Positions 1 through 14,286 of a stretch of DNA of 14,286 nucleotides are shown here, in pieces. The number at the start of each line of letters is the position of its first letter. Positions within the stretch are counted from its first letter, which is position 1. The translations under genes were made by a program, and so were the position numbers. The DNA is from a virus (taxonomy: Duplodnaviria; Heunggongvirae; Uroviricota; Caudoviricetes). The DNA lies in IMG/VR virus record IMGVR_UViG_2711768074_000014. One strand, 5' to 3'. The notes under the pieces are model-generated. The model worked only from the letters and a program-made list of their open reading frames with translations. It ran no database searches and was not told where the DNA came from.

Positions 1-1
1 C

Positions 2-277
2 CTGGCACGGCTGGGACGGAAGTCGCTGTCGTTCTCAAAATCGGTGGAGCTGCATGACAAAGTCATCGGGCATTATCTGAACATAAAACACTATCAATAA
101 GTTGGAGTCATTACCGGGCAAGTTTATTTAAGTGGTGCGCCATTGTCTGGTGAATTACTGGTTCAGTGGGGAGACGGCGCGAACTCACGCTGCATTGCGC
201 ACTATGTATTGCCGAAGCAAAGCTTACAGCAAGCCGTCACTGTTATTTCGGCAGTTTGCACACATCCTGGCTCATAA
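2..277 (+). pseudogene. 3' end of fimbrial usher gene (sfmD-like), interrupted by an in-frame TAA at 98..100
   Basis: Frame 2 at 101..274 translates to [42 protein letters not shown]..., which fits the usher C-terminal pattern I recall (G-VYL-G...L-V-WG...C..Y-LP). It ends at TAA 275..277, 12 nt before the next gene's ATG, typical operon spacing. The same frame upstream (2..97) is open but hits TAA at 98..100. Window starts inside the gene. Confidence 0.4.
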
Positions 278-289
278 AGGAAATTATCA

Positions 290-1297
290 ATGAAGATAAT
301 CTGCAGATTATTATTGGCGATGGCATGTTTGTGTCTGGCAAACATATCCTGGGCTACTGTTTGTGCAAATAGTACTGGCGTAGCAGAAGATGAACACTAT
401 GATCTCTCAAATATCTTTAATAGCACCAATAACCAGCCAGGGCAGATTGTTGTTTTACCGGAAAAATCCGGCTGGGTAGGTGTCTCAGCAATTTGTCCAC
501 CCGGTACGCTGGTGAATTATACATACCGTAGTTATGTCACCAACTTTATTGTTCAGGAAACTATCGATAATTATAAATATATGCAATTAAATGATTATCT
601 ATTAGGTGCGATGAGTCTGGTTGATAGTGTGATGGATATTCAGTTCCCCCCGCAAAATTATATTCTGATGGGAACAGATCCTAACGTTTCGCAAAACCTT
701 CCATTCGGGGTGATGGATTCTCGTTTAATATTTCGTTTAAAGGTTATTCGTCCCTTTATTAACATGGTGGAGATCCCCAGACAGGTGATGTTTACCGTGT
801 ATGTGACATCAACGCCTTACGATCCGTTGGTTACACCTGTTTATACCATTAGTTTTGGTGGCCGGGTTGAAGTACCGCAAAACTGCGAATTAAATGCCGG
901 GCAGATTGTTGAATTTGATTTTGGTGATATCGGCGCATCGTTATTTAGTGCGGCAGGGCCGGGTAATCGACCTGCTGGTGTCATGCCGCAAACCAAGAGC
1001 ATTGCGGTCAAATGTACGAATGTTGCTGCGCAGGCTTATTTAACAATGCGTCTGGAAGCCAGTGCCGTTTCTGGTCAGGCGATGGTGTCGGACAATCAGG
1101 ATTTAGGTTTTATTGTCGCCGATCAGAACGATACGCCGATCACGCCTAACGATCTCAATAGCGTTATTCCTTTCCGTCTGGATGCAGCTGCGGCAGCCAA
1201 TGTCACACTTCGCGCCTGGCCTATCAGTATTACCGGTCAAAAACCGACCGAAGGGCCGTTTAGCGCGCTGGGGTATTTACGCGTCGATTATCAATGA
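290..1297 (+). CDS. sfmH: Fimbrial adhesin-like subunit (335 aa) with N-terminal signal peptide
   Basis: ATG at 290 preceded by AAGGAAA (277..283). N-terminus MKIICRLLLAMACLCLANISWA looks like a Sec signal peptide; C-terminus ends ...LRVDYQ, pilin-like. Symbol assigned from context (upstream of sfmF, fimZ, argU as in K-12). Confidence 0.8.
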   Translation: MKIICRLLLAMACLCLANISWATVCANSTGVAEDEHYDLSNIFNSTNNQPGQIVVLPEKSGWVGVSAICPPGTLVNYTYRSYVTNFIVQETIDNYKYMQLNDYLLGAMSLVDSVMDIQFPPQNYILMGTDPNVSQNLPFGVMDSRLIFRLKVIRPFINMVEIPRQVMFTVYVTSTPYDPLVTPVYTISFGGRVEVPQNCELNAGQIVEFDFGDIGASLFSAAGPGNRPAGVMPQTKSIAVKCTNVAAQAYLTMRLEASAVSGQAMVSDNQDLGFIVADQNDTPITPNDLNSVIPFRLDAAAAANVTLRAWPISITGQKPTEGPFSALGYLRVDYQ

Positions 1298-1307
1298 GGT
1301 ACGGAGA

Positions 1308-1823
1308 ATGAGAAGAGCACTCTTTAGCTGTTTCTGCGGGTTACTGTGGATTTCCAGTGGATGGGCAGCTGACCCTTTGGGAACGATTAATATCAATTTG
1401 CACGGTAACGTTGTTGATTTCTCCTGTACCGTAAACACTGCGGATATTGATAAGACGGTAGATTTAGGCAGATGGCCTACGACACAATTACTGAACGCTG
1501 GCGATACCACGGCACTCGTCCCTTTTAGCCTGCGGCTGGAGGGATGTCCTCCGGGTTCAGTTGCGATTTTATTTACGGGAACGCCGGCATCCGATACCAA
1601 CCTGCTGGCTCTGGATGATCCCGCAATGGCGCAAACCATCGCCATCGAATTACGTAATAGCGATCGCTCCCGGCTCGCACTGGGAGCGGCGAGCCCGACT
1701 GAGGAAGTAGATGCAAATGGCAATGTCACACTAAACTTTTTTGCCAATTATCGAGCGTTAGCCAGCGGTGTTCGGCCAGGTGTGGCGAAAGCGGATGCGA
1801 TATTTATGATCAATTATAATTAA
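1308..1823 (+). CDS. sfmF: Minor fimbrial subunit (171 aa)
   Basis: ATG at 1308 with GAGGT 6 nt upstream. Signal-peptide-like N-terminus MRRALFSCFCGLLWISSGWA; C-terminus ...FMINYN. The track ORF 1113..1823 is the same frame with a spurious upstream extension. Symbol from K-12 context. Confidence 0.8.
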   Translation: MRRALFSCFCGLLWISSGWAADPLGTININLHGNVVDFSCTVNTADIDKTVDLGRWPTTQLLNAGDTTALVPFSLRLEGCPPGSVAILFTGTPASDTNLLALDDPAMAQTIAIELRNSDRSRLALGAASPTEEVDANGNVTLNFFANYRALASGVRPGVAKADAIFMINYN

Positions 1824-1825
1824 TA

Positions 1826-2458
1826 TTATATTAATTCGTATAATTTGGCGTAGTCGATAAGCTCTACAATTGAATGCAAACCTAGCTTGCCATAAATATT
1901 AGATTTATGCGCACTAACTGTTTTATTGCTAAGTAATAACTTATCGGCAATTTCTTTATTAGATAATCCGCTAACCAGATAACGTAATATGGTCACTTCA
2001 CGATTAGATAGCACAGTGACCGTTGAACTATTCGTACTACATTTATTGCTTTTTATATAGTTAAGCGTTTCGCTGGGAAAAAACGTGTATCCGGAGAGGA
2101 TCATCTGAACGGCATGAAAAATATCATTCTGATCATTGCATTTACTGACAAAACCGTTAGCACCAGCTTGTATCGCTCTGCCAGCATAAAAGCATTCTGA
2201 TTTCGATGATAAAAATAACACTTTCACTGTGCTCTGGATTTGTTTGATCCTTTTCAGGAAGGTAAAACCGTCTGTTCCGGGCAAGTCTATATCCATAATG
2301 ATTAAATCAACAGGACGGGTTCGGAGATAATCGATGGTTATGCGGTAATCATCCGTTTTCAGGACAATCTGCAATTCACTGTTTTTTTGCAACAGAACTT
2401 CAATAGACATTCTGATGATAGGATGAGTATCCATAATGATCACCGACGTTGGTTTCAT
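1826..2458 (-). CDS. fimZ: LuxR/NarL-family response regulator FimZ (210 aa): receiver domain plus C-terminal LuxR HTH
   Basis: Protein MKPTSVIIMDTHPIIRMSIEVLL...DLIIMDIDLPGTDGF...LSNREVTILRYLVSGLSNKEIADKLLLSNKTVSAHKSNIYGKLG... Start placed at the second in-frame ATG (2458), giving 210 aa as I recall for K-12 FimZ; the track ORF extends to 2521. Convergent with sfmF, stops 2 nt apart. Confidence 0.85.
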   Translation of the reverse strand: MKPTSVIIMDTHPIIRMSIEVLLQKNSELQIVLKTDDYRITIDYLRTRPVDLIIMDIDLPGTDGFTFLKRIKQIQSTVKVLFLSSKSECFYAGRAIQAGANGFVSKCNDQNDIFHAVQMILSGYTFFPSETLNYIKSNKCSTNSSTVTVLSNREVTILRYLVSGLSNKEIADKLLLSNKTVSAHKSNIYGKLGLHSIVELIDYAKLYELI

Positions 2459-2641
2459 AGTTACCAGTCTCATAGGAGCGGACAATTTTCCGTTAGGGCG
2501 GTAAATTGTACTTTGATACATGAAAATACGGGTTTTCTTGATTCAGACGCGCAGCGGTGTGTGTTTGTTTGCCGCTATAGCGAAATAAATCAGAAAATCA
2601 GACGCGGTCGTTCACTTGTTCAGCAACCAGATCAAAAGCCA

Positions 2642-2669
2642 TTGACTCAGCAAGGGTTGACCGTATAAT
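2642..2669 (+). promoter_or_regulatory. Candidate sigma70 promoter of argU
   Basis: TTGACT (2642..2647), 16-nt spacer, TATAAT (2664..2669), about 30 nt upstream of the tRNA 5' end. Confidence 0.6.
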
Positions 2670-2700
2670 TCACGCGATTACACCGCATTGCGGTATCAAC

Positions 2701-2777
2701 GCGCCCTTAGCTCAGTTGGATAGAGCAACGACCTTCTAAGTCGTGGGCCGCAGGTTCGAATCCTGCAGGGCGCGCCA
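2701..2777 (+). tRNA. argU: tRNA-Arg, anticodon UCU (reads AGA), 77 nt with encoded CCA
   Basis: Hand-folded cloverleaf: acceptor stem GCGCCCT/AGGGCGC, D arm TAGCTCAGTTGGATAGAGCA, anticodon stem-loop ACGAC-CTTCTAA-GTCGT (anticodon TCT), T arm GCAGGTTCGAATCCTGC, 3' CCA. Confidence 0.93.
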
Positions 2778-2792
2778 TTACAATTCAATCAG

Positions 2793-3956
2793 TTACGCCT
2801 TCTTTATATCCTCCATAATTCCACAGTGGGACATATTTGGGACATTATCACCAAAAATGTCGTCTATTTTCCTTGCATGCTCTGTCAAATGATTAGGCGC
2901 AAGGTGAGCATACCTACGAACCATTTCTATGGACTCCCATCCGCCCATTTCCTGAAGCACAGATAATGGGACGCCTGACTGGATCAGCCAGCTTGCCCAG
3001 GTGTGTCTGAGGTCATGGAAACGGAAATCTTCAATTCCTGCACGACGACAAGCTGATAGCCATGATGTCTTGCTGTCGATGCGCATCTTCCTGACCGCAG
3101 GCGTTGATGTTCCATCTGCTCGCTTAGCCGCCTTGGTATGTACAAACACCCATTTGTGATGCTTGCCTATTTGATCACGCAACACTTTACAGGCGGTATC
3201 GTTCAGCGCCACACCAATGGCGCGGTTTGATTTGCTCTCTTCTGGATTCACCCAGGCAACTCGTCGCTGCATGTCGATTTGTTGCCATTCCAGATTTATG
3301 ATGTTCGACTTTCTCAGACCAGTTGCCAGCGCAAACTTGACGACAGATTTCAGTGGTTCGGGGCACTCATCAATAAGGCGTTTTGCTTCCTCCTTTTCCA
3401 GCCATCTGACTCGCTTGTTTCTGACCGCTGGTATCTTGATGACAGGCGCTTTTTCCAGCCACTTCCAGTCGCGTTCTGCAGCACGGAGAATGGCCTTTAT
3501 CATGGCAAGATGCTTTGCCTTTGTCTGAGTTGATACTGGCTTTGGTTCATAAACAGGCGGTTCTTTACCTTTCCTGATGGCGGCCTGAACTTTCTGTTTC
3601 CATATTTCTTTCGTCTTTCTGTTATGCATTCTGCTTACAGCAGAGTAAATCTTTGCCTCCGAGATATCTTTAAGCCTTATACCCTCAAAATGTTCAAGCC
3701 AGAACTCAATCCGGCTTTTATCTGAATCGAGAGATTTTTTATCAGCTTTTTCCTCAAGCCATCTTAGGCAGGCCTCTTCAAAAGTGACATCAGGTAAATC
3801 CCCTAGCTTTTCTACTCGCCAGAGTTCTGCTTTTCGCTTGTCGTGCAACTCCTGAGCTTGCCGCTTGTCCTTTGTGCCAAGAGATTCCTTAATTCGTTTC
3901 CCGCCCGGGAGCGAATACGAGGCATACCATATTTCATTTCTGCGGAAGAGTGACAT
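2793..3956 (-). CDS. int: Phage tyrosine integrase (387 aa), argU-site (DLP12 IntD-like) type
   Basis: C-terminal catalytic region ...[42 protein letters not shown]... carries the R..H-x-x-R...Y signature of tyrosine recombinases. Adjacent and antiparallel to the tRNA. Confidence 0.9.
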
Positions 3957-4183
3957 TTTCTTTCCTCTGTTATGCCATCACCCGCGCTCACCTGGACAGT
4001 ATGCAGCGGAGACTGAAGCGCCGCAATGCAAGCTTGCCGTGTTGTGAGGTAAGGAGATTTTGGCTTGGTTGGATCTTTACGTGTTGCCTGTAGGCGGCCT
4101 GTTCGTATCCAGTTGGTGGCGGTTGGTCTGGATATCTTAAGAAACTGACAGGCCTCATCGAGTGTGAGGCTGTATGGCTCCAT
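3812..4183 (-). CDS. xis: AlpA/Xis-type excisionase-like protein
   Basis: ATG at 4183..4181 with GAGGTG upstream, overlapping the stop of the upstream gene as TAATG. N-terminus [38 protein letters not shown] is an AlpA-like HTH. The frame stays open for 123 aa and overlaps int by 145 nt, longer than the ~70 aa typical of this family, so the functional end is uncertain. Confidence 0.6.
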
Positions 4184-4488
4184 TATTTCACCTCTTGCTG
4201 TGTCATTGTTGAAAAATGGATACCAGCTCGTTGCTGCCAGACGATCCAACCGAGAGTCATATCCCATGCCATGTATTCGTTATCGCCGTTTTTTACTCTC
4301 CGACGATCTACTAAGTCACCGAAACGCTTTTCCATGAATAATTCATAGGCTTCGCGTTCATCTGGCTCTACTTCCAGAGATACGAGTGCGATTTCATAAG
4401 CACGGCGCTCAATATCGTCTCGAACCTCTAGGCTGCTGATTCGTTCTTTGATTTCTTTAATCAGTTCTTTATTGGTAAATGTGGTCAT
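4183..4488 (-). CDS. Small phage protein of unknown function (101 aa), YfdT-like by position and length
   Basis: ATG at 4488 overlaps the upstream stop by 1 nt (translational coupling). Acidic, helical-looking sequence. Same length and position as K-12 CPS-53 yfdT as I recall it. Confidence 0.55.
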   Translation of the reverse strand: MTTFTNKELIKEIKERISSLEVRDDIERRAYEIALVSLEVEPDEREAYELFMEKRFGDLVDRRRVKNGDNEYMAWDMTLGWIVWQQRAGIHFSTMTQQEVK

Positions 4489-4850
4489 TATGCTCCAGCC
4501 TCCGGTGCTTTTGGCATTACTGCCCAGTGAGTGATATTGACGTTTTCAAGGTCCCCGACCTGAAATGTCCACTGCCATTCTCCGGTTTCTTTTTGTCCCC
4601 AGGTGTACCAGAGAGAACGCCAGCCAATCAGCCAGCCTTCTCCATTAGCATCAAATAACAGAACACTTTCATTTGCTGGTGGCAGTTCAGCTGACACTGG
4701 TATTATTTTGTTTTCCAGTGCCGCACATTTAGCTTCAAGCGCGTCGAATTTACGTAACAGGTACTCAGCATTTGTTTCGTTCACTTTCAGATCTCGCGGT
4801 ACACATTTCCCGCGAAGAAACCCTTCCATTTCGAAAACATTCATGCGCAT
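4488..4850 (-). CDS. DUF551-type phage protein (120 aa), YfdS-like
   Basis: C-terminal Trp-rich segment (GWLIGWRSLWYTWGQKETGEWQW...ITHWAVMPKAP) of the kind I associate with DUF551. Start overlaps the yfdR-like gene's 3' end by 10 nt. Confidence 0.6.
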   Translation of the reverse strand: MRMNVFEMEGFLRGKCVPRDLKVNETNAEYLLRKFDALEAKCAALENKIIPVSAELPPANESVLLFDANGEGWLIGWRSLWYTWGQKETGEWQWTFQVGDLENVNITHWAVMPKAPEAGA

Positions 4851-5377
4851 TTGCGTAACTCCGATAAATCGTTAAAACGTTCCATAAACATCCCGTAGGC
4901 ATGACCCGGTGCCAGTGGAATCACGTTGAACATCTCTGTTGCCGGGATGCCTTCCAGTACAGGCCAGAAAGAGCCATCATCAAGCCCGAGATCGCGGCGT
5001 TCGGTTGCCAGCATGATGAGATCGGCATATTTCACGGGTGTACTCATAACTGGGGATAACCCGTATTTCTCACGGATTACGGCGTCTATTTTTTCTTCCA
5101 TCCGTTTATAGTCAGGAAGAAGGCGTTTCAGTGGTGCGGGAATGTCCTGGCAATACGCTTCTGTTGCATCATGCATTAACGCTTCAAAAGCAAATTCCTG
5201 CGGCACCAGCTGGCTGCAAAGAACCGCATGTTGGGCGACGCTGTAGAAGTGCGAAAGATGACCGGCAAAGCGACAGATATTTGAAAGGGAAACCGCGATA
5301 TCGTTAATATCGATGTCGTCTTTATTTATCTTGTCATAATAAAAATGCTTCCCGGAAAAAGTTTTAATAAATGACAT
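4841..5377 (-). CDS. yfdR: HD-domain phosphohydrolase (178 aa), YfdR-like
   Basis: HD-superfamily metal-binding motifs (...CRFAGHLSHFYSVAQHAVLCS...LMHDATEAY..D...). Start set at the second ATG (MSFIKTF...), giving 178 aa, the length I recall for K-12 YfdR. Confidence 0.7.
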   Translation of the reverse strand: MSFIKTFSGKHFYYDKINKDDIDINDIAVSLSNICRFAGHLSHFYSVAQHAVLCSQLVPQEFAFEALMHDATEAYCQDIPAPLKRLLPDYKRMEEKIDAVIREKYGLSPVMSTPVKYADLIMLATERRDLGLDDGSFWPVLEGIPATEMFNVIPLAPGHAYGMFMERFNDLSELRKCA

Positions 5378-5470
5378 TTTGTTCTCCACGTATATGCACT
5401 GCACCGCGCTGAATTCTGGTAAAAGGAAGCCCTCACCATCCGGTGATTATTGAGTTAATTACGTTTCCAT

Positions 5471-5492
5471 AAATGCCCCCGCAGGGGCATTT
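5471..5492 (-). terminator. Intergenic hairpin between the yfdQ-like and yfdR-like genes (possible attenuator or stabiliser)
   Basis: AAATGCCCC-cgca-GGGGCATTT, a 9-bp stem with a 4-nt loop. On the minus strand it is followed by UUUAUGG, a weak U-tract, so termination would be partial at most. Confidence 0.35.
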
Positions 5493-5504
5493 GCAGTAAT
5501 GAAA

Positions 5505-6329
5505 TCAGGCGGTGAAAGTACCAATAAAGGTTTCTACTTTGCTGTCTTTGAATTTCTCAACAAGCAGATCACGAAATTCGTTAGCCATTTCTTCCTGCAC
5601 CGCTTCCAGCTGAATAATGCGCAGAACCAGTACAGGACGATCGCCAGTGATAATGCTGAGGCGTAATTTAAACGGACGTTCTTTCAGACCTTCAAACGGA
5701 ACGCATTTAAATTCAAATGCCACTGGCATAATGTCTTTGGTCTTCGCTTCGACAGACTCCATCAGGGAGCGTTTGCCGCTGAAGTCATTATCTTCAAAAT
5801 CAGCGGTCTGGTTTGCTTCAATCGTGATTTTACGGACTGCCGCAGCCGCTTTTGTTGCTTGAATGGCGTCACCATTAGCATCAAAGCCCACAAGGTAGTC
5901 GGCCCAGTCTTCGATCCATTCTGCCAGTGACTTCTGGGAGTTACGCTCGCCGTTAACAGACAACAGAGCAGAGAACGGTGCTGTCTTTTTCAGTTTGAGA
6001 GTGGCAGTGTTATCTGCGTGACCTGGCTCATCAATAGTACCCAGGTTAAGCACACTGACGGCACGCATATTATCGGCATCGATAAAGCAGCGGGTGCCTT
6101 CATCTGCAAGATCTTTAGAATAACGGGTAAAATCATCGATGCTGGCAGTGGAAAGTGCACCACGGAAACGGAAGCGATTTAAATTAAATTTTTCCAGATC
6201 ATGAATGCGGAAATTCTCAGGCAATGCCACAGCATCGGCACCAATCTTACTGATAATTTCATTAACACTCTGAGCAGAAATAAGGGCATGGATTTGATTA
6301 ATTGCGGTTGCGTCTAAGTTCTGAGACAT
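5505..6329 (-). CDS. yfdQ: Phage protein of unknown function (274 aa), YfdQ-like (DUF2303-type)
   Basis: Long ORF with clear coding character; length 274 aa matches what I recall for K-12 YfdQ, and it lies between the yfdP-like and yfdR-like genes. Confidence 0.65.
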
Positions 6330-6394
6330 AATAAGTCCTCACTATATAAAGATATTCAGTGATGAGATAAATAATCAGTTTATTACGAACGATA

Positions 6395-6757
6395 TTAACG
6401 ACCTGCTGCGCGGAGTTTTCCGTCAGGTTCACCGGCAAGAGTCAGTAATTGTCCCTGGTCTTCCTGCAGAATAGTCAGGCGACCACCGCGATTGACATAC
6501 ATCGGCGTTTCGGTGGTGTCTTCTTCGGAAATTTTCCCGCGGTTAGTTGGGCGAACATATGAGAGTTTGTGTTTGATTTTCACACGGTTCTCATCAAACG
6601 GTTCGATTTCCAGATTGAGTGAGACCTTCCCTTTGGTTTTCGTGTTCATCACACCGGAAGCGACCTCACTGAGAACTGCGCCGATTTTGGTTTCAAATAC
6701 GCCGCCGTCCAGCTCCCCGATAAATGCCTGCACATCAGTACTGCGTTCGCTAGCCAT
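6395..6757 (-). CDS. yfdP: Phage protein of unknown function (120 aa), YfdP-like
   Basis: Start set at ATG 6757 (MASERSTDVQAFIGELDGG...) with GAGGAG 7 nt upstream. The track ORF extends upstream to 6922, but that N-terminal part is Cys/Arg-rich and not protein-like. Confidence 0.6.
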   Translation of the reverse strand: MASERSTDVQAFIGELDGGVFETKIGAVLSEVASGVMNTKTKGKVSLNLEIEPFDENRVKIKHKLSYVRPTNRGKISEEDTTETPMYVNRGGRLTILQEDQGQLLTLAGEPDGKLRAAGR

Positions 6758-6806
6758 TTTGCTGCTCCTCATCATATCGACCCTGCAAGGTCGGTTGGTT
6801 TCTCCA

Positions 6807-6893
6807 CAAAACAGAGAAGAACACCTGCGGTGGCAGCCGCCCGGATGGATTGGGTTATGAGCCCGTCGTCCGGTGATGCTCTTCTCTGTTTTG
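6807..6893. other. Long hairpin: perfect 14-bp inverted repeat CAAAACAGAGAAGA / TCTTCTCTGTTTTG around a 59-nt GC-rich loop
   Basis: Arms at 6807..6820 and 6880..6893 are exact reverse complements. The region has open frames on both strands, consistent with GC-rich non-coding structured RNA or DNA. Confidence 0.5.
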
Positions 6894-6942
6894 CAAAAAA
6901 GGACGGTACCAGCCGGAAGCAAGGGTACAAACTGGTACCGCC
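6894..6942 (-). terminator. Candidate intrinsic terminator on the minus strand, upstream of the early-left operon
   Basis: Inverted repeat CGGTACCAG (6904..6912) / CTGGTACCG (6932..6940) with flanking G:C pairs. On the minus strand it is followed by UCC-UUUUUU (complement of the A6 run at 6895..6900). Confidence 0.45.
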
Positions 6943-7159
6943 AGGACTACACACAGCATAAAGTTGTGGTGCCGGGTGCCTCCCGGTGCCTGGCGAAGGT
7001 TGCACACCAGGCGGGTGGGTATCCACAGAAGGTCGACTGTCAGCCTCAACCTTAACCCGCGTGCGCTGAGCCGCATTCACCACAACGCTAAGGATTCTCT
7101 CTGGTTGAAAATACTTAGCTGTTATGTGCCTGCTTTTAGCCACATCAGGCGAGGTGGAC

Positions 7160-7227
7160 CTGGTTATTCCCCAACAACAAGGATTCGGTTAATCTGGATA
7201 TCCCCAACAACAATAAGAGTATTCAAT
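7160..7227 (+). repeat. Two tandem ~34-bp direct repeats sharing a perfect 13-bp core TCCCCAACAACAA
   Basis: Unit 1 7160..7193 CTGGTTATTCCCCAACAACAAGGATTCGGTTAAT; unit 2 7194..7227 CTGGATATCCCCAACAACAATAAGAGTATTCAAT. They end right at the candidate start codons of the orphan gene. Confidence 0.7.
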
Positions 7228-7251
7228 GTGATCGCTGAATTAACGGCAGCA

Positions 7252-7743
7252 ATGACGGCTATTCGTGAAACAGCCCAGATTGCAAAACTAATGAACGAGG
7301 CAAAAACTCAAGCTGAAGTAAATGCGGCTATTGGTGAGCTGAACTCAAAGCTTGCGTCTATTCAGCGCGAATGCGTGTCTCTCGTTGAACTGGTGGGCTC
7401 TTATCAAGAAATAAATGCTTCTCTCAAAGCTAAAATTGCAGAATTCGAAAACTTTGAGGCTCAGACGGAAGGCTATATCCTTAACCAACTTGAGTCGGGT
7501 ACTTTTGTATACTCGAAGGAGGTAATCGTGAACGGTGGCAGCATAACCATGCATCTTTGCCCAAAATGTTTTGGACAAAAGATAGTATCGATACTTCAAC
7601 CATTCCCGGTTAGCGAAGATGAGCTTTTTCATAAAAGCAGGTGCCTCCACTGTGAAAATAAGTTTCTGATGAATAAAAATCCGGATTACGTATCGCCTCC
7701 ATCCATTGAGGAGTTGTCCAGAAAACTTAACGGCAATCTGTAG
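7252..7743 (+). CDS. Orphan protein (~163 aa): N-terminal coiled coil plus C-terminal C4 zinc ribbon (CPKC-x26-CLHC)
   Basis: AT-rich ORF on the opposite strand to both flanking operons. N-terminus MTAIRETAQIAKLMNEAKTQAEVNAAIGELNSKLASIQRECVSLVELVGSYQEINASLKAKIAEFENFEAQ is heptad-like; C-terminus carries MHLCPKCFGQ...SRCLHCENKF. Followed by an intrinsic terminator. Start uncertain: ATG 7252 has a weak SD, GTG 7228 is the alternative; the in-frame extension back to 6964 is not protein-like. Confidence 0.6.
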   Translation: MTAIRETAQIAKLMNEAKTQAEVNAAIGELNSKLASIQRECVSLVELVGSYQEINASLKAKIAEFENFEAQTEGYILNQLESGTFVYSKEVIVNGGSITMHLCPKCFGQKIVSILQPFPVSEDELFHKSRCLHCENKFLMNKNPDYVSPPSIEELSRKLNGNL

Positions 7744-7782
7744 ATTACTACTGTTGTGGATATCCAGATTGTTAAAGAGCTA

Positions 7783-7806
7783 AGCGTCCTGTAGGGCGCT
7801 TTTTTG
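7783..7806 (+). terminator. Rho-independent terminator downstream of the orphan gene
   Basis: AGCGTCC-tgta-GGGCGCT, a 7-bp stem with one G:U pair and a 4-nt loop, followed by TTTTTT(G). Confidence 0.7.
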
Positions 7807-7888
7807 TTGCTAACGAATCATCCTGGACTTCATATGCCCCAGGCGGCTACTTCGTGGGCGTCCTGCCTGTTCGTTATCTTTGATATAA

Positions 7889-7917
7889 AATCTAACTTAA
7901 CTTAGTTATCATGACAA
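7889..7917 (-). promoter_or_regulatory. Candidate leftward early promoter (PL-like) with embedded operator-like CTTAG motifs
   Basis: On the minus strand: -35 TTGTCA (7917..7912), 17-nt spacer, -10 TAGATT (7894..7889). The spacer and flanks contain ACTTAACTTAGTTA, and CTTAG recurs at about 7950 and 7965, the same motif seen in the cI/cro intergenic region. Confidence 0.4.
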
Positions 7918-7970
7918 GAGAAAACACCAAACTTTTCTTGGTTCGGTGCCTTAGTTAGAGAAGAGAGGTC

Positions 7971-8597
7971 TTAGAGTTCGTATTGAACTCCTTTGACTAC
8001 ACCAATGATAAGGCAATTACCATTGATAGGGATGTTGGGATACCGAGGATTTAATGGCACTAAAAACTTTTGAGGGCCATCGATGACTAATTTTTTTACT
8101 GTAGCTTCGTTTGTTCCATCAAGTCGAGCGATGACTATTTTTCCATGACGAGGTTCTGCATCTGGATCTACAATCACTGTTGCGCCTTCTGGTATTGTTG
8201 GGAGGCCATTAGGGTTAGTCATGGAGTCACCTTTAACCTCTAATGCAAATGAGTTATCACCAACCTTTAATGATGTATCTACCCACTTGTCCACTTCACT
8301 AAACACTTCTGCTGCCCTGCACTCAGTAAACTGCCCAGCCTGAACCCACGATATTACAGGAACTCTGCGCATGTTTGTGACGAGTTTGCCTTCAAACTCA
8401 GCACCGTAAAGAATGTAATCTATTGACGTATTGAAGAACTTCGCTAATTTCGAAAGTGCCTCCCCGCCAGGGGTATTGATGTCTTTCTCCCAGTACCCCA
8501 CAGCAACGTCGCTTACTCCACAAAATTTACCCAATTCTTTCTGGGACGTTCTGGTAACTCTTCTCAGAGCTTTTATACGCTGACCAACCGTTTCCAT
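7971..8597 (-). CDS. cI: CI-type prophage repressor (208 aa): N-terminal XRE-like HTH plus C-terminal S24 (LexA-like) peptidase domain
   Basis: N-terminus METVGQRIKALRRVTRTSQKELGKFCGVSDVAVGYWEKD is an HTH; C-terminus ...ALEVKGDSMTNPNG...GATVIVDP...HGKIVIARL...ATVKKL has the GDSM serine and a downstream lysine. Divergent from cro. Confidence 0.88.
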   Translation of the reverse strand: METVGQRIKALRRVTRTSQKELGKFCGVSDVAVGYWEKDINTPGGEALSKLAKFFNTSIDYILYGAEFEGKLVTNMRRVPVISWVQAGQFTECRAAEVFSEVDKWVDTSLKVGDNSFALEVKGDSMTNPNGLPTIPEGATVIVDPDAEPRHGKIVIARLDGTNEATVKKLVIDGPQKFLVPLNPRYPNIPINGNCLIIGVVKGVQYEL

Positions 8598-8694
8598 AGG
8601 AGCACCATTTCTTTAATCGCTAAGTAATCTTAGTTTTTATTGACCAAAGATAGATTTGTAATTAGCATCTAACAAAACTTAGTTTGGAGGGCGT
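8598..8694. promoter_or_regulatory. Immunity-region operator/promoter (OR with PR, and probably PRM)
   Basis: Inverted half-sites CTAAG-taat-CTTAG (8620..8633), and further CTTAG/CTAAC motifs at 8661..8685. Rightward promoter candidate TTGACC (8640..8645), 17-nt spacer, TAGCAT (8663..8668). GGAGG lies 4 nt before the cro ATG. Confidence 0.6.
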
Positions 8695-8895
8695 ATGACA
8701 ACTGACGATATCGAAAGCTACTTCGGCAGTATTGAGAAAGTTGCTGCTTTTTTCGGCATAACAACTGAAGCCGTTTATCAGTGGCGAAACCGTCCGGGCC
8801 AGTTAATTCCAAAAGGACGTGCAGCAGAAGCTGCATATAGAACTTGCGGACGGTTGCCATTTAAACCTGAGCTTTATGAAAAATCTAATGGATAA
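8695..8895 (+). CDS. cro: Cro-like small HTH regulator (66 aa)
   Basis: Small ORF divergent from cI with a good SD; sequence ...SIEKVAAFFGITTEAVYQWR... is HTH-like. Confidence 0.7.
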   Translation: MTTDDIESYFGSIEKVAAFFGITTEAVYQWRNRPGQLIPKGRAAEAAYRTCGRLPFKPELYEKSNG

Positions 8896-9484
8896 ATCGA
8901 TTAACAGAAACCACAGAACGATGAGGCTAACCGTGGGTAAGCATCACTGGAAAGTAGAAAAACAGCCTGAGTGGTACGTGAAAGCTGTCAGAAAAACTAT
9001 CGCAAAGTTGCCGGGTGGTTACGCTGAAGCAGCTGACTGGCTGGATGTAACAGAGAACGCATTATTTAACCGCCTTCGTGCCGATGGCGATCAGATTTTC
9101 CCGCTGGGATGGGCAATGATTTTGCAACGTGCTGGTGGAACTCACTTCATTGCTGACGCAGTGGCGCAGTCTGCAAATGGCGTCTTTGTGTCTCTTCCTG
9201 ACGTCGAGGATGTGGACAACGCCGATATTAACCAGCGCCTGCTGGAAGTCATTGAACAGATCGGCAGTTATTCAAAACAGATTCGTTCAGCAATTGAAGA
9301 CGGTGTAGTGGAACCGCATGAGAAGACAGCAATTAACGACGAGCTGTACCTCTCAATTTCGAAGCTGCAGGAGCATGCAGCACTGGTCTACAAAATTTTT
9401 TGCATTTCAGAAAGTAATGACGCCCGCGAGTGTGCAGCTCCGGGCGCCGTGGCGTGTCGTGACTGTGGAGAAACTAACGCATGA
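8888..9484 (+). CDS. CII-like phage regulatory protein (198 aa; CP76-type by recollection)
   Basis: Start ATG 8888 overlaps the cro stop by 8 nt, in the position lambda cII occupies. The upstream extension of the track ORF (8819..) overlaps cro and is rejected. Family call is from memory only. Confidence 0.5.
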
Positions 9485-9839
9485 ACAGTTTAACAACACA
9501 CTACCGTCGCTCGCAACTGATTGCGCTTCCTGTACCGGGTGGAAAAGCGAAGGTGGAGTATTGCTATGCAGTAAATGTACCAGGTGACAGGGAAATTGTA
9601 ACCCACAGCTTTGCAGAGTGGGCTGTGGGTGATTTCAACCGGCAGAAGGAGACAGTCCTTTGCGACAAGTTAACCGCTGGTTCAAAGATCACTACGGAGT
9701 GCCCGTCAGAGTCATTCGTTGGGAGCCGGAAACACAACGTGTTATCTACCTCCGCGAAGGCTATGAGCATGAGTGCTTCAGCCCGCTCGAACAGTTTCGT
9801 CGTAAATTCAGGGAAATAGAGGTCGGTCATGAGCACTAA
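9481..9839 (+). pseudogene. Small phage gene, apparently frameshifted (N-terminal part in one frame, protein-like C-terminal part in the -1 frame)
   Basis: ATG 9481 overlaps the upstream stop as ATGA. That frame stays open to 9819 but becomes Ser-rich and low-complexity. The -1 frame from about 9633 reads ...[61 protein letters not shown] and ends at TAA 9837..9839, overlapping the next gene's ATG. Confidence 0.4.
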
Positions 9840-10770
9840 ATTAACCGGCTATGTATGGGATGGTTGCGCTGCATCAGGCATGAAATTATCCAGCGTGGCA
9901 ATTATGGCCCGCCTGGCTGATTTCAGTAATGACGAAGGTGTGTGCTGGCCATCAATTGAAACCATTGCCCGCCAGATTGGCGCGGGGATGAGTACCGTCA
10001 GAACGGCTATCGCACGGCTGGAAGCAGAAGGCTGGTTAACGCGTAGGGCGCGTCGCCAGGGTAACCGCAATGCGTCGAATGTTTATCAGCTTAACGTTGC
10101 GAAGCTTCAGGCAGCGGCATTTTCTCAACTGTCAGATTCTGACCCGTCAAAATCTGACGCATCAAAATCTGACCCGTCAAAATTTGATGCGTCGAAATCT
10201 GGCAAAAAAGCGGGTTTTCACCCGTCAGAATCTGGTGGGGATCCGTCAGTAAAATCAAAACATGATCCGTCAGATAAAAAAACTTCTCGTCCGGACGCTT
10301 CGCAACCGGACACGCAGACGGCTGAACAGGATTTTTTAACTCGCCATCCTGATGCGGTTGTATTCAGCCCTAAAAAGCGCCAGTGGGGGACGCAGGATGA
10401 TTTGACCTGCGCACAGTGGCTCTGGAAAAAAATCATCGCCCTGTACGAGCATGCCGCCGAATGTGACGGCGAGGTGGTTCGTCCCAAAGAACCGAACTGG
10501 ACAGCCTGGGCAAACGAAATTCGCCTGATGTGTGTGCAGGATGGTCGTACTCATAAACAAATCTGCGAGATGTACAGCCGCGTCAGTCGCGATCCGTTCT
10601 GGTGCCGTAACGTGCTCAGCCCGTCGAAGCTGCGGGAAAAATGGGATGAGCTTTCCCTGCGCTTATCGCCGTCCGTCAGCACGTACACCGAAAAACGCGA
10701 AGACCCGTACTTCAAAGCCAGTTACGACAACGTGGACTACAGCCAGATCCCGGCAGGATTCAGGGGGTGA
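9829..10770 (+). CDS. Phage replication initiator (O-like, 313 aa) with N-terminal HTH and origin iterons inside the gene
   Basis: N-terminus ...LSSVAIMARLADFSNDEGVCWPSIETIARQIGAGMSTVRTAIARLEAEGWL is a winged-helix DNA-binding domain. The middle encodes DPSKSDASKSDPSKFDASKSG from tandem DNA repeats. Sits right of cro/CII as in lambda. Confidence 0.75.
   Translation: MSTKLTGYVWDGCAASGMKLSSVAIMARLADFSNDEGVCWPSIETIARQIGAGMSTVRTAIARLEAEGWLTRRARRQGNRNASNVYQLNVAKLQAAAFSQLSDSDPSKSDASKSDPSKFDASKSGKKAGFHPSESGGDPSVKSKHDPSDKKTSRPDASQPDTQTAEQDFLTRHPDAVVFSPKKRQWGTQDDLTCAQWLWKKIIALYEHAAECDGEVVRPKEPNWTAWANEIRLMCVQDGRTHKQICEMYSRVSRDPFWCRNVLSPSKLREKWDELSLRLSPSVSTYTEKREDPYFKASYDNVDYSQIPAGFRG
10133..10203 (+). 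repeat. Iteron array, probable replication origin (ori)
   Basis: Five repeats of a ~15-bp unit (ccg)TCAAAATCTGAC starting at 10133, 10147, 10162, 10177 and 10192; further degenerate copies and A-rich tracts follow up to about 10290. Confidence 0.7.
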
Positions 10771-10772
10771 TC

Positions 10773-11261
10773 ATGAGTCTTTTGAATGACGTTCAGAAAT
10801 TCATTGAAGCCCATCCGGGGTGTACTTCCGGAGACATTGCGGATGCTTTTGCAGGTTACTCACGACAGCGCGTTCTGCAGTCAGCAAGCAAGTTACGTCA
10901 GAGTGGGCGTGTGGCTCACCGTTGTGAAGGGGATACACGCAGACATTTCCCGCGGCTGACTGAGATACCGCAGGAGCCGGAACCGCAACCAGTTCGTGAA
11001 TCCAGACCTGTGCGCAATTTCTATGTCGGCACTAACGATCCCCGGGTGATTTTGTGCCTGACCCGCCAGGCGGAAGAACTGGAGTCCAGGGGCTTATACC
11101 GTCGTGCTGCAACGGTGTGGATGGCGGCATTCCGTGAAAGCCACTCCCAGCAAGAGCGAAACAATTTTCTTGCGCGTCGTGAGCGGTGTTTACGGAAAAG
11201 CAGCAAGCGCGCTGCATCGGGTGAAGAGTGGTATCTGTCAGGGAATTACGTGGGGGCTTAA
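10773..11261 (+). CDS. Hypothetical protein (162 aa) with a PerC/Pch-like C-terminal region
   Basis: ATG 10773 with AGGGGG 5 nt upstream. C-terminus ...LESRGLYRRAATVWMAAFRESHSQQERNNFLARRERCLRK resembles the PerC-family motif as I recall it. The track ORF begins 6 nt earlier at a GTG. Confidence 0.5.
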   Translation: MSLLNDVQKFIEAHPGCTSGDIADAFAGYSRQRVLQSASKLRQSGRVAHRCEGDTRRHFPRLTEIPQEPEPQPVRESRPVRNFYVGTNDPRVILCLTRQAEELESRGLYRRAATVWMAAFRESHSQQERNNFLARRERCLRKSSKRAASGEEWYLSGNYVGA

Positions 11262-11914
11262 TGAGTAATAAATATTGCCAGGCGCTGGTGGAGCTGCGGA
11301 ACAAACCAGCCCATGAACTGAAGGAAGTGGGCGATCAGTGGCGCACGCCGGACAACATTTTCTGGGGAATTAACACCCTGTTTGGCCCGTTTGTTCTGGA
11401 TCTGTTTACTGATGGTGATAACGCCAAATGCGCCGCGTATTACACTGCGGAAGACAACGCGCTGGCGCATGACTGGTCAGAACGTCTTGCGGAGCTTAAA
11501 GGTGCTGCCTTTGGTAATCCCCCGTACAGCCGCGCCAGTCAGCATGAGGGGCAATACATCACCGGCATGCGTTACATCATGAAGCATGCCAGTGCCATGC
11601 GTGATAAAGGCGGGCGCTATGTTTTCCTGATCAAAGCTGCCACCAGCGAAGTTTGGTGGCCGGAAGATGCAGACCATATTGCTTTTATTCGCGGGCGTAT
11701 TGGTTTTGAACTGCCAGCCTGGTTTATCCCGAAGGACGAGAAGCAGGTGCCGACAGGCGCTTTCTTCGCTGGTGCTATTGCTGTTTTCGACAAGACCCGG
11801 AAGGGACCGGCAATCAGCTACATCGGGCGCGATGAACTTGAGGCATGTGGTGAGGCCTTTCTGGCGCAGGTTCGCCAGCAGGCGGAAAAACTGGTCAGGG
11901 AGATGGCGGCATGA
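11261..11914 (+). CDS. Phage N6-adenine DNA methyltransferase (Dam-like, 217 aa)
   Basis: Catalytic motif GNPPYS (the NPPY signature of N6-adenine MTases). ATG 11261 overlaps the upstream stop as TAATG, with GGGGG as SD. Confidence 0.8.
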   Translation: MSNKYCQALVELRNKPAHELKEVGDQWRTPDNIFWGINTLFGPFVLDLFTDGDNAKCAAYYTAEDNALAHDWSERLAELKGAAFGNPPYSRASQHEGQYITGMRYIMKHASAMRDKGGRYVFLIKAATSEVWWPEDADHIAFIRGRIGFELPAWFIPKDEKQVPTGAFFAGAIAVFDKTRKGPAISYIGRDELEACGEAFLAQVRQQAEKLVREMAA

Positions 11915-12237
11915 CGACGTTAACTCAATGCCAGCAGCAGGTGCTGGATATGCTGATTTCTTACCAGCAAGAACGTGGCTTTCCGCCAACCAATCAGGAG
12001 GTGGCAACCATGCTGGGATACCGTTCGGTGAATGCAGCGGTGGAGCATCTTCGCGCACTGGAGAAAAAAGGCGTCATCACGATAAAGCGTGGCGTGGCCC
12101 GGGGGATAACTCTTCATACCGCGGTGAAGGACGACGACAGCGAGGCGGTCGGGATTATCCGCGCACTGCTTGCCGGTGAGGAAAACGCCAGGCTGCGTGC
12201 AGCCCACTGGTTACATGAGAGGGGCCTGAAAGTATGA
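11911..12237 (+). CDS. LexA-like protein consisting only of the N-terminal DNA-binding domain (108 aa)
   Basis: MTTLTQCQQQVLDMLISYQQERGFPPTNQEVATMLGYRSVNAAVEHLRALEKKGVITIKRGVARGITL aligns by eye with the LexA N-terminal winged helix. No S24 peptidase domain follows. Start overlaps the upstream stop as ATGA. Confidence 0.7.
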   Translation: MTTLTQCQQQVLDMLISYQQERGFPPTNQEVATMLGYRSVNAAVEHLRALEKKGVITIKRGVARGITLHTAVKDDDSEAVGIIRALLAGEENARLRAAHWLHERGLKV

Positions 12238-12623
12238 AGCTGATCTTGCCTTTCCCGCCCAGCGTGAACACGTACTGGCGACACCCCAACAAAGGGGCGT
12301 TTGCTGGTAAGAGTCTGATAAGCGCAGCGGGGCGCAAATTCCAGAGCGCGGCGTGCGCAGCAATAGTTGAGCAGTTACGTCGTCTGCCGAAACCAACGTC
12401 GGCACCTGCTTCAGTGGAGATCGTGTTGTTTCCTCCGGATAACCGGATCCGCGATCTGGACAACTATAACAAGGCGCTGTTTGACGCCCTGACCCATGCG
12501 GGTGTGTGGGAAGACGACAGTCAGGTGAAAAGAATGCTGGTGGAGTGGGGACCGGTTATCCCGAAAGGGAAGGTCGAGATCACTATCAGTAAGTACGAGA
12601 AAACGGCGGGTGCAGCCGCCTGA
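12234..12623 (+). CDS. rusA: RusA-family Holliday-junction resolvase (129 aa)
   Basis: MKLILPFPPSVNTYWRH... and ...DLDNYNKALFDALTHAGVWEDDSQV... are RusA hallmarks. ATGA overlap with the previous gene. Confidence 0.85.
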   Translation: MKLILPFPPSVNTYWRHPNKGAFAGKSLISAAGRKFQSAACAAIVEQLRRLPKPTSAPASVEIVLFPPDNRIRDLDNYNKALFDALTHAGVWEDDSQVKRMLVEWGPVIPKGKVEITISKYEKTAGAAA

Positions 12624-12642
12624 TCAAGAGGAGAAACGAAGT

Positions 12643-13248
12643 ATGAATAATCTGATGGTCATTGATGGTATTGAAGTTCGTCGTGATGCTTATGGGCGTT
12701 ACAGCCTGAACGATCTGCATCGCGCAGCAGTAGCATCTGGTGCAAATGCCAGAACCAAGGAGCCGGGAAAGTTTCTTTCCAGCCAACAAACTGTTGAACT
12801 TGTTCATGAATTGACCAACACCCAGAATTTGGGTGTTGACCCGGTGAGTGTGATTCATGGGGGAAATGAACGGGGAACGTATGTCTGCAAGGAACTGGTG
12901 TATGCCTATGCAATGTGGATCAGCCCGTCATTCCATCTGAAGGTGATCCGTACTTTCGATATGGTAACCAGCGCACCGGAAAAATTATCCGGACAGGCTG
13001 CTGACAAGATGCAGGCTGGCGTGATCCTGCTGGACTTTATGCGCCGGGAGTTAAACCTGTCTAACTCTTCAGTGCTTGGTGCCTGTCAGAAACTCCAGGA
13101 GGCTGTTGGCTTACCGAATCTGGCACCGCGCTATGCCATTGATGCTCCTGCTGATGCACACGATGGCTCAAGTCGCCCGACACTGTCACTGAGTGCACTG
13201 CTGAAACAGTATGGTATACGCCTGACGGCTAATCAGGCATATCACTAG
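12643..13248 (+). CDS. KilA-N domain protein (201 aa)
   Basis: ATG 12643 with GAGGAG upstream. N-terminus MNNLMVIDGIEVRRDAYGRYSLNDLHRAAVASGANARTKEPGKFL matches the KilA-N pattern. Confidence 0.65.
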   Translation: MNNLMVIDGIEVRRDAYGRYSLNDLHRAAVASGANARTKEPGKFLSSQQTVELVHELTNTQNLGVDPVSVIHGGNERGTYVCKELVYAYAMWISPSFHLKVIRTFDMVTSAPEKLSGQAADKMQAGVILLDFMRRELNLSNSSVLGACQKLQEAVGLPNLAPRYAIDAPADAHDGSSRPTLSLSALLKQYGIRLTANQAYH

Positions 13249-13452
13249 ATGGTGAAACTGGGGATCGTCGAGCAGCGCGAACGATACAGCCGTACAGCGA
13301 TTAACAACATCAAAAAATTCTGGTCGCTGACAGCGAAAGGTTGCATGTTCGGCAAGAACATCACCAGTCCCGCAAATCCGCGCGAGACACAGCCGCATTT
13401 CTTCGAATCCCGATTCCCTGAGCTGTTAAAGCTGCTCGATACCGTTCATTGA
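13249..13452 (+). CDS. Small hypothetical protein (67 aa)
   Basis: ATG directly after the upstream stop and ending where the next gene's SD begins. No recognisable SD or domain. Confidence 0.3.
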   Translation: MVKLGIVEQRERYSRTAINNIKKFWSLTAKGCMFGKNITSPANPRETQPHFFESRFPELLKLLDTVH

Positions 13453-13459
13453 GGTGACC

Positions 13460-14286
13460 GTGAGAGCACTACTGACCCCTGAAATTGCCCCGCGTATGGG
13501 GATCGTATTGTTCAGGCCAGGTTCAGAGCTGATGCCCCTGTTTATGCAGGGGCGTGTCCTGCTGGAGCCTGAGCCGGAACGTTATTCATCTTTCGCCAGT
13601 GGTGCCGTTCCGGCGGCATCACAACCGCTGGCGGATGATCCTGCCGTTCGGGCCGTGTTCCGCAATGAGGCAGTGATCCGTCGTGCTGGTGGCGTGGAAT
13701 GTCTTGAAAGCTGGTTACTTCGTGAAAAAGGCTGCCAGTGGCCTCATTCCGACTGGCACAGCGAGAACATGACCACAATGCGACACGCTCCGGGTGCAAT
13801 CCGTCTGTGCTGGCACTGCGATAACCAGCTGCGCGATCAGTTCACGGAACGGCTGGAATCAATGGCAACGGATAACTGTGCCCGCTGGGTGTTGTCTGTT
13901 GTGCGTCGGGATCTCGGTTTTGATGACAGTCACGTTGTGACAATGCCGGAACTGTGCTGGTGGCTGATTCGTAATGACCTGGCGGATGCCTTACCGGAAA
14001 GTGCAGCCCGTAAGGCACTGAGATTACCGAAGCCTGTTGTGCCGTCTGTTACCCGGGAAAGTGACCTTGTGCCTTCGGTTCCTGCCACCAGCATCATCCA
14101 GGATAAGGCGAAAAAGGTGCTGGCGCTGAAAGTGGATCCGGAGTCGCCGGAGTCTTTTATGTTACGCCCAAAACGTCGCCGCTGGGTTAATGAAAAGTAC
14201 ACGCGCTGGGTTAAGACACAGCCGTGTGCATGTTGTGGAAAGCCTGCTGATGATCCCCACCACCTGATAGGTCACGGTCAGGGTGG
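13460..14286 (+). CDS. DUF968-like (YdfU-like) nin-region protein, 3'-truncated by the window end
   Basis: Frame open from GTG 13460 (GAGG 5 nt upstream) to the window end, about 275 codons by hand translation. Contains CWHC and ...KTQPCACCGKPADDPHHLIGHGQG... Cys/His clusters. Not in the ORF track because no stop falls inside the window. Family call from memory. Confidence 0.55.
   Translation, partial: MRALLTPEIAPRMGIVLFRPGSELMPLFMQGRVLLEPEPERYSSFASGAVPAASQPLADDPAVRAVFRNEAVIRRAGGVECLESWLLREKGCQWPHSDWHSENMTTMRHAPGAIRLCWHCDNQLRDQFTERLESMATDNCARWVLSVVRRDLGFDDSHVVTMPELCWWLIRNDLADALPESAARKALRLPKPVVPSVTRESDLVPSVPATSIIQDKAKKVLALKVDPESPESFMLRPKRRRWVNEKYTRWVKTQPCACCGKPADDPHHLIGHGQG

Follow-up and report, generated by a model that had tools for sequence, protein, structure and literature searches.

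An STnc100-like five-way junction and a DicF-like terminator in a proposed leader upstream of yfdP

Related small RNAs and composition of the leader

STnc100 (Rfam RF02076), known in EHEC as EcOnc27 or sRNA103, is a prophage-borne RNA of Enterobacterales, and EcOnc27 binds Hfq. PasD1 and PasD2 of EPEC E2348/69 are related to STnc100 (Zhu, Shabalina and Storz 2026); PasD1 depends on Hfq and has been confirmed on Northern blots. Evidence on Hfq binding or base pairing of EcOnc27 and PasD comes from CRAC, RIL-seq and Northern blots. PasD1 spans exactly the region from helix P1 to its own terminator, with its seed in the linker. DicF (RF00039) is encoded in the dicBF operon of prophage Qin in E. 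coli K-12.

The window considered here is the whole stretch of 14,286 nucleotides of IMG/VR record IMGVR_UViG_2711768074_000014. On balance we favour, with slightly better than even confidence in the whole explanation including its mechanism, that positions 7157-6758 (minus strand) form a composite non-coding leader of a prophage leftward early operon, devoid of any protein gene and located between the leftward early promoter region and yfdP. The leader is composed of diverged relatives of two known sRNA families, namely the STnc100/PasD fold and a DicF-like sRNA with its terminator, rather than of a new kind of element. From 5' to 3' on the minus strand, it displays two hairpins (7150-7087), the five-way junction (7086-6963), a linker, hairpin and U-tract (6962-6894), a 100-nt hairpin (6900-6800) and finally a small hairpin, the SD and the yfdP ATG. 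Its features were the following:

7121..7157 (minus): conserved 5' segment with hairpin H0, GCCUG 7150-7146 / CAGGC 7132-7128, then ACAUAAC 7127-7121
7087..7120 (minus): hairpin P0, AGCUAAGUAUU... / ...GAAUCCUUAGC, from inverted repeat I3 and the MFE fold
6963..7086 (minus): STnc100-like five-way junction of 'class II' (dicB-leader type), from RF02076 and pair counts
7086-7078 with 6971-6963 (minus): helix P1
7077-7075 (minus): AAU
7074-7063 (minus): P2
7060-7055 with 7016-7011 (minus): P3, with variable hairpins inside
7010-6990 (minus): P5
6986-6972 (minus): P6, CCGGG-AGGCA-CCCGG
6941..6962 (minus): single-stranded linker UUUAUGCUGUGUGUAGUCCUGG, 22 nt, counterpart of the DicF-like 5' single strand (seed) and placed like the PasD seed
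6894..6940 (minus): DicF-like terminator hairpin, CGGUACCAG 6940-6932 / CUGGUACCG 6912-6904, and U-tract UCCUUUUUUG 6903-6894
6800..6900 (minus): long near-perfect hairpin in the read-through leader, at whose base the terminator U-tract pairs with GUGGAGAA
6755..6793 (minus): small hairpin CGACC-UUGCAG-GGUCG 6793-6778, SD GAGGAG 6770-6765 and yfdP ATG 6757-6755
6395..6757 (minus): yfdP, 120 aa, phrog_204, the first protein gene downstream, with its start placed by PGAP

A sequence-only reading of this DNA had already singled out positions 6780-7100 as a GC-rich block with open frames, upstream of the leftward early genes. This was borne out: GC was 0.55-0.56 in the block and 0.39-0.46 in its flanks, one minus-strand frame crossed 6780-7100 without stops, ORFs overlapped on both strands, and the genes from yfdP to int lay downstream. 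All three repeats that it listed were present at their places. Its suggestion of a structured RNA held as well, the Rfam scan and the comparative alignment that it had proposed being the decisive tests, and its wording 'sRNA or processing site' came close to the best reading; its other option, a remnant of foreign DNA, was contradicted by covariation. The strand had been left unassigned there, and its three features correspond to three different modules of one leader.

At least 80% of the 551-nt locus (6700-7250) was present in 1160 of 5426 complete E. coli genomes (about a fifth), and PhiR49_1 (PV340568) matched all of it with 100% identity. The locus was also mosaic: mEp460, Stx2c and cdtI phages shared only 6780-6943 and other phages only 6938-7102.

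The five-way junction, the linker and the terminator

The leader contains a five-way junction of the STnc100/PasD type, belonging to the same subtype as the K-12 Qin dicF-dicB spacer. RF02076 matched the window over its full length (model 1-206, window 7116-6893, minus strand) with 40.3 bits (E 2.8e-7), below the gathering score of 47, and an Rfam scan at the gathering threshold reported no family for the region. Comparable sub-threshold STnc100 matches were encountered in SfV, SfIV and ST64B. As in STnc100, the closing helix is flanked by GGUGAAU and ACCGGGAGGCACCCGGCACC; GGUGAAU at the 5' side and ACCGGGAGGCACCCGG-CACC at the 3' side are both exact and enclose a multi-branch junction. The layout is also the same, with a hairpin stacked directly on the P1 3' strand, followed by a single strand and an intrinsic terminator. 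The two differ in the first hairpin after AAU, which is CCCCC-loop-GGGG(G) in STnc100 and UGCGGCUCAGCGCA in the window (P2 hairpin GCGGCUnAGCGC versus CCCCCnnnGCGGnGGGG). The window moreover adds the 5' hairpins H0 and P0, lacks a recognisable promoter of its own and is located in a leftward early operon, whereas STnc100 lies either downstream of stx2 or in the interval from the late promoter to the lysis genes. Of the parts of a free-standing gene, the terminator was present, and 7087-7226 displayed no sigma-70-like promoter but the conserved H0 and P0 instead. Relatives of the canonical STnc100 type (class I), as read from their sequences, are free-standing, with sigma-70-like promoters and terminators of their own.

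The UGCGGCUCAGCGCA hairpin defines class II; of 146 matches found with the 20-nt P6 motif, 23 belonged to it, and the class grew to 63 distinct elements after a scan of IMG/VR. The 20-nt core motif had a single copy in the window and was reached by none of 200 shuffles. A covariance model built here from class II (R1) gave one match in the window (139 bits) and detected class I at 27-54 bits; taken with the RF02076 match to the window, detection worked both ways between the two classes. In a pair test on 12 class II sequences, 97.3% of cells were paired, as against 30-50% in slid controls, and nine pairs had changed on both sides; P1, P3 and P5 covaried in these counts. Eleven G-U cells assigned the strand as minus, and it is on account of these G-U pairs and of the terminators that the RNA is placed on the minus strand. 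The GGTGCC-type repeats pointed out earlier (6972-6991) turned out to be the two arms of the 5-bp hairpin P6, which also covaries: CCGGG/CCCGG occurred in 20 distinct sequences, CCUGG/CCAGG in 37, and mixed forms in none. P1 covaried across 173 distinct elements of both classes, and almost every class II sequence again gave the five-way junction in its MFE fold. The junction motif was invariant in more than 170 distinct elements, and the P2 and P6 loop sequences were invariant across genera, beyond what base pairing alone would need. Conserved and covarying as they are in more than 170 distinct relatives, these features are more than chance. In the mEp460 allele, both loops were replaced by mutually complementary sequences (GCUGAU / AUCAGC), which hints at a loop-loop contact.

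PasD is likewise a sub-threshold STnc100 relative (37.7 bits), its RNA also runs from the P1 5' strand to a terminator, and its seed UGUGAG occupies the place in the linker where the window has GCUGUGUGUAGUCC. It differs from the window by a degenerate P6/P1 sequence (GCGGGAGGCGCCAUGCG), by escaping R1 at E <=0.01, by adjoining holin and lysozyme genes, and by a linker and terminator that are unlike those of the window and not DicF-like. PasB was discarded as an identity for the element: it is an RNA of 83 nt located within a structural operon, and its probe sequence is unrelated.

The junction is directly followed by a single strand and an intrinsic terminator hairpin derived from a DicF-like sRNA. 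The hairpin had been noticed from the sequence alone as the second of two and was indeed a perfect 9-bp repeat (I4, 6904-6912 / 6932-6940); it reads as an intrinsic terminator because UCCUUUUUUG comes next on the minus strand. Its fold amounted to -20.5 kcal/mol. Window, ST64B and phiES15 carried three unrelated hairpin and U-run terminators at this same place, while the linker was conserved in ST64B and phiES15 despite their different terminators. Positions 6958-6929 were 93% identical over 30 nt to a DicF-like RNA located upstream of kilR-type loci. The DicF model RF00039 matched 6901-6955 (minus strand) weakly but over its full length (15.7 bits, E 1.2, gathering score 48); the same model gave 39.1 bits on the kilR-type DicF-like RNA and 76.7 on K-12 DicF. 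UGGCGGUACCAGUUUGUAC of the window resembles UGGCGGUAUCAGUUUUAC of DicF, and only four of 1000 shuffles aligned locally with K-12 DicF as well as the window did. Linker and terminator have in common with DicF a near-identical 19-nt stretch and a nested-stem layout, which comprises a 5' single strand, a hairpin starting GGCGGUAYCAG and a U-tract; the module belongs to a leftward lambdoid-prophage operon, in a context as in Qin. The seed differs. Within the 14-kb window, the best duplex of the linker seed fell in the range of shuffled seeds. In duplex energy, complementarity to the ftsZ start region was equalled or bettered by 771 of 1000 shuffles for the seed and by 291 of 1000 for the loop, with a crude method by which K-12 DicF itself was marginal.

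Flanking hairpins and proposed mechanism

Cronobacter phage phiES15 shared 97% identity with the 5' segment over 38 nt, compared with 76% for the rest of the element, and the segment was also present upstream of dicF/dicB- and kilR-type loci (89-92%). Its H0 stem covaries, being GCCUG/CAGGC in the window, GCUCC/GGAGC in phage P1, GCCGG/CCGGC in SJ46 and GCCCGG/CCGGGC in locus L140. A consensus scan of the segment gave no sigma-70 match, and since it contains a covarying hairpin, this 38-nt segment is probably RNA rather than a promoter. The loop of P0 counts 7 nt in the window and up to about 100 nt in relatives, in which the helix is kept with a different sequence (GAGAGCAUU / AAUGCUCUC). A boxA/nut-like site just 5' of the fold was considered and rejected, the boxA-like string being the P0 3' strand, which covaries with its partner.

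Downstream of the terminator, the 14-bp perfect inverted repeat reported previously (6807-6820 / 6880-6893, 59 nt between arms) was found to extend to 24-nt arms with 83% complementarity. The 146-nt leader 6903-6758 folded at -60.4 kcal/mol (z -5.2 versus dinucleotide shuffles). By folding energy the long hairpin is equally stable on either strand, 6903-6796 giving -51.1 kcal/mol on the minus and -46.1 kcal/mol on the plus strand, so that its role at the RNA level is putative. As read from alignments, the hairpin was kept in ST64B and sal3 with 83% identity and pairing-preserving changes. It was absent from the yfdP homologues L095 and L099, which designates it as an added module, and it may constitute an RNase III-type processing or stabilising site. 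It did not behave as a dispersed MITE-like repeat, occupying a median of one place per genome and being always tied to yfdP. The small hairpin with UGCAG loop was kept with different stems in L095 (GGCAG/CUGCC), ST64B (GGCGG/CCGCC) and L046. CPS-53 of E. coli K-12 was not retained as a model for the yfdP leader, as the element is absent there and homology begins only at the SD.

The mechanism that we propose is drawn by analogy with the Qin dicBF operon, PasD and STnc100. As a consensus scan and inspection by eye across relatives revealed no convincing promoter beside the element, transcription would start at a cI-controlled leftward promoter some 0.9 kb upstream; a candidate PL was found at 7917-7889, about 0.7-0.9 kb from the element. 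Most polymerases would stop at 6894. Cuts by RNase E within the AU-rich linker, perhaps joined by RNase III cuts at P0 or the long hairpin, would then set free a DicF-like sRNA (about 70 nt), a structured RNA (about 230 nt) or both. The sRNA would bind Hfq through the U-tail of the terminator and act in trans through its conserved seed UGCUGUGUGUAGUCC, on targets that apparently do not include ftsZ. The fraction reading through would carry the long hairpin and express yfdP through int. Against this scheme, a transcript from the candidate PL would cross the convergent ORF 7228-7743 in antisense, both Rfam scores are below gathering, and neither the window nor the ftsZ start region offered the seed a target above chance. 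In the literature on Salmonella phage ST64B, nothing usable was found as transcript evidence for the element.

Distribution of the fold and alternative readings

In K-12 Qin, dicF is followed by the same class II fold and then by dicB: the 174-nt spacer 1649435-1649608 scored 34.4 bits with STnc100 and 73.3 with R1. The same junction is found upstream of kilR, kil and tciA in other elements; the literature searched makes no mention of a junction in the dicF-dicB spacer or before these three genes. In the 63 distinct class II elements, the fold was always on the same strand as, and just upstream of, an ORF, the distance from P1 to ATG being 32-44 nt for dicB (48 loci), kilR (18), tciA/TerB (6) and ydaE-like genes (3). 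Window and Qin have the same two modules adjacent in a repressor-controlled leftward operon. Their order differs, as the fold precedes the DicF-like module in the window and follows DicF in the Qin and Rac types, and the window has yfdP, which is no known division inhibitor, as downstream gene and the 100-nt hairpin in addition.

That the region would be a degenerate protein-coding gene was suggested by annotation: PGAP presents 6772-7083 (minus strand) as a frameshifted hypothetical protein (pseudogene), a stop-free frame is present, and the ORFs 6873-7055 (plus strand) and 6772-7143 (minus strand) match phrog_3651 (E 1e-30) and phrog_33599 (E 4e-15). This appears scarcely credible. Substitutions relative to ST64B were flat across codon phases (18/26/26), without third-position bias, and indels of 19, 1 and 1 nt broke the frame, while yfdP compared with ST64B sb37 behaved as coding (34/25/80 by coordinate phase, indels of 12 and 3 nt); the earlier assertion that the block is non-coding was thereby upheld. 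A Pfam search of the region gave no match, relatives outside E. coli had two to three stops in every frame, and changes in helices were compensatory. The phrog_3651 match covers profile positions 109-160 of 162 and, by extrapolation, the remainder of that family lies antisense to yfdP. A functionless recombination scar, in which joints between phage modules would be GC-rich and palindromic by accident, agrees with the clear mosaicism of the locus and with the inverted order of fold and DicF-like module relative to Qin and Rac types; it is nevertheless highly improbable, as compensatory changes accompany the conservation of each module across genera and the junction motif is invariant.

More weight, within what remains a somewhat unlikely reading, goes to a purely cis-acting leader, in which the junction would set translation, stability or processing of the next gene, for instance where a protein or a small ligand binds or where RNase III/E enters, and the RNA ending at 6894 would be no more than an attenuation by-product. 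A cis role of the fold is favoured by most relatives, where it abuts the start codon with no terminator between, and is in keeping with the P1-ATG spacing of 32-44 nt, the invariant P2 and P6 loops and the position of the K-12 fold between the DicF terminator and the dicB SD. In the window, however, the fold lies about 190 nt from the yfdP SD with a strong terminator between, class I relatives are free-standing and known Hfq sRNAs, and no conserved alternative pairing with SD or terminator was found; a riboswitch-like antiterminator, in which the 5' strand of P5 would pair with the 5' arm of the terminator, was dismissed, being absent from ST64B as read from the sequences. Very unlikely is a put-like processive antiterminator, for which nascent RNA would bind RNA polymerase and allow read-through of 6894 and later terminators in place of N. 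Like HK022 put, this would be a structured nascent RNA made from an early operon, upstream of terminators, in a lambdoid phage that lacks N: the interval from cI to yfdP showed no N-like gene, in ST64B 815 bp separate cI from sb37 with no gene annotated and the element is there preceded by an apparent terminator (read from sequence) and followed by another, and the element precedes a terminator in the leftward early operon of the window, SfV, ST64B and phiES15. Most relatives nonetheless have no downstream terminator to overcome, class I relatives are discrete sRNAs that stop at terminators of their own, and a separate rrn-type boxA nearer the candidate PL would be a more conventional antitermination signal. 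The sequence-only reading had named HK022 put as an example, and this was not supported: the element has a five-way junction instead of two hairpins and one copy about 0.7-0.9 kb from the candidate PL, with none in the rightward operon, whereas put copies lie just downstream of both early promoters. HK022 23000-33500, where phage organisation leads one to expect PL/putL and PR/putR, which its record does not annotate, gave no BLAST match above noise and no R1 match; nor was the conserved PL-proximal leader 7873-7814 similar to HK022 put.

Returning to the composite leader of sRNA relatives, its junction could in addition be a discrete functional RNA domain and not a mere scaffold of base-pairing sRNAs. 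The invariant P2 loop and P6 loop AGGCA and the more than 170 distinct variants in two settings, free-standing Hfq sRNAs and leaders before unrelated toxic division-inhibitor genes (dicB, kilR/kil, tciA), point in this direction; we consider this rather unlikely. If true, the distribution would fit a site for a host or phage factor, or for a ligand, that gates prophage division inhibitors.

Pipelines currently call this locus either hypothetical ORFs or a pseudogene with a frameshift, and its scores do not reach Rfam cut-offs; annotating it correctly as non-coding does away with spurious proteins, among them matching parts of two PHROG families. The locus links STnc100/EcOnc27, PasD and the dicBF locus, three sRNA topics kept apart in the searched literature. 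The fold of the STnc100 sRNAs is also that of the kilR, kil and tciA leaders and of the unexplained 174-nt spacer between dicF and dicB in K-12 Qin, and the DicF-like and STnc100-like modules are reshuffled together. This offers entry points to the control of toxic prophage division inhibitors and to a DicF-like sRNA allele with a conserved seed.

Genomic setting and coding status

The window is a segment of an E. coli chromosome carrying fimbrial genes, tRNA-Arg(UCU) (2701-2774) and a lambdoid prophage integrated beside this tRNA gene. Positions 6700-7250 were matched by PhiR49_1 at 100% identity and by Shigella phages SfV, SfII and SfIV at 97-98%. Given the minus-strand gene order from int to yfdP and the location of a cI-type repressor, the block at 6780-7100 is part of the leader preceding the leftward early genes.

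Features around the leader
2793-3956, minus strand: int
Between int and yfdQ, minus strand: yfdT, an EaE-like gene and yfdR
5505-6329, minus strand: yfdQ
6395-6757, minus strand: yfdP, ATG at 6757
6772-7143 (minus), 6873-7055 (plus) and 6492-6860 (plus): ORFs annotated in public records over the RNA or antisense to yfdP
7228-7743, plus strand: ORF of unknown function
7889-7917, minus strand: candidate leftward early promoter TTGTCA-17-TAGATT, just left of cI
7971-8597, minus strand: cI-type repressor

The 14-bp inverted repeat, second hairpin and GGTGCC-type repeats described in the sequence-only reading were all in place, and the block was indeed GC-rich (0.55-0.56 versus 0.39-0.46 in the flanks) and, by ORF and frame analysis, stop-poor. 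Its non-coding status was confirmed against Salmonella phage ST64B, to which 6794-7102 is 77% identical: substitutions were flat over the coordinate phases (18/26/26) and indels of 19, 1 and 1 nt broke the frame, whereas adjacent yfdP displayed 34/25/80 substitutions and indels of 12 and 3 nt in the same test. More distant relatives of the block displayed two to three stops in each frame. The PGAP "frameshifted hypothetical protein" at 6772-7083 is most readily explained as an over-call on conserved non-coding DNA. The ORFs annotated over the block in phage records (including SfIV_34, SfIV_35 and the PhiR49_1 CDSs) and their PHROG matches are best read in the same way; overlapping ORFs matched phrog_3651 and phrog_33599 and nothing in Pfam. 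Since two ORFs over non-coding RNA match these families, both look at least partly spurious.

After the candidate promoter, a leader segment of ~60 nt (GAACAGGCAGGACGCCCACGAAGUAGCCGCC...GGAUGAUUCG, 7814-7873, minus strand) is 81-100% conserved in SfV, SfII, ST64B and phages of Klebsiella, Pantoea, Yersinia and Pectobacterium, and occurs upstream of elements of the window's type (class II, see below) in several genomes; neither an Rfam match nor similarity to HK022 was found for it. A hairpin at 7801-7782 is a terminator for the plus-strand ORF and is directly followed, on the minus strand, by a perfect rrn-type boxA (GCUCUUUAACAA, 7780-7769). This sole match within the window (0.09 expected by chance) could be a Nus-factor antitermination signal of the leftward transcript. 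Exact 13-bp direct repeats (TCCCCAACAACAA, 7168-7180 and 7201-7213) lie 33 bp apart in the interval separating the element from the plus-strand ORF; as the adjacent AAGGAT resembles the SD (AAGGA) of a divergent gene in relatives (locus L023, phiES15), the repeat may represent a duplicated vestige of the start region of this gene.

The STnc100-like fold

The Rfam covariance scan proposed earlier, run at an E-value threshold, returned a single strong match, STnc100 (RF02076), over the full model at 7116-6893 on the minus strand (40.3 bits, E 2.8e-7). A default scan is silent on the block because this lies below the gathering score of 47. The same sub-threshold match was found in SfV, SfIV and ST64B. 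STnc100 is the Hfq-bound EHEC sRNA EcOnc27/sRNA103, located downstream of stx2B; its relative PasD (2026 preprint) is a Northern-verified, Hfq-dependent EPEC sRNA. Like the window's element, PasD1 (NC_011601 1060260-1060432) remained below the STnc100 cut-off (37.7 bits). It starts exactly at the P1 5' strand, carries its seed UGUGAG in the linker between P1 and the terminator, and ends at its own terminator.

Helices of the five-way junction formed by the minus strand
P1, minus strand: closing helix, GUUGUGGUG / CACCACAAC
P2, minus strand: hairpin preceded by AAU, after the P1 5' strand
P3, minus strand: base helix GCGGGU / ACCCGC with variable hairpins inside
P5, minus strand: between P3 and P6
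P6, minus strand: CCGGG-AGGCA-CCCGG, stacked directly on the P1 3' strand

Comparative alignment, also proposed earlier, uncovered both invariant strings and compensatory helix changes. A first alignment (Salmonella, Cronobacter and P1-like phages) displayed GUUGYGGUGAAUGCGGCUnAGCGCACGCGGG and ACCGGGARGCACCCGGCACCRCAAC around a variable middle. Scanning the 20-nt second string over one genome per species gave at least 120 DNA stretches and, earlier-fetched loci included, at least 146 motif matches in all, nearly all from Enterobacterales. Among the matches listed, 104 belonged to class I, the canonical type, in which GGUGAAU precedes a CCCCC...GGGG hairpin, and 23 to class II; after a second scan (IMG/VR, class II 5' motif) 63 distinct class II elements were available. 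By eye, many class I elements displayed a promoter (TTGAC.-17-TA...T) a few bases ahead of the closing helix and a terminator 30-60 nt beyond it.

In 12 class II sequences, 97.3% of cells were paired (30-50% in slid controls), nine pairs had changed on both sides (two in P1, three in P3, four in P5), and none of 500 shuffles reached the observed covariation score. Eleven G-U cells assign the RNA to the minus strand. P6 was CCGGG/CCCGG in 20 distinct sequences and CCUGG/CCAGG in 37, without mixed forms; P2 and the P6 loop did not vary. Across both classes (173 distinct elements), P1 pair 5 was U-A (87), C-G (64) or U-G (18), being paired in 98% versus 78% with randomly dealt partners; pairs 8 and 9 were paired in 69% and 68% versus 39% and 44%. 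R1, a covariance model built on class II, matched the window once (139 bits) and scored 73-100 bits on class II elements outside its seed and 27-54 bits on class I.

A third allele (25.8 bits on R1), retaining P0, P1 and the terminator, was encountered in mEp460 (L010 2670-2822, minus strand) and in Stx2c and cdtI phages, all of which share the ~100-nt hairpin and terminator with the window. In mEp460, changes in both the P2 loop (AGGCUGAU) and the P6 loop (AGAUCAGCA) have made the two complementary over 6 nt, which suggests a loop-loop contact in this fold family; the linker seed is different as well (AGCCACUGCUUU). Phage P1 displayed a weak second R1 match (L009 2684-2799, minus strand; 20.6 bits, E 0.004), within or antisense to upl and ~150 nt upstream of the copy in the tciA leader; still further upstream, this phage has an annotated dicF-like region transcribed in the same direction. 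Class I tandem arrays of two to three copies spaced by 220-270 nt were found in Superficieibacter and Enterobacter (loci L050 6362-7009, L049, L068 and L045), and class I elements ran straight into a tRNA gene in two genomes (L102, L128). In sal3-type relatives (L006, L095, L099) the P0 loop has grown to ~100 nt and includes hairpins resembling tRNA T-arms (GGUUCGAUUCC, GUCCGUUCAAUUCGGAC).

Linker, terminator and long hairpin

The linker and terminator (6962-6894) gave a weak full-length DicF match (6901-6955, minus strand; 15.7 bits, E 1.2), and only four of 1000 shuffles equalled or bettered the local alignment of UGGCGGUACCAGUUUGUAC to DicF UGGCGGUAUCAGUUUUAC. Decisive was a 30-nt stretch (UGCUGUGUGUAGUCCUGGCGGUACCAGUUU) that shares 93% identity with the RNA located ahead of the fold in loci of the kilR type; that RNA itself scored 39.1 bits on the DicF model. 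By this sequence kinship the second hairpin with its linker is a DicF relative, and the leader thus combines the two modules also seen in the Qin and Rac types, with their order reversed: here the fold precedes the DicF-like piece, whereas there DicF precedes the fold. The feature is real: it is non-coding and joins diverged members of the STnc100 and DicF families, both already known as sRNAs.

The seed AUUGCUGUGUG(U/A)AGUC persists in ST64B and phiES15 despite terminator hairpins of unrelated sequence, as would be expected of a functional single-stranded seed; no targets were found within the window or the ftsZ start region. ST64B (L003 2880-2935, minus strand) and L099 display an apparent intrinsic terminator, read from sequence (CUGGCGG...CCGCCAGCUUUUU), directly upstream of the element, so that their fold is bracketed by terminators. 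In these phages cI and yfdP are separated by 815 bp without annotation, and the rightward early region of ST64B includes the Hfq-binding RNA isrK (L003 5232-5308, plus strand; 64.3 bits, above the Rfam gathering score).

The 14-bp inverted repeat is the core of a ~100-nt hairpin (6900-6800) beyond the terminator. As its base includes the terminator U-tract, this hairpin could form only in read-through RNA. ST64B and sal3 retain it (83% identity) with pairing-preserving changes, as read from alignments; yfdP homologues L095 and L099 lack both hairpin and terminator. Folding energy did not fix its strand; a role in stabilisation or in processing of the RNase III type is inferred. Ahead of the yfdP SD is a small hairpin (6793-6778) with the loop UGCAG, which covaries in relatives.

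Proposed function and the dicB and kilR leaders

Class II elements most commonly had the DicF terminator directly upstream and dicB directly downstream (48 loci), with the dicB ATG 32 nt past P1. Other downstream genes were the FtsZ inhibitor kilR (18 loci, plus kil of phiES15), the TerB-like tciA of P1-type phages (six), ydaE-like genes, Rha-like genes and yfdP. The 174-nt dicF-dicB spacer of K-12 Qin (NC_000913.3 1649435-1649608; L255 2936-3109) is an unannotated class II fold (34.4 bits on STnc100, E 1.4e-5; 73.3 bits on R1), its P1 extended to 21 bp and ending 2-3 nt ahead of the dicB SD.

The analysis establishes the anatomy, strand, homology, non-coding status and terminator of the window's element, whereas its mechanism is proposed from related loci. 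No promoter was recognisable next to the element, and a covarying hairpin occupies part of its conserved upstream segment. The DicF of Qin is processed from a transcript that begins at the DicA-repressed dicBp, no internal promoter having been found: RNase III generates a 190-nt form and RNase E a 53-nt form. By analogy, the RNA would most likely originate from the cI-controlled leftward promoter, for which 7917-7889 is a candidate, and terminate at 6894; processing would release a DicF-like Hfq sRNA and/or a ~230-nt structured RNA, and read-through would feed yfdP-int. The principal alternative, that the fold acts in cis as a leader domain, suits its position ahead of dicB and kilR and is compatible with sRNA processing. 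The antitermination RNA like HK022 put, suggested earlier, was not supported: no similarity of the element to HK022 was found over 23000-33500, where R1 had no match, its architecture differs from that of put, it is single-copy, and most relatives lack a downstream terminator.

The Pas preprint does not mention dicF, dicB or kilR, the dicBF papers examined do not discuss the dicF-dicB spacer, and the literature searched held no mention of this spacer as an STnc100 fold. The wider link of the STnc100 fold to dicB and kilR leaders is the part that would be new to a specialist.

What the first reader, a model, noticed from the sequence alone, without database searches (positions are those of the whole stretch)
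7160..7227. Tandem 34-bp direct repeats abutting the start of the orphan gene
Two adjacent ~34-bp units share a perfect 13-bp core (TCCCCAACAACAA) and end at the candidate start codons. They could be a binding array for a regulator or a structured 5' leader. A type III toxin-antitoxin RNA is a remote possibility, but there are only two repeats, no terminator between repeats and ORF, and the protein is not ToxN-like.
Basis: seen in the sequence. Interest (0 to 1): 0.5.

Follow-up and report, generated by a model that had tools for sequence, protein, structure and literature searches.

The report
Conserved frame around swappable prophage defence gene
The two repeats are the left edge of a conserved non-coding frame, found in about a fifth of E. 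coli genomes, that brackets an exchangeable anti-phage gene in a prophage and pairs with a matching sequence next to an rRNA-type antitermination signal on the far side of that gene.

Summary
The repeat is real: TCCCCAACAACAA occurs at 7168 and 7201 and ends just before the conserved GTG start at 7228. Likeness between the units covers about 21 nt, not 34.

It is not private to this gene. The window is an SfV/CPS-53-like prophage. The same two units precede at least 12 unrelated genes at this slot between pL and yfdP, and homology breaks right after the second core. They occur in 1052 of 5426 complete E. coli genomes and in about ten other enterobacterial genera.

Every such cassette ends with an inverted copy of unit 2 (7745-7770), fused to an exact rrn-type boxA on the minus strand (7769-7780) and a GC hairpin. 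In an unbiased sample, 58 of 59 slots with repeats had boxA, against 0 of 55 without. The two arms covary, and they close a long-range helix in all 18 cassette types folded.

The "orphan" protein resembles Rip1, a known anti-phage pore protein.

Best reading, largely inferred: the units hold a weak promoter and leader for the defence gene. In the leftward pL transcript they also form the trailer strand of an rrn-like boxA/leader-trailer helix around the antisense cargo.

A type III toxin-antitoxin RNA is rejected.

The parts
7159..7190 (+). Unit 1: CCTGGTTATT-CCCC-AACAACAAGG plus a variable linker. Core 1 is at 7168-7180. TTCCCC (7167-7172) is the candidate -35.
   Evidence: Core 1 is invariant in every module seen, including L156, which lacks core 2, and F1055, which lacks the right arm and boxA.
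7190..7195 (+). TAATCT, the candidate -10 of a weak sigma-70 promoter for the cargo gene, 17 bp after TTCCCC.
   Evidence: It scores 4.9 bits and is the best + strand candidate between 7150 and 7200, but ranks only 182 of 85,536 positions in the window. Variants have TATAAT (8.9 bits) or TATTAT (7.7 bits) at the same place, and the spacer length stays at 16-17 bp. TAATCT is retained in phage F1055, where the helix arm is replaced. This is an inferred function.
7191..7216 (.). Unit 2, the left arm of the long-range helix. Core 2 is at 7201-7213. Homology among cassettes ends right after core 2.
   Evidence: pair I1. Breakpoint at 7211 against SfIV and 689R6, and the same break in about 90 IMG/VR loci. 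Covariation with the right arm is shown.
7215..7230 (+). Cargo-specific Shine-Dalgarno (AAGAG) and GTG start codon.
   Evidence: Each cargo family brings its own ribosome-binding site 5-10 nt after core 2.
7228..7743 (+). Cargo gene: a 171-aa coiled-coil plus zinc-ribbon protein, Rip1-like (PHROG 1244; RefSeq WP_000559922.1, 'hypothetical protein').
   Evidence: PDB 9oox_L 'ring interacting pore 1', E 2.7e-7, aligned over 137 residues including both CxxC motifs. Rip1 function is taken from the review PMC13434031.
7745..7770 (.). Right arm: an inverted, imperfect copy of unit 2 (TTACTACTGTTGTGGATATCCAGATT).
   Evidence: pair I1. A right arm is present in the module types examined that carry a boxA. 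It pairs with unit 2 in the minimum-free-energy fold of all 18 cassette types folded. RNAalifold recovers the helix independently.
7769..7780 (-). boxA: GCTCTTTAACAA on the minus (pL-sense) strand, the sequence I recall as the E. coli rrn boxA. The helix arm starts at its last two bases.
   Evidence: It is the only exact copy in the window, and the core GCTCTTTAA occurs once in a complete 45-kb phage. It was found in 58 of 59 slots with repeats and 0 of 55 without. Its first 10 nt are unpaired in the window's predicted pL RNA fold and in most other types.
7782..7801 (.). GC-rich hairpin. On the + strand it is followed by a T-run and would terminate cargo transcription. On the minus strand it sits 1 nt 5' of boxA, the position of boxB in rrn leaders.
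   Evidence: (8-pair stem, then TTTTGTTGCT). In other cassette types a different GC hairpin occupies the same place without a T-run.
7889..7917 (-). pL: TTGTCA-17-TAGATT, overlapped by a CI operator (7886-7911). It is the source of the leftward transcript that crosses the cassette.
   Evidence: 11.7 bits, the best minus-strand promoter in the window. The operator family is D1.

Best explanation
The two units are the left border of a conserved non-coding frame. The frame brackets an exchangeable cargo gene between pL and the first early-left gene (yfdP) of SfV/CPS-53-like prophages. The cargo here is a Rip1-like anti-phage gene. The frame has two layers. (1) On the + strand, core 1 (TTCCCC), a 17-bp spacer and TAATCT form a weak sigma-70 promoter. 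Core 2 is then the first transcribed bases, an unstructured C/A-rich leader placed directly before each cargo's own ribosome-binding site, so the cargo is made in the lysogen. (2) In the leftward pL transcript the order is: GC hairpin, single-stranded boxA, right arm, about 0.5-0.9 kb of antisense cargo, then the complement of unit 2. The right arm pairs with the complement of unit 2 in a helix of about 13-26 bp, and in about half of the cassette types unit 1 adds a second helix. This copies the rRNA-operon layout of boxB, boxA and leader strand, then a long insert, then trailer strand. I infer that boxA recruits NusB/NusE and partners, so that pL transcription crosses the long untranslated antisense stretch without Rho termination. 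I also infer that the boxA-tethered leader strand captures the trailer strand and loops the cargo out, probably creating an RNase III site. Antisense read-through would then switch off the defence gene when the prophage itself goes lytic. Shown here: conservation, breakpoints, the association with boxA, complementarity, covariation and the predicted folds. Inferred: the promoter, the strand in which the helix acts, Nus binding, Rho resistance, RNase III cleavage and silencing.
For: Shared frame. The same units precede at least 12 unrelated cargo families, and homology ends right after core 2.

Spread. The leader is in 1052 of 5426 complete E. coli genomes and about ten other genera.

Two-sided module. 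In a sample anchored on the conserved left flank, 58 of 59 slots with repeats have boxA within 1.4 kb, against 0 of 55 without repeats.

boxA. The exact 12-mer GCTCTTTAACAA is unique in the window, and its core is unique in a whole 45-kb phage. So it belongs to the cassette and not to a genome-wide nut system. It is predicted single-stranded between the hairpin and the helix.

Helix.
- The arms are 26 nt and 85% complementary in the window.
- The helix appears in the minimum-free-energy fold of all 18 cassette types folded, with 9-30 arm pairs.
- The two main SfV-type cassettes at the same slot (L129, L130) show none; two rarer repeat-free types show some end pairing.
- On an ungapped alignment 75.5% of cells are paired, against 37-46% when the partner is slid. 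Thirteen pairs change on both sides, and 0 of 500 shuffles reach the observed values.
- RNAalifold finds the helix on its own.

Lineage-specific compensations.
- L156: AATCTGGATGAC with GTCATCCAGATT.
- L212: AATCTGAATACC with GGTATTCAGATT.
- Type B: GTAACCCTC with GAGGGTTAC.
- Klebsiella: core 2 CAACGAC with GTCGTT.
- Cognate right arms rank 0-6 of 41 for divergent left arms.

Strand hint. The perfect part of the helix (7191-7203) overlaps the candidate -10 and start site. It would therefore lie largely outside a cargo mRNA starting near 7202 but inside the pL RNA.

Promoter. The TTCCCC to -10 spacing is conserved at 16-17 bp, with TATAAT or TATTAT in variants. TAATCT is kept in F1055, where the arm is lost.

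Other points. pL is the strongest minus-strand promoter in the window, and the terminator scan found no minus-strand terminator between it and the repeats. The cargo is Rip1-like, a protein reported to be triggered by terminase or portal rings (PMC13434031). The rrn architecture and the idea that boxA tethering promotes the leader-trailer helix come from PMC10250234. boxA protecting long untranslated CRISPR transcripts from Rho comes from PMC7665894.
Against: There is no transcript or binding data of any kind.

The helix is equally possible in the + sense. The minus-sense excess of G.U cells (62 against 21) equals what the A/C-rich left arm predicts, and duplex z-scores are similar on both strands.

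The promoter in this window is weak: 4.9 bits, rank 182 of 85,536 positions.

The model does not explain why the same 11-13-nt core is kept twice. Unit 1 joins a helix in only about half of the cassette types.

Type B arms give weak duplex z-scores.

SfV-type phages manage without boxA or a helix, although they also carry a + strand ORF in the slot.

The antisense cargo RNA shows no C-over-G bias that would mark a strong Rho site.

The sequences compared are related, so the shuffle statistics overstate independence.
Confidence: 0.42

Rival explanations
1. The helix acts in the cargo mRNA (+ sense). The 5' leader (unit 2, next to the Shine-Dalgarno) folds back on the 3' untranslated region just before the terminator. 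This closes the mRNA into a stable, poorly translated form, like the fbi-tac fold-back of hok mRNA. The two C/A-rich cores (AACAACAA, which fits the AAYAAYAA Hfq motif as I recall it) might add Hfq-type control. Unit 1 would be an alternative pairing partner and so a two-state switch.
For: The helix forms equally well in + sense full-length folds, in the minimum-free-energy structure of all 18 types (window). The left arm ends 0-8 nt before each cargo's Shine-Dalgarno. In SfIV-type cassettes the right arm pairs at least as well with unit 1 as with unit 2 (hand pairing). The leader is unusually unstructured locally, so it is free to pair at long range. Potentially toxic cargo such as a pore former fits tight translational control.
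Against: It needs a start site upstream of 7191, and no promoter-like site is found there on the + strand. The only candidate -10 lies inside the arm. It does not explain the invariant boxA, which reads as boxA only on the minus strand, or its 58/59 against 0/55 association with the repeats. In cassette types whose hairpin lacks a T-run, the 3' end of the mRNA is undefined.
Confidence: 0.22
2. The cores are DNA sites for a sequence-specific protein: a repressor or activator of the cargo promoter. Core 1 would cover the -35 region and core 2 the start site, three helical turns apart. The inverted copy beyond the gene would be a third site, allowing a DNA loop.
For: Core 1 is conserved as sequence, not as a pairing partner, even where core 2 or the right arm is missing. 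The 33-bp spacing puts the two cores on one face of the DNA. The cores flank the candidate -10.
Against: No further copy of the core exists in the window or in a complete 45-kb phage genome, so no regulon and no candidate regulator are evident. Spacing varies between 33, 34 and 35 bp. The right arm keeps complementarity and not the core sequence: L156, type B, L039 and L128 lack GTTGGGG. The C-run length of core 2 varies from 3 to 5.
Confidence: 0.15
3. The units and their inverted partner have no regulatory role. They are recombination anchors, or scars of the way cassettes are acquired: conserved boundary sequences for homologous exchange, terminal inverted repeats of a mobile cassette, or gene conversion between inverted copies.
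For: Breakpoints cluster exactly at the edge of core 2 and inside the right arm. Many unrelated cargoes sit between identical flanks. Gene conversion between inverted repeats could mimic covariation.
Against: The arms are not at the ends of the unit that is exchanged against SfV-type phages. Those breaks lie at 7157 and 7812, about 33 and 42 bp outside the arms. No target duplication was seen. The frame was found only at this slot. No empty site exists in 5426 genomes or in IMG/VR. No inverted cargo orientation was seen. Arm extensions into cargo-specific sequence stay complementary. The conserved boxA is not explained.
Confidence: 0.1
4. The repeats encode a type III antitoxin RNA that neutralises the downstream protein.
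For: There are two adjacent direct repeats of about 33 nt immediately upstream of a small gene in a prophage.
Against: The protein is Rip1-like and not ToxN, AbiQ or CptN. There is no terminator between the repeats and the ORF. Only about 21 of 34 nt are repeated. The same repeats precede at least 12 unrelated proteins. No local RNA structure is predicted.
Confidence: 0.01

Closest known systems
E. coli rRNA operon leader: boxB, boxA and boxC followed by the leader-trailer helix that brackets 16S rRNA (rrn antitermination complex; PMC10250234)
   Same: In pL sense the order is GC hairpin, then GCUCUUUAACAA (the sequence I recall as the rrn boxA), then a strand that pairs across a long insert with a trailer strand. 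The helix is at least 17 bp in most types and long enough for RNase III. boxA is predicted single-stranded.
   Different: The insert is the antisense of a protein-coding defence gene, 0.5-0.9 kb long, and not a structural RNA. The element sits in a prophage early operon. The trailer side also appears to carry a promoter for the opposite strand. No binding, cleavage or antitermination has been tested.
boxA elements upstream of CRISPR arrays and other long untranslated RNAs that block Rho (Stringer et al. 2020, PMC7665894)
   Same: A lone boxA, without a phage N system, sits at the head of a long stretch that is not translated in that direction. About 1.1 kb separates pL from yfdP here.
   Different: Here boxA is fused to a long-range helix and travels with an exchangeable gene cassette. 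Rho dependence is untested, and the antisense RNA shows no C-rich bias.
Lambda nutL and the N-leader (boxA, boxB, then an RNase III-sensitive stem before N)
   Same: The position is the same, just downstream of pL in a lambdoid early-left operon. Both have a boxA followed by a double-stranded RNA element.
   Different: The hairpin comes before boxA and not after it. No N-like arginine-rich protein was noticed among the ORFs examined, and no second boxA (nutR) exists in the phage. The stem encloses a whole gene.
Phage morons and prophage defence hot spots (for example lambda rexAB or sieB next to the immunity region, and P2/P4 hot spots)
   Same: A variable slot between conserved genes is filled with unrelated small genes. 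This cargo has its own terminator and belongs to a known defence family, Rip1.
   Different: The cargoes share one conserved two-sided non-coding frame with complementary ends and a boxA. As far as I know, that is not part of the moron concept.
hok/sok-type mRNA fold-back (fbi-tac pairing of 3' and 5' ends)
   Same: Long-range pairing between sequences next to the ribosome-binding site and the 3' end of a transcript that encodes a potentially membrane-damaging protein.
   Different: No Hok-like peptide, no Sok-like antisense promoter and no mok reading frame. Whether the 5' arm is in the mRNA at all is doubtful.

Membership tests
Type III toxin-antitoxin (ToxIN / AbiQ / CptIN) | Toxin of the ToxN/AbiQ/CptN endoribonuclease family | tested here: not met
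   No such Pfam hit. The protein matches Rip1, PDB 9oox, E 2.7e-7.
Type III toxin-antitoxin (ToxIN / AbiQ / CptIN) | Array of near-identical repeats of about 34-36 nt, separated from the toxin gene by a terminator | tested here: not met
   Only about 21 nt are shared between the two units. Tandem Repeats Finder is silent. There is no terminator between 7160 and 7228.
Type III toxin-antitoxin (ToxIN / AbiQ / CptIN) | Repeats specific to their cognate toxin | tested here: not met
   The same units precede at least 12 unrelated proteins.
boxA / Nus-factor antitermination element (rrn type) | boxA consensus on the transcribed strand | tested here: met
   GCTCTTTAACAA is exact at 7769-7780 on the minus strand. 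The core GCTCTTTAA is kept across genera. The rrn consensus itself is from my own knowledge.
boxA / Nus-factor antitermination element (rrn type) | Location early in a long, poorly translated transcript, downstream of a promoter | tested here: met
   pL is at 7917-7889. boxA lies about 100 nt downstream. No credible minus-strand ORF occurs before yfdP at 6757.
boxA / Nus-factor antitermination element (rrn type) | boxA accessible, with a boxB-like hairpin just upstream | tested here: met
   Predicted folds only: the window and most of the 22 other modules examined.
boxA / Nus-factor antitermination element (rrn type) | Binds NusB/NusE (and SuhB) and confers resistance to Rho | not testable with these tools
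   Needs ChIP, gel shifts, and reporter assays with and without bicyclomycin.
rRNA-like leader-trailer helix | Complementary strands flanking a long insert, supported by covariation | tested here: met
   with compensations.
rRNA-like leader-trailer helix | Formed in the transcript that carries boxA and cleaved by RNase III | not testable with these tools
   The strand is not resolved by G.U counts or duplex energies.
Phage moron / prophage defence cassette | Replaced by unrelated genes at the same locus in related phages | tested here: met
Phage moron / prophage defence cassette | Own promoter | tested here: inconclusive
   TTCCCC-17-TAATCT scores 4.9 bits here and 7.7-8.9 bits in variants. 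There is no transcript data.
Phage moron / prophage defence cassette | Own terminator | tested here: met
   Hairpin 7782-7801 plus a T-run on the + strand. This does not hold in all cassette types.
Operator or iteron array for a DNA-binding protein | Further copies of the motif at other regulated sites, or a cognate protein | tested here: not met
   No other copy in the window or in the 45-kb phage PhiR49_1.
Mobile cassette with terminal inverted repeats or an attC-like site | Inverted repeats at the exact ends of the mobile unit, target duplication, and copies at other loci | tested here: not met
   Breaks against SfV-type phages lie outside the arms. The frame was seen only at this slot. No empty site was found.

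The most novel reading that the evidence does not exclude
SfV/CPS-53-like prophages carry a dedicated 'socket' for defence genes. It is an rrn-style boxB-boxA-leader/trailer-helix module in the pL transcript. The module loops out, and perhaps excises by RNase III, the antisense of whatever gene is plugged in. This would keep the early-left operon Rho-proof and silence the defence gene when the prophage itself goes lytic. The trailer side would double as the cargo's promoter and leader. That would be the first use of the ribosomal leader-trailer and Nus chaperone logic outside rRNA to make a protein-coding cassette transcriptionally 'transparent'. It would also explain how unrelated defence genes can be swapped at one site.
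Probability: 0.3. Interest if true: 0.78.

Novelty: new variant of a known kind. Interest (0 to 1): 0.6.

Why it matters
About one complete E. coli genome in five carries this unannotated frame, and it holds a rotating set of small genes. One of these now falls in a known defence family (Rip1), and the rest are uncharacterised. If the frame marks defence cargo, it is a simple sequence handle for finding new anti-phage genes across Enterobacteriaceae.

If the boxA/helix reading is right, it shows how a prophage can host a gene pointing against its own early operon without losing that operon to Rho. It also shows how the prophage could disarm a self-triggerable pore protein on induction. Finally, it would extend the Nus-factor and leader-trailer mechanism, so far tied to rRNA, to mobile protein-coding cassettes. 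Every step can be tested with one inducible lysogen and a handful of point mutants.

Tried and rejected
- **Coding reading of the repeats.** The frame stays open upstream of GTG 7228 back to 6964. I rejected a coding role because core spacing is 33, 34 or 35 bp in variants, and each cargo has its own ribosome-binding site and start.
- **Known RNA families.** Rfam gives nothing for 7160-7227. The only hit nearby is the STnc100-like element to the left.
- **Local RNA structure.** The repeat region is less stable than its shuffles on both strands.
- **Strand assignment.** G.U asymmetry is not informative once composition is considered. The same holds for duplex z-scores.
- **Second helix from unit 1.** It pairs with the segment right of the hairpin in only about half of the types.
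- **Rho-site composition of the antisense cargo RNA.** No C-over-G bias was found.
- **Other promoters.** No sigma-70-like promoter was found upstream of unit 1 or on the minus strand within 7100-7270. By eye, the region shows no sigma-54, sigma-E or sigma-32 match.
- **Cargo-less version of the frame.** None in IMG/VR (two searches were malformed patterns) and none in 5426 E. coli genomes.
- **E. coli K-12.** CPS-53 has lost everything right of 6776, so K-12 data sets cannot help.
- **Cargo annotation.** PADLOC, Pfam and NCBIfam gave nothing useful for the window protein. PDB searches for two other cargo families were empty.
- **Literature.** Nothing was found on this locus for SfV/SfII immunity regions, the mEp phages or PhiR49.

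Full report
**Observation.** The window is an SfV/SfIV/CPS-53-like lambdoid prophage of E. coli.
- The exact 13-mer TCCCCAACAACAA lies at 7168-7180 and 7201-7213, 33 bp apart.
- Likeness between the two units extends 5' to CTGG-W-TAT, about 21 nt in all. The rest of each '34-bp unit' is unrelated, and Tandem Repeats Finder does not call the array.
- The array ends at GTG 7228, the in-frame start of a 171-codon ORF. That start position is kept in diverged homologues, as ATG in a Klebsiella phage.
- Only 8 of 500 dinucleotide shuffles of the window contain any 13-mer repeated within 60 nt.

**Context.**
- To the right lie pL (TTGTCA-17-TAGATT, 7917-7889, minus strand) with a CI operator, the LexA-like repressor gene (7971-8597, minus strand) and cro.
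- To the left lie a conserved 400-nt non-coding stretch with a sub-threshold STnc100 match (6893-7116, minus strand) and yfdP (6395-6757, minus strand).
- The gene behind the repeats therefore points against the pL transcript, which must cross it to reach yfdP.

**The repeats are shared by many genes.**
- Homology with SfIV and phage 689R6 runs through both units and stops at 7211, right after core 2. It resumes at 7764.
- SfV, SfII and mEp460_4F5 lack the units altogether, with breaks at 7157 and 7812.
- A scan of IMG/VR found about 90 loci with the two cores. In all of them homology ends after the second CCCCAACAAC, and a different gene follows with its own ribosome-binding site.
- At least 12 unrelated cargo families were seen. 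They include the window type (PHROG 1244), the ECs1072 family with a convergent 68-aa ORF, a 26-29-aa proline-rich peptide with a two-helix membrane protein, and a signal-peptide protein.
- The leader is present, unannotated, in 1052 of 5426 complete E. coli genomes. It is also in Klebsiella and Salmonella phages and about ten further enterobacterial genera.
- Core spacing of 33, 34 or 35 bp in variants rules out a coding role.

**The other half of the frame.**
- Beyond the stop codon lies an inverted, imperfect copy of unit 2 (7745-7770; pair I1).
- It runs into TTGTTAAAGAGC, which on the minus strand reads GCTCTTTAACAA. I recall this as the E. coli rrn boxA. It is the only exact copy in the window, and its core is unique in a complete 45-kb phage genome.
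- A GC hairpin follows at 7782-7801. In this cassette type it is also a + strand terminator.
- This right end recurs behind unrelated cargoes and in other genera.
- In a sample anchored only on the conserved left flank, 58 of 59 slots with repeats have boxA, against 0 of 55 without. Left repeats and right boxA are thus one module.

**Complementarity is what is conserved in the arms.**
- Folding the whole cassette puts a helix between the left repeats and the right arm into the minimum-free-energy structure in all 18 cassette types tried, on both strands, with 9-30 arm pairs.
- The two main SfV-type cassettes at the same slot (L129, L130) show none. Two rarer repeat-free types, L180 and L133, show 11 and up to 30 end-to-end pairs.
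- On an ungapped alignment of 24 variants, 75.5% of cells pair, against 37-46% with slid partners. Thirteen pairs change on both sides, and no shuffle of 500 reaches the observed values. RNAalifold recovers the helix unaided.
- Lineage-specific compensations: L156, which lacks core 2, has AATCTGGATGAC with GTCATCCAGATT. L179 has AATCTT with AAGATT. L212 has AATCTGAATACC with GGTATTCAGATT. Type B has GTAACCCTC with GAGGGTTAC. The Klebsiella phage changes core 2 to CAACGAC and its arm to GTCGTT.
- For divergent left arms the cognate right arm ranks 0-6 of 41.
- These sequences are related, so the statistics are indicative and are not probabilities.

**Which strand?**
- G.U pairs favour the minus sense by 62 to 21 cells, but that is exactly what the A/C-rich left arm predicts. 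Duplex z-scores are similar on both strands. The counts therefore do not decide.
- Three indirect points favour the pL (minus-sense) RNA.
  - boxA is meaningful only on that strand and abuts the arm. In the predicted pL RNA, boxA is single-stranded between the hairpin and the helix.
  - In cassette types whose hairpin lacks a T-run, the hairpin-boxA-arm order is still kept.
  - The perfect part of the helix (7191-7203) overlaps the only plausible cargo -10 and start site. It would therefore be largely absent from the cargo mRNA.
- The order hairpin, boxA, leader strand, long insert, trailer strand is that of rRNA operons. There the Nus-factor complex resists Rho, and boxA tethering is thought to promote the leader-trailer helix, which RNase III then cuts (PMC10250234). 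A lone boxA also protects long untranslated CRISPR transcripts from Rho (PMC7665894).

**The + strand layer.**
- TTCCCC (in core 1), 17 bp and TAATCT is the best + strand promoter candidate in 7150-7200. It is weak: 4.9 bits, rank 182 of 85,536 positions.
- Variants carry TATAAT or TATTAT at the same place (8.9 and 7.7 bits), with spacers of 16-17 bp.
- Salmonella phage F1055, which has lost the right arm and boxA, keeps both cores and TAATCT while the arm bases change.
- Transcription would start at core 2. That gives a short, G-poor leader that is less structured than its shuffles.
- This layer is inferred. It does not explain why the same core is kept twice.

**The cargo.** The 171-aa protein matches PDB 9oox chain L, 'ring interacting pore 1 (Rip1)', at E 2.7e-7 over 137 residues, including both CxxC pairs. 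A review describes Rip1 as a single-protein anti-phage sensor and pore. It assembles around small-terminase or portal rings, and its relatives are mostly prophage-borne (PMC13434031). A complete phage with this module, PhiR49_1, has lambda-like Nu1 and portal genes. A prophage carrying such a gene would gain from switching it off during its own lytic growth, and antisense pL read-through offers that. This is inference.

**Rivals.**
- The same helix in the cargo mRNA, a hok-like fold-back, remains possible if transcription starts upstream of 7191.
- A DNA-binding protein recognising the cores is not excluded. However, the motif is absent elsewhere in the phage, and the right arm keeps pairing and not sequence.
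- A recombination scar or terminal-inverted-repeat reading fits the clustered breakpoints. It does not fit the positions of the arms inside the exchanged unit, the lack of empty sites or the boxA.
- A type III toxin-antitoxin RNA fails every defining feature tested.

**Verdict.** The element is a widespread, unannotated, two-sided frame around an exchangeable prophage gene slot. It is a new variant of the moron or defence hot-spot theme, with an rrn-like boxA/long-range-helix architecture whose function remains to be shown.

Noticed in passing
window 6893-7116 (-), with hairpins to 6807: There is an STnc100-like RNA element here (Rfam RF02076, 40.3 bits, below the gathering score of 47). It ends in a stem plus U6 terminator on the minus strand at about 6895-6940. 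A second 24-bp-arm hairpin follows at 6807-6893. RefSeq annotates 6772-7083 as a frameshifted pseudogene. STnc100 and PasD RNAs are reported next to Q antiterminator genes, yet this copy lies between pL and yfdP. That suggests a terminated leader needing antitermination.
   Followed up: partly
window 7228-7743 (+): The 'orphan' protein is a Rip1-family (ring interacting pore 1) homologue: PDB 9oox_L, E 2.7e-7. RefSeq, PADLOC 2.0, Pfam and NCBIfam give it no name.
   Followed up: yes
window 6757-7882 (-): About 1.1 kb lies between the pL start and the yfdP start codon without a credible minus-strand ORF in this cassette type. That is an unusually long untranslated early leader.
   Followed up: partly
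window 7141-7157: The palindrome CCAC-N10-GTGG lies immediately left of unit 1. It is kept in SfV-type and type C modules, with changes that extend or preserve the pairing (GCCAC..GTGGA against ACCAC..GTGGT). It could be a small hairpin or a dimer-binding site.
   Followed up: no
window 7080-7097: A degenerate third direct copy of unit 1 (CCACAACGCTAAGGATTC against CCCCAACAACAAGGATTC) lies inside the STnc100-like element. As the two would be transcribed in opposite directions, the RNAs could pair.
   Followed up: no
window 7734-7745 with 7760-7771: The 3' end of the Rip1-like ORF contains a further AATCTGTAGAT copy. It can pair locally with the right arm, giving an alternative hairpin just after boxA in pL sense. 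It is kept in homologous cargoes, with CAGATT changed to CGGATT.
   Followed up: no
L002 (SfV, U82619) 2487-2732 (+): SfV and many related prophages have an unannotated 81-aa + strand ORF in the same slot. It has its own hairpin leader and converges on the annotated orf33. These cassettes have no repeats, no boxA and no long-range helix.
   Followed up: partly
L003 2527-3139; many IMG/VR loci: The commonest cassette (SfIV type) holds two convergent, overlapping ORFs. One is an ECs1072-family protein (NF033230, + strand). The other is a 68-73-aa protein (PHROG 1744, minus strand) whose ribosome-binding site lies about 25 nt after the right arm. Another family pairs a 26-29-aa proline-rich peptide with a two-helix membrane protein of about 150 aa (PHROG 6315).
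   Followed up: partly
window 7886-7911, 8614-8639, 8663-8688: CI operator family with half-sites CTAAS-N4-CTTAG, overlapping pL and the pR/pRM region.
   Followed up: no
window 10138-10201: There are four to five 15-bp iterons (TCTGACCCGTCAAAA) inside the replication gene, the other close 13-mer repeat in the window. In E. coli K-12 the same iterons are joined directly to yfdP by the deletion that removed this whole region.
   Followed up: partly

Follow-up and report, generated by a model that had tools for sequence, protein, structure and literature searches.

Known ring-sensing and exclusion proteins of phages

Rip1 (ring interacting pore 1) has been described by Patel et al. (Nature 651:1060, 2026; doi 10.1038/s41586-025-10075-1); the account given here follows the summary of that work in PMC13434031. 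According to this summary, Rip1 is a single protein of about 165 amino acids that acts as both sensor and effector; it was discovered in a prophage of P. aeruginosa, where its gene is located between the small and the large terminase genes and where lysogens were protected. Rip1 alone is non-toxic. Escapers from Rip1 concerned the portal in the case of Pseudomonas phages and the small terminase in the case of E. coli phages, and cryo-EM revealed 12 Rip1 molecules around an 11-mer ring of the small terminase. In Rip1, it is the C-terminal half that touches the ring, while an amphipathic helix forms the N-terminal part; the assembly contains a pore, allows dye to escape from liposomes and perforates cells. 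Homologues occur widely among Proteobacteria, for the most part in prophages (all according to PMC13434031). Rip1 is also listed as a sensor of the small terminase in PMC13601566.

The same logic is followed by RAZR (PD-T7-4), a ring-activated zinc-finger RNase (Zhang et al., Nature 651:1051, 2026; PMC13017515): This small zinc-finger immune protein is inert until it is oligomerised round large phage rings such as the portal. In contrast to Rip1, RAZR possesses an N-terminal zinc finger and a C-terminal HEPN (DUF4145) RNase domain, and its output is RNA cleavage.

An older example of exclusion by a prophage is sieB of phages lambda and P22. This gene is rightward, expressed in the lysogen and embedded in the leftward early operon; it aborts late development of superinfecting phages, and SieB is an integral membrane protein. 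HkaP of phage HK620 was annotated in 2001 as "putative superinfection exclusion protein". To our knowledge, HkaP was named from position only, and we know of no experiment on it. In the literature, we found no paper on hkaP or on the PhiR29/PhiR49 phages.

An orphan gene beside the repressor of a lambdoid prophage

The DNA studied here, which we call the window, is the complete stretch of 14,286 nucleotides of IMG/VR virus record IMGVR_UViG_2711768074_000014. It leads from chromosomal sfm/fim fimbrial genes, fimZ and a tRNA-Arg gene into a lambdoid prophage. The chromosomal part comprises the left 2.7 kb with a fimH-like sfm adhesin gene (290-1297), sfmF, fimZ (minus strand) and tRNA-Arg (approximately 2701-2777); intD (2793-3956, minus strand) begins right after the tRNA gene, which corresponds to a DLP12-type attachment site. 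The prophage continues on the minus strand with yfdT, yfdR, yfdQ and yfdP. These genes are followed by one ORF on the plus strand, which is the subject of this study, and by a cI/LexA-family repressor gene on the minus strand. To the right of the repressor, the plus strand encodes cro, ymfL, an O-like gene, PerC, Dam, RusA, KilA-N (a pseudogene) and DUF968. The features of the ORF and its right-hand neighbour are:

7215 to 7219, plus strand: Shine-Dalgarno-like AAGAG, 8 nt before the GTG at 7228, read from the sequence
7228 to 7743, plus strand: rip1-like gene, based on RefSeq coordinates, conserved N-terminus, match to PDB 9oox, phrog_1244 and dN/dS
7228 to 7467, plus strand: N-terminal helical region, codons 1-80 (predicted helices 4-24 and 28-79), moderately amphipathic, AlphaFold2 pLDDT 75-96
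7468 to 7677, plus strand: beta-rich C-terminal domain, codons 81-150, with a C4 zinc ribbon and the conserved VY...SILQP motif; predicted strands within 84-150, pLDDT above 90, Foldseek
7558-7560, 7567-7569, 7642-7644 and 7651-7653, plus strand: zinc-ribbon codons of the invariant residues C111, C114, C139 and C142
7678 to 7740, plus strand: variable C-terminal tail, codons 151-171, from conservation per region; pLDDT down to 79 and 44 towards the end of the chain
7971 to 8597, minus strand: cI-type repressor (HTH_3 and Peptidase_S24), from RefSeq and domain matches

An initial annotation, made from the sequence alone, had noted an orphan rightward gene opposite in strand to both neighbours. 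This arrangement was confirmed, as the genes on the yfdP side and the repressor gene are both on the minus strand. The start codon proposed at that time, ATG 7252 with a product of about 163 amino acids, has to be corrected: The ORF begins 24 nt upstream with an in-frame GTG at 7228, ends with a TAG stop and has 171 codons (171 amino acids). This start is deduced from four lines of evidence. The N-termini of 35 homologues (40-75% identity) all begin at the position equivalent to 7228 with a conserved MIAELSAAM; the alleles of Citrobacter and O157:H7 start with GTG, too; AAGAG precedes the GTG, and the Citrobacter allele has an equivalent purine-rich element ahead of its own GTG; and RefSeq, whose entry WP_000559922.1 ("hypothetical protein") is identical to the window protein, uses the same start.

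The ratio dN/dS is 0.14 for the comparison with the O157:H7 allele (94.6% identical) and likewise 0.14 for the Citrobacter allele, where synonymous sites are saturated. Judged by these ratios, the gene is under purifying selection. In addition, the family profile matched 2776 cluster representatives (clustering at 50% identity, E ≤ 1e-3); the gene is therefore real. The claim that it is more AT-rich than its flanks holds on the left side (42.8% GC in the ORF versus 52.9% in the left flank), but not on the right, where the intergenic region has 42.3% and cI 43.5% GC.

Similarity to Rip1 in sequence and predicted fold

A profile composed of 35 homologues of the window protein was searched against all PDB sequences. 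It gave one strong match, 9oox_L, "ring interacting pore 1 (Rip1)", with E=2.4e-20 and residues 5-152 of the query aligned to residues 15-160 of the chain; the single window protein sequence reached E=2.7e-7 against the same protein. PDB entry 9oox, released on 2026-02-04, is titled [quoted passage not shown]. The same profile matched HK620 HkaP with E=5.5e-30 and JBD30 gp30 with E=7.2e-23, and phrog_1244 ("unknown function") matched the window protein (9e-60), HK446 Rip1 (HK446_037; 2e-53), HkaP (8e-51) and JBD30 gp30 (3e-61) from end to end. Pairwise identities among these four proteins are 27-31%; thus, the window protein is about as distant from each of the characterised proteins as these are from each other. 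A tblastn search of phage genomes located relatives in HK446 (HK446_037), HK620 (hkaP), HK629/HK630, and the Mu-like Pseudomonas phages DMS3, JBD30 (gp30), JBD69, MP38 and D3112 (orf25).

The AlphaFold2 model, which was based on the alignment of homologues, has a mean pLDDT of 90.3, with residues 4-24 and 28-79 in helices, residues 84-150 in a beta domain and a further short helix at the terminus. The predicted structure thus shows the long N-terminal helix and the compact C-terminal beta domain that characterise the Rip1 fold. A Foldseek comparison of the model with the PDB had only two significant results, 9oox_L and 9oox_M (E=4e-7 and 7e-7; probability 1.00; TM 0.55/0.71; 28% identity). Hence, Rip1 of 9oox was matched both by the profile search and by the structure prediction, two of the checks that had been proposed together with the initial annotation. 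The coiled coil plus C4 zinc ribbon recognised there is consistent with the helical N-terminal half of the model (helices 4-24 and 28-79) and with two CxxC knuckles.

These knuckles contribute four cysteines with the spacing CxxC-N24-CxxC (C111, C114, C139, C142), which are invariant in the 35 homologues. Together with V94-Y95 and I122-L123, they are also invariant among the window protein, HK446 Rip1, HkaP, JBD30 gp30 and four subfamily members, and both residue pairs are likewise unchanged in 35 members of the subfamily. The succession V-Y, CxxC, S/T-I-L-Q(P), CxxC is common to the window protein and both experimentally studied Rip1 lineages. By homology, codons 1-80 would be the counterpart of the pore-forming part of Rip1 and codons 81-150 that of the ring-contacting part. 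Over residues 1-54, the hydrophobic moment ranges from 0.27 to 0.44, and a stretch with the hydrophobicity of a transmembrane helix was not found. With its helical prediction and its conservation, the region would be compatible with an amphipathic helix of the pore-forming kind.

Searches of Pfam, NCBIfam and PADLOC yielded no significant match to the window protein, the only signals being coiled-coil noise and ECs_2282_CxxC at E=0.12. PADLOC (2023) also misses HK446 Rip1 and JBD30 gp30; this release predates Rip1. The architecture, which had been called loosely DksA/TraR-like, could in principle belong to a zinc-ribbon regulator of transcription or translation, either of the DksA/TraR type or similar to the coiled-coil and zinc-ribbon proteins CT398/HP0958. 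We consider such a function barely credible. Membership in the DksA/TraR C4 zinc-finger family was rejected, as there was neither a Pfam match to zf-dskA_traR or any other family nor a structural match. Two further assignments were discarded: SieB, because of lacking Pfam and PHROG matches and the absence of a hydrophobic segment in the window protein, and RAZR/PD-T7-4, because neither PADLOC nor Pfam DUF4145 nor the PDB profile search gave a match and 171 amino acids are too short.

Taken together, ORF 7228-7743 encodes a divergent member of the Rip1 family, whose likeliest and, in our view, probable function is an abortive defence of the Rip1 type. Family membership is shown by sequence and predicted fold; the conserved motifs, purifying selection, the terminator and the genomic position were observed as well. 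The earlier statement that no family could be assigned and that the function might be undescribed no longer holds, given the structure in 9oox and the mechanism published by Patel et al. (as summarised in PMC13434031).

Like HK446 Rip1 and JBD30 gp30, the window protein belongs to phrog_1244, aligns over the full length and is of similar size (171 versus 164 amino acids); it shares with them the long N-terminal helix and the subsequent beta domain, in which the VY/SILQP motifs and both CxxC knuckles are located. It differs by an identity of only 27-29% and by a longer, variable C-terminal tail (151-171). HkaP (AAK28864), which is also a phrog_1244 member encoded antisense inside pL, was the best-scoring named phage relative compared (5.5e-30, 28% identity).

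Conceivably, the Rip1 fold has been kept but is used with another trigger (e.g. a recombinase ring, a connector or a tail hub), or the protein sequesters its target and thereby blocks packaging instead of forming a pore. We judge this unlikely, although several findings are compatible with it. Identity to the tested Rip1 members is low, and the least conserved segments of the subfamily are the tail (151-171) and the inter-knuckle loop (126-138), whose hypervariability is expected of a target-binding surface in an arms race. Moreover, the known triggers already vary between the portal for Pseudomonas phages and the small terminase for E. coli phages (summary in PMC13434031), and RAZR couples ring sensing to a quite different effector (PMC13017515). 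However, the best conserved region of the subfamily is the N-terminal helical half, which corresponds to the pore and can be aligned with its counterpart in HK446 Rip1; this speaks for a retained effector. As loop and tail are the most variable parts, this branch should be useful for studying the evolution of target specificity.

Proposed mode of action

For the window protein, we infer the Rip1 mechanism by homology, together with expression, trigger, pore formation and the antisense effect described below. As published for the characterised members, a superinfecting phage would produce oligomeric rings (small terminase, portal) late in infection, and these would act as the trigger. About 12 Rip1 molecules would dock round such a ring by their C-terminal zinc-ribbon domains, and docking would gather the N-terminal amphipathic helices into a membrane pore. 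The cell would be permeabilised before phage assembly is complete, so that the infection aborts. At the locus studied here, the gene would be a lysogen-expressed moron with its own terminator, lying antisense inside the early-left transcription unit of pL. Upon prophage induction, leftward transcription from pL would oppose the gene, which may help to spare the phage's own development.

Genomic context and distribution of relatives

In the window, the rip1-like ORF is a stand-alone prophage gene, i.e. a single plus-strand gene with its own terminator and minus-strand neighbours, and seven further phage contexts showed the same arrangement. HK446 and HK620 have the gene between N and cIII on the opposite strand, inside pL. 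Gene gp30 of JBD30 is antisense between a gene for a DUF1804/HTH protein and that of a putative large terminase of 550 amino acids (locus L007, 2501-2995), and the homologue of Arsenophonus nasoniae lies antisense between lysis genes and terminase (locus L013, 4001-4489). An N-type prophage of Edwardsiella carries the homologue between recombination genes and N, a cI-type prophage of Citrobacter between xis and the S24 repressor gene, and O157:H7 next to the repressor gene of a RacR-type prophage. Homologues therefore recur in early or immunity regions of unrelated prophages of Citrobacter, O157:H7 and Edwardsiella, a recurrence which the initial annotation had proposed to look for. In all contexts examined, the gene is single and its strand is opposite to that of the flanking lytic genes.

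The window gene and the Rip1 genes described so far are thus alike in being single genes of temperate phages opposite to flanking lytic genes, and the HK446 copy, too, is inside the pL operon. They differ in exact placement: The window gene is situated immediately downstream of the putative pL, by the repressor, whereas that of HK446 is between N and cIII, hkaP correspondingly between cIII and N, and that of Pseudomonas between terS and terL. Furthermore, the window gene is bracketed by a conserved 26-nt inverted repeat. With SieB of lambda and P22, only the analogous genomic niche is shared. The proposal of an exclusion or defence cargo in a sieB-like position gains support from the homology to Rip1 and from the HK446 and HK620 relatives, which occupy such a position between N and cIII.

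Two observations concern placement in general. In some phages the homologue adjoins terminase genes, whose products are the known triggers of the family, and in enterobacterial lambdoids it is found in the early-left/immunity region. The common denominator of rip1 placements is the antisense position inside a lytic operon.

The adjacency to terminase genes in JBD30-type and Arsenophonus phages, and the fact that the family is almost always phage-borne, would also suit a factor which the phage employs for itself, binding its own terminase or portal ring in order to time lysis or packaging rather than to defend the lysogen. Such a role is, however, highly improbable for several reasons. The gene is always opposite in strand to the lytic operons, be they late or early, and ends in a terminator of its own, as is typical of lysogen-expressed morons; in the window, Citrobacter and O157 prophages it is found by the repressor and far from the packaging genes. 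Unrelated genes replace rip1 in the sister phages SfV, SfIV, mEp460 and 689R6, which indicates that the rip1-like gene is dispensable for the phage life cycle. Finally, Rip1 is reported to have shown defence in experiments in which it was deleted or expressed (according to the summary in PMC13434031).

At a nucleotide identity of at least 90%, the gene is present in 650 out of 5426 complete E. coli genomes (about 12%), including O157:H7, and among the E. coli records listed, every one annotates it as "hypothetical protein". The assignment names this protein and provides a testable mechanism for it. A defensive role of the Rip1 type would extend the pore-forming defence of Rip1 to a deep branch across Enterobacterales (Escherichia, Salmonella, Citrobacter, Klebsiella, Edwardsiella, Arsenophonus) and would bear on predicting the phage susceptibility of lysogens, e.g. 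in phage therapy or typing. A new mechanism is not proposed; the value of the analysis is in annotation, family breadth and the cassette-like locus.

Transcription signals at the locus

Three elements to the right of the ORF are needed for the following considerations:

7769 to 7780, minus strand: boxA-like GCTCTTTAACAA, the only match in the window even with 2 mismatches, downstream of putative pL
7782 to 7805, plus strand: intrinsic terminator of the rip1-like gene, AAGCGTCC-TGTA-GGGCGCTT followed by TTTTTT; G+C-rich hairpin 7782-7801, T-run 7800-7805
7889 to 7917, minus strand: putative pL, TTGTCA-17-TAGATT, a promoter-like site overlapped by operator-like CTAACTTAACTTAGTT (7892-7907)

A terminator belonging to the gene had been placed at 7783 to 7806; hairpin and T-run were found at 7782-7805, which corroborates this claim. 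A hairpin at this position is kept in related viral contigs, with compensating changes. It should stop rightward transcripts only, because a leftward transcript would have AGCTCTTT after the hairpin and not a T-run.

The motif CTAASN4CTTAGTT has three exact copies in the window (7892-7907, 8620-8635 and 8669-8684), compared to 0.07 expected. The copies at 8620 and 8669 flank a rightward promoter, TTGACC-17-TAGCAT (pR, 8640-8668), between cI and cro. Probably, all three copies are operators of the cI-type repressor, forming OR around pR and a single OL over the leftward promoter-like site. As the third copy overlaps this site, pL is to be placed to the right of the ORF, which would then be antisense inside the pL transcription unit. 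Consequently, the original description of a gene between the early-left operon and cI was imprecise: The gene is indeed beside cI, but the early-left operon, with its putative promoter on the right of the ORF, would include it. Phage PhiR29_1, which has another cI, diverges from the window to the right of 7875; the DNA beyond this point is therefore immunity-specific.

Upstream of the ORF, a sigma-70 consensus promoter was not found. The best candidate in the conserved flank, selected by eye, is a weak TTCCCC-17-TAATCT; one variant among the viral contigs has TATAAT there. A promoter is not proposed on this basis.

The boxA-like element GCTCTTTAACAA reproduces exactly the core of the antitermination element boxA of E. 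coli rrn operons. It is invariant in 60 related contigs as CCAGATTGTTAAAGA and, on the leftward transcript, comes just past the hairpin (7801-7782), with a small CUGGAUAUCCA palindrome following it. These findings suggest a leader function of the conserved right flank in the pL transcript; the boxA-like element may be a nutL-like leader of the pL operon. In the window, neither an N gene nor a second boxA (the equivalent of nutR) was found; given that the second boxA is missing, the interpretation of the right flank as a nut site is a lead only.

An inverted repeat and alternative cargo genes

The gene is bracketed exactly by two repeat arms:

7191 to 7216, no strand assigned: left arm of the inverted repeat, AATCTGGATATCCCCAACAACAATAA, including the second copy of direct repeat TCCCCAACAACAA
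7745 to 7770, no strand assigned: right arm of the inverted repeat, TTACTACTGTTGTGGATATCCAGATT; complementarity between the two arms 85%

Each arm of this 26-nt inverted repeat has a near-palindrome centred on GATATC, and the direct repeat TCCCCAACAACAA occurs at 7168-7180 and 7201-7213. For the RNA 7150-7830, both the MFE and the centroid fold are predicted with the two arms paired, as expected for any such repeat. Repeat arms were also found at locus L004 (2793-2813 and 3470-3487), at locus L008 (3964-3985 and 4536-4553) and at loci L019-L098, and they accompany the gene into the Rac-type prophage of O157:H7. The left arm is conserved ahead of strongly diverged alleles as well as ahead of unrelated cargo; over about 70 nt before the start codon, alleles with only 63% identity in the coding sequence hardly differ. 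The right arm varies and is, by eye, largely complementary to the left arm in most variants.

In comparison with 689R6, homology breaks at 7211 and resumes at 7764, i.e. both boundaries are inside the inverted repeat. Several sister phages keep the flanks and carry other cargo: orf33 in SfV, a gene for an HTH protein in mEp460, and a gene for 144 amino acids in SfIV and 689R6. The latter matches phrog_5286 in 689R6, which has an extra gene of 68 amino acids. Scanning viral contigs with a 19-mer of the left arm identified 80 loci, and in 60 of these the right-hand motif CCAGATTGTTAAAGA followed within 2.5 kb. Two thirds of the latter (40 of the 60) contain rip1 alleles, with 45-100% identity to the window protein; the slot of the other 20 is occupied by phrog_6315 or phrog_5286 proteins, encoded in the same orientation as rip1. 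Proteins of phrog_6315 comprise about 150 amino acids with two apparent hydrophobic segments (by eye), and members are 29-51% identical (loci L020, L026, L030, L054, L076). Those of phrog_5286 are soluble and have 144-148 amino acids (loci L037, L085 and L004, 2828-3262). For neither family was a significant Pfam match obtained, and the one phrog_5286 member scanned with PADLOC had no match. An assignment of the alternative cargo with hydrophobic segments to SieB was rejected, as there was no support from Pfam; it belongs to phrog_6315. By their position, phrog_6315 and phrog_5286 are candidate exclusion or defence genes.

The repeat may be a recombination or cassette junction, an operator (pair), a promoter/UTR module or a long-range RNA stem. 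If functional, it could serve cassette exchange, or an RNA stem could loop the antisense cargo out of the pL transcript or regulate the cargo. A more far-reaching proposal is that SfV/DLP12/Rac-type lambdoid prophages possess a dedicated slot for exchangeable cargo, which is bracketed by AATCTGGATATCCCCAACAAC ... GTTGnGGATATCCAGATT and located just downstream of pL and a perfect rrn-type boxA, and that a functional repeat would make it a new architecture of defence cassettes. We put this forward tentatively and regard it as doubtful. If the repeat is functional, phrog_6315 and phrog_5286 are predicted to be new anti-phage genes.

Further observations in the window

The Rfam sRNA family STnc100 has a match at 6893-7116 on the minus strand, directly after the cargo slot in the direction of leftward transcription; the match covers model positions 1-206 (full length) with 40.3 bits (gathering score 47) and E=1e-6. 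It overlaps a hypothetical ORF (6772-7083) that is frameshifted in RefSeq; the stretch 6893-7116 may therefore be an RNA gene and not a decayed protein gene.

Signs of prophage decay are an internal stop in the KilA-N gene (approximately 12643-13452) and the frameshift in the first leftward ORF (6772-7083). In strain FDAARGOS_1059, the integrase gene is split by an insertion of IS679 (IS66 family; locus L001, 1182-5057). In all these decayed cases (KilA-N stop, frameshifted ORF, and IS679-split integrase), the rip1-like gene is intact.

Follow-up and report, generated by a model that had tools for sequence, protein, structure and literature searches.

How transcripts of the early operons pass terminators in lambdoid phages of the SfV, ST64B and e14 types, which have no N, was raised as a question by the authors of the study on phage LLS, who reported N to be absent from this phage group, suggested an RNA mechanism and left early antitermination open (PMC12315714). 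The same question arises in a stretch of 14,286 nucleotides (the window) that is part of an SfV/e14/CPS-53-type lambdoid prophage. A preliminary description of this DNA had placed a PL-like leftward promoter just downstream of the cI stop and had suggested that it has operators in common with the cI-cro region and that its transcripts run antisense across a gene on the opposite strand. Where, then, does early leftward transcription begin in this prophage, and what might allow it to continue? Our main reading, to which we give a probability of about 0.72, is that the promoter is the PL of an SfV/e14-type immunity module with an operator (OL1) under the control of an S24-type CI, and that its transcript has the order proposed below.

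The window carries three immunity genes, coding for a CI repressor (annotated as cI or LexA-family in its relatives), a Cro and a CII/CP76-type protein. By similarity to annotated relatives, the leftward side, which is entirely on the minus strand, contains yfdP, yfdQ, an HD hydrolase, EaE, yfdT and an integrase-side block. The interval between yfdP and cI is composed of a conserved non-coding region of about 400 bp, a variable cassette, and a segment that holds PL and a leader RNA. Phages 689R6, 569R4, Kati, mEp460_4F5 (94%) and LLS (77% identity in the immunity region) are of the same immunity type. The relevant features of the immunity region are the following:

7971-8597, minus strand: cI repressor gene (208 aa; Pfam Peptidase_S24, E 1.8e-27; HTH_3, E 1.3e-9)
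8695-8895, plus strand: cro, an immunity gene of the P22-Cro type
7921-7952, minus strand: intrinsic terminator of cI (12-bp stem; U-rich tail extending into the -35 box of PL; fold of -13.4 kcal/mol)
7889-7917, minus strand: putative PL (-35 TTGTCA at 7917-7912, 17-nt spacer, -10 TAGATT at 7894-7889)
7892-7905, no strand: putative OL1, CTAACTTAACTTAG, a 14-bp inverted repeat in the PL spacer that overlaps the -10 box
8620-8633, no strand: OR site, CTAAGTAATCTTAG
8645-8658, no strand: weak middle OR site, CAAAGATAGATTTG, which reads CTAAG... in mEp460_4F5
8669-8682, no strand: OR site, CTAACAAAACTTAG
8640-8668, plus strand: PR, TTGACC-17-TAGCAT, lying among the OR operators, the outer two of which flank it

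All sequence features named in the preliminary description are present where it had put them, including the minus-strand TTGTCA-17-TAGATT downstream of the cI stop (7917-7889) and the sequence that overlaps it, ACTTAACTTAGTTA (7895-7908). The promoter is located 54 nt beyond the cI stop, past the cI terminator, and points away from cI on the side opposite to PR, with a predicted start at about 7881-7884. A terminator is found at the corresponding place in other family members as well. The hexamers agree with the consensus at 9 of 12 positions, and a promoter scan retrieved this site as the sole minus-strand promoter-like site within 6300-9000. Since the scan overall showed no enrichment (3 sites as compared to 4.2 expected in shuffles), the hexamers alone prove nothing.

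Searching for the 14-bp inverted repeat CTAAS-N4-CTTAG retrieved exactly three sites in the 14.3 kb, one at PL (7892-7905) and two in the cI-cro spacer (8620-8633 and 8669-8682). With up to one mismatch allowed, both strands together gave 6 matches where 0.94 were expected, a number reached by 1 of 200 shuffles; plain CTTAG was not enriched in the window (16 occurrences, 18.8 expected). The centres of the OR sites are 25 and 24 bp apart. When this window, 689R6, mEp460_4F5 and LLS were aligned, AACTAAGTTAAGTTAGATTTT, which contains the operator and the -10 box, was invariant in all four (4/4), and the OR sites were conserved likewise among phages of the same immunity; the -35 box varied (TTGTCA, TTGCCA or TTGACC) and the 17-nt spacing was kept. 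The proposed sharing of operators between OL and OR is therefore well supported by the comparison, as the repeat is confined to PL and the cI-cro spacer and does not vary across the four phages. Not every CTTAG copy fared equally: the one in the 7892-7905 repeat stands as part of a putative operator, while the copy at 7950 belongs to the cI terminator hairpin, that at 7970 overlaps the cI stop, and neither of these two is kept in LLS.

Another candidate OL operator, ahead of the -35 box (CCAAG-AAAA-GTTTG), was considered and rejected, since this sequence is the stem of the cI terminator, in which LLS carries compensatory changes (CAUCAAAC/GUUUGAUG vs CACCGAAC/GUUUGGUG). A search for three OL operators, as for cooperative binding, thus returned a single clear site. 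Two points can be held against the PL reading, namely a promoter that matches the consensus at only 9/12 positions and one clear OL site as compared to three in lambda.

Phages of other immunity types delimit the module. The heteroimmune PhiR49_1, SfV and e14 are about 99% identical to the window up to 7875 and unrelated past the joint (at 7875/7876 for PhiR49_1 and SfV), and the homology to LLS, which has the same PL and OL and lacks the leader RNA, begins at 7887. The homology break at 7875/7876 implies that promoter and immunity module move together. At the equivalent spot, PhiR49_1, SfV and e14 have a TTGACA promoter of their own, flanked by GTACC repeats that are found again between their cI and cro genes. 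One and the same order is seen in eight annotated phages belonging to six genera: the repressor stop, an intrinsic terminator (in most of them), a promoter with immunity-specific repeats, and a near-invariant block. A broader set of 112 loci was scanned for promoters; among those with a good sigma-70 match, the commonest distance from the end of the -10 box of the best-scoring promoter to the leader RNA was 12-16 nt.

The e14 prophage has a layout homologous to that of the PL region of the window. There, ymfJ, ymfH, xisE and intE were found to be co-induced by SOS or by loss of the repressor, along with the rightward genes (PMC11002266; YmfT iModulon, PMC12132413), and ymfI, which is sited among these genes on the opposite strand, is not named as a member of this group. 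The architecture of promoter and operators, together with its membership in the immunity module, gives strong comparative support to 7889-7917 as a PL-like early leftward promoter that has its operators in common with the cI-cro region. The PL/OL assignment is of the ordinary lambdoid kind, with a new operator sequence and in an immunity type that is unstudied.

The near-invariant block next to the promoter encodes a structured RNA:

7812-7875, minus strand: conserved structured leader RNA of about 62 nt, with a closing stem (P0) and two hairpins, P1 (GGC/GCC) and P2 (loop GGCRUAYGAA)

This RNA would begin about 7-10 nt into the predicted PL transcript, and forms a three-way junction with a possible pseudoknot (GUAGCY:GGC.UAY). 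To examine the structure we used two collections of sequences. The first was obtained by scanning viral contigs with a 21-nt core, and contained at least 120 loci with 90 distinct 67-nt versions. In this set 90% of the cells were paired, as compared to 66% in shuffled alignments and at most 43% when the partners were slid, and 10 of 14 pairs showed double changes. The covariation score was 0.58 (as compared to 0.15), a level attained in no shuffle out of 500, although such shuffle counts are not probabilities, because the alignments are partly fixed in advance by their anchors and the sequences share ancestry. The second, independently collected set came from a scan of bacterial genomes (about 100 Enterobacterales species) in which the opposite half of the leader RNA served as the anchor, which frees positions 10-23. 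Here the P1 GGC/GCC stem was kept around a loop that varied in both sequence and length, and once these sequences were aligned to the model, 93.5% of the cells were paired (69% in shuffles) and 13 of the 14 pairs had changed on both sides.

The variation is most evident in the stems. P0 occurs in three unrelated forms, (A/G)CGAA/UUCG(U/C), GUCAUC/GAUG(A/G)C and CCACC/GGUGG, and P2 is formed by at least 10 different stems around the conserved GGCRUAYGAA loop. Some versions contain G.U pairs, for example GUCAUC/GAUGGC, which function on the leftward strand only; the functional molecule is therefore the leftward transcript, and leftward transcription across the element is implied. The covariation in the two collections indicates that an RNA structure has been under selection, on the leftward strand and at the 5' end of the predicted PL transcript. 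A helix 12-14/31-33, in which A13 would pair to position 32, was only 75% paired and poorly supported, and we replaced it by the GGC/GCC hairpin and the tentative pseudoknot. The pseudoknot GUAGCY/GGC.UAY fits all the variation that we saw (97% paired; position 32-39 is CG in 63 cases, UG in 19, UA in 4 and GC in 1), and we regard it as possible on what is thin evidence.

A covariance model of the leader RNA found it in the window as a single copy (89.7 bits, E 4e-29), the next best hit scoring 10.7 bits. Likewise, there was one copy per locus in 93 genome loci, and no copy on the PR side was found either in the window or in these 93 loci. The block 7875-7812 is 81-100% identical in phages of Escherichia, Shigella, Salmonella, Citrobacter, Klebsiella, Pantoea, Yersinia and Pectobacterium, and the RNA is carried by representatives of about 100 Enterobacterales species. 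By megablast, 1533 of 5426 complete E. coli genomes (~28%) match 7770-8700, and in the matches that we sampled the shared part is the leader block. E. coli K-12 itself has a copy in e14, between ymfK (the repressor) and ymfJ (NC_000913.3, 1202110-1202177, minus strand, 71.6 bits).

The leader RNA is conserved where the neighbouring genes are unrelated, and the sequence on both of its sides is variable. Loci with the second and third classes of P0 have almost no protein genes in common with the window; upstream they contain genes for ~130-aa HTH/CI-type proteins or for a DUF3037 protein. We found no partner protein conserved with the RNA within the flanking sequence of each locus, no nearby gene common to all three stem classes, and no conserved terminator or 3' end after the RNA, the downstream sequence changing right past P0. 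Rfam 15 had no match with E<=1 over 6200-9000 and none with E<=0.1 for the leader RNA of four loci in classes B and C, hammerhead and other small ribozymes were dismissed because their core motifs do not fit by inspection and Rfam gave no match, and we found the sequence in no paper. The leader RNA thus appears to represent an undescribed family of structured RNAs that is widespread in Enterobacterales prophages.

Beyond the leader RNA, a leftward transcript would enter the variable cassette and the conserved non-coding region, which contain the following features:

7782-7801, plus strand: intrinsic terminator of the cargo gene (8 pairs, then TTTTTGTT; T-run to 7807)
7768-7780, minus strand: rrn-type boxA, GCUCUUUAACAAU
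7745-7770, no strand: right arm of a 26-nt inverted repeat, I1 (85% complementary), which holds the palindrome
7757-7766, no strand: palindrome TGGATATCCA, between the cargo stop codon (7741-7743) and the terminator at 7782-7801
7228-7743, plus strand: cargo gene (GTG start at 7228, 171 aa, a coiled-coil region and a CxxC...CxxC C-terminus)
7191-7216, no strand: left arm of I1, the two arms flanking the plus-strand gene
7160-7216, plus strand: tandem CTGGWTAT(T)CCCCAACAAC junction, which precedes at least 7 different plus-strand cargo genes in related prophages
6893-7116, minus strand: STnc100-like sRNA region (Rfam RF02076), ending in a strong leftward intrinsic terminator
6895-6942, minus strand: this leftward terminator (stem 6901-6942, 11-13 bp; U6 at 6895-6900; -23.3 kcal/mol, z -3.2)

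The boxA 13-mer has one exact match in the window, agrees at 13/13 positions with boxA in the rrnH leader of E. coli, and was absent from all of 200 shuffles (0/200). It is present in only a subset of the loci that bear the leader RNA and absent from most of them. The terminator of the cargo gene, when read leftward (7801-7782), forms a hairpin of -7.5 kcal/mol that has no U-tract and is followed by AGCUCUUUAAC. Downstream of boxA, UCUGGAUAUCCA forms by inspection a stem of at most 3 bp that is not conserved, so that no boxB was found 3' of boxA. We found no N-like protein. The one minus-strand ORF of any size in this interval, 6772-7143, had no Pfam match and was rejected as an N candidate, being a spurious, low-complexity read-through of structured RNA. 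The RF02076 match is full-length (E 1e-6), with a score of 40.3 bits that lies below the gathering score of 47. The leftward terminator is followed by an extended hairpin of high stability (6800-6900, -50 kcal/mol), and then by yfdP. The SfV annotation likewise has a rho-independent terminator leftward of orf33, in the corresponding conserved region, and a census of the sequence downstream of the leader RNA, made with a crude detector, counted a same-strand terminator at 50 of 94 loci.

The cargo gene, called an orphan in the preliminary description, turned out to have relatives: it matches phrog_1244 (E 9e-60), with homologs in HK620 (hkaP) and in DMS3-like phages of Pseudomonas. It has no Pfam family, none of the cargo genes matched a PADLOC defence model, and the promoter scan revealed no sigma-70 promoter for it. 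It lies antisense to the predicted PL transcript, as had been suggested, and the comparative data support this arrangement. The 10-bp palindrome is indeed located between the stop codon and the terminator of this gene. Perfect 10-bp palindromes are nevertheless no more frequent in the window than by chance (12, as compared to 13.6 +/- 3.3 in shuffles), and in 689R6-type relatives the right-arm sequence of I1 precedes a minus-strand gene and is not palindromic. We therefore rejected the palindrome as a boxB, an invertase site or an operator, given its chance frequency and the fact that palindromy is not conserved. An invertible segment is not supported either, as in 689R6 the apparent inverted repeat stands ahead of genes of either orientation, as a junction or leader sequence. 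The I1 arms are remnants of a cassette junction or of 5'-leader sequence, and not a site defined by its dyad symmetry.

How does this arrangement compare with systems already described? As in PL/OL-nutL-N of lambda, the predicted early leftward promoter is separated from PR by cI, would answer to the same repressor through operators related to those of OR, has a boxA in its leader, and is followed by terminators ahead of the delayed-early genes. Unlike lambda, the window lacks an N gene, a conserved boxB and genes of the rexAB type, its plus-strand cargo gene sits within the leftward transcription unit, and its boxA, of the rrn form (13/13), comes after a structured RNA. Having a boxA and neither N nor boxB, the window falls outside the N/nut system of lambda, P22 and phage 21.

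In HK022, PL-putL encodes a cis-acting antiterminator RNA (PMC9378689). The window resembles HK022 in that N is missing and a structured RNA of ~60-70 nt is found within ~10 nt of the PL start, and such an RNA would therefore be made first by every PL transcript. However, the put RNAs are formed by two long stems in a V shape with no closing stem, whereas in the leader RNA P0 closes a three-way junction. The two have only short words in common (CGAACGGC, AGGAUGA), our covariance model did not match HK022 putL or putR, and HK022 has both putL and putR while the leader RNA has no copy on the PR side. Homology to put is thus not supported, as fold, sequence and the second copy all fail despite the putL-like position. 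The put RNAs suppress terminators without the help of a protein, through the zinc-binding domain of the RNAP beta' subunit.

The rrn leader boxA and its Nus-factor complex (NusB-NusE-SuhB) provide the background for a role of boxA (PMC5725501). The window shares with the rrn leaders the sequence GCUCUUUAACAAU, identical to rrnH, a hairpin that precedes it and a long untranslated RNA that follows. In rrn leaders the order is boxB and then boxA. The window differs in being a phage early operon, where the hairpin would double as the terminator of a gene on the opposite strand. The SfV and e14 prophages present the same order of repressor, terminator, PL, leader RNA, variable small genes, xis and int, including a small gene on the opposite strand (ymfI in e14); they differ in their cargo, in operators that are of the GTACC type as compared to the CTAAG type of the window, and in that both lack the boxA module. 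The cargo gene is also similar to the morons of HK97-type phages, as it has its own terminator and is exchanged as a cassette between conserved junctions. Unlike these, it opposes the early operon and would be transcribed antisense by PL, and no sigma-70 promoter was found for it.

These observations are consistent with the following scheme. In the lysogen, the S24-type CI would bind OL1 (7892-7905) and the cI-cro sites and so shut both early promoters, and cleavage of CI in the SOS response would open PL and PR together. The PL transcript, from about 7882, would begin with the leader RNA (7875-7812), continue through the cargo terminator in its backward orientation to boxA (7780-7768), and from there through ~600 nt of untranslated RNA antisense to the cargo gene. 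The STnc100-like region and the terminator at 6895-6942 would come next, and then yfdP, yfdQ and the further genes to xis and int. In this scheme the leader RNA would, like HK022 putL, act in cis on the polymerase that is transcribing it, and boxA would recruit Nus factors against Rho, so that PL transcripts could cross the antisense stretch and the terminator. The mechanistic part, that is, antitermination in cis by the leader RNA together with boxA and Nus factors, is a tentative proposal, to which we give somewhat less than even chances. The wider idea that the leader RNA belongs to a new kind of cis-acting RNAs that reprogram RNA polymerase towards processive antitermination or antipausing, with a fold unlike put and used by N-less Enterobacterales lambdoid prophages for their early-left (recombination/excision) operons, seems to us possible and rather doubtful. 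Several points speak against antitermination: the element is single-copy, it has no PR-side copy, put is unlike it, LLS does without it, and boxA is patchy.

The alternatives differ mainly in the role they give to the leader RNA. It could serve as a module for stabilising the 5' end or for processing, or it could form the body of a trans-acting sRNA that is released from the PL transcript, with PL itself as described above. Prophage leaders often yield sRNAs, and a self-contained, P0-closed, single-copy RNA with variable flanks, absent from LLS, which functions without it, and followed by an STnc100-like RNA in the same transcript, would fit such a role. Yet a simple 5' stabiliser has no need of junction and loop nucleotides that are near-invariant across the Enterobacterales. 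The leader RNA has no conserved terminator or 3' end after it, and no complementary target was identified; we think this explanation unlikely. We hold it to be distinctly improbable that the leader RNA is a nut-like site which acts with boxA and is bound by a phage or host protein, for example an unrecognised analogue of N. The perfect boxA downstream in the same RNA and the conserved single-stranded ACGAAG-type motifs, which could be protein contacts, argue for it, but no nearby gene is common to the three stem classes, no second site exists on the PR side, Pfam revealed no N-like protein, and boxA is missing from most of the leader-bearing loci.

An aptamer that senses a ligand or signal and gates leftward early transcription in a riboswitch-like manner might be expected to look much like this compact three-way junction of ~62 nt, with its possible pseudoknot and highly conserved junction nucleotides. 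The sequence shifts right after P0, however, with no conserved expression platform, and no Rfam aptamer family matches, making this a very improbable reading. Finally, the hexamers at 7889-7917 could be a chance match and the conserved block a recombination linker, with the early-left genes driven from elsewhere. Such a view can appeal to a promoter scan no richer than its shuffles (3 vs 4.2) and to the position of the block exactly at the mosaic joint, but we find it scarcely credible: the covariation, with closing stems of three unrelated sequences, speaks for a structure under selection, the promoter keeps its position relative to the block across unrelated immunity types, operator and -10 box are invariant at a background identity of 77%, and within 6300-9000 there is no alternative minus-strand promoter.

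For the cargo gene, PL as the early leftward promoter has a further implication. Convergent transcription may plausibly dampen its expression after induction of the prophage. The mutual exclusivity of prophage induction and cargo-gene expression, as put forward in the preliminary description, is a reasonable consequence of convergent transcription and is at this point speculation. Opposite-strand cargo genes embedded in the early-left operon represent a recurring design, and in this prophage an rrn-type boxA is placed just ahead of the antisense stretch.

While PL and OL in themselves are textbook lambdoid biology, the locus becomes considerably more interesting through its leader RNA and boxA than the promoter claim alone had made it. 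What is added is a leader RNA with strong covariation and no Rfam match, which is found in K-12 too. The leader RNA is a concrete candidate for the passage of terminators that is genetically accessible in K-12, and it may explain how early transcripts pass terminators in phages that have no N.

The gene lying antisense to the predicted leftward early transcript (window 7228-7743, plus strand; hereafter the cargo gene) encodes a member of phrog_1244, whose relatives are found in HK620 (hkaP), in HK629 and HK630, in Klebsiella prophages and in Pseudomonas phages of the DMS3/JBD30 type. The N-terminal part of the protein is a coiled coil and the C-terminal part carries a CxxC...CxxC arrangement; comparison of the protein with models of defence systems gave no match. 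The gene is preceded by a conserved tandem repeat:

Window 7160-7216, plus strand: tandem CTGGWTAT(T)CCCCAACAAC, the conserved junction 5' of the cargo gene.

In related prophages the same tandem precedes at least seven unrelated plus-strand cargo genes, and an inverted copy of the junction sequence is found at the opposite end of the cassette (window 7745-7770). The junction looks like either a boundary of cassette exchange or a common 5' leader.

Further leftward, between the cargo gene and yfdP, the window carries a candidate small RNA:

Window 6893-7116, minus strand: STnc100-like sRNA (Rfam RF02076), a full-length match of 40.3 bits, under the gathering score of 47.

This region is closed by a strong leftward intrinsic terminator (6895-6942), and STnc100 has been connected with the PasD prophage sRNAs (2026 preprint). 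Between the terminator and yfdP we also observed a long, very stable hairpin (window 6800-6900; −50.2 kcal/mol, z −7.2, with a stem of about 25 bp when folded in the leftward sense), which is kept in SfV and 689R6.

A copy of the conserved leader RNA that follows the predicted leftward early promoter (PL) resides in E. coli K-12:

L132 6111-6178 (NC_000913.3 1202110-1202177), minus strand: leader RNA of the cryptic prophage e14, between ymfK (repressor) and ymfJ.

An SfV-type PL lies upstream of this copy. Phage LLS (L133 780-1000) has the same operator and −10 box as the window and a better −35 box (TTGACC); LLS does not carry the leader RNA, and its PL leads into a different leader, which includes a hairpin with a short U run behind it.

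Leader RNAs of the two remaining closing-stem classes are followed, just to their 3' side, by another conserved domain (..AACGCGCAGCAGGU..ACGUUCCGCCAGCC..GGC..; loci L016, L023, L030, L038, L044, L046, L077, L102 and L126). The upstream gene in these classes encodes either an HTH/Phage_CI_repr protein of about 130 aa or a DUF3037 protein, and these elements have hardly any genes in common with the window. Separately, a natural variant (L013, IMG/VR UViG_2602041568_000006, 7058-7124) has lost most of the P2 hairpin and loop (..GCCGCCGGTGGCGGGATGATTCG..).

IsrK and the C4 antisense RNA are present in SfV (L003 5545-5733) and in L038 (477-674), in the latter accompanied by the a1/b1 targets, indicating that a P1/P7-type antisense immunity module exists elsewhere in these elements.

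The e14 leftward operon likewise contains an opposite-strand gene, ymfI. Across the 3 kb that follow the leader RNA at 94 related loci, a crude detector found roughly three times more terminators on the opposite strand than on the same strand (0.97 versus 0.30 per kb), suggesting that early-left operons of this group commonly have opposite-strand cargo genes embedded in them.

Follow-up and report, generated by a model that had tools for sequence, protein, structure and literature searches.

The described proteins with which the protein analysed here can be compared include the PerC family (PerC of EPEC and PchA-E of EHEC), the ANR family (Aar and Rnr) and Ren of phage lambda. PerC-family proteins are described as ~10 kDa (PMC5293775). 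Strong ler activation within the family is confined to PerC and PchABC; ler is unaffected by PchD and rises by < 2-fold with PchE (PMC5931665). A PerC-like protein borne on a PICI represses LEE1 (PMC11773190). The Group 1 pch genes are prophage-borne and SOS-induced (PMC5931665). Pch reduces the binding of H-NS and relieves silencing by displacing it (PMC4764244). The ANR proteins, which bind both H-NS and AraC-family activators (PMC5570504, PMC4983702), share the signature residues A10, E14, A22, W26, A29, W43 and R47, distributed over three helices (PMC4983702). The lambda ren gene is not needed for lambda replication (PMC3640518).

In E. coli K-12, yfdN has been termed the unique PerC homologue of this strain, and its deletion from a reporter strain was purely precautionary (PMC5931665); the K-12 entry b2357 is labelled “uncharacterized protein YfdN”. 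Our literature search found no direct experiment on YfdN, only this precautionary deletion and screen-level mentions, which comprise a glycogen phenotype upon over-expression, a region recovered in a filamentation screen and a predicted interaction network. A search on its counterpart in Shigella phage SfV, orf40, returned nothing relevant. Here we analysed a yfdN-type gene within a DNA stretch of 14,286 nucleotides (IMG/VR record IMGVR_UViG_2711768074_000014, hereafter the window). Both RefSeq and the literature already contain this gene together with its PerC-family assignment; the original prediction, made from the sequence alone, had taken it for a PerC/Pch-like regulator located in a phage replication module.

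The yfdN gene in the early operon of an argU prophage

The window is a segment of E. coli chromosome in which the sfm fimbrial genes, fimZ and the tRNA-Arg(UCU) gene argU precede a prophage. This prophage has integrated at argU and has an early region of the SfV/CPS-53 type. The features of the window are as follows:

2701-2777, tRNA-Arg(UCU) gene argU
2793-3956, intD-type integrase gene, the prophage start
7971..8597, minus strand, CI-type repressor gene, divergent from cro (Pfam Peptidase_S24 E = 1.8e-27, HTH_3 E = 1.3e-9)
8640..8668, plus strand, sigma-70-like promoter-like site from a consensus scan, just upstream of cro, the presumed pR
8695-8895, cro, after the pR-like site
9829..10770, plus strand, O-like replication initiator gene, 313 aa (PHROG 391 “replication initiation O-like”, E = 5.5e-135)
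10762..10767, plus strand, Shine-Dalgarno AGGGGG, within the last O-like codons
10773..11261, plus strand, yfdN-type gene, 162 codons and a TAA stop (ORF/sequence, RefSeq annotation)
11261..11914, plus strand, phage Dam-type N6-adenine methyltransferase gene (Pfam Dam E = 2.2e-44; PADLOC MTase_II)
11911-12237, LexA-DNA-binding-domain protein gene, downstream of dam
12234-12623, RusA gene, followed by a KilA-N protein gene

Between cro and the O-like gene lie a YmfL/CII-like gene and then a DUF4222 gene. The O-like initiator has an N-terminal HTH_36 winged helix (Pfam), a repeat-encoded linker and a variable C-terminal half. Its gene ends with a TGA stop at 10768-10770, which leaves a gap of 2 nt to yfdN; at the other end, the stop codon of yfdN and the start codon of dam overlap (TAATG). 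A Pfam scan of the operon genes (7971-13452) gave matches for the repressor, Cro, the CII-like protein, the O-like initiator, Dam, the LexA-like protein, RusA and KilA-N; no AraC-family domain was matched among them.

The open reading frame runs from the ATG at 10773 to the TAA at 11259-11261 on the plus strand and encodes a product of 162 aa, whereas the RefSeq start, a GTG at 10767, gives 164 aa. We prefer the ATG because the Shine-Dalgarno sequence is spaced 5 nt before it and because nearly all of 31 diverged homologues have an equivalent M-S-[LIM] start. RefSeq names the gene “yfdN: PerC family transcriptional regulator”, and the protein matches PHROG 1324 “transcriptional activator” with an E-value of 5.6e-78. 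It is 96% identical to both K-12 YfdN (b2357) and SfV orf40, and 69% identical to Sb43 of Salmonella phage ST64B. In K-12 CPS-53, SfV and ST64B, the gene has the same neighbours as in the window, with the O-like gene upstream and Dam downstream. The window prophage differs in being located at argU rather than argW; moreover, it keeps an intact repressor, cro and a full-length O-like gene, whereas K-12 has only the truncated yfdO and yfdM. We therefore identify the gene as yfdN, which lambdoid prophages of the SfV/CPS-53 type carry as an optional member of their early operon.

A single sigma-70-like match on the plus strand, a consensus pattern match only, was found between the repressor gene and position 13500, which is the pR-like site at 8640..8668, and a pattern scan of 8500-13500 found no terminator-like sites on this strand. 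This single promoter-like site, the lack of terminator-like sites in the scanned range, the overlapping codons and the intact repressor suggest that SOS induction or infection turns on yfdN from the rightward early promoter. It is presumed that pR drives the whole series cro-ymfL-DUF4222-O-yfdN-dam-lexA-like-rusA-kilA-N. As the repressor is of the CI type with an S24 peptidase domain, an SOS-inducible de-repression of the yfdN operon is implied.

YfdN consists of a winged helix and a PerC/ANR-type core

An exhaustive HMMER search over 1.8 billion representative proteins yielded a coherent set of homologues of 139-165 aa that share the same layout down to 24% identity. Using a 32-sequence alignment, we built an AlphaFold2 model of YfdN with a mean pLDDT of 86.9, in which a winged helix and a three-helix core are connected by a linker. 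The protein is predicted to be composed of four segments:

10773..10952, plus strand, predicted winged helix-turn-helix domain, residues 1-60 (pLDDT 94-98)
10953..11039, plus strand, Pro/Glu-rich linker, residues 61-89, predicted to be disordered (pLDDT about 60)
11040..11201, plus strand, PerC/ANR-type three-helix core, residues 90-143 (pLDDT 96-98; Pfam PerC, NCBIfam ANR)
11202..11258, plus strand, C-terminal tail, residues 144-162 (pLDDT 52-71, low confidence)

The modelled N-terminal domain possesses the three helices (residues 3-13, 19-25 and 31-44) and the β-hairpin wing (residues 47-60) of the MarR/BlaI-like winged-HTH fold; a profile search of the PDB sequences retrieved BlaI with an E-value of 1.3e-4. 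All matches in BFVD were to the winged helix as well. The linker is variable, with a mean pairwise identity of 8% across the family and a length varying from 4 to 31 residues, and the majority of the residues in which the window protein departs from its K-12 and SfV counterparts fall within it.

The C-terminal core is predicted to fold into three helices (residues 90-105, 109-122 and 126-143). The conserved residues in this core are A100, L103, E104, G107, L108, R111, A112, A113, W116, A119, R129, R136, C139 and L140. The core is basic, with a net charge of +6 in the window protein and +4 on average in the family, compared to an average of about +2 for the winged helix. Structural similarity search for the core using Foldseek against the PDB, with a single-sequence model, gave only generic MIT/TPR-like three-helix matches (E > 0.5), and the profile search of PDB sequences returned nothing for the core; no solved PerC or ANR core is available for comparison. 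The tail that follows ends in a subfamily motif, W-x-L-[AS]-G-x-[YF]-x-G, which reads EEWYLSGNYVGA in the window protein. Among the 32 diverged homologues, the tail glycines G157 and G161 are kept in 84% and 90%, respectively. This motif is found family-wide but not in the PchE-like short PerC-family proteins, and the tail of YfdN stands in place of the canonical C-terminal third of PerC/Pch.

Comparison with the PerC and ANR families

The original prediction had based the PerC resemblance on two C-terminal motifs, LESRGLYRRAATVW and RRERCL, which correspond to residues 103-116 and 135-140, respectively, and had proposed a search against the PerC family as a check. The Pfam PerC model (PF06069) matched residues 98-149 with 37.9 bits and an E-value of 2.2e-9, above the gathering score of 22.6, and it matched all 32 members of the family alignment, which are diverged two-domain homologues. 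Neither of the two outcomes that the original prediction had named as refuting it, a lack of any significant PerC match or a match to replication proteins, was thus observed. The resemblance is significant but partial, as the match covers 52 positions of the 90-position model (positions 5-56) rather than its full length. The scores of YfdN and of two Pch proteins of strain Sakai are as follows:

PchE (Sakai, 90 aa): Pfam PerC 152.8 bits, positions 1-89; NCBIfam ANR 17.9 bits
PchD (Sakai, 89 aa): Pfam PerC 123.8 bits, positions 6-89; NCBIfam ANR 16.2 bits
YfdN (window): Pfam PerC 37.9 bits, positions 5-56; NCBIfam ANR 24.1 bits

Since only 52 of 90 positions are matched, at 37.9 bits compared to 124-153 for the Pch proteins, YfdN shares the helical core with them but is not a Pch orthologue. 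The segment in common comprises helices 1-3 of PerC and PchA-E, with the pattern LE-x2-GL-x-RRAA-x2-W ... RR-x2-C. YfdN is 40% identical to PchE over 52 aa, and both PchE and PchD align only with residues 94-145. An extra N-terminal region of ~90 residues, as proposed earlier, is thereby confirmed, and can now be divided into the 60-residue winged helix and a linker of ~29 residues. Both YfdN and PerC/Pch are basic, and both are encoded on horizontally acquired elements, here the argU prophage with its integrase, repressor, cro, O-like, Dam and RusA genes. They differ in that Pch proteins are single-domain proteins of 89-104 aa that match the whole PerC model, whereas YfdN, at 162 aa, is not a small single-domain PerC protein; it matches part of the model, and has an additional winged helix and linker and a different C-terminal tail. 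Judged from these alignments, the PerC-like reading is correct only at the level of the shared helical core.

The core also resembles the ANR family. The NCBIfam ANR model (NF033650) matched residues 96-142 with 24.1 bits and an E-value of 2.3e-5, which is below the cut-off of 32 but exceeds the scores of PchE and PchD. At an offset of 90, A100, E104, A112, W116 and A119 of YfdN are in register with five of the seven residues of the ANR signature, and they are conserved in 75-100% of the homologues; in helix 3, R136 and C139 lie one or two residues out of register, and there is no conserved second tryptophan. Three predicted helices are common to YfdN and the ANR proteins Aar and Rnr. They differ in that the ANR proteins are small, single-domain and accompany AraC-family activators, whereas YfdN has two domains and no gene in the scanned operon matched an AraC-family domain.

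Distribution of yfdN

Of 5426 complete E. coli genomes, 2674 carry the same allele class, annotated as “PerC family transcriptional regulator” and often also as “yfdN”; K-12, ECOR29 and isolates from cheese are among them. The gene is also found in mEp460, the PhiR-series phages and Stx2c-converting phages, as well as in STEC strains, and diverged homologues occur in Citrobacter, Atlantibacter, Cronobacter, Franconibacter, Enterobacter, Kosakonia and Erwinia. A locus search with a degenerate DNA pattern for GLYRRAAT-x-W gave 23 genome matches. Eleven of them encode a YfdN match, all in Enterobacterales or on a short E. coli-like fragment, and the other 12 look like chance matches, of which we estimate that about 17 would be expected. 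Scans for loci with the single proteins P0146 and P0184 found nothing. The distribution, for which the original prediction had proposed a check of pathogenic against commensal strains, shows no tie to pathogens: K-12 carries the gene, and Atlantibacter, Cronobacter, Kosakonia and Erwinia carry homologues.

Alternative functions of YfdN

That the reading frame is a chance ORF or a functionless, degraded pseudogene is practically negligible as an explanation. The prophages that carry the gene are often cryptic, and the K-12 neighbours yfdO and yfdM are truncated; however, the two-domain architecture of YfdN is kept at full length down to 24% identity, the Pfam PerC and PHROG matches are significant, and the gene is present in named phage genome records such as SfV, mEp460 and PhiR29. 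With a dN/dS of 0.12 against K-12 and 0.35 against SfV, and with the replacements clustered in the linker, yfdN is a real and constrained gene. A role in replication was raised by the original prediction, which had placed the gene where a helicase loader would normally follow the O-like gene. Its position stands: a long ORF ends directly at the yfdN start in 57 of 59 loci, which is wherever the upstream ORF is readable (in the remaining two, the available sequence stops short of it), and this ORF is the O-like gene in all 14 loci checked by tblastn; the gene downstream varies among loci, being Dam, LexA-like or others. YfdN might then be a replication accessory, a counterpart of lambda P that works as loader or adaptor with the C-terminal half of the O-like protein. 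The operon has no separate P, DnaC or DnaB-like gene, and the C-terminal half of O and YfdN are both variable next to a conserved O N-terminus, with a correlation of 0.81 between their pairwise identities. However, lambda P resembles YfdN only in being encoded after O; the alignment of lambda P against the YfdN family with hhalign had a probability of 0.1% over 6 columns, which is no similarity, and searches of Pfam, NCBIfam and PHROGs gave no replication-family match for YfdN. The O-like initiator itself matches both the “DnaD-like helicase loader” phrog_2514, with an E-value of 7.6e-29, and the “primosomal protein” phrog_11896, and its PHROG matches include a “replisome organizer” annotation. 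In Klebsiella phage 1 LV-2017, vB_EcoS-716R3 and mEp390, the homologous O gene is followed directly by Dam or the LexA-like gene, without yfdN. Between allele types, YfdN is 24-37% identical, compared to 83-100% for the O N-terminus and about 80% for both Dam and RusA, and the types reassort: the window and SfV share 96% identity in YfdN but 32% in the O C-terminus, whereas loci L082 and L087 share 36% and 82%, respectively. Because of this reassortment, the correlation between the O C-terminus and YfdN reflects linkage. Between the window and SfV, whose YfdN proteins are 96% identical, O has only about 32% identity except for its final 33 residues, which reach 82%; this would fit a tail that co-varies with YfdN. 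We rejected this co-variation, because phages that lack YfdN still have this tail at 54-67% identity, which makes it a feature of the O family. We consider a loader or adaptor role very unlikely. Rather than belonging to the replication machinery, yfdN is an optional gene that is always inserted at the same place; since homologous replication modules lack it, the slot after an O-like initiator is a positional coincidence and should not be taken as a sign of a helicase loader.

The PerC-family label could also be read as that of a virulence regulator in the sense of PerC and PchABC, which activates ler/LEE1 or other host virulence promoters, as the original prediction implied. Membership in the Pfam PerC family, the presence of the gene in STEC strains and Stx2c-converting phages, and the prophage-borne, SOS-induced Group 1 pch genes point in this direction. 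Yet the shared part is the helical core only, with a bit score of about a quarter of that of a real Pch; the allele class occurs in about half of the complete E. coli genomes, including K-12, and homologues occur in genera such as Atlantibacter, Cronobacter, Franconibacter, Kosakonia and Erwinia. Family membership is itself no predictor of LEE activation, as PchD, PchE and the PICI-borne repressor of LEE1 demonstrate (PMC5931665, PMC11773190), and we found no published test of YfdN on the LEE1/ler promoter. The implication is unsupported, and a virulence role appears improbable: with the core alone in common, with carriage by about half of the complete E. coli genomes including K-12, and with relatives in non-LEE genera, a PerC-family label on a prophage gene should not be taken as a sign of a virulence activator. 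A different comparison is offered by lambda Ren, of which the winged helix of YfdN might be a homologue; YfdN would then be a conflict gene that shields the phage from exclusion or defence by prophages or the host. The order cro-cII-O-P-ren in lambda resembles the order cro-ymfL-DUF4222-O-yfdN in the window, so that both genes occupy the same place of the pR operon after the replication genes, and ren is likewise dispensable for replication (PMC3640518). Profile-profile alignment of the Ren family against the YfdN family (hhalign) had a probability of 67% and an E-value of 5.2e-5 over 58 columns, from Met1 through the wing in a winged-helix pattern, and PHROG 142 “Ren-like exclusion protein” matched residues 3-51 with an E-value of 0.018. 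Some truncated Ren-family entries carry the name MarR family. Divergence among the YfdN alleles greatly exceeds that of the genes on either side, and a conflict role would account for their rapid turnover, although ordinary mosaicism in lambdoid phages also typically produces strongly diverged alleles at a conserved position. Against this reading, the similarity is weak and may be generic, since any two winged helices tend to match; for the single lambda Ren sequence, the alignment to the YfdN family had a probability of only 10.6%. Ren (96 aa) lacks the PerC core and differs in its C-terminal half, and PADLOC gave no defence-system match for YfdN. Taken together, a Ren-like conflict role seems doubtful.

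A proposed role as an early-operon transcription modulator

On balance, we regard it as reasonably probable, by analogy with the other proteins that carry the core, that YfdN is an optional, induction-expressed modulator of transcription that works through protein contacts. Transcription of yfdN would probably start only from the CI-repressed rightward promoter, so that a stable lysogen would lack YfdN and the protein would appear once the prophage is induced or a cell is infected. Once made, it would probably modulate transcription via protein contacts mediated in the manner of other core-bearing proteins, while the winged helix would supply the targeting to DNA or to a partner. YfdN would be dispensable for the replication module and would not act as a dedicated LEE activator. 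That it binds H-NS, DNA or any other partner is something we infer purely by analogy.

A more speculative proposal, to which we give a small chance, is that the YfdN-type proteins may form a distinct and so far undescribed two-domain branch of the PerC/ANR superfamily, with a Ren-like winged helix, a PerC core and the tail. Such a protein might serve as a fast-evolving early-operon factor that counters H-NS silencing or prophage-encoded exclusion during lytic growth. If true, the structure and function of lambda Ren would also become approachable for the first time.

In a separate comparison, we considered a PapI/FaeA-like link of the winged helix to the adjacent Dam methylase gene. The PDB entry 2htj was matched with an E-value of 2.3e-3, and FaeA was matched in one of the 32 family members (E = 0.008); these weak matches were treated as generic winged-helix similarity.

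Allelic divergence of yfdN and its neighbours

The YfdN proteins of different allele types share only 24-37% identity (window 10773-11261 against comparison loci L003 and L032-L087), whereas their same-operon neighbours are far better conserved, with identities of 83-100% for the N-terminus of the O-like replication initiator, ~80% for Dam and ~80% for RusA. Across the compared loci, the C-terminal half of the initiator is variable too, and one segment at its end is conserved across related phages:

Window 10671-10767, plus strand: 3' end of the O-like gene, last ~33 codons

These C-terminal 33 residues are 82% identical in SfV, mEp460, Stx2c-converting phages and cdtI, whereas outside them the initiators of these phages are only ~32% identical; hence the initiator gene contains a mosaic junction. 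Among phage genome records, two are natural losses of yfdN. In phage cdtI (NC_009514 38370-38447), the first 26 yfdN codons, adjoining dam, are all that is left; the annotation of Stx2a_WGPS2 shows yfdN broken by an IS insertion.

Termini of YfdN

RefSeq starts yfdN at GTG 10767, giving a protein of 164 residues, and the alternative ATG 10773 gives 162 residues; the ATG is favoured both by where the Shine-Dalgarno sequence lies and by how diverged homologues begin. At the other end, the protein carries a conserved motif:

Window 11229-11258, plus strand: W-x-L-[AS]-G-x-[YF]-x-G motif, residues 153-162 of YfdN

The motif is kept in the two-domain family, in which a winged helix precedes the PerC-type core, and in a few core-only relatives of 90 residues; the PchE-like short PerC-family proteins lack it. 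Because it is modelled with low confidence in the predicted structure, it may be a short motif that binds a partner.

A short PerC-family gene in a satellite-like element

The small element Sp7 of E. coli O157:H7 Sakai carries one of these short genes:

L030 (Sakai locus) 16104-17045: pchE region, PchE of 90 residues

In Sp7, a primase gene, a small ORF and an SSB-like gene are followed directly by pchE, and then by capsid and terminase genes. Thus, in this satellite-like element too, a short PerC-family gene comes after a replication module. PICIs commonly carry PerC-family genes (PMC11773190).

Sequence features in and around the initiator gene

Window 9481-9819: first of two overlapping ORFs, phrog_1170 (E = 4.6e-70)
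Window 9660-9839: second ORF, phrog_1343, DUF4222 (E = 2.1e-34)
Window 10117-10239: repeat array within the O-like gene, ~six repeats with a 15-bp period, TCAAAATCTGACCCG / TCAAAATCTGACGCA

The two ORFs, each with its own PHROG match, overlap by ~160 nt in different frames. Conservation of the first in related loci is limited to its first ~88 residues, suggesting that the remainder, towards the 3' end, may be an extension produced by read-through. The repeat array has overlapping inverted symmetry, and it codes for the initiator's repetitive SDPSKSDASKSDPSKFDASKS linker. It resembles an iteron-type origin; the origin of lambda likewise lies inside its initiator gene.

A search of window 8500-13500 for terminator-like hairpins gave none on the coding strand and ten on the minus strand, compared to 5.3 +/- 2.3 in shuffled sequences; one of the ten (11215-11200) lies within yfdN.
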